64,000 bases of DNA from Eledone cirrhosa. Its lineage: Eukaryota. The notes below the pieces were generated by a model, which was not told the origin of the DNA, searched no databases, and saw only the letters and a program-made list of their open reading frames with translations. Both the position numbers and the translations under genes were made by a program. Numbering within the stretch: the stretch's first letter is position 1; each line of letters begins with the position of its first letter. This document shows positions 1-64,000 of the stretch, in pieces. The stretch covers positions 34,224,001 to 34,288,000 of the forward strand of contig OZ024752.1 of assembly GCA_964016885.1 (NCBI GenBank), written 5' to 3'.

Positions 1-3000
1 GGGGAAAAGGTACCAGCCAGACAGAAGGTGATGTGGTGGTGGTGGTGGTTGGGGAAAAGGTACCAGGCAGACAGAAGGTGATGTGGTGGTGGTTGGGGAA
101 AAGGTACCAGCCAGACAGAAGGTGATGTGGTGGTGGGGTGGTGGTTGGGGAAAAGCTACCGGGCAGACAGAAGGTGATGTGGTGGTGGGGTGGTGGTTGG
201 GGAAAAGGTACCGGGCAGACAGAAGGTGATGTGGTGGTGGGGTGGTGGTTGGGGAAAAGGTACCGGGCAGACAGAAGGTGATGTGGTGGTGGGGTGGTGG
301 TTTATGGAAAAGGTACCGGGCAGACAGAAGGTGATGTGGTGGTGGGGTGGTGGTTGGGGAAAAGGTACCAGCCAGACAGGTGATGTGGTGGTGGTGGTGG
401 TTGGGGAAAAGGTACCAGGTAGACAGAAGGTGATGTGGTGGTGGTTGGGGAAAAGGTACCAGGCAGACAGAAGGTGATGTGGTGGTGGTGGTGGTGGTTG
501 GGGAAAAGGTACCAGCCAGACAGAAGGTGATGTGGTGGTGGTGGTGGTGGTTGGGGAAAAGGTACCAGCCAGACAGAAGGTGATGAGGTGGTGGTGGTGG
601 TGGTGGTTGGGGAAAAGGTACCAGGCAGACAGAAGGTGATGTGGTGGTGGTTGGGGAAAAGGTACCAGGCAGACAGAAGGTGATGTGGTGGTGGTGGTGG
701 TCGGGGGAAAAGGTACCAGGCAGACAGAAGGTGATGTGGTGGTGGTGGTGGTGGTTGGGGAAAAGGTACCAGCCAGACAGAAGGTGATGTGGTGGTGGTG
801 GTGGTGGTGGTTGGGGAAAAGGTACCAGGCAGACAGAAGGTGATGTGGTGGTGGTTGGGGAAAAGGTACCAGGCAGACAGAAGGTGATGTGGTGGTGGTG
901 GTGGTTGGGGAAAAGGTACCAGGCAGACAGAAGGTGATGTGGTGGTGGTTGGGGAAAAGGTACCAGCCAGACAGAAGGTGATGTGGTGGTGGGGTGGTGG
1001 TTGGGGAAAAGGTACCAGCCAGACAGAAGGTGATGTGGTGGTGGTGGTGGTGGTGGTTGGGGAAAAGGTACCAGCCAGACAGAAGGTGATGTGGTGGTGG
1101 TCGGGGGAAAAGGTACCAGCCAGACAGAAGGTGATGTGGTGGTGGTGGTGGTGGTGGTTGGGGAAAAGGTACCAGGCAGACAGAAGGTGATGTGGTGGTG
1201 GTCGGGGGAAAAGGTACCAGGCAGACAGAAAGTGATGTGGTGGTGGTGGTGGTGGTGGTTGGGGAAAAGGTACCAGGCAGACAGAAGGTGATGTGGTGGT
1301 GGTCGGGGGAAAAGGTACCAGCCAGACAGAAGGTGATGTGGTGGTGGTGGTGGTGGTTGGGGAAAGGTACCAGCCAGACAGAAGGTGATGTGGTGGTGGT
1401 GGTGGTTGGGGAAAAGGTACCAGCCAGACAGAAGGTGATGTGGTGGTGGTGGTGGTGGTGGTTCGGGAAAAGGTACCAGCCAGACAGAAGGTGATGTGGT
1501 GGTGGTGGTGGTTGGGGAAAAGGTACCAGGCAGACAGAAGGTGATGTGGTGGTGGTCGGGGGAAAAGGTACCAGCCAGACAGAAGGTGATGTGGTGGTGG
1601 TGGTGGTGGTGGTTGGGGAAAAGGTACCAGGCAGACAGAAGGTGATGTGGTGGTGGTGGTGGTAGTTGGGGAAAAGGTACCAGGCAGACAGAAGGTGATG
1701 TGGTGGTGGTGGTGGTTGGGGAAAAGATACCAGGCAGACAGAAGGTGATGTGGTGTGGTGGTGGTGGTTGGGGAAAAGGTACCAGCCAGACAGAAGGTGA
1801 TGTGGTGGTGTGGTGGTGGTTGGGGAAAAGGTACCAGCCAGACAGAAGGTGATGTGGTGGTGGTGGTGGTGGTTGGGGAAAAGGTACCAGCCAGACAGAA
1901 GGTGATGTGGTGGTGTGGTGGTGGTTGGGGAAAAGGTACCAGCCAGACAGAAGGTGATGTGGTGGTGTGGTGGTGGTTGGGGAAAAGGTACCAGCCAGAC
2001 AGAAGGTGATGTGGTGGTGGTGGTGGTGGTGGTGGTTGGGAAAAAGGTACCAGGCAGACAGAAGGTGATGTGGTGGTGGTGGTGGTTGGGGAAAAGGTAC
2101 CAGGCAGACAGAAGGTGATGTGGTGGTGTGGTGGTGGTTGGGGAAAAGGTACCAGCCAGACAGAAGGTGATGTGGTGGTGTGGTGGTGGTTGGGGAAAAG
2201 GTACCAGCCAGACAGAAGGTGATGTGGTGGTGTGGTGGTGGTTGGGGAAAAGGTACCAGCCAGACAGAAGGTGATGTGGTGGTGGTGGTGGTGGTGGTGG
2301 TTGGGAAAAAGGTACCAGGCAGACAGAAGGTGATGTGGTGGTGGTGGTGGTTGGGGAAAAGGTACCAGCCAGACAGAAGGTGATGTGGTGGTGGTGGTGG
2401 TTGGGAAAAAGGTACCAGGCAGACAGAAGGTGATGTGGTGGTGGTGGTGGTTGGGGAAAAGGTACCAGTCAGACTGAAGGTGATGTGGTGGTGGTGGTGG
2501 TTGGGGAAAAGGTACCAGTCAGACAGAAGGTGATGTGGTGGTGGTGGTGGTTGGGGAAAAGGTACCAGCCAGACAGAAGGTGATGTGGTGGTGGTGGTGG
2601 TGGTGGTGGTTGGGAAAAAGGTACCAGGCAGACAGAAGGTGATGTGGTGGTGGTGGTGGTTGGGGAAAAGGTACCAGCCAGACAGAAGGTGATGTGGTGG
2701 TGGTGGTGGTTGGGGAAAAGGTACCAGGCAGACAGAAGGTGATGTGGTGGTGGTTGGGGAAAAGGTACCAGCCAGACAGAAGGTGATGTGGTGGTGGGGT
2801 GGTGGTTGGGGAAAAGCTACCGGGCAGACAGAAGGTGATGTGGTGGTGGGGTGGTGGTTGGGGAAAAGGTACCGGGCAGACAGAAGGTGATGTGGTGGTG
2901 GGGTGGTGGTTGGGGAAAAGGTACCGGGCAGACAGAAGGTGATGTGGTGGTGGGGTGGTGGTTTATGGAAAAGGTACCGGGCAGACAGAAGGTGATGTGG

Positions 3001-3985
3001 TGGTGGGGTGGTGGTTGGGGAAAAGGTACCAGCCAGACAGGTGATGTGGTGGTGGTGGTGGTTGGGGAAAAGGTACCAGGTAGACAGAAGGTGATGTGGT
3101 GGTGGTGGTGGTGGTTGGGGAAAAGGTACCAGCCAGACAGAAGGTGATGTGGTGGTGGTGGTTGGGGAAAAGGTACCAGCCAGACAGAAGGTGATGTGGT
3201 GGTGGGGTGGTGGTTGGGGAAAAGGTACCAGCCAGACAGAAGGTGATGTGGTGGTGGTGGTGGTTGGGGAAAAGGTACCAGCCAGACAGAAGGTGATGTG
3301 GTGGTGGTGGTTGGGGAAAAGGTACCAGCCAGACAGAAGGTGATGTGGTGGTGGTGGTTGGGGAAAAGGTACCAGCCAGACAGAAGGTGATGTGGTGGTG
3401 GGGTGGTGGTTGGGGAAAAGGTACCAGCCAGACAGAAGGTGATGTGGTGGTGGTGGTGGTTGGGGAAAAGGTACCAGCCAGACAGAAGGTGATGTGGTGG
3501 TGGGGTGGTGGTTGGGGAAAAGGTACCAGCCAGACAGAAGGTGATGTGGTGGTGGTGGTGGTGGTTGGGGAAAAGGTACAGGCAGACAGAAGGTGATGTG
3601 GTGGTGGTGGTGGTTGGGGAAAAGGTACCAGCCAGACAGAAGGTGATGTGGTGGTGGTGGTGGTGGTGGTTGGGGAAAAGGTACCAGGCAGACAGAAGGT
3701 GATGTGGTGGTGGTGGTGGTTGGGGGAAAAGGTACCAGGCAGACAGAAGGTGATGTGGTGGTGGTGGTGGTGGTGGTTGGGGAAAAGGTACCAGCCAGAC
3801 AGAAGGTGATGTGGTGGTGGTATGGTGGTTGGGGAAAAGTTACAGGCAGACAGAAGGTGATGTGGTGGTGGTGGTGGTGGTGGTTGGGGAAAAGGTACCA
3901 GCCAGACAGAAGGTGATGTGGTGGTGGTGGTGGTTGGGGATAGGTACCTGCCAGACAGAAGGTGATGTGGTGGTGGTTGTTGGGA
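1..3985. repeat. G-rich minisatellite, ~40-55 bp unit GGGGAAAAGGTACCAG(C/G)CAGACAGAAGGTGATGT(GGT)nT
   Basis: Constant ~34-bp core repeated throughout, with a variable-length (GGT)n tract; runs off the left window edge. Confidence 0.98.
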
Positions 3986-4317
3986 AACCGTTTTATAAAT
4001 AGAGCCATTAAAAACTGAACTAAAAGACAAACTTGGAAAGTGTGGAAGGCAGTGGATAGAAGGAAACAATAAAAGGCAGCGAGAAGAGAAACTAGGTATT
4101 GGGTTTATTTAGAATGAGGAGGAGGAAGGGAGGGGTGTGGGGCAGAAAGTAAGAGGTTTGTCAATGCCCTACAGTGAAAAGATCCTAGGTGTGAAGTATT
4201 CCAAATGGCAAGACAGTGTACAAAAGAGTAGTGAGAGGGTAGAGTATATGAAACAAATTTGGCTCACTTACTCTTACTGAAATATTACTATGAAAGGTAA
4301 GTTTGATAACCTGAGAC

Positions 4318-5745
4318 TTATCCCTTTACCATTCATATTACTCTATATATACTATTGTATTTTCATGGTAAAGGCTTTACCTCACATAACATTTACATTG
4401 GGTTAACTTTGCCTTTCATCCTTACGGGGTCGATAAAATAAAGTACCAGTAATACACTGGGTAATTTACTCTATATAAACTATTATATTTTCATGGTAAA
4501 GGCTTTACCTCACATAACATTTACATTACTCTATATATACTATTATATTTTCATGGTAAAGGCTTTACCTCACATAACATTTACATTACTCTATATATAT
4601 ACTATTGTATTTTCATGGTAAAGGCTTTACCTCACATAACATTCACATTACTCTATATATACTATTGTATTTTCATGGTAAAGGCTTTACCTCACATAAA
4701 TATCTCACATAACATTTACATTACTCTATATATACTATTATATTTTCATGGTAAAGGCTTTACCTCACATAACATTTACATTACTCTATATATACTATTG
4801 TATTTTCATGGTAAAGGCTTTACCTCACATAAATATCTCACATAACATTTACATTACTCTATATATACTATTGTATTTTCATGGTAAAGGCTTTACCTCA
4901 CATAACATTTACATTACTCTATATATACTATTGTATTTTCATGGTAAAGGCTTTACCTCACATAAATATCTCACATAACATTCACATTACTCTATATATA
5001 CTATTGTATTTTCATGGTAAAGGCTTTACCTCACATAAATATCTCACATAACATTTACATTACTCTATATATACTATTATATTTTCATGGTAAAGGCTTT
5101 ACCTCACATAACATTCACATTACTCTATATATACTATTGTATTTTCATGGTAAAGGCTTTACCTCACATAAATATCTCACATAACATTCACATTACTCTA
5201 TATATACTATTGTATTTTCATGGTAAAGGCTTTACCTCCCATAACATTTACATTACTCTATATATACTATTGTATTTTCATGGTAAAGGCTTTACCTCAC
5301 ATAATATCTCACATAACATTCACATTACTCTATATATACTATTGTATTTTCATGGTAAAGGCTTTATCTCACATAATTATCTCACATAACATTCACATTA
5401 CTCTATATATACTATTGTATTTTCATGGTAAAGGCTTTATCTCACATAATTATCTCACATAACATTCACATTACTCTATATATACTATTATATTTTCATG
5501 GTAAAGGCTTTACCTCACATAAATATCTCACATAACATTCACATTACTCTATATATACTATTGTATTTTCATGGTAAAGGCTTTACCTTACATAAATATC
5601 TCACATAATATCGAATCTATGAGATTTTGAAAGTATTTATTTTGAGAACTTAACATCAGTTTGAGTGGCTAGTTACAGCCAGTTTCAACAGAAAAAGGTA
5701 GAGAATTCTGGCTGGTTTTGGCCGGTTTGAACATTAAAGGGTTAA
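4318..5745. mobile_element. piggyBac-type MITE expanded by an internal 58/75-bp tandem array; SINE fragment at ~4400-4465
   Basis: Starts TTAT-CCCTTTACCATT, ends ACATTAAAGGG-TTAA; the repeat unit matches the end of the 200-bp MITE at 13575-13775. Confidence 0.85.
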
Positions 5746-5857
5746 ATAAAAGGAAAATTGTAAACCAAAAAATAATAGTAAAACAGAAGCCAAACAATGA
5801 AAGGAGGAGGAAAATCATGCTACTTTTACCTCCTTACAGACAACTAATGCTGCACGC

Positions 5858-8372
5858 CAGGTCTGAGCACAGAAGAGCTAAACTCCCACTGTCATCGCCT
5901 CCGTCTCTCTCACCCTCCCCATCTCTCACACGTACACCAGGTTCGAACACACAGAAGAGCTAAACTCCCACTGTCATCGCCTCCGTCCCTCTCACCCTCC
6001 CCATCTCTCACACGTACACCAGGTTCGAACACACAGAAGAGCTAAACTCCCACTGTCATCGCCTCCGTCCCTCTCACCCTCCCCATCTCTCACACGTACA
6101 CCAGGTTCGAACACACAGAAGAGCTAAACTCCCACTGTCATCGCCTCCGTCCCTCTCACCCTCCCCATCTCTCACACGTACAAACACACAGAAGAGCTAA
6201 ACTCCCACTGTCATCGCCTCCGTCCCTCTCACCCTCCCCATCTCTCACATGTACACCAGGTTCGAACACACAGAAGAGCTAAACTCCCACTGTCATCGCC
6301 TCTGTCCCTCTCACCCTCCCCATCTCTCACACATACACCAGGTTCAAACACACAGAAGAGCTAAACTCCCACTGTCATCGCCTCCGTCTCTCTCACCCTC
6401 CCCATCTCTCACACATACACCAGGTTCGAACACACAGAAGAGCTAAACTCCCACTGTCATCACCTCCGTCCCTCTCACCCTCCCCATCTCTCACACATAC
6501 ACCAGGTTCGAACACACAGAAGAGCTAAACTCCCACTGTCATCGCCTCCGTCCCTCTCACCCTCCCCATCTCTCACACATACACCAGGTTCGAACACACA
6601 GAAGAGCTAAACTCCCACTGTCATCGCCTCCGTCCCTCTCACCCTCCCCATCTCTCACACGTACACCAGGTTCGAACACACAGAAGAGCTAAACACCCAC
6701 TGTCATCGCCTCCATCTCTCTCACCCTCCCCATCTCTCACACGTACACCAGGTTCGAACACACAGAAGAGCTAAACACCCACTGTCATCGCCTCCATCTC
6801 TCTCACCCTCCCCATCTCTCACACGTACACCAGGTTCGAACACACAGAAGAGCTAAACTCCCACTGTCATCGCCTCCATCTCTCTCACCCTCCCCATCTC
6901 TCACACGTACACCAGGTTCGAACACACAGAAGAGCTAAACTCCCACTGTCATCGCCTCCGTCCCTCTCGCCCTCCCCATCTCTCACACGTACACCAGGTT
7001 CGAACACACAGAAGAGCTAAACTCCCACTGCCATCGCCTCCCTCACCCTTCCCACCTCTCACACGTACACCAGGTTCGAACACACAGAAGAGCTAAACTC
7101 CCACTGTCATCGCCTCCGTCCCTCTCACCCTCCCCATCTCTCACACGTACACCAGGTTCGAACACACAGAAGAGCTAAACTCCCACTGTCATCGCCCCCG
7201 TCTCTCTCACCCTCCCCATCTCTCACACGTACACCAGGTTCGAACACACAGAAGAGCTAAACTCCCACTGTCATCGCCCCCGTCTCTCTCACCCTCCCCA
7301 TCTCTCACACGTACACCAGGTTCGAACACACAGAAGAGCTAAACTCCCACTGTCATCGCCTCCATCTCTCTCACCCTCCCCATCTCTCACACGTACACCA
7401 GGTTCGAACACACAGAAGAGCTAAACTCCCACTGTCATCGCCTCCGTCCCTCTCACCCTCCCCATCTCTCACACGTACACCAGGTTCGAACACACAGAAG
7501 AGCTAAACTCCCACTGTCATCGCCTCCATCTCTCTCACCCTCCCCATCTCTCACACGTACACCAGGTTCGAACACACAGAAGAGCTAAACTCCCACTGTC
7601 ATCGCCTCCGTCCCTCTCACCCTCCCCATCTCTCACACATACACCAGGTTCGAACACACAGAAGAGCTAAACTCCCACTGTCATCGCCTCCATCTCTCTC
7701 ACTCTCCCCATCTCTCACACGTACACCAGGTTCGAACACACAGAAGAGCTAAACTCCCACTGTCACCGCCTCCGTCCCTCTCACCCTCCCCATCTCTCAC
7801 ACGTACACCAGGTTCGAACACACAGAAGAGCTAAACTCCCACTGTCATCGCCTCCGTCCCTCTCACCCTCCCCATCTCTCACACGTACACCAGGTTCGAA
7901 CACACAGAAGAGCTAAACTCCCACTGTCATCGCCTCCGTCCCTCTCACCCTCCCCATCTCTCACACATACACCAGGTTCGAACACACAGAAGAGCTAAAC
8001 TCCCACTGTCATCGCCTCCGTCCCTCTCACCCTCCCCATCTCTCACACATACACCAGGTTCGAACACACAGAAGAGCTAAACTCCCACTGTCATCGCCTC
8101 CGTCCCTCTCACCCTCCCCATCTCTCACACATACACCAGGTTCGAACACACAGAAGCGCTAAACTCCCACTGTCATCGCCTCCGTCCCTCTCACCCTCCC
8201 CATCTCTCACACATACACCAGGTTCGAACACACAGAAGAGCTAAACTCCCACTGTCATCGCCTCCGTCCCTCTCACCCTCCCCATCTCTCACACATACAC
8301 CAGGTTCGAACACACAGAAGCGCTAAACTCCCACTGTCATCGCCTCCATCTCTCTCACCCTCCCCATCTCTC
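5858..8372. repeat. 82-bp minisatellite (~30 copies)
   Basis: Unit CACCAGGTTCGAACACACAGAAGAGCTAAACTCCCACTGTCATCGCCTCCGTCCCTCTCACCCTCCCCATCTCTCACACGTA; period 82 (5941 to 6023). Confidence 0.97.
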
Positions 8373-8513
8373 TGTATTATGAGCAAATGGGGGTTCCACA
8401 TGCTGGCCGCCTCACGGCCCCAGCGGACAGAATGGATAAGGTGTTTCCATGGAGGATGGTAAGGGAGATGTGCTTTGAATGCGGAGAATACATGAGAGAG
8501 TGAGGGTTGACCC

Positions 8514-8832
8514 CAGAGGTTCCCAACTTTTTGTGTCCCATGCCCCACTTCAACACCTCAAACATTTTAATGCCCCACTTTGATATAAAAACAGCAATTA
8601 TCAACTACAAAGTGTAAACAAAATGGCGTATGGGTGATGTCAGATGCACAATAACATGTGTGGAAGAGGTTGGACAGGAGTTTCCGACAGTAATTTGTTC
8701 CAAAGTTGCCTTGGTGTAAAAGTAATAAGGTAAAACTTGAAGTTTGCTCTCATTAACATCATTTTCAAATTGCCACCTCGAATATTCAAATTGCTTCTCT
8801 GTGGGGCATGCACCCCACATTGGGAATCACTG
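8514..8832. mobile_element. hAT-like non-autonomous DNA transposon (MITE)
   Basis: Imperfect TIRs CAGAGGTTCCCAA / TTGGGAATCACTG; TSD degenerate. Confidence 0.55.
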
Positions 8833-9467
8833 GTCTACACCAAAAAGACTCAACTGAGAGACCAGCCATCAAAGTTGACAGCAGTATGGTAGATAAGACA
8901 ATTAAGGTAATGAAGGTAGGGGTGACAGCTGGCCCTTTGGAGATTGTTGCTGAGATTTTAAACTATCTGGTGTAGTAGGACACAGACTAGTTACTCATAC
9001 AGTAAACCAGGTAATACAGGAAGGTATTATAACAATGAGTGGTGCAGTAGCATCATTGGCAACTGCTTCAAAGGTAAAATATACTATTTTAGGGTAGAGG
9101 AACTCTTTAGTTGAGCCAATGATCAACATGCTTCCTAGTGTTGGTACTAATATAAAATGCACCCATCACACTCTGTAAAACGGTTGGCGTTAGGAAGGTC
9201 ATCCAGATGTAGAAAGCTTTCCAAACAAAGGATTGAGAGGATTCTTCATCTGTGCCAAAGACATGGCAATCAACATGAGGTAGTGTATGTGGGCAAGAAG
9301 CAGGTACCTGGTCCATCTGAAAGGTCAGTAATCCCAATTAAGTACTGACTTGACCTGACCTGTGATGACATGTCTAACCTTTTCTAGCAGGGAGAACAGA
9401 TGTACGATGATGATGCACATACATGCACTCACTCATGTACACACACACACAGACACACACACACGTA

Positions 9468-9686
9468 TATCGACAGTCGATCGACTTTCGTCAAACCGGC
9501 TCGAGGAAACAATGTTTACATTGGTCTTTCCAATCGCTAATACTATCTATCGGTCGCAACTCCAGGTAGAAGGAGCAACGTGAAATAAAGTGTCTTGATC
9601 AAGGACATAATGCATTGCCTGGTCCAGAAGTCGAACTTACAACCTCGTGATTGTGAATCCAATTTTCTAACCACTCAGCGATGCGC

Positions 9687-9690
<4 letters not shown>
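9468..9690 (-). mobile_element. tRNA-head SINE, family A2 (copies at 20590-20810 +, 49088-49310 -, partial 23520-23680 -)
   Basis: Shared body GACAGTCGATCGACTTTCGTC...GGTCGCAACTCCAGGTAGAAGG; A/B-box head GGCTGAGTAGTTAGAG...GAGTTCGATTCC in the 20590 copy. Confidence 0.85.
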
Positions 9691-9719
<29 letters not shown>

Positions 9720-9947
9720 GAAATTCTGCTCCATCAATCTCATTCCTGCTTTTTTCCTTTCCCTTTCTATACCCCTCTCATCTCATGCTTTAGACTCTCT
9801 TACTTCCTTTCTCTCAGTTCAATATATGGTTATATCTTAACCCAACTTTTTATTATATATACTACACCTACAATGTTCAGCTGTTTACAGCTACACTTTG
9901 TGCTGAGAATACAACAATTTTATGAAAATTTATATATATAAATATAT

Positions 9948-10296
9948 ATCATCATCATCATCATCATTTCATTTTACGTCCGCTTTTTCCCTGCTTGCAA
10001 GGGTGGGACGGGAAATGATTCTGGCTGGATTTCTACAGCTGGATGCCCTTCCTAACGCCAACCTCATTTACAGAGAGTGCTGGGTGCTTTTTTGCCGTGG
10101 CGCCTACACGTCCACTTTGCAGTGGAATGATAAGGAACCCAGTCCCTATCATCTCATTTCTACAGCTGAGTAAACTGGAGCAATGGGAAATAAAGTGTCT
10201 TGCTCAAGGAAACAACACATCACCCGGTCTGAGAATTGAACTCACAACCTTTCGATTACAAGTCCAATGCTCTAACCAGTAAGCCATGTGCCTCCA
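9948..10296 (-). mobile_element. tRNA-head SINE, family A1, with RTE-like 3' tail ending (GAT)n
   Basis: Head GGCTTA(C/G)TGGTTAGAGC...GAGTTCAATTCTC, central CCTTGAGCAAGACACTTTATTTC, tail CCGTCCCACCCTTGCAAGCAGGG...GGACGTAAAATGA. Confidence 0.9.
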
Positions 10297-10306
10297 TATA
10301 TATATA

Positions 10307-10534
10307 GAAAAAGAGTCAGGACTCCGATGGCTGAGCTCCAGCCATTTTGACAGCTAGATCTGAACTTTGGAGATTGTTGTTGAGATATTTAAACTATTGG
10401 ATCTAGCTGTTGAAACGGTCGGAACTCAGTTTTTTGGGTCCGGACATTTTTCCTATTACCCACTCTACTACCCTAAGTATTGAGTACTCTGGTGCGTTAT
10501 GGTCCCCCTGGTTTCTTACCTCACTTTCTTTGTT
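10307..10534 (+). mobile_element. Fold-back element, family G (Penelope-like terminus with hammerhead 3' half); CpG-decayed copy
   Basis: Inverted arms around ~10365-10398, then an ~85-nt tail (CCACTCTACTACCCTAAGTA...); flanked by TA repeats; homologous to 43287-43424, 43922-44113, 56241-56319. Confidence 0.7.
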
Positions 10535-11249
10535 ATATATATATACATATATAAAAATAGCCATAGCCCATTTTATTGAAATTACTTTTCACAGAATAAT
10601 TTCAAATACAAGAAAATTTTTAATAAAAATATTAAAAAAAAAAAAAAATAGAATTTCCCTCCAAAAATTTTATTTAAAAAACAGTAAAAACTTAAAATCA
10701 GTTTTAATTTTATCAGTTTCCTAAGTGTTACAGATTACAGATAACTAATTATTTGATCATAAAAAAACATGGTATCCAGTTACAATGTGCTTTAGTTGTG
10801 TCTTTTTCTTTGGTGAGTCATCAATCCTGCCAGCTTGTTGCTAAATAAATACCTTCATTTGCACCTTGTTCATGTTTATTTTATTTTATTTATATTCTAC
10901 AGGTCTATGTAGGATGAGTAATGGCAGCACATCATGTCAACCTTCAATGCTATTATTGTTATTATTATTATTATTATTGGCACATGGCAAATGATTTCAC
11001 ACACATTCATGTACATTCCAGTAATGTATTAGAAATATTGGTTTTTCAATAAATACATCTTTCACATTGTCCAACCCATGCAAGCATGGAAAAGCAGAGG
11101 TAAAAATGATGATGATTATGATAACTTTCACATATGCCAACATATATATTCCAATATTCTTTTAGAAATATTGGTTTTTCAATATCTTTCACATTGTATT
11201 GGATCCACTCTCAACATACATTCCAATATTGTTTCAGAAATTTGTTTTC

Positions 11250-12360
11250 CAATAAATATCTTTCACATTGTATTGGATCCATTACCAACATATACATTCC
11301 AATATTTATTAATAATGAAATTATTGTGTACAGTGCTCAGGTGCACTGCAACTCATCAAAAGTGCATATATTTTGGTTTTCCAATAAATATCTTTCACAT
11401 TGTATTGGATCCATTACCAACATATACATTCCAATATTTATTAATGATAATGAAATTATTGTGTACAGTGCTCAGGTGCACTGCAACTCATCAAACGTGC
11501 ATATATTTTGGTTTTCCAATAAATATCTTTCACATTGTATTGGATCCATTACCAACATATACATTCCAATATTTATTAATGATAATGAAATTATTGTGTA
11601 CAGTGCTCAGGTGCACTGCAACTCATCAAACGTGCATATATTTTGGTTTTCCAATAAATATCTTTCACATTGTATTGGATCCATTACCAACATATACATT
11701 CCAATATTTATTAATGATAATGAAATTATTGTGTACAGTGCTCAGGTGCACTGCAACTCATCAAACGTGCATATATTTTGGTTTTCCAATAAATATCTTT
11801 CACATTGTATTGGATCCATTACCAACATATACATTCCAATATTTATTAATGATAATGAAATTATTGTGTACAGTGCTCAGGTGCACTGCAACTCATCAAA
11901 CGTGCATATATTTTGGTTTTCCAATAAATATCTTTCACATTGTATTGGATCCATTACCAACATATACATTCCAATATTTATTAATGATAATGAAATTATT
12001 GTGTACAGTGCTCAGGTGCACTGCAACTCATCAAAGGTGCATATATTTTGGTTTTCCAATAAATATCTTTCACATTGTATTGGATCCATTACCAACATAT
12101 ACATTCCAATATTTATTAATGATAATGAAATTATTGTGTACAGTGCTCAGGTGCACTGCAACTCATCAAAGGTGCATATATTTTGGTTTTCCAATAAATA
12201 TCTTTCACATTGTATTGGATCCATTACCAACATATACATTCCAATATTTATTAATGATAATGAAATTATTGTGTACAGTGCTCAGGTGCACTGCAACTCA
12301 TCAAACGTGCATATATTTTGGTTTTCCAATAAATATCTTTCACATTGTATTAGATCCAAT
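11250..12360. repeat. 135-bp minisatellite (~8 copies)
   Basis: Period 135 (11381, 11516, 11651...); degenerate partial units upstream from ~11010. Confidence 0.97.
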
Positions 12361-12700
12361 GCCAATAGTTTCAGGAATAATAAAAAAAAAAGCTTCAGTT
12401 ATTCATCTTCACTTGAAGTTCTAAGTTCTTCAAATTTTCATTTTAGTTATTCTAAAGTCAAACAAAAATTGTTAAATTAACTTTACATATATCTAGCAGC
12501 TTTACAACTTCTCTTGTTTTCCACTTTTTAAAAATCTTTTTTAATGCTCATTTTGCCCTCACCCTGTTGGACTTGCCTATTTTAATTTTTATATTCACTT
12601 GTCTCGGTAGATCCTGTTTTTGTTTCTCAACAGTAATAAGTATTAGATTACCCGCCCCCCTCCTCTAGTCAGTCATGGCTTGCTAGCTCTAAACGGGTGT

Positions 12701-12912
12701 TTAATCCTTTAACATTTAAACCAGTCATATCTGGCCAGATTTCTCTCACCCCTTTCTGTTCAAACCAGCCGTAACTGGCTGCTCACACTGACATTAAGGT
12801 ATTGTTCAAAATCACATAGATCTAATATCATGTGAGATAATTATGTAAGATAAAGCCTTTACCATGAAAATACAATAGTAAATATAGAGTAATGTAAATG
12901 CTAAAGGGTTAA
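12701..12912. mobile_element. piggyBac-type MITE (~205 bp)
   Basis: TTAA flanks; TIR (C/T)CCTTTA(G/A)CATTT / AAATGCTAAAGGG. Confidence 0.85.
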
Positions 12913-13158
12913 ATTGATTAAATAAATATCATTTATTTCTTGGTGTTAAAATCTTTGTCACACTGTTTGCATTTTGGTCACTGACACCATGAAATAAATC
13001 ACGACTATAAAATGAATTTAACAGTTTCCGAGTGTTTTTGAAGTGGTTAAAATGACCTTTTCATCCATCCATCATGTAACTGTTTTACTTTCAACACACA
13101 CTTTCAGACCCAATTCCCTTGCCAGACAAGTTTTCTTCCTCTTCTTGCTCTTGCTTGA

Positions 13159-13310
13159 AGAGACTGGGGTCATCTTAGGTCAGTGATCCAGAGGAATTAT
13201 CATGCGTAGACTCAAATTTTTGTACAACTGGAAGTCATGAGACTGGGGTCATCTTAGGTCAGTGATCCAAAGGCATTATCATGTGTAGACCTCAAATTTT
13301 TGTACAACAA
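13159..13310. repeat. Two-copy ~80-bp tandem duplication
   Basis: GAGACTGGGGTCATCTTAGGTCAGTGATCC at 13159 and 13240. Confidence 0.9.
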
Positions 13311-13574
13311 CGGAAGGTACAAATGCCAAAGTTTGATAGGAATTTTTATCAGAAAACCATTTTCCAGATGTTCAATATACCAACTTTGTAGAAATAACTG
13401 CAAAATTTTATGATAATGCTGAGAAAAACAAACAAACCATTGTGTTTGTGTTGTGAGATTCGACAGTAAATGACAGTCAGATTATATCATGATAAAGTCA
13501 CATGATACCACGATACAGCAGATTATATCTTGGTACAGCAAGAAAAGAATTATTTTAAAGAAACTATGTTTCAG

Positions 13575-13775
13575 TTAACCCTTTAGCATTCATATTACTC
13601 TATATTTCACAATAAACACTTTATCTTACATAATATCAAATCTATGAGATTTTGATATCTATTTTGAGAACAATACCCTTAACATAAGTATAAGCAGCTG
13701 GTTATGGCTGGTTTGAACAGAAAGAGAGGAGAGAATTCTGGCCAAATATGGCCGGTTTAAATGCTAAAGGGTTAA
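13575..13775. mobile_element. piggyBac-type MITE (opposite orientation to 12701)
   Basis: TTAA-CCCTTTAGCATT ... AATGCTAAAGGG-TTAA. Confidence 0.9.
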
Positions 13776-13802
13776 TATATTTTCAATAAATGTATATATA
13801 TA

Positions 13803-14180
13803 TACAGTGTACCCCAGGATTTTTTGTCCCAGTAATTCGTGGAATTTTTCTTAGAACCTAACTAATAATTTTAATGGCTTTTTTTCGTAGCAATATATAT
13901 TTTTTAAACGCTAAATTATTAATAACAATATACAATATTTGCCGGCCTATTGGACGCCCCTTCGCATTAGAATTTAATTTTTCGCATAAGAATTTAATTA
14001 TTTAAAATTAAATTTTGAAATTATTTTTCGCATAATAATTTAATTTTTTTAAATTAAATTTTGAAATTATATTTTGACGTTCATAGAGATTTTTATGGAC
14101 CACGTCTAATATTCGCAGTTTTTCACTCTTCACAGGTGCTCCAGGAAGTAACCCCCACAAATACCAGGGGGACAACTGTA
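13803..14180. mobile_element. pogo/Tigger-like MITE
   Basis: TA-CAGT...ACTG-TA ends with imperfect TIRs; second copy at 34317-34810. Confidence 0.7.
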
Positions 14181-14309
14181 TACAATTTCTCCCTATAAAA
14201 TTTTAGTGTTTATTAGAGGGGAGTGTGAAAATGAATGAGAGAGAGAAAGAGCGAAAGAAAGTTTTATATAAATAACAGGCTGAACATAGATAGAAATAAT
14301 ATATACACA

Positions 14310-15712
14310 CTACAACAATATGGTAGATGTACAGCCCTCACCTATTATATACACCAGAATATATATACCACAACATCATGGTAGATGTGCAGCTCTCACC
14401 TAGTATATACACCACAACAACATGGTAGATGTGCAGTATTCACCTAGTATATACACCCCAAAATCATGGTAGATGTACAGTATTCACCTAGTATATACAC
14501 CATAACATGGTAGATGTGCAGCTCTCACCTATTATACACACCTCAACAACATGGTAGATGTATAGTAGTCACCTAGTATATACACCACAATATACACACC
14601 TCAACAACATGGTAGATGTATAGTAGTCACCTATTATATACAACACAATATACACCCCTCAACAACATGGTAGATGTATAGTAGTCACCTATTATATACA
14701 ACACAATATACACCCCTCAACAACATGGTAGATGTATAGTAGTCACCTAGTATATACACCAGAATATACACACCTCAACAACATGGTAGATGAGGAGCTC
14801 TCACCTAGTATATACACCAGAATATACACACCTCAACAACATGGTAGATGTGGAGCTTTCACCTAGTATATACACCAGAATATACATCCCTCAACAACAT
14901 GGTAGATGTGGAGCTCTCACCTAGTATATACACCAGAATATACATCCCTCAACAACATGGTAGATATGGAGCTCTCACCTAGTATATACACCAGAATATA
15001 CACCCCTCAACAACATGGTAGATGTGGAGCTCTCACCTAGTATATACACCAGAATATACATCCCCTCAACAACATGGTAGATGTGGAGCTCTCACCTAGT
15101 ATATACACCAGAATATACACCCCTCAACAACATGGTAGATGTGGAGCTCTCACCTAGTATATACACCAGAATATACATCCCTCAACAACATGGTAGATGT
15201 GGAGCTCTCACCTAGTATATACACCAGAATATACACCCTTCAACAATATGGTAGATGTGGAGCTCTCACCTAGTATATACACCAGAATATACATCCCTCA
15301 ACAACATGGTAGATGTGGAGCTCTCACCTAGTATATACACCAGAATATACACCCCTCAACAACATGGTAGATGTGGAGCTCTCACCTAGTATATACACCA
15401 GAATATACACCCCTCAACAACATGGTAGATGTGGAGATCTCACCTAGTATATACACCAGAATATACACCCCTCAACAACATGGTAGATGTATAGTAGTCA
15501 CCTATTACATACACCAGAATATACACCCCTCAACAACATGGTAGATGTGGAACTCTCACCTAGTATATACACCAGAATATACATCCCTCAACAACATGGT
15601 AGATGTGGAGCTCTCACCTAGTATATACACCAGAATATACATCCCTCAACAACATGGTAGATGTGGAGCTCTCACCTAGTATATACACCAGAAATACACC
15701 CCTCAACAACAT
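14310..15712. repeat. 58-bp minisatellite with shorter, more diverged units at the left end
   Basis: Unit CAACAACATGGTAGATGTGGAGCTCTCACCTAGTATATACACCAGAATATACACCCCT. Confidence 0.97.
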
Positions 15713-15857
15713 TTATGTTCCAAGATAGCAACGATGTGTGTTTAAGTAAATATTGATAGCCATTGTCTTAAATCAGATTTGGTCTGGGTTATCTTAGATC
15801 CTGCTTAATGGGGCTGGCTTAAGAAGAATCTACTATATAAACACAATCACATAATCA

Positions 15858-15859
<2 letters not shown>

Positions 15860-15909
<50 letters not shown>

Positions 15910-16331
15910 TGTGTGAACGTGTGTGTATGTGTGTTAATGTGTGTTTGTGTGTTAACATGTGTGTATGAACGTGTGTGTGTGTGTGTATGAACGTGTGAGT
16001 AAATGTGTGAACGTGTATGTGTGCATGTGTGTGAACATGTGTATGTGAAAATGTGTGTGTGCGTATGAACGTGTGTGCGTATGAACGTGTGTGTGTGTGT
16101 ATGAACGTGTGAGTAAATGTGTGAACGTGTATGTGTGCATGTGTGTGAACATGTGTATGTGAAAATGTGTGTGTGTGTGTTAACAGGTGCGTGTGTGTAT
16201 GAACGTGTGAGTGAATGTGTGTGAGTGAATGTGTGAACGTGTATGTGTGAATGTGTGCGTGTGTGTGAACATGTGTATGTGAAAATGTGTGTGTGTGTGT
16301 AAACGTGTGTATATATATATATATATATATA
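15860..16331. repeat. Compound (GT)n-derived microsatellite with TGAACGTG variants, then (TA)n
   Basis: Direct reading. Confidence 0.95.
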
Positions 16332-16692
16332 TTAGAATTGGTGTTCTGAAATAGCGATATATATATATGAATGTATATACAGTGTATTTTGCAATACACT
16401 GAATGCTTAATTAAAAGCATTTCGAAGACCTTACGCTATTGTTTTAGAGCAGTAACAGTCTCACTTACTTTAATTTTCAGCAAACAGGGGAGATAAAGCT
16501 GACAGAGCTCTGTTTCGCACTTTTTGGTGCTTATCAAAAAGTGCGAAACAGAGCTCTGTCAGCTTCATCTCTCCTGTTTGCTGAAAATTAAAGTAAGTGA
16601 GACTGTCACTACTCTAAAACAATAGCGTAAGGTCTTCGAAATGCTTTTAATTAAGCATTCAGTGTATTGCAAAATACACTGTATATACATTC
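16332..16692 (-). mobile_element. Fold-back element: 158-bp inverted arms (16369-16526 / 16535-16692) plus short tail
   Basis: Arms differ at 4 positions, 8-nt loop, flanked by (TA)n. Confidence 0.9.
16498..16537 (-). ncRNA. Hammerhead ribozyme motif, U3-A8 core variant, stem I truncated by the inversion
   Basis: UUGAUAA-GCAC-caaaaa-GUGC-GAAA-CAGAGCUCUG-UC-agc: stem II, GAAA, palindromic stem III, GUC site. Confidence 0.7.
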
Positions 16693-16743
16693 ATATATAT
16701 ATATATACACACGTTCACACACGCAAAATACACTATATATACA

Positions 16744-16782
<39 letters not shown>

Positions 16783-16919
16783 AAGGTAAATATTCAGGTA
16801 AATGAAGAGTTATGCCAATAACATTTCAAGCTCACTGTAATTCCACAATCAACAAGACGATGGGTCTCATCACAGGTACAATCCATAAAAATATTTGGCA
16901 CTGACTCTCTTAACACATG

Positions 16920-17248
16920 CGCATTATCGGTAGAGGGTTGGACGCCATGCTTTCTAGCATAGTTACGTCCTTTTACAGTCTGAGTTCAAATCCCGTCGAG
17001 GTTAACTTTGCCTTTCATCCTTACGGGGTCGATAAAATAAAGTACCAGTAATGTACTGGGCTTTGTGCCAAAAGTAGAAACAACTATTTAGTCTTCTAGG
17101 GTGGTGGATTGGCAGTGTTGGTGTAGGGTCGGACTCCATGCTTTGCAGTATATAGATTACACCCCTTTACGGTCTGAGTTCAAATCCCTCTCAGGTTAAC
17201 TTTGCCTTTCATACTTACGGGGTCAATAAAATAAAGCACCAGTAATAG
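16920..17248 (+). mobile_element. Two tandem SINE family B copies
   Basis: TGGCAGT..(C/T)GGT A-box-like head, GAGTTCAAATCC B box, GTTAACTTTGCCTTTCATCCTTACGGGGTCGATAAAATAAAGTACCAG central domain. Confidence 0.85.
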
Positions 17249-17580
17249 CAAAAATGAAAAATTAAGATGTATTAATTATTATTAATTAAACCTTTTGTTA
17301 TATTTCTAATGAAATATAATCCCCTAAGTGTTTTAAATAATTTAGAAAATAATCTAGAATTTCGAAGGATTTAGTTATTTAACTAATTATCATGTATAAT
17401 TGTTATGATAAAAAGGATACCATTTCAGTGATAGTGTTTGTTTCTTGAAATATTCTATGACTTCTCTGATGACACAGGAGTGAGCAGAATTAATATACAA
17501 TTCCTTGAGTTAATGCTCAGATTGAAACATATAGATAGGTTAACAGAGAAAACATATCAAATAATAATGATGCTGAAGAT

Positions 17581-17616
<36 letters not shown>

Positions 17617-17620
<4 letters not shown>

Positions 17621-17852
17621 GTGTAATGAGTTCTTTTACAATGAAAATAGCTCAAAGAAAGAAATATTTCTGAGCCGTGTAAAACATTTAAATATAAATT
17701 AATATATATGATGAAACACAAATACCAACATATCTGCATTTATATTGCAAAAGAAATTTAGTTAGCCAGAATGAAATATACTAAATTTCTTTTGCAATAT
17801 AAATGCAGATATGTTGGTATTTGTGTTTCATCATATATATTAATTTATATTT

Positions 17853-17862
<10 letters not shown>
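17617..17862 (-). mobile_element. Fold-back element: 83-bp perfect arms (17680-17762 / 17780-17862) plus ~63-nt tail
   Basis: Flanked by long (TA)n on both sides; a non-inverted family member lies at 54335-54468. Confidence 0.9.
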
Positions 17863-17901
<39 letters not shown>

Positions 17902-18089
17902 CACTTTTTCTACATAGCACAAGTGAAACTGCCACCAGTCGGGACTAATGGAGAGTAATTCGGTAAAGTTTATCTATTTTTTTTTCACACTTATACTTTA
18001 CATTCAGCTCAGATTAATTGATTATTTATTTAGTTAATTCCTCTGGGCTACAAAGAAAAGTTAGCTAAATTTTGTCTGTTTATTCGTCA

Positions 18090-18418
18090 CACTTAGTGGT
18101 TAGAGCATTGGGCTTGCAATCGAAAAGTTGTGAGTTCAATTCTTGGACCGAGTGATGTGTTGTTTCATTGAGCAAGACACTTTATTTCACATTGCTTCAG
18201 TTTACTCAGCTGTAGAAATGAGATGAAAGTGGACTGGGGTCCCTATCATTCCACTACAAAGTGGACGTGTAGGCGCCACGGAAAAAAAGCACCCAGCACT
18301 CACTGTAAAGTGGACGTGTAGGCGCCACGGAAAAAAGCACTGCCCACAACTGGACAACCCGTCTAACCCATGCTAGCGTGGAAGAACGGACGTAAACGGT
18401 GATGATGATGATGATGAT
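18090..18418 (+). mobile_element. SINE family A1 with (GAT)n tail; related minus-strand partial copy at 18720-19060
   Basis: tRNA-like head, TTGAGCAAGACACTTT domain, tail CCGTCTAACCCATGCTAGCGTGGAAGAACGGACGTAAACGGTGATGATG. Confidence 0.88.
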
Positions 18419-18451
18419 ATATATACACACACACACAAACATATATATATA

Positions 18452-18600
18452 TAGGTGGATTCTCAATGTATATCGGGAGGTGTCCACAGTTAGAATAGGT
18501 AATCAACATGCTAGTAGAGTATAGGCATCTTTATTTTATTACAGAAATAACTTCTATAGTTCGAGTCCTGCAGAAGTCATTTTTATAATAAAATAAAGAT
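18452..18600 (-). mobile_element. Small diverged fold-back (33-bp arms 18527-18559 / 18568-18600), related to the 49427 family
   Basis: Centre AGTTCGAGTCCTGCAGAAGT resembles hammerhead stem III/I AGTTCTAGTCCTGTAGAAGC at ~49604-49623. Confidence 0.6.
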
Positions 18601-19062
18601 AAATATATGTAAAAATATAAGAAAAATGAATTTTCCTTTACATGTATGTCTTTATAAATAGATGTAAACGAAACTCCATTGTTTTCACCAATAATTCACT
18701 GAATCACAGACACTATATATCATCATCATCACCGTTTTACGTCCGTTCTTCCACGCTAGCATGGGTTAGACGGGTTGTCCTGTTGTGGGCAGTGTCTGGT
18801 CGGCTGACCATGCCTTGCTCATACAGGAACTGATTTGGCTTGATTTCTACAGCTGGATGCCCTTCCTAACACCAACTTCATTTACAGTGAGTGCTGGGTG
18901 CTTTTTCGTGGCGCCTACACGTCCACTTTACAGTGTGGGCTGGGTGCTTTTTTGCCGTGGCACCTCCACGACCACCTTGCGGTGGGGGGGGGGGGGCATA
19001 TTGTCTATATGCTCAGCTTGTACCCATGGGAGGTCGGGTACTCTGTATTACTGCGTGACGCC

Positions 19063-19093
<31 letters not shown>

Positions 19094-19366
19094 GAAACAT
19101 CTATACTTAAATACACTTATATAAGTATGTATGCTATTGGCCTTAGTGCTTTAAATCTTTGGTAAAACACTTGACTCTAGTTAACAATAAGTACTGGAGG
19201 TTAAGATTATTCTACTTTAAAAGTAACAACACTACAATATTAATGGATGTTTCAACAGATTGTTGTATTGTTATGTTGAACTGATCTTGGAGAAAAATGA
19301 ACCCTGTTCTGTTTAGCCAAATAGTTCTTTATCATCATTTTCAGGGGCAGTGGAACAGTGGGAGAG

Positions 19367-19776
19367 AATTTTCATATCGAGAATTATTACAATAAATTAA
19401 TTACTGGAAAATCAGGGGTGATGGAAGCATTTCTGAATTGGGAAAGGGGATGGGATCCTCCCAAATTTGGTCAATTTGTTTAGCTCTTTGCAATCTTAAA
19501 TAGTGAAAAAAGTTCAATATGCAATAATATACAAATAGATGAGTGTGTTGGTAGTTTGGGGAGAAACACACATCTATTTGCATATGAGCTACAATTTATG
19601 TACATGTTATGTTTATCGCATATTGAAGTTTTCTGACCATTTAAGATTGCAAAGAGCTAAACTAATCACTACAACTAAACTGACCAAATTTAGCCCCCAC
19701 CCAATTCAGAAAAGCTTCCACTACCCCTGATTTTCCAGTGAATAATTTATTATAATAATTCTTAATATAAAAAATT
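19367..19776. mobile_element. Long-TIR (~160 bp, diverged) MITE/foldback DNA element; related fragment at ~46370-46520
   Basis: ACTGGAAAATCAGGGGT / ACCCCTGATTTTCCAGT and TTTAGCTCTTTGCAATCTTAAAT / ATTTAAGATTGCAAAGAGCTAAA inverted matches. Confidence 0.75.
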
Positions 19777-20404
19777 TAGTTTTTGTTTTGTTTGGGTTTA
19801 CCTCCTCCAGTTTATAAGGTACAGGGTAGAAGTACCTTCTTTCTTTAGATATGATTCAATTAAAAAGGAAAGAAACAAAATAGGGTTTTAAACTTCCTCA
19901 CCTGCATCAACCACCACTGATAAAATATCTAAATAGACTGTAAGAACACAGGATTTATAACTCCCTTGTTGTATACAATGGGATTTTTACAGGAAATAAT
20001 TGAGGATATAATTCAATACAAAAAAAGCAGTAATTAATATATTAATTAGTGTCAGAAGTGGATAGGTCACGAGGAAGTCCTTACAGCTGTCCTTGTATCT
20101 GTTATTATAATTATTACTGCTGAGAAATAGTAACACTAGGTTTATGTGTGTGCATCCAAGCGTGTATTTGCACTGTGCAATACATAGACTACTCTGCTTT
20201 GACAATATAATGTTTGTTACAAGCTGAATATATATTTAAAAAAAGGTATCCCAACCATAAAAAAATGGTTTGCACTATGTTTAAAGAAAGAGGAGAGAGT
20301 TAATTTGGGATTATATTAAAAATAAACATTACTAGAAAGTAAGCTAAACTCTATTCATGATACAAAAGGAAAAGGTAAGGGGCATACTGTTTTATGTATA
20401 TGTA

Positions 20405-20449
<45 letters not shown>

Positions 20450-20808
20450 AAAGGATAAGAGCACTCAGTCTATAGGATGAGCTTAGTATAAAGAATTACA
20501 ACAGTGACATAAACAGGTACTTAAGTTTCGTTGGGATCTGAACCCCAACTCATTCAGCCTGGCATAAGAAAAACATATATATATATATGTGAAGGCGTGT
20601 GGCTGAGTAGTTAGAGAATTAGATTCGCAATCGTGAGGTTGTGAGTTCGATTCCTGGATTGAGCAATGTGTTAGGTCCTTGGGCAAGACACTTTATTTCA
20701 CGTTTCTCCTTCTACCTGGAGTTGCGACCGGTAGATAGTATTAGCGATTGGAAAGACCAATGGAAACATTGTTTCCTCAGTCCGATTGGACGAAAGTCAA
20801 TTGACTGT

Positions 20809-20843
<35 letters not shown>

Positions 20844-21155
20844 GTAGAACAGATGAGTTGATAATACATCTATATAAGGCCGTCAGATAATCAAAGAAAG
20901 CTCAAATGCGATTTTATTATCTACAGTAAGATTGGCAAAAGACAGTTCAGAGTTTAATCCAATACATACATATACATACATGCACTCTCAAATATACAGT
21001 AGACATAGTATGATATAATGTTATTGATAAGGGAAGATGGGTAGCTACATATATTTATAGAAAAGGGAATTAACTAAATCTGAAACTTAGAGATCTAATA
21101 AGAAGAGTAAGAGGAGAAAAACGATGTAATTTTCATGAAATGTTCAACAGGGTGC

Positions 21156-21763
21156 TTAACCCTTTAGCATTTCTCTCACCTCTTTCTGTTCAAACTGGCC
21201 CTAACTAGCTGTTCATACTTATGTTAAGGTATTGTTCTCAAAATAAATAATATCAAAATCTCATAGATTTGACATTATGTGAGATAATTATGTGACAAAG
21301 TGTTTACTGTGAAAATATAATAGTAAATACAGAGTTAACCCTTTAGCATTTAAACCGATTGTATCCAACGAGAATTCTCTCATCTCTTTGTGTTCAAACT
21401 GGCTTAACTGGCCACTCATACTTATGTTAAGGTAGTGTTCTCAAAATAAATAATATCAAAATCTCATAGATTCAGCATTATGCGAGATATTATGTGACAA
21501 AGTGTTTACTGTGAAAATATAATAGTAAATATAGAGTAATGTAAATGCTAAAGGGTTAACCCTTTAGCATTTAAACTGATTGTATCCGGTGAGAATTTTC
21601 TCATCGCTTTCTGTTCAAACTGGCCACTCATACTTATGTTAAGGTATTGTTCTCAAAATAAATAATATCAAAATCTCATAGATTCAACATTATGTGTGAC
21701 ATAAAGTGTTTACCATGAAAATACAATAGTAAATATAGAGGAATGTAAATGCGAAAGGGTTAA
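21156..21763. mobile_element. Three head-to-tail piggyBac-type MITE copies sharing TTAA junctions
   Basis: TTAA at 21156, 21335, 21556, 21760; the first three are each followed by CCCTTTAGCATTT. Confidence 0.9.
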
Positions 21764-22384
21764 ATATATGAACAATATTTTTATGAACGCCAATTTATTT
21801 ATAGAGCAGAACTATTTTATGCTACAAGTTTTATTTTTCATGGCATGGATTAGACATGCTTTGCTTAGTAGCTTTTTCTTACTAGGTCCCCGCCACCTCA
21901 CACCAACCAACAATCTGTTTATGGAAACTAATTTGCTTGCTAATGATTAAAATATTAATTAGGTAAATAATTCAACTATTTATTTTTACAAGTGGTAAAG
22001 AGCAATAAATAATAAACAGGCAGCACTAATTAGATCTTATCGGGATTATGATTAATCAATTAGTCAAGCAATCTTTCTAATTACTCTTAATTCTTTCAAA
22101 AGAAATTTTAACACAAAATGTGTTATTGCTCTTGTTGTTGGTTAAAAATTATAAATTAAATAACATAGTTGTAAAGTGAACTTACAAGGTTTGAGTTTCA
22201 ATATCATGACGTCAACCGGAAAAACAGATAATTGAGAAGGATTTTGTTGGTTCTGAATGAACTGTTGTCTAGTTCGGAAAAATTAACTAATTCTTACACT
22301 ATTAATAGACAAATTCACTATTTATAACAGGATTGTAAGAAAAGAAATAACAAACCAAAATTGTAATAATCAAATAGTCAGCAA

Positions 22385-22775
22385 TAATAATAATTGTTTC
22401 TACTTTTGGCACAAGGCCAGAAATTACCCAGTGTATTACTGGTGCTTTATTTTAACGACCCCCGTAAGGATGAAAGGCAAAGTTAACCTCGGCGGGATTT
22501 GAACTCAGATCATAAAAGGACGTAACTATATACTTCAAAGCATGGTGTCCGACTCTATTCCAATACTGCCAATCTACCGCCTTCAGCAATAATATAATGG
22601 TTTCTTATATAGGCACAAGGCCAGCAATTTTGGGGGAGGGGAAAGTCGATTAAATTGACCCCAGTGCATGACTGGTACTTTATCTTATTGACCCTGGAAG
22701 GATGAAAGGCAAAGTTAACCTCAGCGGGATTTGAACTCAGATCTTAAAGAGCTGTAACTCTAAGCTGCAAAGCAA
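22385..22775 (-). mobile_element. Two SINE family B copies
   Basis: GGATGAAAGGCAAAGTTAACCTC(G/A)GCGGGATTTGAACTCAG (reverse complement of the family B core). Confidence 0.85.
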
Positions 22776-22856
22776 TATAATGATGAAATATTACAGTTTT
22801 TGCAAAGACTGGGAATACTAAAACAACAAAAATAAGTCAATACTATTTTGACTAAT

Positions 22857-23352
22857 GAATAAGAAGTATGGTAGGGTAGAATAAGAGGTATGGTAGACTA
22901 GAATAAGAAATATAGTAGACTAGAATAAGAAGTATGGTAGACTAGAATAAGAAGTATGGTGGGTTAGAATAAGAAGTATGGTGGGCTAGAATAAGAAGTA
23001 TGGTGGGCTAGAATAAGAAGTATGGTGGGTTAGAATAAGAAGTATGGTGGGCTAGAATAAGAAGTATGGTGGGCTAGAATAAGAGGTATGGTGGGCTAGA
23101 ATAAGAAGTATGGTGGGCTAGAATAAGAGGTATGGTGGGCTAGAATAAGAGATATGGTGGGCTAGAATAAGAAGTATGGTGGGCTAGAATAAGAGGTATG
23201 GTGGGCTAGAATAAGAAGTATGGTGGGCTAGAATAAGAAGTATGGTGGGCTAGAATAAGAAGTATGGTGGGCTAGAATAAGAGATATGGTGGGCTAGAAT
23301 AAGAAGTATGGTGGGCTAGAATAAGAGGTATGGTGGACTGGAATAAGAGGTA
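22857..23352. repeat. 22-bp minisatellite AGAATAAGAAGTATGGTGGGCT
   Basis: Period 22, ~22 copies. Confidence 0.97.
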
Positions 23353-23852
23353 CCGTGGTCCCACATCATAGCCTCACAACAAGCTTAATTATATTAATTA
23401 TGGGGTCCTTTTTGAGGTAATGTTTTATGGCTGGATGCCCTTCTTGGTGCCAACCCTTTTAGTCACCTCACTGAGTGGGGTGGAACTCATGAAATCAGAC
23501 CAATATAACATTCCATTAGTCTTTCTATTGCTGATACTATCTATTGGTCGCATCTCCTGGCAGAAAGAGCTACCTGAAATAATGTGCCTTGCTCAAAGAC
23601 ATAACGCATCACCAGGTCCAGGAATCGAACTCACAACCTCATAATTGTGAATCCAATTCTCTAATCACTAAGCCATGCTTAGGTCTTAGAGTTATTATAA
23701 CTAGGCACAATTTCTAGATTCAGGATTTTTTACAACATTGATAGTGATGGCTATAACACATAACCTGGACTAGGAATTGAACTTACAACCTTCTGATTGT
23801 GAATTCACCTCTCTAACCAATAGGCCATGTGCCTTCATTATATATATATATA

Positions 23853-24191
23853 TAAATGAAAAATGGCATGACGCGTTGTTGCGAATGTGAACATATGAAT
23901 GAAAAATAGACCGAGAAACAGGACTGCCCATCATCAGTAGTCTGCTAATTATCATTGGTATTTCTTCGCATTAAAGACTAGATACCTAAAATCAGTGCGA
24001 GCGATAACTAAATTAAGTTATCGGGACAGAGCGAAAAGGAAAAAGTAAACAAACAACATGATAACTTAATTTAGTTATCGCTCGCACTGATTTTAGGTCT
24101 TTAATGTCTTTAATGCGAAGAAATACCAATGATAATCAGCAGACTACTGATGATGGACAGTCCTGTTTCTCGGTCTATTTTTCATTCATAT
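23853..24191 (-). mobile_element. Fold-back element: ~130-bp arms (23893-24022 / 24060-24191), 37-nt spacer, ~40-nt tail
   Basis: Near-perfect inverted match; (TA)n on both sides. Confidence 0.88.
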
Positions 24192-25824
24192 ATATATATA
24201 TATATATATATTATTAAGCTATAAAAGTTACGTAGGTATGAGGTATACAAATACCTCATACTAATTTCTGGTTCAGAAATATGATAAATTGTTATTACTT
24301 AAAATAAAATGGCATATATTAGCCATGAATATGAACGACAAGAGGAAATCCTGCAGGATACAAAAACTAATTTTCACACCATTATCTTGAAAATATAAAT
24401 ATAATTTCTTAAATATAGAATAAAAACTGAATCCCCCCATCAATATGTAAAACTAATCCAAGCTTTACACATTAAAGATAAGTACTTATAGAAATAAAAC
24501 TGATAATAAATTAAAGCTTATATATTAGCATATATATATTTTTTATTTAGTCAGTTAAACCTTGCTAATAGATACAGTTAATCAGTGATAGCAGTTTATT
24601 TATTAGTCATATAACAGAAATTCCCTCCAAAATTTAGAGACTAAAATTATTTTAAAAAAAACGGTATTTCTTTTATTTTATAATTTCTGGAAATTATTGC
24701 CCCTTTTCTTTGAGAGTTGCTAATCACTAATTTTTTTTTTTATTAAGAAGGGAAATTTTAATTAATTTTTTGCCTTTATCATTCAGTACACCACTCTCTA
24801 ACTTAAGCTGTTAACCCACTCAAGTTATTTTCCTCAGCTGCTTTTAGTTTTTAATTATATAATATATCTATTTTGTTAGAGGCATTCTTGAACTTCTTTC
24901 CTTGTGAAAACTATCTCTTTCAATTGCAAATATCACACAGATAAGCTTTGAATTTTTTTTCTTTTCCTTTTGACATATTCTCCTTCTTAGAATCTATTTT
25001 TATTGTTATCATTGTCATTACTTCTCTAAGGTTATCAAAATCCTTTAATCTATTTCTTTCAACTACTTCCATAATTCTTACCCAGTGTTTTTACTAAAGG
25101 GCATGTCCAATCTTTCATCTATATTGAGGTATTATAAGTTTGTAGATCTATCATCCCTAAGCAAATATTAACTGCACTGTACAAACCAGATCTTCTCTTA
25201 ACTTTTCATTCTAACACTATAGTTAGTTTAGACTTTAGTCTTTCTTCTTTACTGCCATAGATTTATTTATATTACTGGACTTAGGTCAAGATGAGGTGTA
25301 GTATTTTACACACATATTCAGACTGGTCTAGAAATAATAGAACAGCCAAAGATTTCAAATACAAAAGATTTATTATTTGTGTTTAATTTTTCTGTCTTCT
25401 TATTTCTCGTCTGCCCTATTTCATACATCAGTGCCACAATAAAAAGAGCATCCAGCAGTAGAAACAAGGCCAAAATACAGATCTGTATGAGTATGACATA
25501 GTCTTTGGACTTGACTTGCCTTATTTTTTGTCTGCCCTATTTTATACATACATTGGTGCCACAATAAAAATCAACCAGTCCACACTGTCATGTGGTTAAT
25601 GTTAGGAAGGGCATCCAGCTGTAGAAACCAAGCATGAGAATGACATGGTCTCTGGACCTGACTTATTTAATAATGTAACAACCCGTTTAACCCATGCAAG
25701 GGTAGAAAAATGGCCGTTGAACGGTGATGATGAAGAAGGAGGAAGTTATTTATCATGATTCTCCTTAGTAGCAACTGGGATGTTATAAATATATCATTTA
25801 ACTATTTTATTGTGCAGAGTTTTA

Positions 25825-26041
25825 TTAACCCTTTAGTATTTAAATCGGCCATATCCAGCCAGAATTCTCTCACCTCTTTCTGTTCAAACAGGCCGTAACT
25901 GGCCACTCATGGCTGATGTTAAGGTATTGTTCTCAAAATAAATAACATCAAAATTTCGTAGATTTGATGTTATGTGAGATAAAGCTTTTACCACAAAAAT
26001 ACAATTGTAAATATAGAGTAATGTAAATGCTAAAGAGTTAA
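25825..26041. mobile_element. piggyBac-type MITE
   Basis: TTAA-CCCTTTAGTATTT...AATGCTAAAGAG-TTAA. Confidence 0.88.
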
Positions 26042-26634
26042 AGTCTTGTGGATTGTATACTAGAAATAAATGTCTTTTCTCAGAAATAGAAATGTTTGTA
26101 GAATAATTTTTGTAGATCTGCAATAAAATTATATATTTCAATGTCCAGTCATGTTTGTTATCATCTTATCTGGAAAATAAACATTTTGTGTTCCTAGTCT
26201 GTGGATCTCTATTGTCCTAGTTAGATCTTATTGTACAGATTTTACAGAACAAGTGTGGTGTTCTGAATGTTGTGGTGACTGTCTTTTATCTTACTACTGA
26301 TTTTATCAGCCTTGAAAGGTCAAATTATCTTCGTAGATATAACATTCTATATTGTCCATAATACCACCTTTAAATCCATTTGTTTGGATTTAAAAGTTAA
26401 GACGTAATGTTGTGAATAACAGTATCAAATAACAGAGCCACATGTCAACAACAAGCAAACATTCTCATCAAACATTTCTGTAAAATCAGTCACCACAAAG
26501 CTACTACTATCTAGGCAGCACACTTACAACTAAACTATGACCTAGCACTCTTCTTTTTCTTAAGACATGCAAAAGAAACAATTAAAAAAAAAGAGCTAAG
26601 CCACAGAACCTGTCATAATATCATCATCATCATT

Positions 26635-26859
26635 TTAGCCCTTTTGCATTTACATTACTCTATATATACTATTGTATTTTTGTGGTAAAGGCTTTATCGT
26701 ACATAATTATTTCACATAATATTGAATATATGAGATTTTGATGTTATTTTGAGAACAATACCTTAACATCAGCATGAGTGGCCAATTACGGCAAGTTTGA
26801 ACAGAAAGAGGTGAGAAAATTCTGGCCAGATATGGCTGGTTTAAATGCTAATGGGTTAA
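26635..26859. mobile_element. piggyBac-type MITE
   Basis: TTAG-CCCTTTTGCATTT...AAATGCTAATGGG-TTAA. Confidence 0.85.
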
Positions 26860-27012
26860 TGAGTTAATGTCTGCTCTCCCTGCTACCAAGAGTTAGACTC
26901 ACATCATCATCAAACTTAAAAACATCTTATGAACTAAAAGCACTCATATTTAAATATACATAATCGTCATCATTGCGACCACAGTCGAACATTCCTGAAA
27001 AAGTCTCTCCAC

Positions 27013-27629
27013 ATCATCATCATCATCTTTTTACGTCCGCTTTTCCCTGCTTGCAAGGGTGGGACGGGAACTGATTCTGGCTTGATTTCTACAGCTGGAT
27101 GCCCTTCCTAACACCAACCTCATTTACAGTGAGTGCTGGGTGCTTTTTTGCCGTGGCACCTCCACGACCACTTTGCAGTGGAATGATAGGGACCCCAGTC
27201 CCTATCATCTCATTTCTACAGCTGAGTAAACTGGAGCAATGTAAAATAAGCTGAGTAAACTGGAGCAATGTGAAATAAACCACTAAGCCATGTGCTTAGT
27301 GGTTAGAGCATTGGCCATGCAATCGAAAGGTTGTGAGTTCAATTCTCAGACTGGGTGATGTGTTGTTTCCTTGAGCAAGACACTTTATTTCACATTGCTC
27401 CAGTTTACTCAGCTGTAGAAATGAGATGATAGGGACTGGGGTCTATATTATTCCACTGCAAAAGTGGTCGTGGAGGTGCCACGGCAAAAAAGCACCCAGC
27501 ACTCACTGTAAATGAGGTTGGTGTTAGGAAGGGTATCCAGCTGTAGAAATCAAACCAAAATCAGTTACCGTCCCACCCTTGCAAGCAGGGAAAAGGCGGA
27601 CGTAAAATGAAATGATGATGAAATGATGA
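27013..27629. mobile_element. Head-to-head inverted pair of SINE A1 copies
   Basis: Centre AACCACTAAGC-catgt-GCTTAGTGGTT (~27278-27304); arms near-identical, left copy lacks most of the head. Confidence 0.9.
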
Positions 27630-27947
27630 TATATATTATATATATTAAGAGATTGAACAGGTGGGCTATAGAGTACTAAATTAAGTTGGAAAAAATAAAA
27701 ATATTTCTCATTTCCTCAATGACTGACTGAGAAATGGAGAGAAAAAATACAAACATATTAAATTTTACAAATACCCACCACTGCTGCCAATATATTGTAA
27801 TTTTAATAGCTTGTTTATTGGATTTACACATTTCTTTTTTAATGTATTTTTTTTAATAGAAATTAGCGATATATATTTGAAATCGTAACATATACTTATT
27901 TTTACCAAACAACTACAAATAGTTTCTTTGGCAAATTTGTTTTAATT

Positions 27948-29940
27948 GAGACATCAACTACACTGTCAGAACTGTGTAGACTATATAGTTATATCTATTG
28001 AGACATCAACTACACTGTCAGAACTGTGTAGACTCTACATTTATATCTACTGAGACATCAACTACACTGTCAGAACTGTGTGTAGACTCTATAGTTATAT
28101 CTACTGAGACATCAACTACACTGTCAGAACTGTGTAGACTCTACATTTATATCTACTGAGACATCAACTACACTGTCAGAACTGTGTAGACTCTACATTT
28201 ATATCTACTGAGACATCAACTACACCGTCAGAACTGTGTAGACTCTACATTTATATCTACTGAGACATCAACTACACTGTCAGAACTGTGTAGACTCTAC
28301 ATTTATATCTACTGAGACATCAACTACACTGTCAGAACTGTGTGTAGACTATATATTTATATCTACTGAGACATCAACTACATTGTCAGAACTGTGTAGA
28401 CTCTACATTTATATCTACTGAGACACCATCTACACTGTCAGAACGGTGTAGACTCTACATTTATATCTACTGAGACATCAACTACACTGTCAGAACTGTG
28501 TAGACTCTACATTTATATCTATTGAGACACCATCTACACTGTCAGAACTGTGTAGACTCTATAGTTATATCTACTGAGACATCAACTACACCGTCAGAAC
28601 TGTGTAGACTCTACATTTATATCTACTGAGACATCAACTACACTGCCAGAACTGTGTGTAGACTCTACATTTATATCTACTGAGACATCAACTACACTGT
28701 CAGAACTGTGTAGACTCTACATTTATATCTACTGAGACATAAACTACACTGTCAGAACTGTGTAGACTATATATTTATATCTACTGAGACATCAACTACA
28801 CTGTTAGAACTGTGTGTAGACTCTACATTTATATCTATTGAGACATCAACTACACTGTCAGAACTGTGTAGACTCTACATTTATATTTATTGAGACATCA
28901 ACTACACTGTCAGAACTGTGTAGACTATATATTTATATCTACTGAGACATCAACTACACTGTCAGAACTGTGTAGACTCTACATTTATATTTATTGAGAC
29001 ATCAACTACACTGTCAGAACTGTGTAGACTATATATTTATATCTATTGAGACATCAACTACACTGTCAGAACTGTGTAGACTATATATTTATATCTACTG
29101 AGACATCAACTACACTGTCAGAACTGTGTAGACTCTGTATTTATATCTACTGAGACACCATCTACACTGTAAGAACTGTGTGTAGACTCTATATTTATAT
29201 CTACTGAGACATCAACTACACTGTCAGAACTGTGTAGACTCTACATTTATATCTACTGAGACATCAACTACACTGTCAGAACTGTGTGTAGACTCTACAT
29301 TTATATCTACTGAGACATCAACTACACTGTCAGAACTGTGTAGACTCTGTATTTATATCTACTGAGACACCATCTACACTGTAAGAACTGTGTGTAGACT
29401 CTATATTTATATCTACTGAGACATCAACTACACTGTCAGAACTGTGTAGACTCTACATTTATATCTACTGAGACATCAACTACACTGTCAGAACTGTGTG
29501 TAGACTCTACATTTATATCTACTGAGACATCAACTACACTGTCAGAACTGTGTAGACTCTACATTTATATCTACTGAGACATAAACTACACTGTCAGAAT
29601 TGTGTAGACTCTACATTTATATCTACTGAGACATAAACTACACTGTCAGAACTGTGTAGACTATATATTTATATCTACTGAGACATCAACTACACTGTCA
29701 GAACTGTGTGTAAGACTCTACATTTATATCTATTGAGACATCAACTACACTGTCAGAACTGTGTAGACTCTATATTTATATCTATTGAGACATCAACTAC
29801 ACTGTCAGAACTGTGTAGACTCTACATTTATATCTACTGAGACATCAACTACACTGTCAGAACTGTGTAGACTCTACATTTATATCTACTGAGACATCAA
29901 CTACACTGTCAGAACTGTGTAAACTCTACATTTATATCTA
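27948..29940. repeat. 52-bp minisatellite (~38 copies)
   Basis: Unit GAGACATCAACTACACTGTCAGAACTGTGTAGACTCTACATTTATATCTACT. Confidence 0.97.
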
Positions 29941-30061
29941 TAGTGAATTTTAAACCGTATATAATCCATCAGTTATTACAGTCCAATCAGCTGGTTATTT
30001 ATAGTGTGCAGCTTGTGTCTCTGTGAACACACAAATATATATATTTAAAACCTCATTTCTC

Positions 30062-30456
30062 TCCAGGATATGCGACGGCTGGAGAGAAATGAGGCAAACA
30101 TGCTCCGTTGGATGTGCAATGTTAATGTACGTGAACGACCCAGCATGGATGTGTTGAGAGAGAAACTGTGTCTGAGAGGGATAGAATGTAGTGTGCTAGA
30201 GAGGAGACTGCGGTGGTATGGACATGTGATGCGCGTGGAGGATAACCGATGGGTGAAGAAGTGCCAGTTGAAGGAAGACTTGGTTGAGGTAGACCACGAA
30301 AAACATGGGCGGAGGTGGTGAGAACAGACCTCAGATCGCTGAAGCTCACGGTGGAGATGACGAAGGACCGTGACAAGTGGAGAGATGCTGTGCTGAATAA
30401 GACCCGTCCCACCCTTGCAAGCAGGGAAAAATGGACGTAAAATGATGATGTTGATG
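30062..30456 (+). mobile_element. RTE-clade LINE 3' fragment (frameshifted)
   Basis: Translation LERNEANMLRWMC...RRLRWYGHVMR is typical of the RTE post-RT C-terminus; 3' end GGACGTAAAATGATGATG. Confidence 0.88.
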
Positions 30457-30573
30457 AAAACAAAACAAGGTTTCACATTAAGGTCTTTATTGACTATACA
30501 CAGTTACGACTGTTTCACAAGTGGGTATATAAAACCAAAATCTTGTGAGGTTTTGGTTTTGCTTGATTAACAA

Positions 30574-30655
30574 GTCTGATGAGCAGATCAGTCTGGAGTT
30601 GGGTCCATAGCCTTTATATGGATCCTGAGCCACCCATCTGTGAAACGGTCGTCAC
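30574..30655 (+). ncRNA. Hammerhead-like motif with extended stem II
   Basis: gu-CUGAUGA-GCAGAU...AUCUGU-GAAA-CGGUCG-UC-ac; related 3' half in inverted orientation at ~30500-30520. Confidence 0.55.
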
Positions 30656-30840
30656 AGGGTTAAACCCCCAGCTATTACTGGTACTCATTTTCAGCTGAGT
30701 ATACTGGAGTAATGTGAAATGAAGTGTTTTGTTCAAGAACATAACATACAACCCAGTCCAGGAATTGAACCCACAACATTTTGATCGTAAGTCCAACAGG
30801 TCTCCACACTAGGTCTCCACACACATACACACACGTGTAT

Positions 30841-30985
30841 GCAAAATCTGGAGAAAAACAACAAAGCAAACAACGTAGTACAATGAAGAAATATATTAGT
30901 TTAACGCTCGATATAGTAGGAAAACAGCCTTTATGTTTCGGACCCTAGTCCTTCATCAGCAGATAGAATGAGAAATAAAAGAGGA
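30841..30985 (-). mobile_element. Hammerhead-bearing short element, family F
   Basis: Minus strand CTGATGAAGGACTAGGGTCCGAAAC (30959-30935); downstream homology to the 36134 and 63264 copies. Confidence 0.75.
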
Positions 30986-31740
30986 AATAGAATGATAGAG
31001 ATTGAGAAGAGGAAGGAACAGGATAAAAAATATTTTGAGAAAAAACACGTGAGTATTCAGCCAGTCAGCCATTTTGGAAAAAAACTGTGGTTCTAAAAAT
31101 TTTAATAACTTATCTACAACTCTTTTGCAAAATCTCTCATTTCCCTTCTGTCTGTTTTATTTTTAAGAATCCACTACATAAAATAATAATAACATACTTC
31201 AATCATTCAACGTAATATATTATTACTACTTCAACATTCCACTTCAATATATCTTACTTTTTCTGAAGCCAACCCAATAGTTTTTATTTTTTATTTTCTC
31301 ATACACATACTTAATAAGCTATTGCTTTTAAAAATCTCTCATACAATTCTATTAACAGATATTCAAGATGCTTTTAATCTATTACTACAGGTGAAAAACA
31401 ACAACAACATTAAACAAAAACAAAACACAGATACACATATATACACCATACATACACACAAAACCATCTGTATTTGGCAAACTTTCATGCTTTGCTAATT
31501 CTTTTTTGTAAATGTGGCTCAGTGACTAATATGGTTTTAGAGCATAGGTAGAGATGGTTTCTTTCTTTCTATCTATTTATCTATCTGTCTACGTATCTAT
31601 CTATCTACCTATCTATTATCTTTCTATCTATGAGGGCTGTCTACCTATCTACCTACCTACCTACCCATCCATCTATGAGGTCTATCTATCTACCTACATA
31701 TTTAGCTATCTATCTATTTACTTATCTATCTAACTACCTA

Positions 31741-32205
31741 TGTATGGTGGACGCATCTGAAAGGACTGAGGTCAGACACCTTTCTCTCTGGCCAACAACT
31801 GGTCCGTTTCTTCTGATATCATTTCGGAAGAAGGATCAGGATGGAGAGAGAGGTGCTGCACCCCAGCCGTTTTTATGAAAGATGGGTGAAAGTGGCGAGA
31901 ATGGCCCGTGTGAATGGGCCTTCACTCTACATCAGACTATAGGTGAGGAAGATGAAAGACCAAGGGAGCACCCCTTCTCTGTGCTCCTGAGGAAAAGGGT
32001 TGCACACTTTTTTTCGGGGGTGTGTGCGACCCCCCAAGGCACCTCCTCTCTATTGAGGATTTTGTTATAAATTTTATTCTGTTATAATTTATTTTATTTT
32101 TATATTTTGTTATTGCCTCCTCCTTATTGAGGACGCCTTGTTTTGTAAACTCCCCCCATTGTACTTGTCCCACTTTTGATGCCCTGGTGGCAAATAAAAG
32201 AAACA
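31741..32205 (+). mobile_element. 5'-truncated L1/Tx1 LINE 3' end with 18-bp TSD
   Basis: Near-identical to 45756-46220; TSD TATCTATCTAACTACCTA at 31723-31740 and 32206-32223. Confidence 0.93.
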
Positions 32206-32303
32206 TATCTATCTAACTACCTATCTATGAGGGCTATCTACCATCCATCCATCTATGAGGTGTATCCATCTATCTACATATTGAGCTATCCATCTATCTA
32301 TCT

Positions 32304-32945
32304 ATGGTGAAAGAGGTTATATGGTGGACGAGGTTGAGAGGACTGAGGACAGATGCCTTTCTCTCTGGACAACAACTCATTCCCTTCTTTAAGTATCACT
32401 TTAGAAGGAGAATCAGAGTGGAGAGAGAGGCACTGCACCCCAGTAAATTTACTGAAAGGTGGGTGAATGTGGCAAAAATGGCCCGAGTGATTGGGCCTTC
32501 TCTGTTTATAAGCCTGTAGGTTAAAGAAGAGAGCAAAAGGAAGAAAGGAGCACTTGCACAACACGCTCCTGGAGTTGAGGGTTGTTCTATTGACGGGGTA
32601 TTAAACAACCCATTTGTGGCGCTTCCCCCCTATTGGGGATTTCGATCGATTATTGTAATTGTTTGTTTTATATTTTTTTACACGACTGTATGTAAAATCC
32701 CCAGCATGTCTTTGTATTGTCCCCTTTTCTTGTGCGCCCTTGTGGCAAATAAAGAAATATATCTATCTATCTACCCATCCATCTATCTACCCATATGAAC
32801 TGTCTCCCCCTATTGGGGAAAATCAATTAATTTTTAAATTGCATTTGTGATAATATTTTACACGTTTTTATTGTATGTAAACTTCCCCCTTTGTATTTGT
32901 CCCCTTCTTTTGTGGCCCTGAGGCTAATAAAGAAACATATCTAAT
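32304..32945 (+). mobile_element. Two more Tx1-family 3' fragments (different subfamilies) in (TCTA)n
   Basis: MVKEVIWWTRLRGLRTDAFLSGQQL is homologous to the C-terminus of the 44487 ORF; both end AATAAAGAAA(T/C)AT then TCTA repeats. Confidence 0.9.
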
Positions 32946-33739
32946 TACCATCTATCTATCTATTTATCTATCATGGCTGACATTCGCTAGTCATACCTCT
33001 TCAATTAGCACTCACTCTCCAGTCTAATATAATTTTCAATAGCCAAGTTTACCTGTGAGGTAAAAACACAGTAGTGTAATAAGGAGTGCAAACATTATAT
33101 AGCTTTCGTTGTAGGGATTACCAGATATATGAACAATCATACAAACATGGAAATTTGTTTGTTGATAAATTAATGATTTGCCTAAGAGAAACCCTATAAT
33201 TTATGTTGATTACTGACATGTGGAAATGATTAAAAGTAAGCGTGATATTTTGATAATTTATCTCTAAGATATAATTACATAAACATTCAACATATATCTA
33301 CAAATGACATACAGGATTAAATGTAGGAGTAACTTTGGAGGGATAACTATTTACAGTGACGAATGTAGGGTTAGAATCCAGGATCATATTATTGCAACAT
33401 GTCTGAGATAGGAAATATATTGTGGATATGTCTGTGTGTGCAAATTTAAAGAGTTACAGACACACAAACACACACACACACACTCATATATATATATCAT
33501 TTATGTTACATTGTTTACCAATGAGTGGAACTGGTGATTCCGGTTGGTAAATGATGATGCAATGTTATGCAGATCATAGATGTGGTATCCAGTGGTTGGT
33601 GCAGGAAAGAAGTGAAGTATTCACAAATGATATATCACTCTTTCTCTTTCTCGCTAAATATATCTTTTAAATTTGAATTATTATATACAGTATATATATC
33701 AATCCATTTGAAAAAGTGTCCCGCATGGCTAAGGTTATA

Positions 33740-33981
33740 TAAAACGAATTTGAAAAAAGGTCACTGAAGACAACGGAAAAATGGTTTGATTGTTGTTACA
33801 GAGGCCTGGTTGAAGGCCTAACCTTCTGAGTTCTTTTCACAGTGGAGCTTAGAAAAACTGAAGGACCGCTGAAATAAGTGTGTAAACCCGAGAGAGAAAT
33901 ATGTTGAATAAAATCATAATTAACTGATTCTCCTGTATTTTCTTTTACCCAAAGCCAGGAACTTTTTAGCACCCCTTCGTA
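33740..33981 (+). mobile_element. Degenerate mariner transposase 3' end plus right TIR
   Basis: EKLKDR*NKCVNPREKYVE* resembles the mariner KL..RW.KC....G.YVE C-terminus; ends ACTTTTTAGCACCCCTTCG-TA. Confidence 0.7.
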
Positions 33982-34028
33982 TGTATGTATGTATGTATGT
34001 ATGTATGTATGTATATGTGTATATATAT

Positions 34029-34265
34029 ATATTTATTAAAATAACAGATTAAAGTTTAAGCAAAGAATCGCTGCTTTCACCCTTAACGGGATCTTCTGAA
34101 ACTAACCAGTTTCAAAAGATCCCGTTAAGGGTGAAAGCAGCGATTCTTTGCTTAAACTTTAATCTGTTATTTTAATAAATATTTGCTCTACGGTTCTTAT
34201 ATATTTGATATATATTTATCCTTATCGAGCCCTCTTTGGATTTTAGTCTTCAAATTTATTATTAT

Positions 34266-34270
<5 letters not shown>
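34029..34270 (+). mobile_element. Fold-back element: 75-bp arms (34029-34103 / 34108-34182), 4-nt loop, ~88-nt tail
   Basis: One mismatch between arms; (TA)n flanks; internally deleted sister copy at 59755-59803. Confidence 0.9.
34108..34158 (+). ncRNA. Type I hammerhead fold with non-canonical core (CAAAAGA here; CAGAAGA in the minus-strand arm)
   Basis: AGUUU-core-uCCCguuaaGGGu-GAAA-GCA...UGC-UU-AAACU: all three stems close. Confidence 0.55.
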
Positions 34271-34316
<46 letters not shown>

Positions 34317-34321
<5 letters not shown>

Positions 34322-34810
34322 TACCCCCGGCATTTGCAGTCCTGGTTGTTCACAGAATTTTCTATAGAACCTAACTAATAATTGTTCGTGGAATCGTAAA
34401 TATCTTCCGCAACTTTTTAATGGCTTTTTTCGTGGCAATATATATTATTTCACGCTTTTTAATGCTAAATTATTAATTGTTTCTACTTTAGGCACAAGGC
34501 CAGCAATTACCCAGTGCATTACTGGTACTTTATTTTATCGACCCCGTAAGGATGAAAGGCAAAGTTAACCTCGGCGGGATTTGAACTCAGACCGTAAAGG
34601 GACGTAACTATGCTGGAAAGCATGGCGTCCGACCCTCTACCGATACTGCCAATCCACCACCTAATGCTAAATTATTAATAACAATATACCAGATGTGCTG
34701 TCCTATATTTTACGTTATCTTTTGACGTTTATAGGCATTTTTATGGACCACGTCCAATATTCACGGTCTTCTATGAACGTAATCCCCGTGAATACTGCCG
34801 GTCAACTGTA
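34317..34810. mobile_element. pogo/Tigger-like MITE interrupted by a full SINE B (34478-34661, minus) with 18-bp TSD
   Basis: TSD TAATGCTAAATTATTAAT at 34460-34477 and 34662-34679; the uninterrupted site is visible in the 13803 copy. Confidence 0.88.
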
Positions 34811-34924
34811 TATATCCCCCCACCCCCACCCCATCCACACCACCCCCTTCTATGTAAAGTTATGTCGGTGCCACGCCATCCAGGCCGAAACAAATGAGGT
34901 CGTGTAGGTGTCACGACAAAAAAA

Positions 34925-35930
34925 CACACAGTCCACGCTGTAATGTGGCCGTGTAGGCAACACGGTAAAAACCTCCCAGTCTCACACTGTAAATGTGGTT
35001 GGTGTTAGGAAGGGCATCCAGCTGTAGAAAACCCGCCAGACAGTCCACGCTGTAATGTGGCCATGTAGGCAACACGGTAAAAACCTCCCAGCCCCACACT
35101 GTAAATGTGGTTGGTGTTAGGAAGGGCATCCAGCTGTAGAAAACCCGCCAGACAGTCCACGCTGTAATGTGGCCGTGTAGGCAACACGGTAAAAACCTCC
35201 CAGACCCACACTGTAAATGTGGTTGGTGTTAGGAAGGGTATCCAGCTGTAGAAAACCCGCCAGACAGTCCACGCTGTAATGTGGCCGTGTAGGCAACACG
35301 GTAAAAACCTCCCAGACCCACACTGTAAATGTGGTTGGTGTTAGGAAGGGCATCCAGCTGTAGAAAACCCGCCAGACAGTCCACGCTGTAATGTGGCCGT
35401 GTAGGCAACACGGTAAAAACCTCCCAGTCCCACACTGTAAATGTGGTTGGTGTTAGGAAGGGCATCCAGCTGTAGAAAACCCGCCAGACAGTCCACGCTG
35501 TAATGTGGCCGTGTAGGCAACACGGTAAAAACCTCCCAGTCCCACACTGTAAATGTGGTTGGTGTTAGGAAGGGCATCCAGCTGTAGAAAACCCGCCAGA
35601 CAGTCCACGCTGTAATGTGGCCGTGTAGGCAACACGGTAAAAACCTCCCAGTCCCACACTGTAAATGTGGTTGGTGTTAGGAAGGGCATCCAGCTGTAGA
35701 AAACCCGCCAGACAGTCCACGCTGTAATGTGGCCGTGTAGGCAACACGGTAAAAACCTCCCAGTCCCACACTGTAAATGTGGTTGGTGTTAGGAAGGGCA
35801 TCCAGCTGTAGAAAACCCGCCAGACAGTCCTATGCGAGCAAGACAATCACTCTTGCCTCAAGTGGGAATACCCCCGTCCAAACCCATGCAAGCGTGGAAC
35901 ACGGACGCTAAACCTGATGATGATGATGAT
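34925..35930 (+). repeat. 112-bp tandem array (~8 copies) expanded inside a SINE, ending in the RTE-like tail
   Basis: Unit contains the SINE A motif GGTTGGTGTTAGGAAGGGCATCCAGCTGTAGAAA; tail CCCGTCCAAACCCATGCAAGCGTGGAAC...TGATGATG follows. Confidence 0.93.
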
Positions 35931-36069
35931 ATCTTTTCGTATCACTGAAATTTTTTTTGCTTCTTGCATTTAAATATACCACCACTCTCTATCACTTTTC
36001 CTCTACTATAATCTTCTTACACCACCCTCTTCTTCTCATCGGTCTATTTCTCATTCCCACCCTAGTCCA

Positions 36070-36252
36070 AAGACATTTTTTCCAATTCCAACCCACCCAT
36101 CCCTTCAATCTATCTTATTTCTCATTCTTTCTTCTGATGAAGGACTAGTGTCCGAAACGTTAAGTCGCTCTTCCTGCTATATCAAGCGTTAACTTAATAT
36201 ATACCTCCCATATACTGTACCGATTGTGTTGTTATTTCTGTTTACCTTTTAC
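36070..36252 (+). mobile_element. Hammerhead-bearing short element, family F
   Basis: cuu-CUGAUGA-a-GGAC-uagu-GUCC-GAAA-CG-UU-aag at 36131-36164; ends TTTACCTTTTAC then (TA)n. Confidence 0.8.
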
Positions 36253-36414
36253 ATATATATATATATATATATTCAGGTTAGAGGTTCACCACTGGATAGA
36301 GCTGGTCTCGAGGGCGACTGGCTGAGGTTGAAGGAGCAGGATAGCGGTCGCCCTCAGATCCCCGATTTTCAGCCCCATGGATTTTATCTATTACATTCAC
36401 GTATTATATTTTGA

Positions 36415-36472
36415 ATACCTGATGATATCACCGGATTCATATGGAACCCGGTCATTGAAATGATCATAGTAT
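36415..36472 (+). ncRNA. Complete type I hammerhead ribozyme motif within rearranged element 36271-36525
   Basis: AUAC-CUGAUGA-u-AUCACCGG...CCGGUCAU-u-GAAA-UGAUCA-UA-GUAU followed by AATAAA; element ends are homologous to 60302-60484. Confidence 0.78.
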
Positions 36473-36764
36473 AATAAACCTTTCAAGGATTTACACAAAT
36501 CCAGCCTCCTGTCATTTCATTATAATATATATATATATATATATATACACAAGTGGAAGCTTAGTAAAATCAAAGCTTTGGCTGTGGCCAAGCAAAGTCG
36601 ACCTCCAATAAGGAATGAGTAGCAAAGCACTCAATAAGGGTAGGTCCTTAGAGTAATAACATTACGTTTAGATAGCTTGACAAATTGAAAATTGCGGTAG
36701 GAAAAACCCAACCATACAATACCAAAGACAATGAAAGCACTAATCAGGTAAAACATATATCATT

Positions 36765-37159
36765 TCATCATCATTTCATTTTACATCCGCTTTTTCCCTG
36801 CTTGCAAGGGTGAGACGGGAACTGATTCTGGCTTGATTTCTACAGCTGGATGCCCTTCCTAACACCAACCTCATTTACAGTGAGTGCTGGGTGCTTTTTT
36901 TACTGTGGCACCTCCACGACCACTTTACAGTGTGGGCTGGGTGTTTTTTTGCCGTGGCACCTCCACGACCACTTTGCAGTGGAATGATAGGGACTGGGAG
37001 CCCAGACCCTATCATCTCATTTCTACAGCTGAGTAAACTGGAGCAATGTGGAATAAAGTGTCTTGCTCAAGGAAACAACACATCACCTGGTCTGAGAATT
37101 GAACTCACAACCTTTCGATTGCAAGGCCAATGCTCTAACCACTAAGCCATGTCCCTCCA
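36765..37159 (-). mobile_element. Full-length SINE A1
   Basis: Same head, body and tail as 9948-10296 and 27295-27629. Confidence 0.9.
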
Positions 37160-38063
37160 TATATATACGCACACACACACACATACAAACCAAATGGTGA
37201 ATTATTATGGTCAATCATTCCAAATTGTTGATTATTTTCAAAATTACTTGAAACACATCGGTAGCGCTGTATATGTTATTCAAGACATGGTAAGAAAGGA
37301 TTATACAACACTTTAAGTGTATCAATCTTTACTAAGACAACCTTGTAGCTGCAGATTAGCAGTAATTTTGACATTGATTTAATAACATGTGTCACAACCT
37401 CTCATGTAAAGATGATACAAAACACAGACAAGGGAGCCCCTATGGTGTCATTTCACCTGCTAGAAATAGCAGCTAAATTTCCTTATCTTAATATATGTGA
37501 GACTACACCCAAATAATTGTGAACGTACATGGCTTAGTGTTTAGATCATTGGGCTTGCAATTGTGAAATTGTGAGTGCAATTCTCAGACTGGCTGATGTG
37601 TTGTGTCCTTGAGCAAGAAGCTTTATTTCATGTTGCTCCAGTTCACTCAGCTGTAGAAATGATACCAGTGATGTCACTGGTGTCAAGTTGTATGGTCCTT
37701 TGTCAAAGGTTTTTGTTTGTTTGTTTTGTACTTCTCAATTATTCTTACCTGCTTCTCACCCCCCCCCCCCTCCTCTCCTATCCCCCCCCCCCGTTTCCAC
37801 TTATTTATTTTTTTCTTGGTATCCTACTATTTTGATCTTGAAATGTGACAGAAAAACTACAAGCAGCCTTTTGAGTGTGAGTTACTTTAAAGCCTTGTTT
37901 TATATACATTGTTCTGTGTGTGTGTGTGTGTATGTGTGTGTGTACACAAACAACTTTACATATGTGTATTTATACAATATATACATAGAGAGATAGACAA
38001 TGTATTAAAAGTACTTGTCAACGGGCTTGTTTTTAAAAGTATTTACCCCTCTCTCTCTTCTCC

Positions 38064-38094
<31 letters not shown>

Positions 38095-39309
38095 GTGTAT
38101 GTACTACATTGTATAGTTGATGACAATCACACAGGCCCTATTTTATTTGTTCATTATTATACCTACCCCCACCAGACCAGGGTAAAGAAGTGAACAGTGG
38201 AACTATTTACTAACTAGGGGCCAGTAGACCCCTAAGCCATTATTTGATGGGAGAGGGTCACTAGAAATAGTTGAACAGTTGATTTATGTTGGCTTATCCT
38301 TGCTTCTCCTTTGCATCCCCCCACCCCCACACACTACAGTGTGAAGGTGGGGTGGAGGTATATTTCATGGTGACACCAGCACTAGAGAAGTTGTCATGTC
38401 TATAACACAGCTGTAGAGTCCTCCAGACCTTTTGTTTAAGAAAGGAAAGAACCCTTAACTCATAGTGGAGTCAGAGGGGGGCATTCTACTGATACACAGC
38501 ATACCTTGGCCATTTTAAAACCTGGTGGAGCCCTTCTCTCTCCAAGCTGGCAAAGCACAGCTGAATTCTCTCAGAAAAAAGATAGAAAGGCAGAGATAGA
38601 GAGTGTGAAAAAAATCGACCCCAGTAGTAAACTGGTACCTTATTAACCAACCACGAAAGGATGAAAAGCAAAGTTGACCTCAGTAGGATTTAAACTCGGA
38701 ATGGAGTCGTCTTGAACAAACACCAAGGCATTATTGGCAGTATCAGTAGAGCATCAGACACCATGCTTTGTAAGCATAGAGTTATGGCCCTTTACGTTCT
38801 GAGTTCAAATCCTGCTGAAGTTAATTTTGCCTTTCATCTTTACGGGGGTCAATAAAATAAAGCACCAGTAATGCACTGGGGTAATTGCTGGCTTTGTGCC
38901 AAAAGTAGAAACAATTATTATTTATTCTATTTTGACTATTTAGTGTAATCCATTGTTGTGATTTTCCAACAATTCCAGACTCTTCTGCTTCAGTACAGCT
39001 TATATAGCTCAGTGTTTGTCAATGTTGGACTTGCTATAAGCTAAAGAAGCTGTAGCTTAAGACCACACCCCCTCAGCCCTGGGGTTAAGTCTATGATGGA
39101 CTGTCACTTCGGTCTAGGTCATTTAATGCCAATGAACCTAAAATAAGGCTGATGCACTTTTACCAAACCCAGCAACAAGAACAACAACAAAAAAAAAGAC
39201 TATGTTTACATACAAAGTTGCTTGACCTCCTCCACACTTCTGTCAACAAATAAATCTTTAAACCAAATCCTAAATACTATAACAAAATGACAGACAGCGA
39301 TGATGGAAG

Positions 39310-40845
39310 TTGGTAAACATATAAATTGTACTGTTATATGAATTGTATTGGAATAGAAGAGGCTGGAGAGGAGACTGGAGTTGTTAGATTGGTAAACATA
39401 TAAATTGTACTGTTATATGAATTGTACTGGAATAGAAGAGGTTGGAGAGGAGACTGGAGTTGTTAGATTGGTAAACATATATTGTACTGTTATATGAATT
39501 GTATTGGAATAGAAGAGGCTGGAGAGGAGACTGGAGTTGTTAGATTGGTAAACATATAAATTGTACTGTTATATGAATTGTACTGGAATAGAAGAGGCTG
39601 GAGAGGAGACTGGAGTTGTTAGATTGGTAAACATATAAATTGTACTGTTATATGAATTGTACTGGAATAGAAGAGGCTGGAGAGGAGACTGGAGTTGTTA
39701 GATTGGTAAACATATAAATTGTACTGTTATATGAATTGTATTGGAATAGAAGAGGCTGGAGAGGAGACTGGAGTTGTTAGATTGGTAAACATATAAATTG
39801 TACTGTTATATGAATTGTACTGGAATAGAAGAGGCTGGAGAGGAGACTGGAGTTGTTAGATTGGTAAACATATAAATTGTACTGTTATATGAATTGTATT
39901 GGAATAGAAGAGGCTGGAGAGGAGACTGGAGTTGTTAGATTGGTAAACATATAAATTGTACTGTTATATGAATTGTATTGGAATAGAAGAGGCTGGAGTT
40001 GTTAGATTGGTAAACATATAAATTGTACTGTTATATGAATTGTATTGGAATAGAAGAGGCTGGAGAGGAGACTGGAGTTGTTAGATTGGTAAACATATAA
40101 ATTGTACTGTTATATGAATTGTACTGGAATAGAAGAGGCTGGAGAGGAGACTGGAGTTGTTAGATTGGTAAACATATAAATTGTACTGTTATATGAATTG
40201 TACTGGAATAGAAGAGGCTGGAGAGGAGACTGGAGTTGTTAGATTGGTAAACATATAAATTGTACTGTTATATGAATTGTATTGGAATAGAAGAGGCTGG
40301 AGTTGTTAGATTGGTAAACATATAAATTGTACTGTTATATGAATTGTATTGGAATAGAAGAGGCTGGAGAGGAGACTGGAGTTGTTAGATTGGTAAACAT
40401 ATAAATTGTACTGTTATATGAATTGTACTGGAATAGAAGAGGCTGGAGAGGAGACTGGAGTTGTTAGATTGGTAAACATATAAATTGTACTGTTATATGA
40501 ATTGTACTGGAATAGAAGAGGCTGGAGAGGAGACTGGAGTTGTTAGATTGGTAAACATATAAATTGTACTGTTATATGAATTGTATTGGAATAGAAGAGG
40601 CTGGAGAGGAGACTGGAGTTGTTAGATTGGTAAACATATAAATTGTACTGTTATATGAATTGTACTGGAATAGAAGAGGCTGGAGAGGAGACTGGAGTTG
40701 TTAGATTGGTAAACATATAAATTGTACTGTTATATGAATTGTACTGGAATAAAAGAGGCTGGAGTTGTTAGATTGGTAAACATAAATTGTAGTTATATGA
40801 ATTGTACTGGAATAAAAGATGCTGGAGTTGTTAGATTGGTAAATA
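39310..40845. repeat. 79-bp minisatellite (~19 copies)
   Basis: Unit TGGTAAACATATAAATTGTACTGTTATATGAATTGTA(C/T)TGGAATAGAAGAGGCTGGAGAGGAGACTGGAGTTGTTAGAT. Confidence 0.97.
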
Positions 40846-40874
40846 TTGAGTTATATAAAGTGTACTGAAGTGAT

Positions 40875-41270
40875 TGTGCATGGCTTAGTGATTAGAGCAT
40901 TGGGCTTAAAATCATGAGGTTGTGAGTTCGATTCTCGACTGGGCTTTGCGTTGCGTTCTTGAGCAAGACACTTTATTTCCATAATGCTCCAGTTTACTCA
41001 GCTGTAGAAATAAATGAGTTGCGATGTCACTGGTGCCAAGCTGTATCGGCCATTGCCTTTCCCTTGGACAATATTGTTGGCATGGAGATTGGAGACCACA
41101 CGCCCTCAGTCCTGGGGTTAAGTCTATGATGGACTGCTATTCCGTCAAGGTCATTTAATGCCAGTGCATGGGTGACAAATAACCTAGCCCGGACTTGTGC
41201 CTCGGAGGGAAACTTTCTAGGTGCAAATACCATGGTCATTTGTGACCAAAGGGGGTCTTTACCTTACCGT
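40875..41270 (+). mobile_element. tRNA-head SINE, family A3 (second copy 62870-63168)
   Basis: TGGCTTAGTG..AGAGC...GAGTTCGATTC head; shared body GACTTGTGCCTCGGA.GG.AACTTTCTA; ends GGTCTTTACC. Confidence 0.85.
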
Positions 41271-41589
41271 AGTAGAAGAGACTGGGGCTGTTGGAAATTG
41301 TTAGATTGGTAAACACCAGGGCCAGACTTTCACCTGCTGAGGCCCTAAGCTATATTTGTCCACTGATACATGGTCTAAAGTGTAAAGATCACAGAGTTGT
41401 GTGGTGCCAAACATATGTAGAATCCACACTTTTGTAAAACTAATATGTGCAGAAATGAGTACAAGATTTCCATATGGGTGAAGTGGACTCTCACCAAGGG
41501 CCTCATAGTCAGAAATATGTAGATGTATCCATGATATATAACACTAAATATATATATATGTATATATATATGTGTATATATATATGATA

Positions 41590-42112
41590 TTGATGTGTAG
41601 TAGGTTAATACACAAAATATACCAGTGTGTAGTATGTAAATATAGAACATAAACCAGTGTGTAGTTGACAAATAGAGAAAGATACAGAGGTGTGTAATAA
41701 GCAAATAGGGGCTTCACACCAGTGTGTAGTAGGTAAATAAAGACTTCACACCAGTGTGTAGTAGGTAAATAAAGGAAGATATATTAATGTGTAGTAGGTA
41801 AATAAAGACGTCACAACTGTGTGTAGTAGGCAAATAAAGAAAGATATATTGATGTGTAATAGGCAAATAAAGAATATATATCAATGTGTAGTAGGTAAAT
41901 AGAGAATTCATAGCAGTGTGTAGTAGGCAAATAAAGGAAAATATATTAATGTGTAGTAGGTAAATAAAGGAAGATATATCAATGTGTAGTAGGCAAATAG
42001 AGAATTCACACCAGTGTGTAGTAGGTAAATAGACAAGTCAAAGTAAGATATATCAGTGTGTAGTAGGTAAATAAAGACTTCACAGAAGTGTGTAATAGGC
42101 AAATAAAGAAGT
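41590..42112. repeat. Degenerate ~35-bp tandem repeat GTGTAGTAGG(T/C)AAATA
   Basis: Recurrent motif with diverged linkers. Confidence 0.85.
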
Positions 42113-43042
42113 GTCTAAATCTACAGAGAGATATGACAATTACTTAAAGAGTATGATTAGCACGTTACATTGGTAACACTGAACTGACCTATCAACCAAT
42201 TGACGGACTTTTTAGCTTTTAAAAATAAACAATAACAACGACTCCACGAGGTTTTCTATATCTGCTGGAAGTAACAGCTAAATGTCCCTCTAATCACATC
42301 GTAGTATCTTTAAAAAAAAGAAGAAAAAAGAGAGAAACATTCGACAAATTTTAGCCCATGATATACAAACCCCTCTCCACCACCCAGGCCGGATTAAGAT
42401 ATTAAGAGACCCTTAGCACTGTAAAGATTCTAGCCCTCCCTTCCACTTGCTTCTTATGGGCCTTGTCTGCTTTAACTGCAACATTGCCCCATGATCAATT
42501 GTAAATACAGCACTGGAAAAAAAAAACAAAGAAATTATGGGACCCCCCCTCCATTCTTTACTTCAGGCCCTAAAAGCATAAGCTTATTTTGTTTAACAGG
42601 ACTGCCCCCTACTCCACTCCCCCTCCAAAAACAAAACAAAAAAAAACAATAAATACACAAAATAAAACGGCAGGATGGTTATGGCTGGAATGTGTTTTTA
42701 GCATGGGTCTGCTGGATCAGCTTTACCCTAAGGACAACAATGACATACTGTATCCTTATCTGATATCGACTGAGTGAACTGAGAATATGTTTATATCACT
42801 TCAACATATTCAGTGTAAATTGCTATGTATGTTTATATAGAAGCTTGTAATGGCGGTCATATTTGTTATTTTTTTACCTCCAAATAACAAGAGTGCTCAT
42901 ATACTATATCTACTATATCTACCGGCATAAACATTATGTGAATTAAGGATTTCGGTCGTCAATAAGTACATAAACATTATGTTTTGATAACAGTGCATTT
43001 CATTAAATATATAGTTTATAAAAATAAGTGTAAACAGATATA

Positions 43043-43228
43043 TACGAGGGTGGGCTGAACAGTTCATAGGTTGACTATGAAGGAGTGATGCTAGAGCTGT
43101 GAAATCTTGCATGCATTAATTTCAACTCTTCTTACTAATAACTGCATTGTTTCTTTCTTGGGCCCATGTTGAAAAATAAACCTCATTTGGTCATTCCATG
43201 AGAGTATCTTGGTCAGCCAGCCTTCATA
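43043..43228. mobile_element. mariner-derived MITE (second copy 52759-52933)
   Basis: TA-CGAGGGTGGGCTGA start; body GACTATGAAGGAGTGATG...GAGAGTATCTTGGTCAGCC shared with 52759. Confidence 0.7.
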
Positions 43229-43239
43229 AGTGTGCGTGC

Positions 43240-43286
<47 letters not shown>

Positions 43287-43291
<5 letters not shown>

Positions 43292-43419
43292 AAAGAGGGT
43301 GTGGTAAGATACCAGGTGGACCATAACGCACCAGAGTACTCGATACGTGGGGTAGTAGAGTGGCTTAGTTCGGATCTAGCTGTCGAAACGGCCGAAGCTC
43401 AGCCGTCGGGGTCCTGAAT

Positions 43420-43424
<5 letters not shown>
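43287..43424 (-). mobile_element. Family G element: tail on minus strand joined to short arm on plus strand
   Basis: Plus strand GAAA-CGGC-cgaagctca-GCCG-TC-gggg (hammerhead 3' half) at 43385-43411; (TA)n flanks. Confidence 0.72.
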
Positions 43425-43455
<31 letters not shown>

Positions 43456-43921
43456 GCTTGTTTGTAAGAAAAAAAACAAAAAAACGGTCAGCTCAAGACT
43501 GTCGGTGTTTGAGTTTATGTATCGGGGAGGGGCAGTACTGGTGGCGTTCTTAACCTCTCTAAGTAAGAGGCTTCACCAGATAATGTGTGAAGAAAAATAA
43601 AAGATACATAGGGGGGAAAAAACAATGGCAAAATAAATAAGATGTAAATTTAGTAGAGCAAACAAAATATGCGACGACAACCTTTAGTCGAAGAATGAAA
43701 GAAAAAGGGGGAAAAAAATAAAACACGTGTAAATAATTATGAAACAACATTTACATACACACACGTATCATATTTACACAAAGAACGTTTTTCGAGTAGT
43801 GTATTTAAAAATAGACCCGGTCCGCTCTACTTATACGTTAGCTATATATTATATTAATGAAAAAAGTTTTTATAGTCATATATATATATATATATATATT
43901 CCTATATATATATATATATAT

Positions 43922-44113
43922 AGGAAAAGAGTCAAGACTCCGACGGCAGTTTCGACAGCTAGATTCTGAACGCGTTCAGAGCTAGCTGTCGAAATGGCCG
44001 GAGCTCAGCCGTCGGGGGTCTTGACTCTTCCTACTACTCACTCTACTATCCTAAGTATCGAGTAGTCTGGTGCGTTATGGTCCACCTGGTTCCTTACCAC
44101 ACTTCCTTCGTTT
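43922..44113 (+). mobile_element. Family G fold-back element
   Basis: Centre TCTGAAC-GC-GTTCAGA; arms AAGAGTCAAGAC / GTCTTGACTCTT; ~80-nt tail; (TA)n flanks. Confidence 0.8.
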
Positions 44114-44144
44114 ATATATCTATATCTATATATATATATATATA

Positions 44145-44310
44145 TATATTAATAAAAGGAATTCCAACTTTGTCTGATTTACTCGTTTTATTTACAAATT
44201 TATAATGGTATTAGAATGAAATACCATTATAAATTTTAAAGGATTGTATATAAAACGAGTAAATCAGACAAAGTTGGAATTCCTTTTATTAATATAATCT
44301 TCTATACACA
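44145..44310 (+). mobile_element. Fold-back element (~70-bp arms, 44145-44296)
   Basis: TATTAATAAAAGGAATTCCAACTTTGTCTGATTTACTCGTTTTAT and its reverse complement; inner stem AAATTTATAATGGTATT / AATACCATTATAAATTT. Confidence 0.85.
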
Positions 44311-44420
44311 ATCATACACACCCGTGTATATTTATCTATCTTACACGTTTTTATTGTATGTAAACTTCCCCCCTTTGTATTTGTCCCCTTCTTTTGTGCC
44401 CCTGTGGCTAATAAAGAAAC

Positions 44421-44454
<34 letters not shown>

Positions 44455-44474
44455 CTCTCTCTCTCTCTCTCTCC

Positions 44475-46222
44475 TCCCTTCTGTATGTGTTGACTCTCGA
44501 GCCACTACTGCGGAAGTTGGAGTTGTTGCAGGGCATCCCTTTGGAACCGGGATTGCGGAAAGCGGTGTCGGCCTACGCCGATGATGTGACAGTAATGGTG
44601 TCGACGGCCTCCGAAATCGAGGCGGTCGGCACCTTACTGGAGGAGTACGAAAAGTTCACAGGGGCTAAGCTGAACCGGGACAAGTCGATCGGTTTGCAAC
44701 TCGGCACGTGGAGGGGCAGACCGATGCCCTCCGATGGCGTCGTCGGACGCTGGACGGAGGGCCCGGTGAAGTTGCTCGGGGTCTGGTTCGGACCGGACCT
44801 CCAGGTGGAGAAAAACTGGGCGGAGGTTACGAACAGGGTGTTTGCACTGACCCAGAAGTGGGCCAGTTGCAAACTATCCCTGAAAGGTCGGGCGGAGGTG
44901 GCGAACACCTACATAGCGTCCGTCATCTACTACCGCCTGACCGTAGTGCCCTGCCCAAGGGAAACCCTCACCAAGATGGAGCGCGCGCTCTTCCAATTCC
45001 TTTGGAAGAGGCGGGCTCCTATGGTGAGGAGATCCATCTGCTGTCAACACCCTTCGAAAGGAGGGCTGGGGATGCCGTGGCTAATGATGCGTAAACACGC
45101 ATTAAGGCTACGGCACCTCTACGTATTCCTCACCGGACAACCGGTGTGGGCCTCGTTTGTGAGGCGAACCTTTCCCAGACTCGTCTCACTCACCGAGCTG
45201 CAATCCTGGGTCAAGCAAAGACCGAGAAAACTGGGCGCCTGGCACACTGAGTGTGCCCAGGCGCTCACCGCCCTCTGGCAGGCGGATCCGGTTATCAGTG
45301 GAGACTCCACCGCAACATTCTATAGAGGGCTGGTACGCAGCAGGTGCGACGACGCCCTCGGAGAAGCCCTAGACATGGAGGAGGACGAACTGGCCAGCCT
45401 GTTCGGTAGGACATTCAGCCCGGGACCTATGGACAACTTCCAGAAGTCCCTGGCCTGGCAGTGCTACCGAGGGGCTTTACCCGTTCGAGAAAGGCTCTAC
45501 AGACACGGGCGCCCGGGTAGGGACCCCGCCAAAAAGATCTGTCCCAGATGCGTGTGCGACGAGGAAACCGTTGCACACGCATTGGTACACTGCTCGGGCG
45601 TAGCCGATCTGTGGGGCTATGTCGAACAACTGCTGTCAAGGGTGGAACCGATCCGGTTGACCACCGAGTCTATTGTAATGATCAAGCCGCCTCCCCCCTT
45701 CAAAGATGAAGCAGAGGCGGTGTTTCTGTGCGTAATAGCCATGGCGAAAGAGGTTGTATGGTGGACGCGTCTGAAAGGACTGAGGTCAGGCACCTTTCTC
45801 TCTGGCCAACAACTGGTCCGTTTCTTCCGATATCATTTCGGAAGAAGGTTCAGGATGGAGAGAGAGGTGCTGCACCCCAGCCGTTTCTATGAAAGATGGG
45901 TGAAAGTGGCGAGAATGGCCCGTGTGAATGGGCCTTCACTCTACATCAGACTATAGGTGAGGAAGATGAAAGACCAAGGGAGCACCCCTTCTCTGTGCTC
46001 CTGAGGAGAAGGGTTGCACACTTTTTTCGGGGGTGTGTGCGACCCCCCAAGGCGCCTCCTCTCTATTGAGGATTTTGTTAAAAATTTTATTTTTTGTTAT
46101 ATCTTATTTTATTTTTATATTTTGTTATTGCCTCCTCCTTATTGAGGACGCCTTTTTGTGTAAACTCCCCCCTTTGTACTTGTCCCACTTTTGATGCCCT
46201 AGTGGCAAATAAAAGAAATATA
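44475..46222 (+). mobile_element. 5'-truncated L1/Tx1-clade non-LTR retrotransposon (ORF2 C-terminal half plus 3' UTR)
   Basis: GC/CpG-rich island; begins within the RT motif B region (LLYVLTLEPLL); ends AATAAAAGAAATA then TCTA/TA repeats. Confidence 0.93.
44487..45956 (+). CDS. Partial reverse transcriptase plus zf-RVT/CCHC region of LINE ORF2 (no true start; truncated)
   Basis: AYADD catalytic motif, GAKLNRDKS, KLLGVWF, KGGLGMP, CPRC...ETVAHALVHC; 489 codons without a stop. Confidence 0.9.
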   Translation: MLTLEPLLRKLELLQGIPLEPGLRKAVSAYADDVTVMVSTASEIEAVGTLLEEYEKFTGAKLNRDKSIGLQLGTWRGRPMPSDGVVGRWTEGPVKLLGVWFGPDLQVEKNWAEVTNRVFALTQKWASCKLSLKGRAEVANTYIASVIYYRLTVVPCPRETLTKMERALFQFLWKRRAPMVRRSICCQHPSKGGLGMPWLMMRKHALRLRHLYVFLTGQPVWASFVRRTFPRLVSLTELQSWVKQRPRKLGAWHTECAQALTALWQADPVISGDSTATFYRGLVRSRCDDALGEALDMEEDELASLFGRTFSPGPMDNFQKSLAWQCYRGALPVRERLYRHGRPGRDPAKKICPRCVCDEETVAHALVHCSGVADLWGYVEQLLSRVEPIRLTTESIVMIKPPPPFKDEAEAVFLCVIAMAKEVVWWTRLKGLRSGTFLSGQQLVRFFRYHFGRRFRMEREVLHPSRFYERWVKVARMARVNGPSLYIRL

Positions 46223-47714
46223 TCTATCTATATATATATATATATATATATATCATCTAATTCTGTTGTCATTCAAATGCTGTTTTTAATATTATTCATG
46301 TCCCGGGCGTTGAACTAACTAGACAAACATGATGCATGTATGTATATATGTATGGCTGGCAAGAAGTTAAAAAATTTGGTCAATTTAGCGTTAGTGATTA
46401 GTTTCGCTCTCTGCACTCTAAAATGGTCAGAAAAGTTCGATATGCGATAAACATAACATGTACATAAATATTAGCACACATACAAATAGATGTGTTTTGG
46501 TAGTTTGGGGATAAATATATAATTTTTTTTTTGGGGGGGGGGGGGGTTCCACCGCCCGCCCCTGATATATAAATAAATTAAAAGTTGTGTTGTACATGCC
46601 TCACTCGAAGCCTTTAGCGATATGATAATTAGAATCCCAAAATTGCATATAGAAACCAGAAGAGTGCCATATAAAAGATAATTGTTTCTACTTTTGGCAC
46701 AATGCCAGCAATTACCCCAGTACATTACTGGTACTTTATTTTATCGACCTCGTCAGGATGAAAGGGAAAGGATAATAATAAATTTTAATTTAGGCCCAAA
46801 GCCACCAGTTTGATGGGCGGGGAAAGTCGAATGAGTTTATTTTATCGAGCCTTAAAGGACAAAATGCAAAGCTGATTTCTGTGTTATGTGAACTCAGAAT
46901 GGAAAAAGGCCACTATATGCTGCAAAGCACTCTGTCCGACGCTCTACTGATTACAGTTAATCAACCACCCTTATATAAAGATATAATAATTATTTCTATG
47001 GTATGCTGGTATGCACAAGGCGAAATTTACAGACCCAGGCAAAAGTTAGCACGATGTTCATTCATTCTTTTCAGAGTTAAAAAAAAACAACAAAAAAAAA
47101 AAACAGAAATCGTGTGGAGTTGTGTGAACTCATAACTTTTGAGTCGTAGGGACGCCATAGTGATATTCATTGTCTTGAGCACTTTAAAACTTTAAACCCG
47201 GTGGAGCCCATCCTCCTTCTAGATCTGATCACAGCTGATTTCTTCTAGACAAGGAGAGAGAAAGTGATAGAGAGAAAGAGATATAGAGGAAAAATCGAAC
47301 CCCCCAGTACTAGACTGGTATCTTTTTTTTTTTTTTTTTTATCGACCTGGAATGGATGAAAGGCAAAGTTGACCTTGGCGGGATTTGAATTCAGAGAGAA
47401 GAGAGCCGAAATAAATACCAGAAATCATTCTATCTGACGTTCTAGCGACTGCCAATTCGTCACCCACCCCCGACATCAAGTAAAGTTAAGTAGCTTCAAT
47501 TACTTAAGGGGTTCTTAAGGAATATAGAGCACACGCCCCATAGGAGGAGGAGAGAGAGATTTTTTTAACGAATTTGATATATCAAACACGTTTTTATAAT
47601 AAGGGGTGGGTGTATCATATTTTAAGGTGTCGTGGTGGGGCATGAAGTCACCCGCCACAAAAGAAAAGAAAAACAAGAACCACTGCCTTAGAACGTCGAA
47701 CAAAATGCTTACAG

Positions 47715-47926
47715 CAGGCATGTCAGAGTGAGGGCCCCCCGAGGGCTACATGGGTCACATGTGTTGCCTGAGGGCCGCATACGACAACTAATAGCGCACA
47801 TTACAACACATTTTTTTTGTATTACGAAGATAAAACATGCCCGTGCTGTAAAAACCTTTCTGCGGGCCGCAGGTGTGCTTATAAAGGGCCTCATGCGGTC
47901 CGCAATCCGCATGTTTGACATGCCTG
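47715..47926. mobile_element. hAT-type MITE
   Basis: TIR CAGGCATGTCA / TGACATGCCTG; 8-bp TSD GCTTACAG / TCTTACAG. Confidence 0.85.
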
Positions 47927-48647
47927 TCTTACAGTATTTAGCCCTGTCTTTAAATTCGTCTATGTCAAATTTGCTTCTCATCTATCTGGGATTGATAAAA
48001 AGTACCAGTCATGCCTTGGGGTCGATTTATATTCCTATAATATGAATAAGGTTAAGATAGATGTGAATGAGATTACAATAGGAAGTTAAAAAGATAAGAA
48101 AATGGCCGGCGTCTCAATAGAATATATGAATATCTGTCTATTAAGGATTTTATAGTGTGTTTCGTAAGATGGTTGGATAACATCTATGAGCTCGTCTGGG
48201 GATCGAATCGGATCAATTGGAGACGGTTGCTTCTGACAGGACACACAGAGTAACTTTACTCGATAGAGTAGCAAAGAGTCGCTGCAGGTAGAACCGCTTC
48301 TACTACGAATCGAGAGATCACAGTTCCGATACTATGGTCATATGGTTAGAATGTCTCGTGAGGGGGGGGGGAATCACTGGATAGATGTGACGGGCAAAAA
48401 CCAACCAATAGGAGAGCCAGAAGTAGACCCCCCCCCCCCCCGAGCATAATGGTTGGATAAGATGGTCTCGCTAGGGGATGCACTCAGATCAATTGGAAAG
48501 GTGACCTGCAGGAGAGAGTGTCTGAGGACTCTGTCACCCACCATGACTTTCCCGGAAATAAGTGGACGAAGAAGAGTGTCTGTTTAAGTTCTTACAATCG
48601 TTTCGACACAAAGCTTTTTCTTCAAACACATAACTAGACGAATGTAG

Positions 48648-49040
48648 TAATAATTGTTTCTACTTTTTGGCACAAGGCCAGCAATTACCCAGTACATAAC
48701 TGGTACTTTATTTTATCGACCCCGTAAGGATGAAAGGCAAAGTTAACCTCGGCGGGATTTGAACTCAGATCATAAAGGGACATAACTATGCTAGAAAGCA
48801 TGGCGTCCGACCCTCTACCGATACTGCCAATCCACCACCATTTACTACAAATGTAGTAATAATAATAATCGTTTCTACTTTTGGCACAAGGCCAGCAATT
48901 ACCCCAGTACATTACTGGTACTTTATTTTATCGACCCCGTAAGGATGAAAGACAAAGTTGACCTCGGCGGGATTTGAACTCAGAATGGAAAGGGCCGTAA
49001 CTCTATGCGTCAAAGGATGGCGTCCGACCCTCTACCGATA
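48648..49040 (-). mobile_element. Two tandem SINE B copies (more at 38610-38925, 46680-46960, 47290-47460, 52970-53070, 53465-53920, 59965-60150, 61122-61460)
   Basis: Family B core and (AAT)n tail. Confidence 0.85.
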
Positions 49041-49395
49041 CTTAATAAAAATAATGATAAGTATAGTGTGTGTGTGTGTGTATATATCGACAGTCGATCG
49101 ACTTTCGTCAAGTCAGACCGAGGAAACAATGTTTCCATTGGTCTTTCCAATTGCTAATACTATCTATCGGTCGCAACTCCAGGTAGAAGGAGCAACGTGA
49201 AATAAAGTGTCTTGCCCAAGGACATAACGCATCGCCCGGTACAGGAATCAAACTCACAACCTGACGATTGCCAATCCAATTCTCTAACCACTCATCCACA
49301 CGCCTTCACACTCACATATATGGTTTATGTGTGTGTACATATTTGATACAACCTTATAGTTACTTCATACTTGTGTTATATATGTATATATGTAT

Positions 49396-49426
<31 letters not shown>

Positions 49427-49622
49427 AGTTATCCCGGGTTCAGTCGGGAAGGTACTCAATACATAGCAGAGTATAAATGCTTAATATAGAAAAGCTTCTA
49501 CAGGACTAGAGCTGTTTCATTCGTGAGAAATCATCAGGAAGCTGACTGTCCAAGTAAATATGGACCATATTTACTTGGACAGTCAGCCTCTCACGAATGA
49601 AACAGTTCTAGTCCTGTAGAAG

Positions 49623-49625
<3 letters not shown>
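49427..49625 (-). mobile_element. Fold-back element (arms 49492-49563 / 49565-49625) plus ~65-nt tail
   Basis: 1-nt loop; right arm lacks ~11 nt; (TA)n flanks; family fragment at 55584-55630. Confidence 0.9.
49493..49543 (-). ncRNA. Complete type I hammerhead ribozyme motif
   Basis: AGCUUC-CUGAUGA-u-UUC-ucac-GAA-u-GAAA-CAG-cucuaguc-CUG-UA-GAAGCU: 6-bp stem I, canonical core, GUA site. Confidence 0.85.
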
Positions 49626-49668
<43 letters not shown>

Positions 49669-49928
49669 AACAAAAGATGGTTAAAAGAGTTCCATGTATT
49701 TTATTATGCGCATTTCAAAAACAAATATCATCATGCAATAATATTTGTGTTTTCATCAGATAAAATAGGAAGACATGATATGAAGGTTAAAAAACACTTG
49801 TGGATAGTGCAGTTTTAAATCAACATATTTTGTTCTTATATATTATGTATACTCCAGTCCTACAAACTGTAGAGTGCTTCTTATCCGATATCTGCATTGC
49901 TTTTTGTACTACAATAAAACTCACCTCC

Positions 49929-49980
<52 letters not shown>

Positions 49981-50503
49981 TATAGATATACACACACACA
50001 TATATATATATACACACAAACACATATATATATATGAATGAATGAATATATGTACACGAACGTTTGGTTGAGTGGTGTGGTGGAGCAAGAGGCGGCGGCG
50101 GAACACAAGCATTCGATAGTGAGTGAAGGGGAGGGGGGGGGCGGGGTTTACATTATTCCAATTTTGAAACAATGCCTGGAAAAAAAATATCTATGTTACG
50201 TACAATGTAAATTGACTGCCAGGTGAAGAATAAATAAATAAATAAGGTTTACGAACTCAACAATGAATCACATAATAGTACAGGTAAAAATGGGCGGCGG
50301 AGTGGGGGCGTCTGAGTGAAACGATGGAGGGTGAACCCTGTCTGTTGGTATAAAGGAAGAGGGTCGGAGGGGGGGGGGGAAATAAGGAGAAGAAAAAAAT
50401 ATAGAAAAGGGGTAAAAAAAAATAATGGGTACTGATCGGTTAGGGGTTAGGTATCGGATATCGAGTGGTGGTGGTGACAAAGGAGATGTGTCATATATGT
50501 ATG

Positions 50504-50571
<68 letters not shown>

Positions 50572-50689
50572 GGATGTCGCGTAAGATATTGAAGGAAAAA
50601 AAAAACTGGCATTCCGATCTTTAAACAGACGGCTTCAATAATTTCTTCTTCACTGTCGTGGTTTACACTAGAAATAAACTGCTTAGATT

Positions 50690-50730
<41 letters not shown>

Positions 50731-50878
50731 GTAGAGAGAGAGAGGGGTGTATTTATTTATGTATGTGTGTATATATATATATATAGAGAGAGAAAGAGAG
50801 ATAGATAGAGATAACGAGAGATGTATATGTATATATGTGTGTGTATATATATATATATATACATACATAAATAAATAC

Positions 50879-50940
<62 letters not shown>

Positions 50941-51051
50941 GTAGAGAAAGAGAGGGGTGTATTTATTTATGTATGTGTGTATATATATATAGAGAGAGAG
51001 AAAGAGAGATAGATAGAGATAACGAGAGATGTATATGTATATATGTGTGTG

Positions 51052-51091
<40 letters not shown>

Positions 51092-51119
51092 GAGAGAGGG
51101 GTATATTTATTTATGTATG

Positions 51120-51155
<36 letters not shown>

Positions 51156-51197
51156 AAGAGAGATAGATAGATAGAGATAACGAGAGATGTATATGTA

Positions 51198-51250
<53 letters not shown>
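50690..51250. repeat. Compound microsatellite block: three copies of a ~150-200-bp unit plus an inverted piece (50861-50915)
   Basis: GAGAGGGGT(G/A)TATTTATTTATGTATGT...GATAACGAGAGATG three times; ACATACATAAATAAATACACCCCTCTC is its reverse complement. Confidence 0.85.
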
Positions 51251-51254
<4 letters not shown>

Positions 51255-51613
51255 GTACATTTTTACGTCTGTAATAAAGATATCACTGCCGTTATATACT
51301 CACTATATTTAATAATACGTATCAATATATAATAGTGTGCGTAAGAGGAAATATATATATATACACACAAACATATATATGCATGTGTGTGTGTGTGTGC
51401 ATTCTTACACATTGGTATGTATCTTTACAAATGTAACTGTTAGCACTAATTAAACATACATGCACGCGTACACACAACATATATATATAGATATACACAT
51501 ACATGACTACATACATACATATTAAACTTTGGGAGGGTCATGTTGCCAATATATATATCATATTTACACACACATCATTTATTTAGAGAGAGACACACGC
51601 ATGTAGATATATG

Positions 51614-51700
<87 letters not shown>

Positions 51701-52327
51701 ATATTTATGTAGATATTTGTTACTACGGCAGTGACAAGACCAAAGATATTCATTGTTGTACTGCAACAACACTAAAATCTAATATTTTGTCACTGCAACA
51801 ACACTAAAATCTAATATTTTGTCAATAAAAGAATGAGAATTACGGATTACGAATGATTAAGAATGAGAATTACGGATTATTCTAAGGATCCATGTGCGTA
51901 AGCGTGAGGGAAATAGCCAGAGAAAGCCCTAGGCACTGATATCTCAGTAAGAATTCAGACTAATTGTATATCACAATTTAGGCTTCCTAGCAATAGTTAA
52001 TTGTATTTGTTATATGCGTTTATATTTGTGTTTATATTTGTGTTATATATATCGACGACATTATATTTACCGTGACTCGCTTAACTTGTCTAAAATTTAG
52101 GCTTTGAAAATAGATAGAAATACAATATATTTCGTGAAAGTTGCAAGCAACTATATATACACAGTGTACTAATATTTTGACTAAGTCTCCGAAACATACT
52201 TCGAAGTAAATAGGAACTGGAATAATGCTAGCATATGACAAATAAAAAGAATTGAAAGTAACTCCTAAGGGGTTAGAATACATAGCGATATATATATATA
52301 TATGTAGGAGGTGAGTTTTATTGTAGT

Positions 52328-52376
<49 letters not shown>

Positions 52377-52692
52377 ATATATATATATATATGACCGTTT
52401 GAGAAGTTCAGGCTGTCATAACCGATAAGTCCTCAGTGAAATGTACATTACGGATTTTAATAAACTAAAACCAAATGAATATTGCCTCGGATATATATAT
52501 ATATATTCACAGCGAATAGAAAGAATGGTTAGCAATTTTATGGCGAAGACATCAACAATATCTGTTTGGAATAATATATAATTATAGCTTTCGGAATAAA
52601 ATATAATTATAGTTTTAGTGGAATACAAGCAGAAACGAAAGCAATTAAACCAGAAAGATAAAAAAAAATAAGTGTTGCTTTGAGGAAAGGGG

Positions 52693-52745
<53 letters not shown>

Positions 52746-54243
52746 ATGTATATATATATACCAGGGTCGGCTGAAAGGTTCATAGACTGACTATGAAGGA
52801 GTGATGTTAGGGCTGTGGAATCTTGCATGCATTCATTTCAACTCTTATTAATAACTGCATTGCTTCTTTCCAGGGACTATGTTGAAAAATAAACCTCATT
52901 TGGTAATTCCATGAGAGTATCTTGGTCAGCCTATATATATGTATACACACACACACACACATACAATACTTGTTTCTACTTTAGGCACAAGGCCAGCAAT
53001 TACCCAGTGCATTACTGGTACTTTATTTTATCGACCCCGTAAGGATGAAAGGCAAAGTCAACCTCGGCGACGAATATATATAGATTCGGAGGGCAAGAAT
53101 TAAAAGCAAAGCAAATGAGACGAAAGATGTAATGGAATGCTTTAAGGAAGAAGCATCAACCATCACTTGCAGTAAAAATATTTATTCTTCTGTTCAAAGA
53201 TGCTGAGGGTTATGCTAGATTCTCAGCAATAAGTTGTTATAAAAAGGAAACGAACAAGATTACTGAAGATAAAACGTGTGCACGTGTCTATGAGCGTTTG
53301 AATGTGGAAAGTGACACACGCACGGTTCTTGTGATTGGCAGGAATATTGTAGGGGCTTATATGTTTTGGGGGAAAATCTTTTTTATTTTACCCCCCCCCC
53401 CCCCCCCCTCCAAAAAAAAATGAATAACAGGTGATAAGCTAATCGTTATTTTTTGTTTGTTTTGCTTTGTCTTCCATCCTTACCGGGGTTCGATAAAATA
53501 AAGTACCAGTAACACCCTGGAGGTTCGATGTAATTGACTTTCTCCCCCCCCCCCCCCATCCTCCCCTAAAACAAAATCGTTGGCCTTGTGCCTAAATCAG
53601 AAACCAGTATCAGTGGAGCGTCAGAAACCATGCTTGGCAGCATAGAGTTATGGCCCTTTAAATTCCGAGTCTAAAATCACGCCGAGATTAATTTTGCTTT
53701 TCATCCTTACGGGGTCAATAAAATAAAGTACCAGTAATACACTGCGTATTTGCTGGCCTTGTGCCAAAGGTAGAAATAATTATTATTAATCCCACCGAGG
53801 CTAGCTTTATCTTTCATCCTTATGGGGTCGATAAAATAAAGTACCAGTAACGCGTTGGGGTTCGGTTTAATCGACTTTCCCCTTCCCCCAAAATTGTTGG
53901 CCTTGTGCCTAAATCAGAAATCATAATCTAGACAATTGTTTGCTTGCTTTATGTGACAAAAATAAAATATATGAATATATGAAAATATTTACATAGATGA
54001 AATAATATTGATCGTTATTTTTGTTCATCTTGAATTGCAATAGTCTTAGGTAAATTTTGTGTAGTAATGAATTGCTAATCGAAGACAGGTGATGGAGAGA
54101 CAATAACAATAGCAACAACAACAACAATAGCGTGTCTTGTATTGGTAAATAATCATGTTGATTGACAGTAAAGATAAACAGACACAAGAGAAATATTCCA
54201 ATAGCAATGGCTTGTGAATGAGAACTTCAACCACCGACCCAAT

Positions 54244-54340
<97 letters not shown>

Positions 54341-54463
54341 TTTTGCAATATAAATACAGATGTGTTGGTATTTGTGTTTCATCATATATATTAGTTTATA
54401 CACGGCTCAGAAATATTTCTTTCTTCGAGCTAATTCCATTGTAAAAGAATTCATTACACTTAA

Positions 54464-54510
<47 letters not shown>

Positions 54511-54791
54511 ATAGCAGTAGATAACATACAGACACACACACACATATATATAGCAATATATTAGGCACACTGACACATATGTAGCAAGAAGTAACAACAC
54601 ACAGACACACACACACACAGCAATATATAACAGACACACACTACAAGAACATGCCACACAATCAGATAGGAAAATTCTATGTTGATCTATCTTCACTACA
54701 CGATCGTTTAAAATATATACAATTTTTACATAGGTACCATATATAATTGGTATCGTATATATGTATATGTATGTATATGTGTGTGTGTGTA

Positions 54792-54844
<53 letters not shown>

Positions 54845-55073
54845 CTACGTGTAGTTCTGTAGCAGCGAGAACATTTTAGGAATAAATTAAGAATGTGTGT
54901 ATGTGTACACGAAATATCCGTAGAACTTTCTAATATACACCAATATGTATGTGTATATTATACGTATAGTTAGCTGAAAAATTTTCAATTATCGAAGATT
55001 ATCCCTGCAGTATGAAGAGAGAAACTCCCTTTTGAGGGTACTTAAAATCTAAAACAAAACAACTAAGGGATAT

Positions 55074-55105
<32 letters not shown>

Positions 55106-55199
55106 TGTATGTATGTATGATGGAGAGAAACATCGTAAACATTGAATACACATATTCGTACAAGTGTTATATATATGTGCGAGTTACCCACCCTATCTT

Positions 55200-55232
<33 letters not shown>

Positions 55233-55371
55233 AGGGAGAGTGTGTATGTATGTATATATACACATATATATACACATATACATATATACAAACAGAGAGG
55301 AGAGTGCACGCGAGTGCGGCGTATGTTTATTATGTATACATGTGTGTGCATGCTCTGCCATTCTCTGTCTC

Positions 55372-55415
<44 letters not shown>

Positions 55416-55429
55416 CATTTATATATATA

Positions 55430-55462
<33 letters not shown>

Positions 55463-55633
55463 TATATATACAGAGAGAGAGGGAGAGAGTTGGGTGCGTG
55501 TGTGTGTGTGCGAGGCGGCGTAAGTATATTTATTATGTATGTATAAACATACATACACACACACATATATGATCACTTCTTTTGAATGAAACAGTTCTAG
55601 TCCTGTAGAAGCCATTTCTATATTAAACATCAT

Positions 55634-55725
<92 letters not shown>

Positions 55726-56104
55726 CTAGCAAACGAAAGAAAACAAACATGCAGAGTATATATATATCTGTTATGTTGTTTAGTAGAGAGATTGAGTAAA
55801 GTAAACAAGAAGCAACCAGTATGGATTGGTTAACTGGAGAGAAGAATGACAGTTGCTTATGGATAGAAAGAAAAAAACACTAGAAATTGTGTTGCAAGTG
55901 TCACATAAACTTACACATCTAATCAACATAATGTAATATAGAATATTAATTTCACTCACACACACGTCCGTGTGGATATCTCTCTATCTCTCTATCTATC
56001 TATTTATTTGTCTGTCTGCTTATATATCTATCTATTTGTCTGCTTATCTATCTGTCTGTCTATCTATTTGTCTGCTTATCTATCTATCTATCTTTCTATC
56101 TATC

Positions 56105-56185
56105 AGTTTTTATTGTATGTAAACTTCCACCTTTGTATTTGTCCCCTTCTTTTGTGCTCCCTGTGGCTAATAAAGAAACATATCT
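56105..56185 (+). mobile_element. Very short Tx1 3' end in (TCTA)n (sister copy 44341-44425)
   Basis: GTTTTTATTGTATGTAAACTTCC...GGCTAATAAAGAAAC then TATCTATC. Confidence 0.85.
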
Positions 56186-56317
56186 ATCTATATCTATATC
56201 TATCTCTCTATATATATATATAGATAGATATAGATATATATTACCCACTCTACTACCCTAAGTATTGAGTACTTTGGTGCGTTATGGTCCATCTGGTTCC
56301 TTACCACATTTCCTTCG

Positions 56318-56378
<61 letters not shown>

Positions 56379-56453
56379 TATCTGTCTGTTTAATCATTTA
56401 GCTATCTATACAGGCACCAACATACAGTACATTTATATATTCACACATACACA

Positions 56454-56496
<43 letters not shown>

Positions 56497-56553
56497 TATA
56501 ACTACTTATACACACATACAAAAAAATATTTATACACATACACAAACATACAA

Positions 56554-56602
<49 letters not shown>

Positions 56603-56677
56603 CACACACACATACAAATGTATATATGTATATGCACACACACACATACAAATGTATATATGTATATGCACACACAC

Positions 56678-56720
<43 letters not shown>

Positions 56721-57061
56721 AATATACATATATGCGCACACACACACACACACACACATATAGTTGTGCAGGCGCACTTATCCGTTTGTATGGGTGATGG
56801 CAAGCTTCACTCCAACCCAAGATAAGCCGAGCCGTCAAGAAAATGACCGCACTACCAAAATAGGGTGGGGTGAGAACAGTAGGGAGAGAAATAAAGAGAA
56901 GAGGTAGGTTCATTGTTTCCTCCTCCACCATCTTCCTTCTTTTTATTTCTCACCCCTCAGTACAGTGTGAGCATCGTCTATCTGAGGGTACAGGGTATGT
57001 TACAGAAACTGGAGCCAAAGCTATAAATTAAGAGGAAAGTCCTTATACATCGGTATCACCA

Positions 57062-57156
<95 letters not shown>

Positions 57157-57201
57157 TACAAATATTAATAAAATAGATGTTCTTTTGATCAATTACATTT
57201 T

Positions 57202-57246
57202 ATTATACATATTTCGGATGTACAACAGTACGTCCTCATCAGACAA
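57202..57246 (-). ncRNA. Hammerhead-like motif (stem I imperfect)
   Basis: CUGAUGA-GGACGUAC-uguu-GUACAUCC-GAAA-UAUGUA then AAUAAA; in a ~200-bp insert between (TA)n tracts. Confidence 0.6.
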
Positions 57247-57347
57247 AATATAATGATACATGACATACCCTGAGATGTTTAAATGGTTAAGATTTAATCT
57301 ACTGTAAAACTCATTCTTTGACATACTCATTGAATATTGTTTAACAC

Positions 57348-57405
<58 letters not shown>

Positions 57406-57691
57406 GTGCTAAAACCTGTTACTACTGTATATATATATACGAACGTTCCAGCTATGATGCTACGAACGATCTTTTTTCTTTTTTTTTTTTTATCAGGCAT
57501 TGTATATCTTGGACTACATTATCCAATATGTTCTTTCTTTTTTTTTTTCTTTGAGATAGTACGGTAATGATCTGGCTGCTATTTCTAGCAGGTCGATCGA
57601 CTGCATAGAGGCACCCTCAAATATAAATACATACACACCCTATATATTTTATATTTATATATATATATATAGAACTATATACAAACACATA

Positions 57692-57743
<52 letters not shown>

Positions 57744-57873
57744 CATACACAAACACATATATATACACACACAAACACATATATATACACACAAACACAC
57801 ATATATATATACATACACACACAAACACATCACATATATATACACACACAAACACACACATATACACACACAA

Positions 57874-57914
<41 letters not shown>

Positions 57915-57986
57915 ATATATATATATATATACACATATATATTTATATATATATATATATATATACATACACACATATATATACTT

Positions 57987-58020
<34 letters not shown>

Positions 58021-58236
58021 TACTTTTATATATGAGAGTAGTAGAGAAAAGGTGGTCATTTCCACCGACAGGAAATCCCTGAACATGCAACGGAGAGAGA
58101 AAGAGAGAGAGAGAGATAGAGAGAGAGATAGAGATAGAGAGAGATAGAGAGATAGTGAGAGAAAGAGGTAGATGATATGTAAGCGAGGTGAGGAGATAAA
58201 AGCAAAAAAAAAGAAAATAATGAAGTGGGTGCACAC

Positions 58237-58375
58237 ACTTACCGAGCGAAAAAAAACCTAACCGCTGAGAGAGATTAGAAGACGTTTCAGAGTGACTATT
58301 TCCTTTCGACTTAGCTTAAAACACTCGAGAGAGGTAATGGAGTGCTACGCCTCTTGTGGCGACCTCTGGTGATTA
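58237..58375 (-). promoter_or_regulatory. Candidate first (non-coding) exon end and CTCF-like motif
   Basis: Minus-strand donor TCG|GTAAGTG at 58243/58242; TCACCAGAGGTCGCCA (two mismatches to the CTCF core) near 58357-58372; unique CpG-containing sequence. Confidence 0.25.
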
Positions 58376-58993
58376 CTAGAAAGCAAAGGAGCAGGGGAAA
58401 GGGGGAAATAACTCTGTTTTCCTGGGTCTCAACCATTTACTGTTTTTTGTGGGAAATTTGTTTATTGTTTGTTTGTTGTAGTTGCTGCTTTCTTTTCTCG
58501 TCGTTGTTACATATATATTTGTATTATATTTGTATACATGTATGCATGTAGATGTACACACGCGTCTGTATATATACTCAAATGTATTCGTACGCACACG
58601 CACACGCACACATACTTGGATCGCACACACACACGCACACACACACGCACGTCTGTACATATTCTCACATGCACATATACATATTCTTAAATACATATTC
58701 TTAGATACACACATATACACATACACGTGTGTATGTTTATATGTTTTATATATTTATATATACATATACATACACACTATATATATACATATATATATAT
58801 ATATATTATATTAATATATATTATATATACTCTTTTTCTCTTTTACCTGTTCCAGCCATATATATATATTTATGTATAAACGTAAATATATATATTTATA
58901 TGTTTATAAATTTATACATACATATACTATATACTATATATATACACATATATATATATATATAATTAAATATACATGTGCATGTACGTGCGT

Positions 58994-59100
<107 letters not shown>

Positions 59101-59212
59101 CGTGTGTGTGTGTGTAATAGCTATTCAGGTTCTTTATATATTTTTTGAAGAGTAAATGCGAAAATGAAAGTATCTGCTTTTGAAAATTTAAAATTACACA
59201 CACACACAGACA

Positions 59213-59338
<126 letters not shown>

Positions 59339-59339
59339 G

Positions 59340-59475
59340 TTCGAAATAACAGAAAACCAAAAAAAACCAAACAAACGCAAGAGTAAATGTTACGCGGTAT
59401 TATTAGTTTCAAGTTTGGTGAGAGTGTGTGGGGGGTGGATACGACGTTTCGGACATAAACCCTTCATCAGGAGAG
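59340..59475 (-). mobile_element. Hammerhead-bearing short element related to family F
   Basis: CUGAUGA-a-GGGU-uuau-GUCC-GAAA-CG-UC at 59470-59443; ends in (TG)n. Confidence 0.6.
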
Positions 59476-59704
59476 TGGGGGTGGGGGGACTCCGAGAAGG
59501 AGTGAGGGGGAAGTTACCGCCTCCAACACACTTACTCCCCATATACATATATATATATATATATAGAAAGGATAAAAAGGACGATTGATTATTCCTTCAT
59601 TGCATTTATTGATAGGGGACGCGCGTTTCGTCACTGATCGGCTCAGGGTTCGATCTATATCGATCCTACCCGACTCAATAATCCGCAGCTCGACGGACCC
59701 TCTT

Positions 59705-59759
<55 letters not shown>

Positions 59760-59802
59760 AAAATAACAGATTAAAGTTAGTCTTCAAATTTATTATTATT
59801 AC

Positions 59803-59844
<42 letters not shown>

Positions 59845-59878
59845 CAATGATATTAAATATATATATATATATATATAT

Positions 59879-60257
59879 TTATAATTGAATATAAAAGAAA
59901 GTAGTTAGTATTCTTTTCACCTTAGCGAATCTGGTCCCTTACGAGTTGAACACATATATGTATATGTGGATTGGCAGTATCGGTAAGGGTCGGACGCCAT
60001 GCTTTGAAGCATAGAGTTACCTCCCTTTATGATCTGAGTTCAAATCCCGCCGAGGTTAACTTTGCCTTTCATCCTTACGGGGTCGATAAAATAAAGTACC
60101 AGTAATGCACTGGAATAATTGCTGGCCTTGTGCCAAAAGTAGAAACATTTATTTGTCTTTCTTTTATATTCAATTATAATATATGGCTCGGAAAAATCTT
60201 TTTCCTAGAGCTATTTTATTGTAAGAGACTATTTTGAGTTTCTAACTCAATATATAC

Positions 60258-60262
<5 letters not shown>
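59879..60262 (+). mobile_element. Fold-back element (23-bp arms 59879-59901 / 60157-60179) with a SINE B in the spacer
   Basis: Tail GGCTCGGAAAAATCTTTTTCCTAGAGCTATTTTATTGTAAG is related to the tail of the 17617/54335 family. Confidence 0.65.
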
Positions 60263-60301
<39 letters not shown>

Positions 60302-60308
<7 letters not shown>

Positions 60309-60484
60309 GAAGTAACAGGAGGCCGTTACTTCATTTATAATTAACTCCGTATTCGCACCACCAACTACACAAACGAAGATGGGTGAACTGCACTGCGTTG
60401 AGTACTCTTCACAACAATATTACACCAGGATTGACCATACGGAATGACCAGTTCTATCCAGTGGTGAACCAACAAACCTTAAGA
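60302..60484 (+). mobile_element. Minimal fold-back (15-bp arms) plus ~145-nt tail
   Basis: TATAAATGAAGTAAC-aggaggcc-GTTACTTCATTTATA; tail GACCAGTTCTATCCAGTGGTGAACC matches 36283-36307 reversed. Confidence 0.7.
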
Positions 60485-60501
60485 TATATATATATATATA
60501 T

Positions 60502-60738
60502 GCTCACCGACATCCAGAGTTGACATTGCACTCAGTGCTCCTTTGGGAGCCCCTACATGGACACACTAGAAGAGGAAGACCAAGGTTAACGTATGTTGAT
60601 GCCCTAAGGACAGACACTGGTCTGATGGAGACGCAGGACATGGCAGCGATAATGAGGGACAGAGACCGCTGGAGAGAACTCGTCCATGGATCTCGGGAAT
60701 TTTACCCGCCTTAGATAGATAGATAGATAGATAGATAG

Positions 60739-60740
<2 letters not shown>
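60502..60740 (+). mobile_element. RTE/RTE-X LINE 3' fragment with (GATA)n end
   Basis: VLLWEPLHGHTRRGRPRLTYVDAL...MRDRDRWRELV C-terminal signature. Confidence 0.85.
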
Positions 60741-60827
<87 letters not shown>

Positions 60828-60948
60828 TATATACACATATATACATCGCACAAATACATCCATACATACATCACACATAAATATATTTATATATATATAT
60901 ACGATATTAAATAAATGGAAACTATATTTATAAAACCATATTTATTTC

Positions 60949-61003
60949 ATTATACATATTTCAGGGATACCAAATTAAAATATGGCATGCCTTCGTCAGA
61001 TAA
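60949..61003 (-). ncRNA. Hammerhead-like motif (relative of 57202)
   Basis: CUGACGA-AGGCAUGCCA...UGGUAUCCCU-GAAA-UAUGUA then AAUAAA. Confidence 0.55.
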
Positions 61004-61627
61004 AATACAATATATAAACAGTTTTATAAATAATTTTGACGTACACATATTTTCCATAATTTAATCTAGCCTGTTATAGTATGAAGGAATCCACTGATTG
61101 TGTTCTTCTTATTTCTATTATAGGGTAGTGGATTGGCAGAATCGGTAGAGCGTCGGACTCCAGTTATGTCCCTTTATATTCTGAGTTTACCTTTGACTTT
61201 CATCCTTACAGGGTCGATAAAATAAAGTACCAGTAACGCACTGGGGTCGATTCAATCGACTTTCCCATCCCCGAAAATTGTTGGCCTTGTGCCTAAATCA
61301 GAAATCATTATTTGTATTTTCTTTATGTTCTGAGTTCAAATCCCGCCGAGGTTAACTTTGTCTTTTATCCTTACGAGGTCGATAAAATAAAGTACCAGTT
61401 ATGTACTGAGGTCGATCTAATTAACTTAGCCTTCCCTTAAAATTGTTGGCCTTGTGCCTAAATAAAAAAAAACTCTTATTAATTCATATTTTTCAACATG
61501 TAGGGACTTTTCACCTTTTTTAATCCATTGTTTTTCTTGGTGAGATTTTTAAGGATGAATCGATATATAATCTTAATGATTACATATCGATTTATTCTAA
61601 AACATCATTGATATGATTAACTAATCC

Positions 61628-61795
61628 CCGTATTTCCCGGCGTTGAAGACGCTACTTTTTTCCGAAAATAAGTCTCAAAATTCTACCATGCGTCCTGGAG
61701 GCCGAAGGTTGTTTATTATTTTTTTTCAAATTTTTGGTTGTCAAAATTAGGGTGCGTCCGCGAGGACGAAGCGTCTTCGGCGCCGGGAAATACGG
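61628..61795. mobile_element. pogo-like MITE
   Basis: TIR CCGTATTTCCCGGCG..GAAGACGC / GCGTCTTC..CGCCGGGAAATACGG-TA. Confidence 0.8.
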
Positions 61796-62159
61796 TAATT
61801 TTTAATCATTTATAAATTTATCTTCACGTGTGACATAATCGATATTTTCGGTTGGATCTTGGGAATTTAAAGTCTAAAATGTCCATGCTATTTTACACCC
61901 TAGCAAATCAAATAGCCACTGGACTTTCTTGAAAGAAGTGACAGGGAATTTAATGCCAAATTAAATAGCAGCACAAACAGGCAGTGTCTTTGGAATATTC
62001 TCTTTGAAATATTTACATCGAAGACAATCGTTCTGCTTTCAGTTACATGTGTGAGGATTGTCGGTCAGGGTTTTGTGAGTCTTTCAGTGTTAGTGACAAA
62101 GGCAGCAGGCGATACTTTTGCCAACTGCAATAACTTCACCAACCATGTGTAGTCTTACT

Positions 62160-62795
62160 TATGAGCTAAATAAGCTTTAGTTTAGGGCCACATGCCCTCG
62201 GAGCCTTCCTTGTGGCGAGTGCTGGACTTATGGACTTACCAATAAGCTAAAAAAGAAGTTGCCTGTTGAGTAATGAAACTGCCTGGGCACTGCATCGGTC
62301 ATCCAGAAGAGATAGCATCTCAACTTGTGCTCTGGAAACCGGTGGTCGGACGAAGAAGCGTGGGAAGACAGGCCGTCTCATTCATTGATACCCTGCTGAG
62401 AGATGCCAACATTGGTAACATCGAAGAACTGAGAAATGTCATGTTCGACCAGGACGATTGGAGAAAGTGTGCTGAATCTTTGCGAGTGTGAACTCGGCAG
62501 AAGAAGAAGAAGAAGCTAAATAAACTATAGCTTAAGACCACACGCCCTCGGGGGCTCTCCTTGAAGCCAGTGCTGGACTTATGGACTTACCAATAAGCTA
62601 ACTAAGCTATAGCTTAGGGCCACACATCCTCGGGATCTCATTAAAGCCAGTGCTGGACTTATGGACTTACCAATAAGCTAGCTAAGCTATAGCTTAGGGC
62701 CACACATCCTCAGGATTTCATTAAAGCCAGTGCTGGACTTACCTATAAGCTAAAAAAGGCTATAGCTAAAAACCACACCCACTTGGACCCTCATT
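62160..62795. repeat. ~75-80-bp diverged tandem repeat interrupted by an RTE-like LINE fragment
   Basis: AAGCTATAGCTTAGGGCCACAC...GCCAGTGCTGGACTTATGGACTTACCAATAAGCTA units. Confidence 0.85.
62252..62520 (+). mobile_element. RTE/RTE-X LINE 3' fragment with (AAG)n tail
   Basis: GHCIGHPEEIASQLVLWKP..GRRSVGR...IDTL...DQDDWR; possible TSD AAGCTAAA. Confidence 0.82.
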
Positions 62796-63217
62796 AAAAA
62801 TATATATATTTTTATTTTATCATTAGTTTTTATTCTTTAACACTAAATCATCAAATATTCACATATATATGGATTAGTGGTAAGAGCATCGGGCCTGCAA
62901 TCGTTAGGTTGTAGGTTCGATTTTTGGACTGGGCTGTGTGTTACACCATTTCACTCAACTGGAGAAATGAGTTGCGACGTTACTGGTGCCAAGCTGTATC
63001 GGCCATTGCCTTCTCTTGGATAACATCGGTTGCGTGGAGAAGGAAGACCAGTATGGATGGGCGACTGTTGGTCTTCCACAAACAACCTTAACCAGACTTG
63101 TGCCTCGGAAGGGAACTTTCTATGTACAAATCCTATAGTCACTCGTAACCGAAGGAGGTCTTTACCCTATATATATATTTATATGGCAACATGAATGGAT
63201 CTGTTATTTTTCTCTAA

Positions 63218-63483
<266 letters not shown>

Positions 63484-63536
63484 GGGTTTGAACAGAAATG
63501 GAAAATGCAACTGGAGTTTTTTAAGAATATTTATTT

Positions 63537-63574
63537 ACTTTACCGGTTTCACAGTTCTTATGATTTTCAAAAGT
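63537..63574 (-). ncRNA. Minimal type I hammerhead, U3-A8 core variant
   Basis: ACUU-UUGAAAA-u-CA-uaagaac-UG-u-GAAA-CCGG-UA-AAGU then AAUAAA. Confidence 0.65.
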
Positions 63575-63700
63575 TAAATTGAGATGGAGGGTTTATGTTT
63601 CTGTTGGGGAGTAACTTGTGCATAAGTTCCTGTTTACTTCTCCAGCAATGTCCTGCAAAGATATGTTACGTCGGTAGTTAAATGACCAATTCTGCAGTGC

Positions 63701-63741
<41 letters not shown>

Positions 63742-63747
<6 letters not shown>

Positions 63748-64000
63748 TAATAAAAACAATGAATAAAAACAAAGAAACAGTTCCTTATATTAAAAGATTC
63801 ATCATTTATGATGAATTTTTTAATATAAGGAACTGTTTCTTTGTTTTTATTCATTGTTTTTATTAATTTATCTTGACTCTGTTTTCCTGTGATTTTCATC
63901 GAAAAAAATGTTGAATACATCTTCTCTTTTCATGATATTTGGATTACATTGAGTTCTTCATACGGATTGGACATTACCGTATATTTTGGTAGATTTCTCT
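63742..64000 (+). mobile_element. Fold-back element (64-bp arms 63742-63805 / 63808-63871) plus tail
   Basis: One mismatch, 2-nt loop, begins at (TA)n; right boundary not determined. Confidence 0.85.

What the first reader, a model, noticed from the sequence alone, without database searches (positions are those of the whole stretch)
49427..49625. Complete hammerhead in one arm of a palindrome; the other arm has lost the catalytic core
Seen: minus strand 49543-49493 folds as a type I hammerhead (6-bp stem I AGCUUC/GAAGCU, CUGAUGA, stem II, GAAA, stem III CAG/CUG, GUA site). The right arm is the same sequence minus ~11 nt that include CTGATGA, and it ends right at the end of stem I. Inference: only one strand could self-cleave, and the arm boundary may be tied to the ribozyme/pLTR boundary.
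Basis: partly seen in the sequence, partly recalled or inferred. Interest (0 to 1): 0.72.

Follow-up and report, generated by a model that had tools for sequence, protein, structure and literature searches.

The report
Decayed head-to-head Penelope retroelement stub
This 200-base mirror-image sequence is a damaged stub of a very common jumping gene (a Penelope-like retroelement), one of thousands in this genome; the missing ribozyme piece is likely a one-off mutation, but the family as a whole suggests that such stubs are likely made by copying the capped start of one RNA onto both ends of a cut in the DNA.

Summary
Observation confirmed: a type I hammerhead motif on the minus strand (49543-49493), a palindrome centred at 49564, and a right arm lacking 11 nt with CUGAUGA. 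The interpretation mostly fails. The sequence is the pseudo-LTR end of a Penelope-like element (a relative carries an intact 713-aa RT/GIY-YIG frame) sitting in (TA)n. The exact deletion junction occurs once in the genome, while about 4,900 loci carry two head-to-head intact cores. Short arms usually end 10-22 nt past the cut site, at the pLTR/tail border; ends at stem I are rare (11 vs 220, one strand). A transcript across the palindrome is predicted to fold as one hairpin, so neither strand should cleave. The family-level pattern is the interesting part: 53 of 90 sampled copies have an inverted partner, their 5' ends pile up at the first bases of the hammerhead, 30 nt behind a TATA box, often with an untemplated G, and both arms share variants (39 of 39). 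This fits two cDNAs run off one capped RNA. The architecture is published, and the scan found this same pattern before in other genomes. No RNA data or cleavage assay was available.

The parts
49377..49426 (.). (TA)n / (TA,TG)n microsatellite, left flank and likely target site
   Evidence: family copies sit in (TA)n
49427..49479 (-). 'Tail' of the long arm (+20 to +88 from the cut site), carrying its own 16-nt deletion
   Evidence: alignment to copy L013; in full elements this stretch runs on into the ORF
49480..49492 (-). AT-rich end of the pLTR (+7 to +19), where tail-less arms of the family usually end
49493..49543 (-). Type I hammerhead motif: stem I 49543-49538 with 49498-49493, CUGAUGA 49537-49531, stem II region 49530-49519, GAAA 49518-49515, stem III 49514-49501, predicted cut between 49499 and 49498
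49544..49563 (-). pLTR sequence upstream of stem I (-64 to -45); truncated below the family's TATA box
49564..49564 (.). Centre of the palindrome (one A; either base -65 of the right arm or an added base)
49565..49625 (+). Inverted, tail-less arm (-64 to +6/+7) with an 11-nt deletion at 49587/49588 that removes the core; flanked in the family sequence by a TTC repeat
49626..49667 (.). (TA)n microsatellite, right flank

Best explanation
The locus is a short, head-to-head insertion of the end piece (pseudo-LTR with hammerhead, plus tail) of an abundant Penelope-like retroelement into a (TA)n run, and its right arm likely lost the ribozyme core afterwards by a private deletion with no function. 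Shown: family membership, target, one tailed and one tail-less arm, uniqueness of the deletion junction. Inferred: the element's protein cut both strands of the (TA)n target and primed two cDNAs on one uncleaved sense RNA, one from the end of the tail (+88) and one from about +10 to +22; both ran to the RNA's 5' end and were joined head to head. In most copies that 5' end is the first base of hammerhead stem I, likely the capped transcription start; in this copy it lay 20 nt further upstream. The short arm's end at +6/+7 is the low edge of the scatter or later erosion into (TA)n. The copy is predicted to be inert as a ribozyme.
For: 2,867 candidates for the left arm; 9,510 exact tail-motif matches. 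L262: pLTR-hammerhead, uninterrupted 713-aa frame with YRDD, linker CNC-x5-CPL-x3-C, GIY-YIG-like and C-terminal Cys/His motifs, second tail-less pLTR 5,966 nt on; Atlas neighbours 0.95-0.99 include GIY-YIG and RVT_1 clusters. 53 of 90 tail-picked loci have an adjacent inverted arm, 51 of the 53 tail-less. 57 of 102 arm 5' ends fall in -45..-38, 4 in -61..-46. 4,925 loci with <=16 nt between head-to-head cores, 646 with 17-46 nt, controls 1 and 2. Sequence breaks at -45: 2,298; at -53: 194, mostly one satellite. TATA box 29-33 nt before stem I in 57 of 63 copies. Arms starting at stem I beside 8 A/T bases: first 100 of 245 show G 46, C (templated) 20, T 24, A 10. Both arms share the variant in 39 of 39 pairs against 13.9 shuffled, max 25. 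Tail-less arm reaches further 5' in 17 of 51 pairs, tailed arm in 12, equal in 22. Deletion junction 1 match. PAc extends both target strands from two internal starts that bound the tail (PMC11167929).
Against: No RNA run was listed, so the start site, cap and cleavage are not observed. In the window's own subfamily the base before stem I is G 37, A 36, T 4 of 77, and most of these G can come from the partner arm. The control for G at another position was spoiled by a subfamily variant. The window copy itself turns at -64, not at the pile-up. The 90-locus sample is the first 91 of 9,510 matches, all from one contig, and mostly a sister subfamily. The 22-pair core count is biased by loci picked for an intact core (unbiased subset 6 of 7); L003 and L316 carry other internal deletions. 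Pfam GIY-YIG is below its cut-off (E 0.012) and no RT family was hit. Later deletions at the centre could mimic the 5' asymmetry.
Confidence: 0.8

Rival explanations
1. Same element and same private deletion, but the inverted arm is made by fold-back: one cDNA self-primes at its 3' end and is copied back, as proposed for head-to-head Penelope palindromes.
For: Explains identical variants in both arms (39 of 39) and near-equal 5' ends (22 of 51); a small inverted repeat surrounds the 5' strand of stem I; self-priming on an antisense template is the published reading (PMC3846280, passages).
Against: In 17 of 51 pairs the tail-less arm holds sequence that the tailed arm lacks, up to 241 nt; 5 loci (2 of them neighbours 2 kb apart) have both arms ending in the extra G with a single A/T between them, too tight for a priming hairpin; solo tail-less copies show +19/+22 is a start in its own right.
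Confidence: 0.13
2. The two arms are copied from two separate RNA molecules bound by a protein dimer.
For: PAc is predicted to be a dimer (PMC11167929); a few pairs differ in subfamily: 2 of 81 between named subfamilies, and one junction listed.
Against: 39 of 39 common-variant pairs match (shuffled mean 13.9); this is only expected from two RNAs if one source locus dominates in each cell.
Confidence: 0.04
3. One reading: a functional asymmetric palindrome in which only one strand self-cleaves and the arm end is set by the ribozyme.
For: The left motif is complete and the right arm does stop at stem I; 23 genomic copies share that end.
Against: Deletion junction unique; both arms carry decay, including a 16-nt tail deletion; predicted hairpin sequesters the motif on either strand; stem I ends are about 5% as frequent as +15..+22 ends.
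Confidence: 0.02
4. Assembly artefact (fold-back read) at this locus.
For: No read or contig of four runs covered the junction.
Against: The arms differ by 2 substitutions and 11 nt and follow the family's tailed/tail-less rule; head-to-head joints of the family appear in independent short-read runs (tables 5 and 7).
Confidence: 0.01

Closest known systems
Endonuclease-positive Penelope-like elements with inverted pLTR and tail (Adineta vaga Pen2a, PMC3846280; Fig. 2 scheme of PMC8557442)
   Same: pLTR-ORF-pLTR, inverted 5'-truncated copy head to head, tail on one end only, TATA and Inr-like motifs in the pLTR, microsatellite target
   Different: Tail about 67-70 nt rather than 30-40; most insertions are ORF-less 200-bp stubs that turn round at the hammerhead's 5' end, in thousands of copies
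PAc (Poseidon from Anolis carolinensis; PMC11167929)
   Same: Hammerhead in the pLTR, two internal start points downstream of it that bound the tail, AT-rich target, uncleaved RNA as template
   Different: PAc's ORF starts inside the hammerhead; here the first in-frame ATG is at +137 and the protein has a Cys linker, which Penelope/Poseidon lack (PMC8557442)
Metazoan PLE hammerheads with small palindromic helix III (PMC4209133)
   Same: Type I core, short near-palindromic stem III predicted to pair as a dimer (-14.2 vs -1.8 kcal/mol); dual motifs on opposite strands 100-700 bp apart were already noted in Schistosoma
   Different: 6-bp stem I, 3-bp stem II, U.U instead of the conserved G10.1-C11.1
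L1 twin priming and cap-derived 5' G (as reviewed in PMC4859970)
   Same: Two primed cDNAs giving an inversion; untemplated G at the 5' end of copies read as the cap
   Different: In L1 the two cDNAs copy different parts of the RNA; here they overlap and make a palindrome
Non-LTR retrozymes (PMC7229834; bioRxiv 10.64898/2026.07.22.740005)
   Same: Type I hammerhead, PLE pLTR ancestry; a 78-bp tandem satellite of this very motif lies on contig C28
   Different: The window locus is a single inverted pair, not a tandem array

Membership tests
EN+ Penelope-like element | pLTR-ORF-pLTR organisation | tested here: met
   L262, two pLTRs 5,966 nt apart around the ORF; sister subfamily of the window copy; window subfamily runs into a homologous broken ORF in L031
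EN+ Penelope-like element | Single ORF with RT and C-terminal GIY-YIG endonuclease | tested here: met
   713 aa, YRDD at 347, YIGM at 602; PF01541 E 4e-4 and 0.012, both under the curated cut-off, no Pfam RT hit; Atlas neighbours 0.95-0.99 with GIY-YIG/RVT_1
EN+ Penelope-like element | Hammerhead inside the pLTR | tested here: met
EN+ Penelope-like element | Inverted 5'-truncated copy, tail at one end only | tested here: met
   53 of 90 loci inverted, 51 of 53 partners tail-less; tail longer than the published 30-40 bp
EN+ Penelope-like element | Target-site duplication | tested here: inconclusive
   both flanks are (TA)n
EN+ Penelope-like element | Spliceosomal intron near the 5' end | not testable with these tools
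   no RNA run listed
Neptune or Nematis clade | Zn-finger-like linker between RT and EN; RT phylogeny | tested here: inconclusive
   Cys linker present at 566-580; no tree, no named reference proteins at hand
Type I hammerhead ribozyme | Core CUGANGA / GAAA / NUH in a three-way junction | tested here: met
Type I hammerhead ribozyme | Compensatory change in stems | tested here: met
   63 copies: stem I pair 3 C-G 37, A-U 19, unpaired 7; pair 1 A-U 59, G-C 2. These reflect about two subfamily events, not many; none in stems II or III
Type I hammerhead ribozyme | G10.1-C11.1 pair closing stem II | tested here: not met
   U.U in 62 of 63 copies, A-U in 1; the pair is called highly conserved in PMC4209133
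Type I hammerhead ribozyme | Match to an Rfam hammerhead model | tested here: not met
Type I hammerhead ribozyme | Self-cleavage at the GUA site | not testable with these tools
   needs an assay; only 1 of 102 arm 5' ends lay at +1, so copies give no sign of cleaved templates
Non-LTR retrozyme | Tandem head-to-tail units each with a hammerhead | tested here: not met
   window locus is one inverted pair; the C28 satellite does meet it
MITE | Fixed terminal inverted repeats copied as one unit | tested here: not met
   junctions and arm ends differ from locus to locus

The most novel reading that the evidence does not exclude
This Penelope family starts its capped RNA on the first nucleotide of its hammerhead, and more than half of its insertions are twin run-off products: two cDNAs primed from both cut strands at two internal sites of one uncleaved RNA, run off the cap (leaving an extra G) and joined head to head. 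About 5,000 such double-hammerhead palindromes would be a genomic record of how Penelope elements make their inverted ends, and the ribozyme would act as a decapping switch rather than as the maker of the template's end.
Probability: 0.5. Interest if true: 0.62.

Novelty: new member of a known kind. Interest (0 to 1): 0.38.

Why it matters
The locus itself does not matter: it is one decayed copy. The family does a little: how Penelope-like elements form inverted ends and tails is stated as open (PMC8557442, PMC3846280), and here thousands of near-identical stubs plus an intact 713-aa frame make twin priming versus fold-back directly testable. The same pattern was noted by this scan in several other genomes, so it is likely general rather than special to this one.

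Tried and rejected
Rfam gave only hairpin/miRNA chance matches at the locus. No RNA holder listed, so expression and cleavage were not examined. Laying DNA reads was swamped by family copies and did not cover the junction: uninformative. PDB sequence search gave nothing. A pile-up of 5' ends at the cut site (+1), which would show cleaved templates, was looked for and not seen: 1 of 102 arm ends in pairs, 3 of 37 solo copies within -4..+5. The G control at -53 failed because G there is a subfamily variant and a satellite dominates; only its total count is used. One search used a palindromic copy as reference and crashed; replaced. L070 (wrong coordinate) was dropped; duplicate loci and the satellite stretches were dropped before the counts, and some duplicates may remain. 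Look-up of earlier findings by sequence found nothing. MITE, retrozyme and miRNA-hairpin readings were rejected (membership table).

Full report
Numbering: the A of the GUA site (window 49499) is 0; stem I 5' strand is -44..-39, CUGAUGA -38..-32.

1. Observation. It is the only descriptor hit in the window, and 40 shuffled windows gave none. The palindrome is centred on 49564. Against a real family copy the left arm (-64..+88) has a few substitutions and a 16-nt deletion in its 3' part; the right arm (-64..+6/+7) has an 11-nt deletion over the core plus one substitution. The deleted stretch lies between two TTC repeats in the intact sequence, which suggests slippage (inference). Both flanks are (TA)n. 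Weak points of the motif: 3-bp stem II with U.U at 10.1/11.1, catalytic fold about 1.3% of the ensemble, no Rfam hammerhead match.

2. What it is. The left arm has 2,867 candidate matches in the 3.0-Gb genome, the 33-nt core 365 exact matches, a tail motif 9,510. In L031, L261 and L262 the tail runs straight into a retroelement frame. L262 is complete: 5' pLTR stub with hammerhead, an uninterrupted 713-aa frame with YRDD, a Cys linker and a GIY-YIG-like C-terminus, 3.6 kb of simple-repeat sequence, and a 3' pLTR that ends without tail in (TA)n. Pfam support is weak (GIY-YIG E 0.012, under cut-off; no RT hit), but the Atlas neighbours score 0.95-0.99 and include GIY-YIG and RVT_1 clusters. This is an endonuclease-positive Penelope-like element; the Cys linker points to Neptune or Nematis (PMC8557442), untested by a tree.

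3. The deletion is likely private. The junction pattern matches once, in the window. About 4,925 loci have two exact cores head to head within 16 nt and 646 within 17-46 nt (controls 1 and 2; a few loci count twice). Of 22 pairs whose arms both reach -52, 19 keep both cores and only the window has a gap over 2 nt; that set is biased towards intact cores, the tail-picked subset gives 6 of 7. Other copies carry other deletions (L003; L316). Read-through RNA of either strand is predicted to be one hairpin of -109 or -113 kcal/mol with the core looped out, and the copy is cut off below the family's TATA box.

4. Outer arm end. In 90 loci picked by the tail motif (the first 91 of 9,510 matches, all on contig C1, mostly a sister subfamily), 53 have an adjacent inverted arm and 51 of these lack the tail; their ends cluster at +10/15 and +19..+22. 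In the window's subfamily 11 forward-strand copies end at stem I against 220 at +15..+22. So the end follows the pLTR/tail border, not stem I or the cut site. This is the published 'tail at one end' (PMC8557442, PMC3846280), which PMC11167929 ties to two internal start points of reverse transcription.

5. Inner junction. 57 of 102 arm 5' ends lie in -45..-38, 12 in -37..-30, 4 in -61..-46. Copies with a non-family base just before stem I number 2,298, against 194 eight bases upstream, most of them one satellite. A TATA box lies 29-33 nt before stem I in 57 of 63 copies selected for having one nearby. The non-family base is G in 76 of the first 100 listed; where the arm abuts 8 A/T bases, so that neither template nor flank offers a G, it is G 46, C 20, T 24, A 10 in the first 100 of 245 (a handful of these G derive from a partner arm). 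An untemplated 5' G is read as the copied cap in L1 and SVA (PMC4859970). Against: in the window's subfamily G 37, A 36, T 4 of 77, with most A explained by a self-complementary junction and most G ambiguous; the G control failed; no RNA data. The window copy belongs to the minority that turns further upstream (-64).

6. Mechanism. Both arms span the cut site, so the template was uncleaved (as for PAc in vitro, PMC11167929); only 1 of 102 arm ends lies at +1. Arms share variants in 39 of 39 pairs (shuffled mean 13.9, max 25), 55 of 81 over all types: one template molecule or one source. The tail-less arm reaches further 5' in 17 of 51 pairs, the tailed arm in 12, and they are within 5 nt in 22; fold-back of the tailed cDNA predicts a one-sided excess. 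Five of six loci inspected have the extra G on both arms with one A/T between them. I therefore favour two cDNAs, primed from the two cut strands at +88 and about +10..+22 on one RNA, run off its 5' end and joined (inferred; about 60% for this step). Fold-back (PMC3846280) with later central deletions remains the main rival.

7. Ribozyme. Stem I covaries between subfamilies (C-G 37, A-U 19; A-U 59, G-C 2 of 63), about two independent events. Stem III is predicted to pair better between two molecules (-14.2) than within one (-1.8), as for dimeric PLE hammerheads with low activity in vitro (PMC4209133). G10.1-C11.1 is absent. I call it a hammerhead motif that likely works as a dimer or with protein help in the active element; activity is untested.

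8. Known and new. The architecture is in print: head-to-head palindromes, TATA/Inr in the pLTR (PMC3846280), opposite-strand hammerhead pairs (PMC4209133), a start inside the pLTR (PMC2377424). I saw no paper reporting a pile-up of junctions at the hammerhead's first base with an extra G (searches; open library only). The scan's own notes report the same twin-primed, cap-ended palindromes in other genomes (unchecked AI notes, looked up after my reading was formed; two of them prompted the test). What I read: PMC11167929 and PMC4209133 parts 1-2 of 4; bioRxiv 10.64898/2026.07.22.740005 part 1 of 5 and passages; passages of PMC8557442, PMC3846280, PMC4859970, PMC7229834; abstract and passages of PMC2377424. 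No supplements were read; those of PMC8557442 could name this family.

9. Verdict. Real feature, ordinary locus, new member of a known kind; interest 0.38, carried by the family-level record of how these insertions form.

Noticed in passing
G000:C28 about 30.54-30.83 Mb (L274-L276, L303-L306): Tandem satellite of a 78-bp unit holding this same hammerhead (about -56..+22), present throughout all 7 stretches sampled, 86-108 motif hits per 10 kb, 38-64 units per stretch with intact core and stems. A retrozyme-like array of at least 290 kb if continuous; ends not found.
   Followed up: partly
L262 = G000:C1:14204500-14211700, minus strand: Apparently complete element with an uninterrupted 713-aa RT/GIY-YIG frame and a 3.6-kb simple-repeat stretch between ORF and 3' pLTR.
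   Followed up: partly
window 16380-16681: Near-perfect palindrome with arms of about 147 bp, each holding the GAAAC / palindromic stem III / GUC half of a different hammerhead family; the centre falls in stem II, so both arms lack CUGAUGA (weak Rfam HH9 match E 0.42).
   Followed up: partly
window 34025-34186: Palindrome with arms of about 75-79 bp from the end of another repeat; the same end follows the 3' pLTR in L262. Likely another Penelope-type stub.
   Followed up: no
window 44415-45956, plus strand: 513-aa open frame resembling the RT C-terminal half and Zn knuckle of a LINE (likeness judged by eye).
   Followed up: no
window 46678-46770, 48650-48787, 48865-49002, 52965-53102 and inverted at 53674-53784: Several copies of a dispersed SINE-like repeat around the locus.
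   Followed up: no
L031:6654-8544 and 8741-9901, minus strand: Broken frames of at least two further Penelope-like families next to the L031 element.
   Followed up: no
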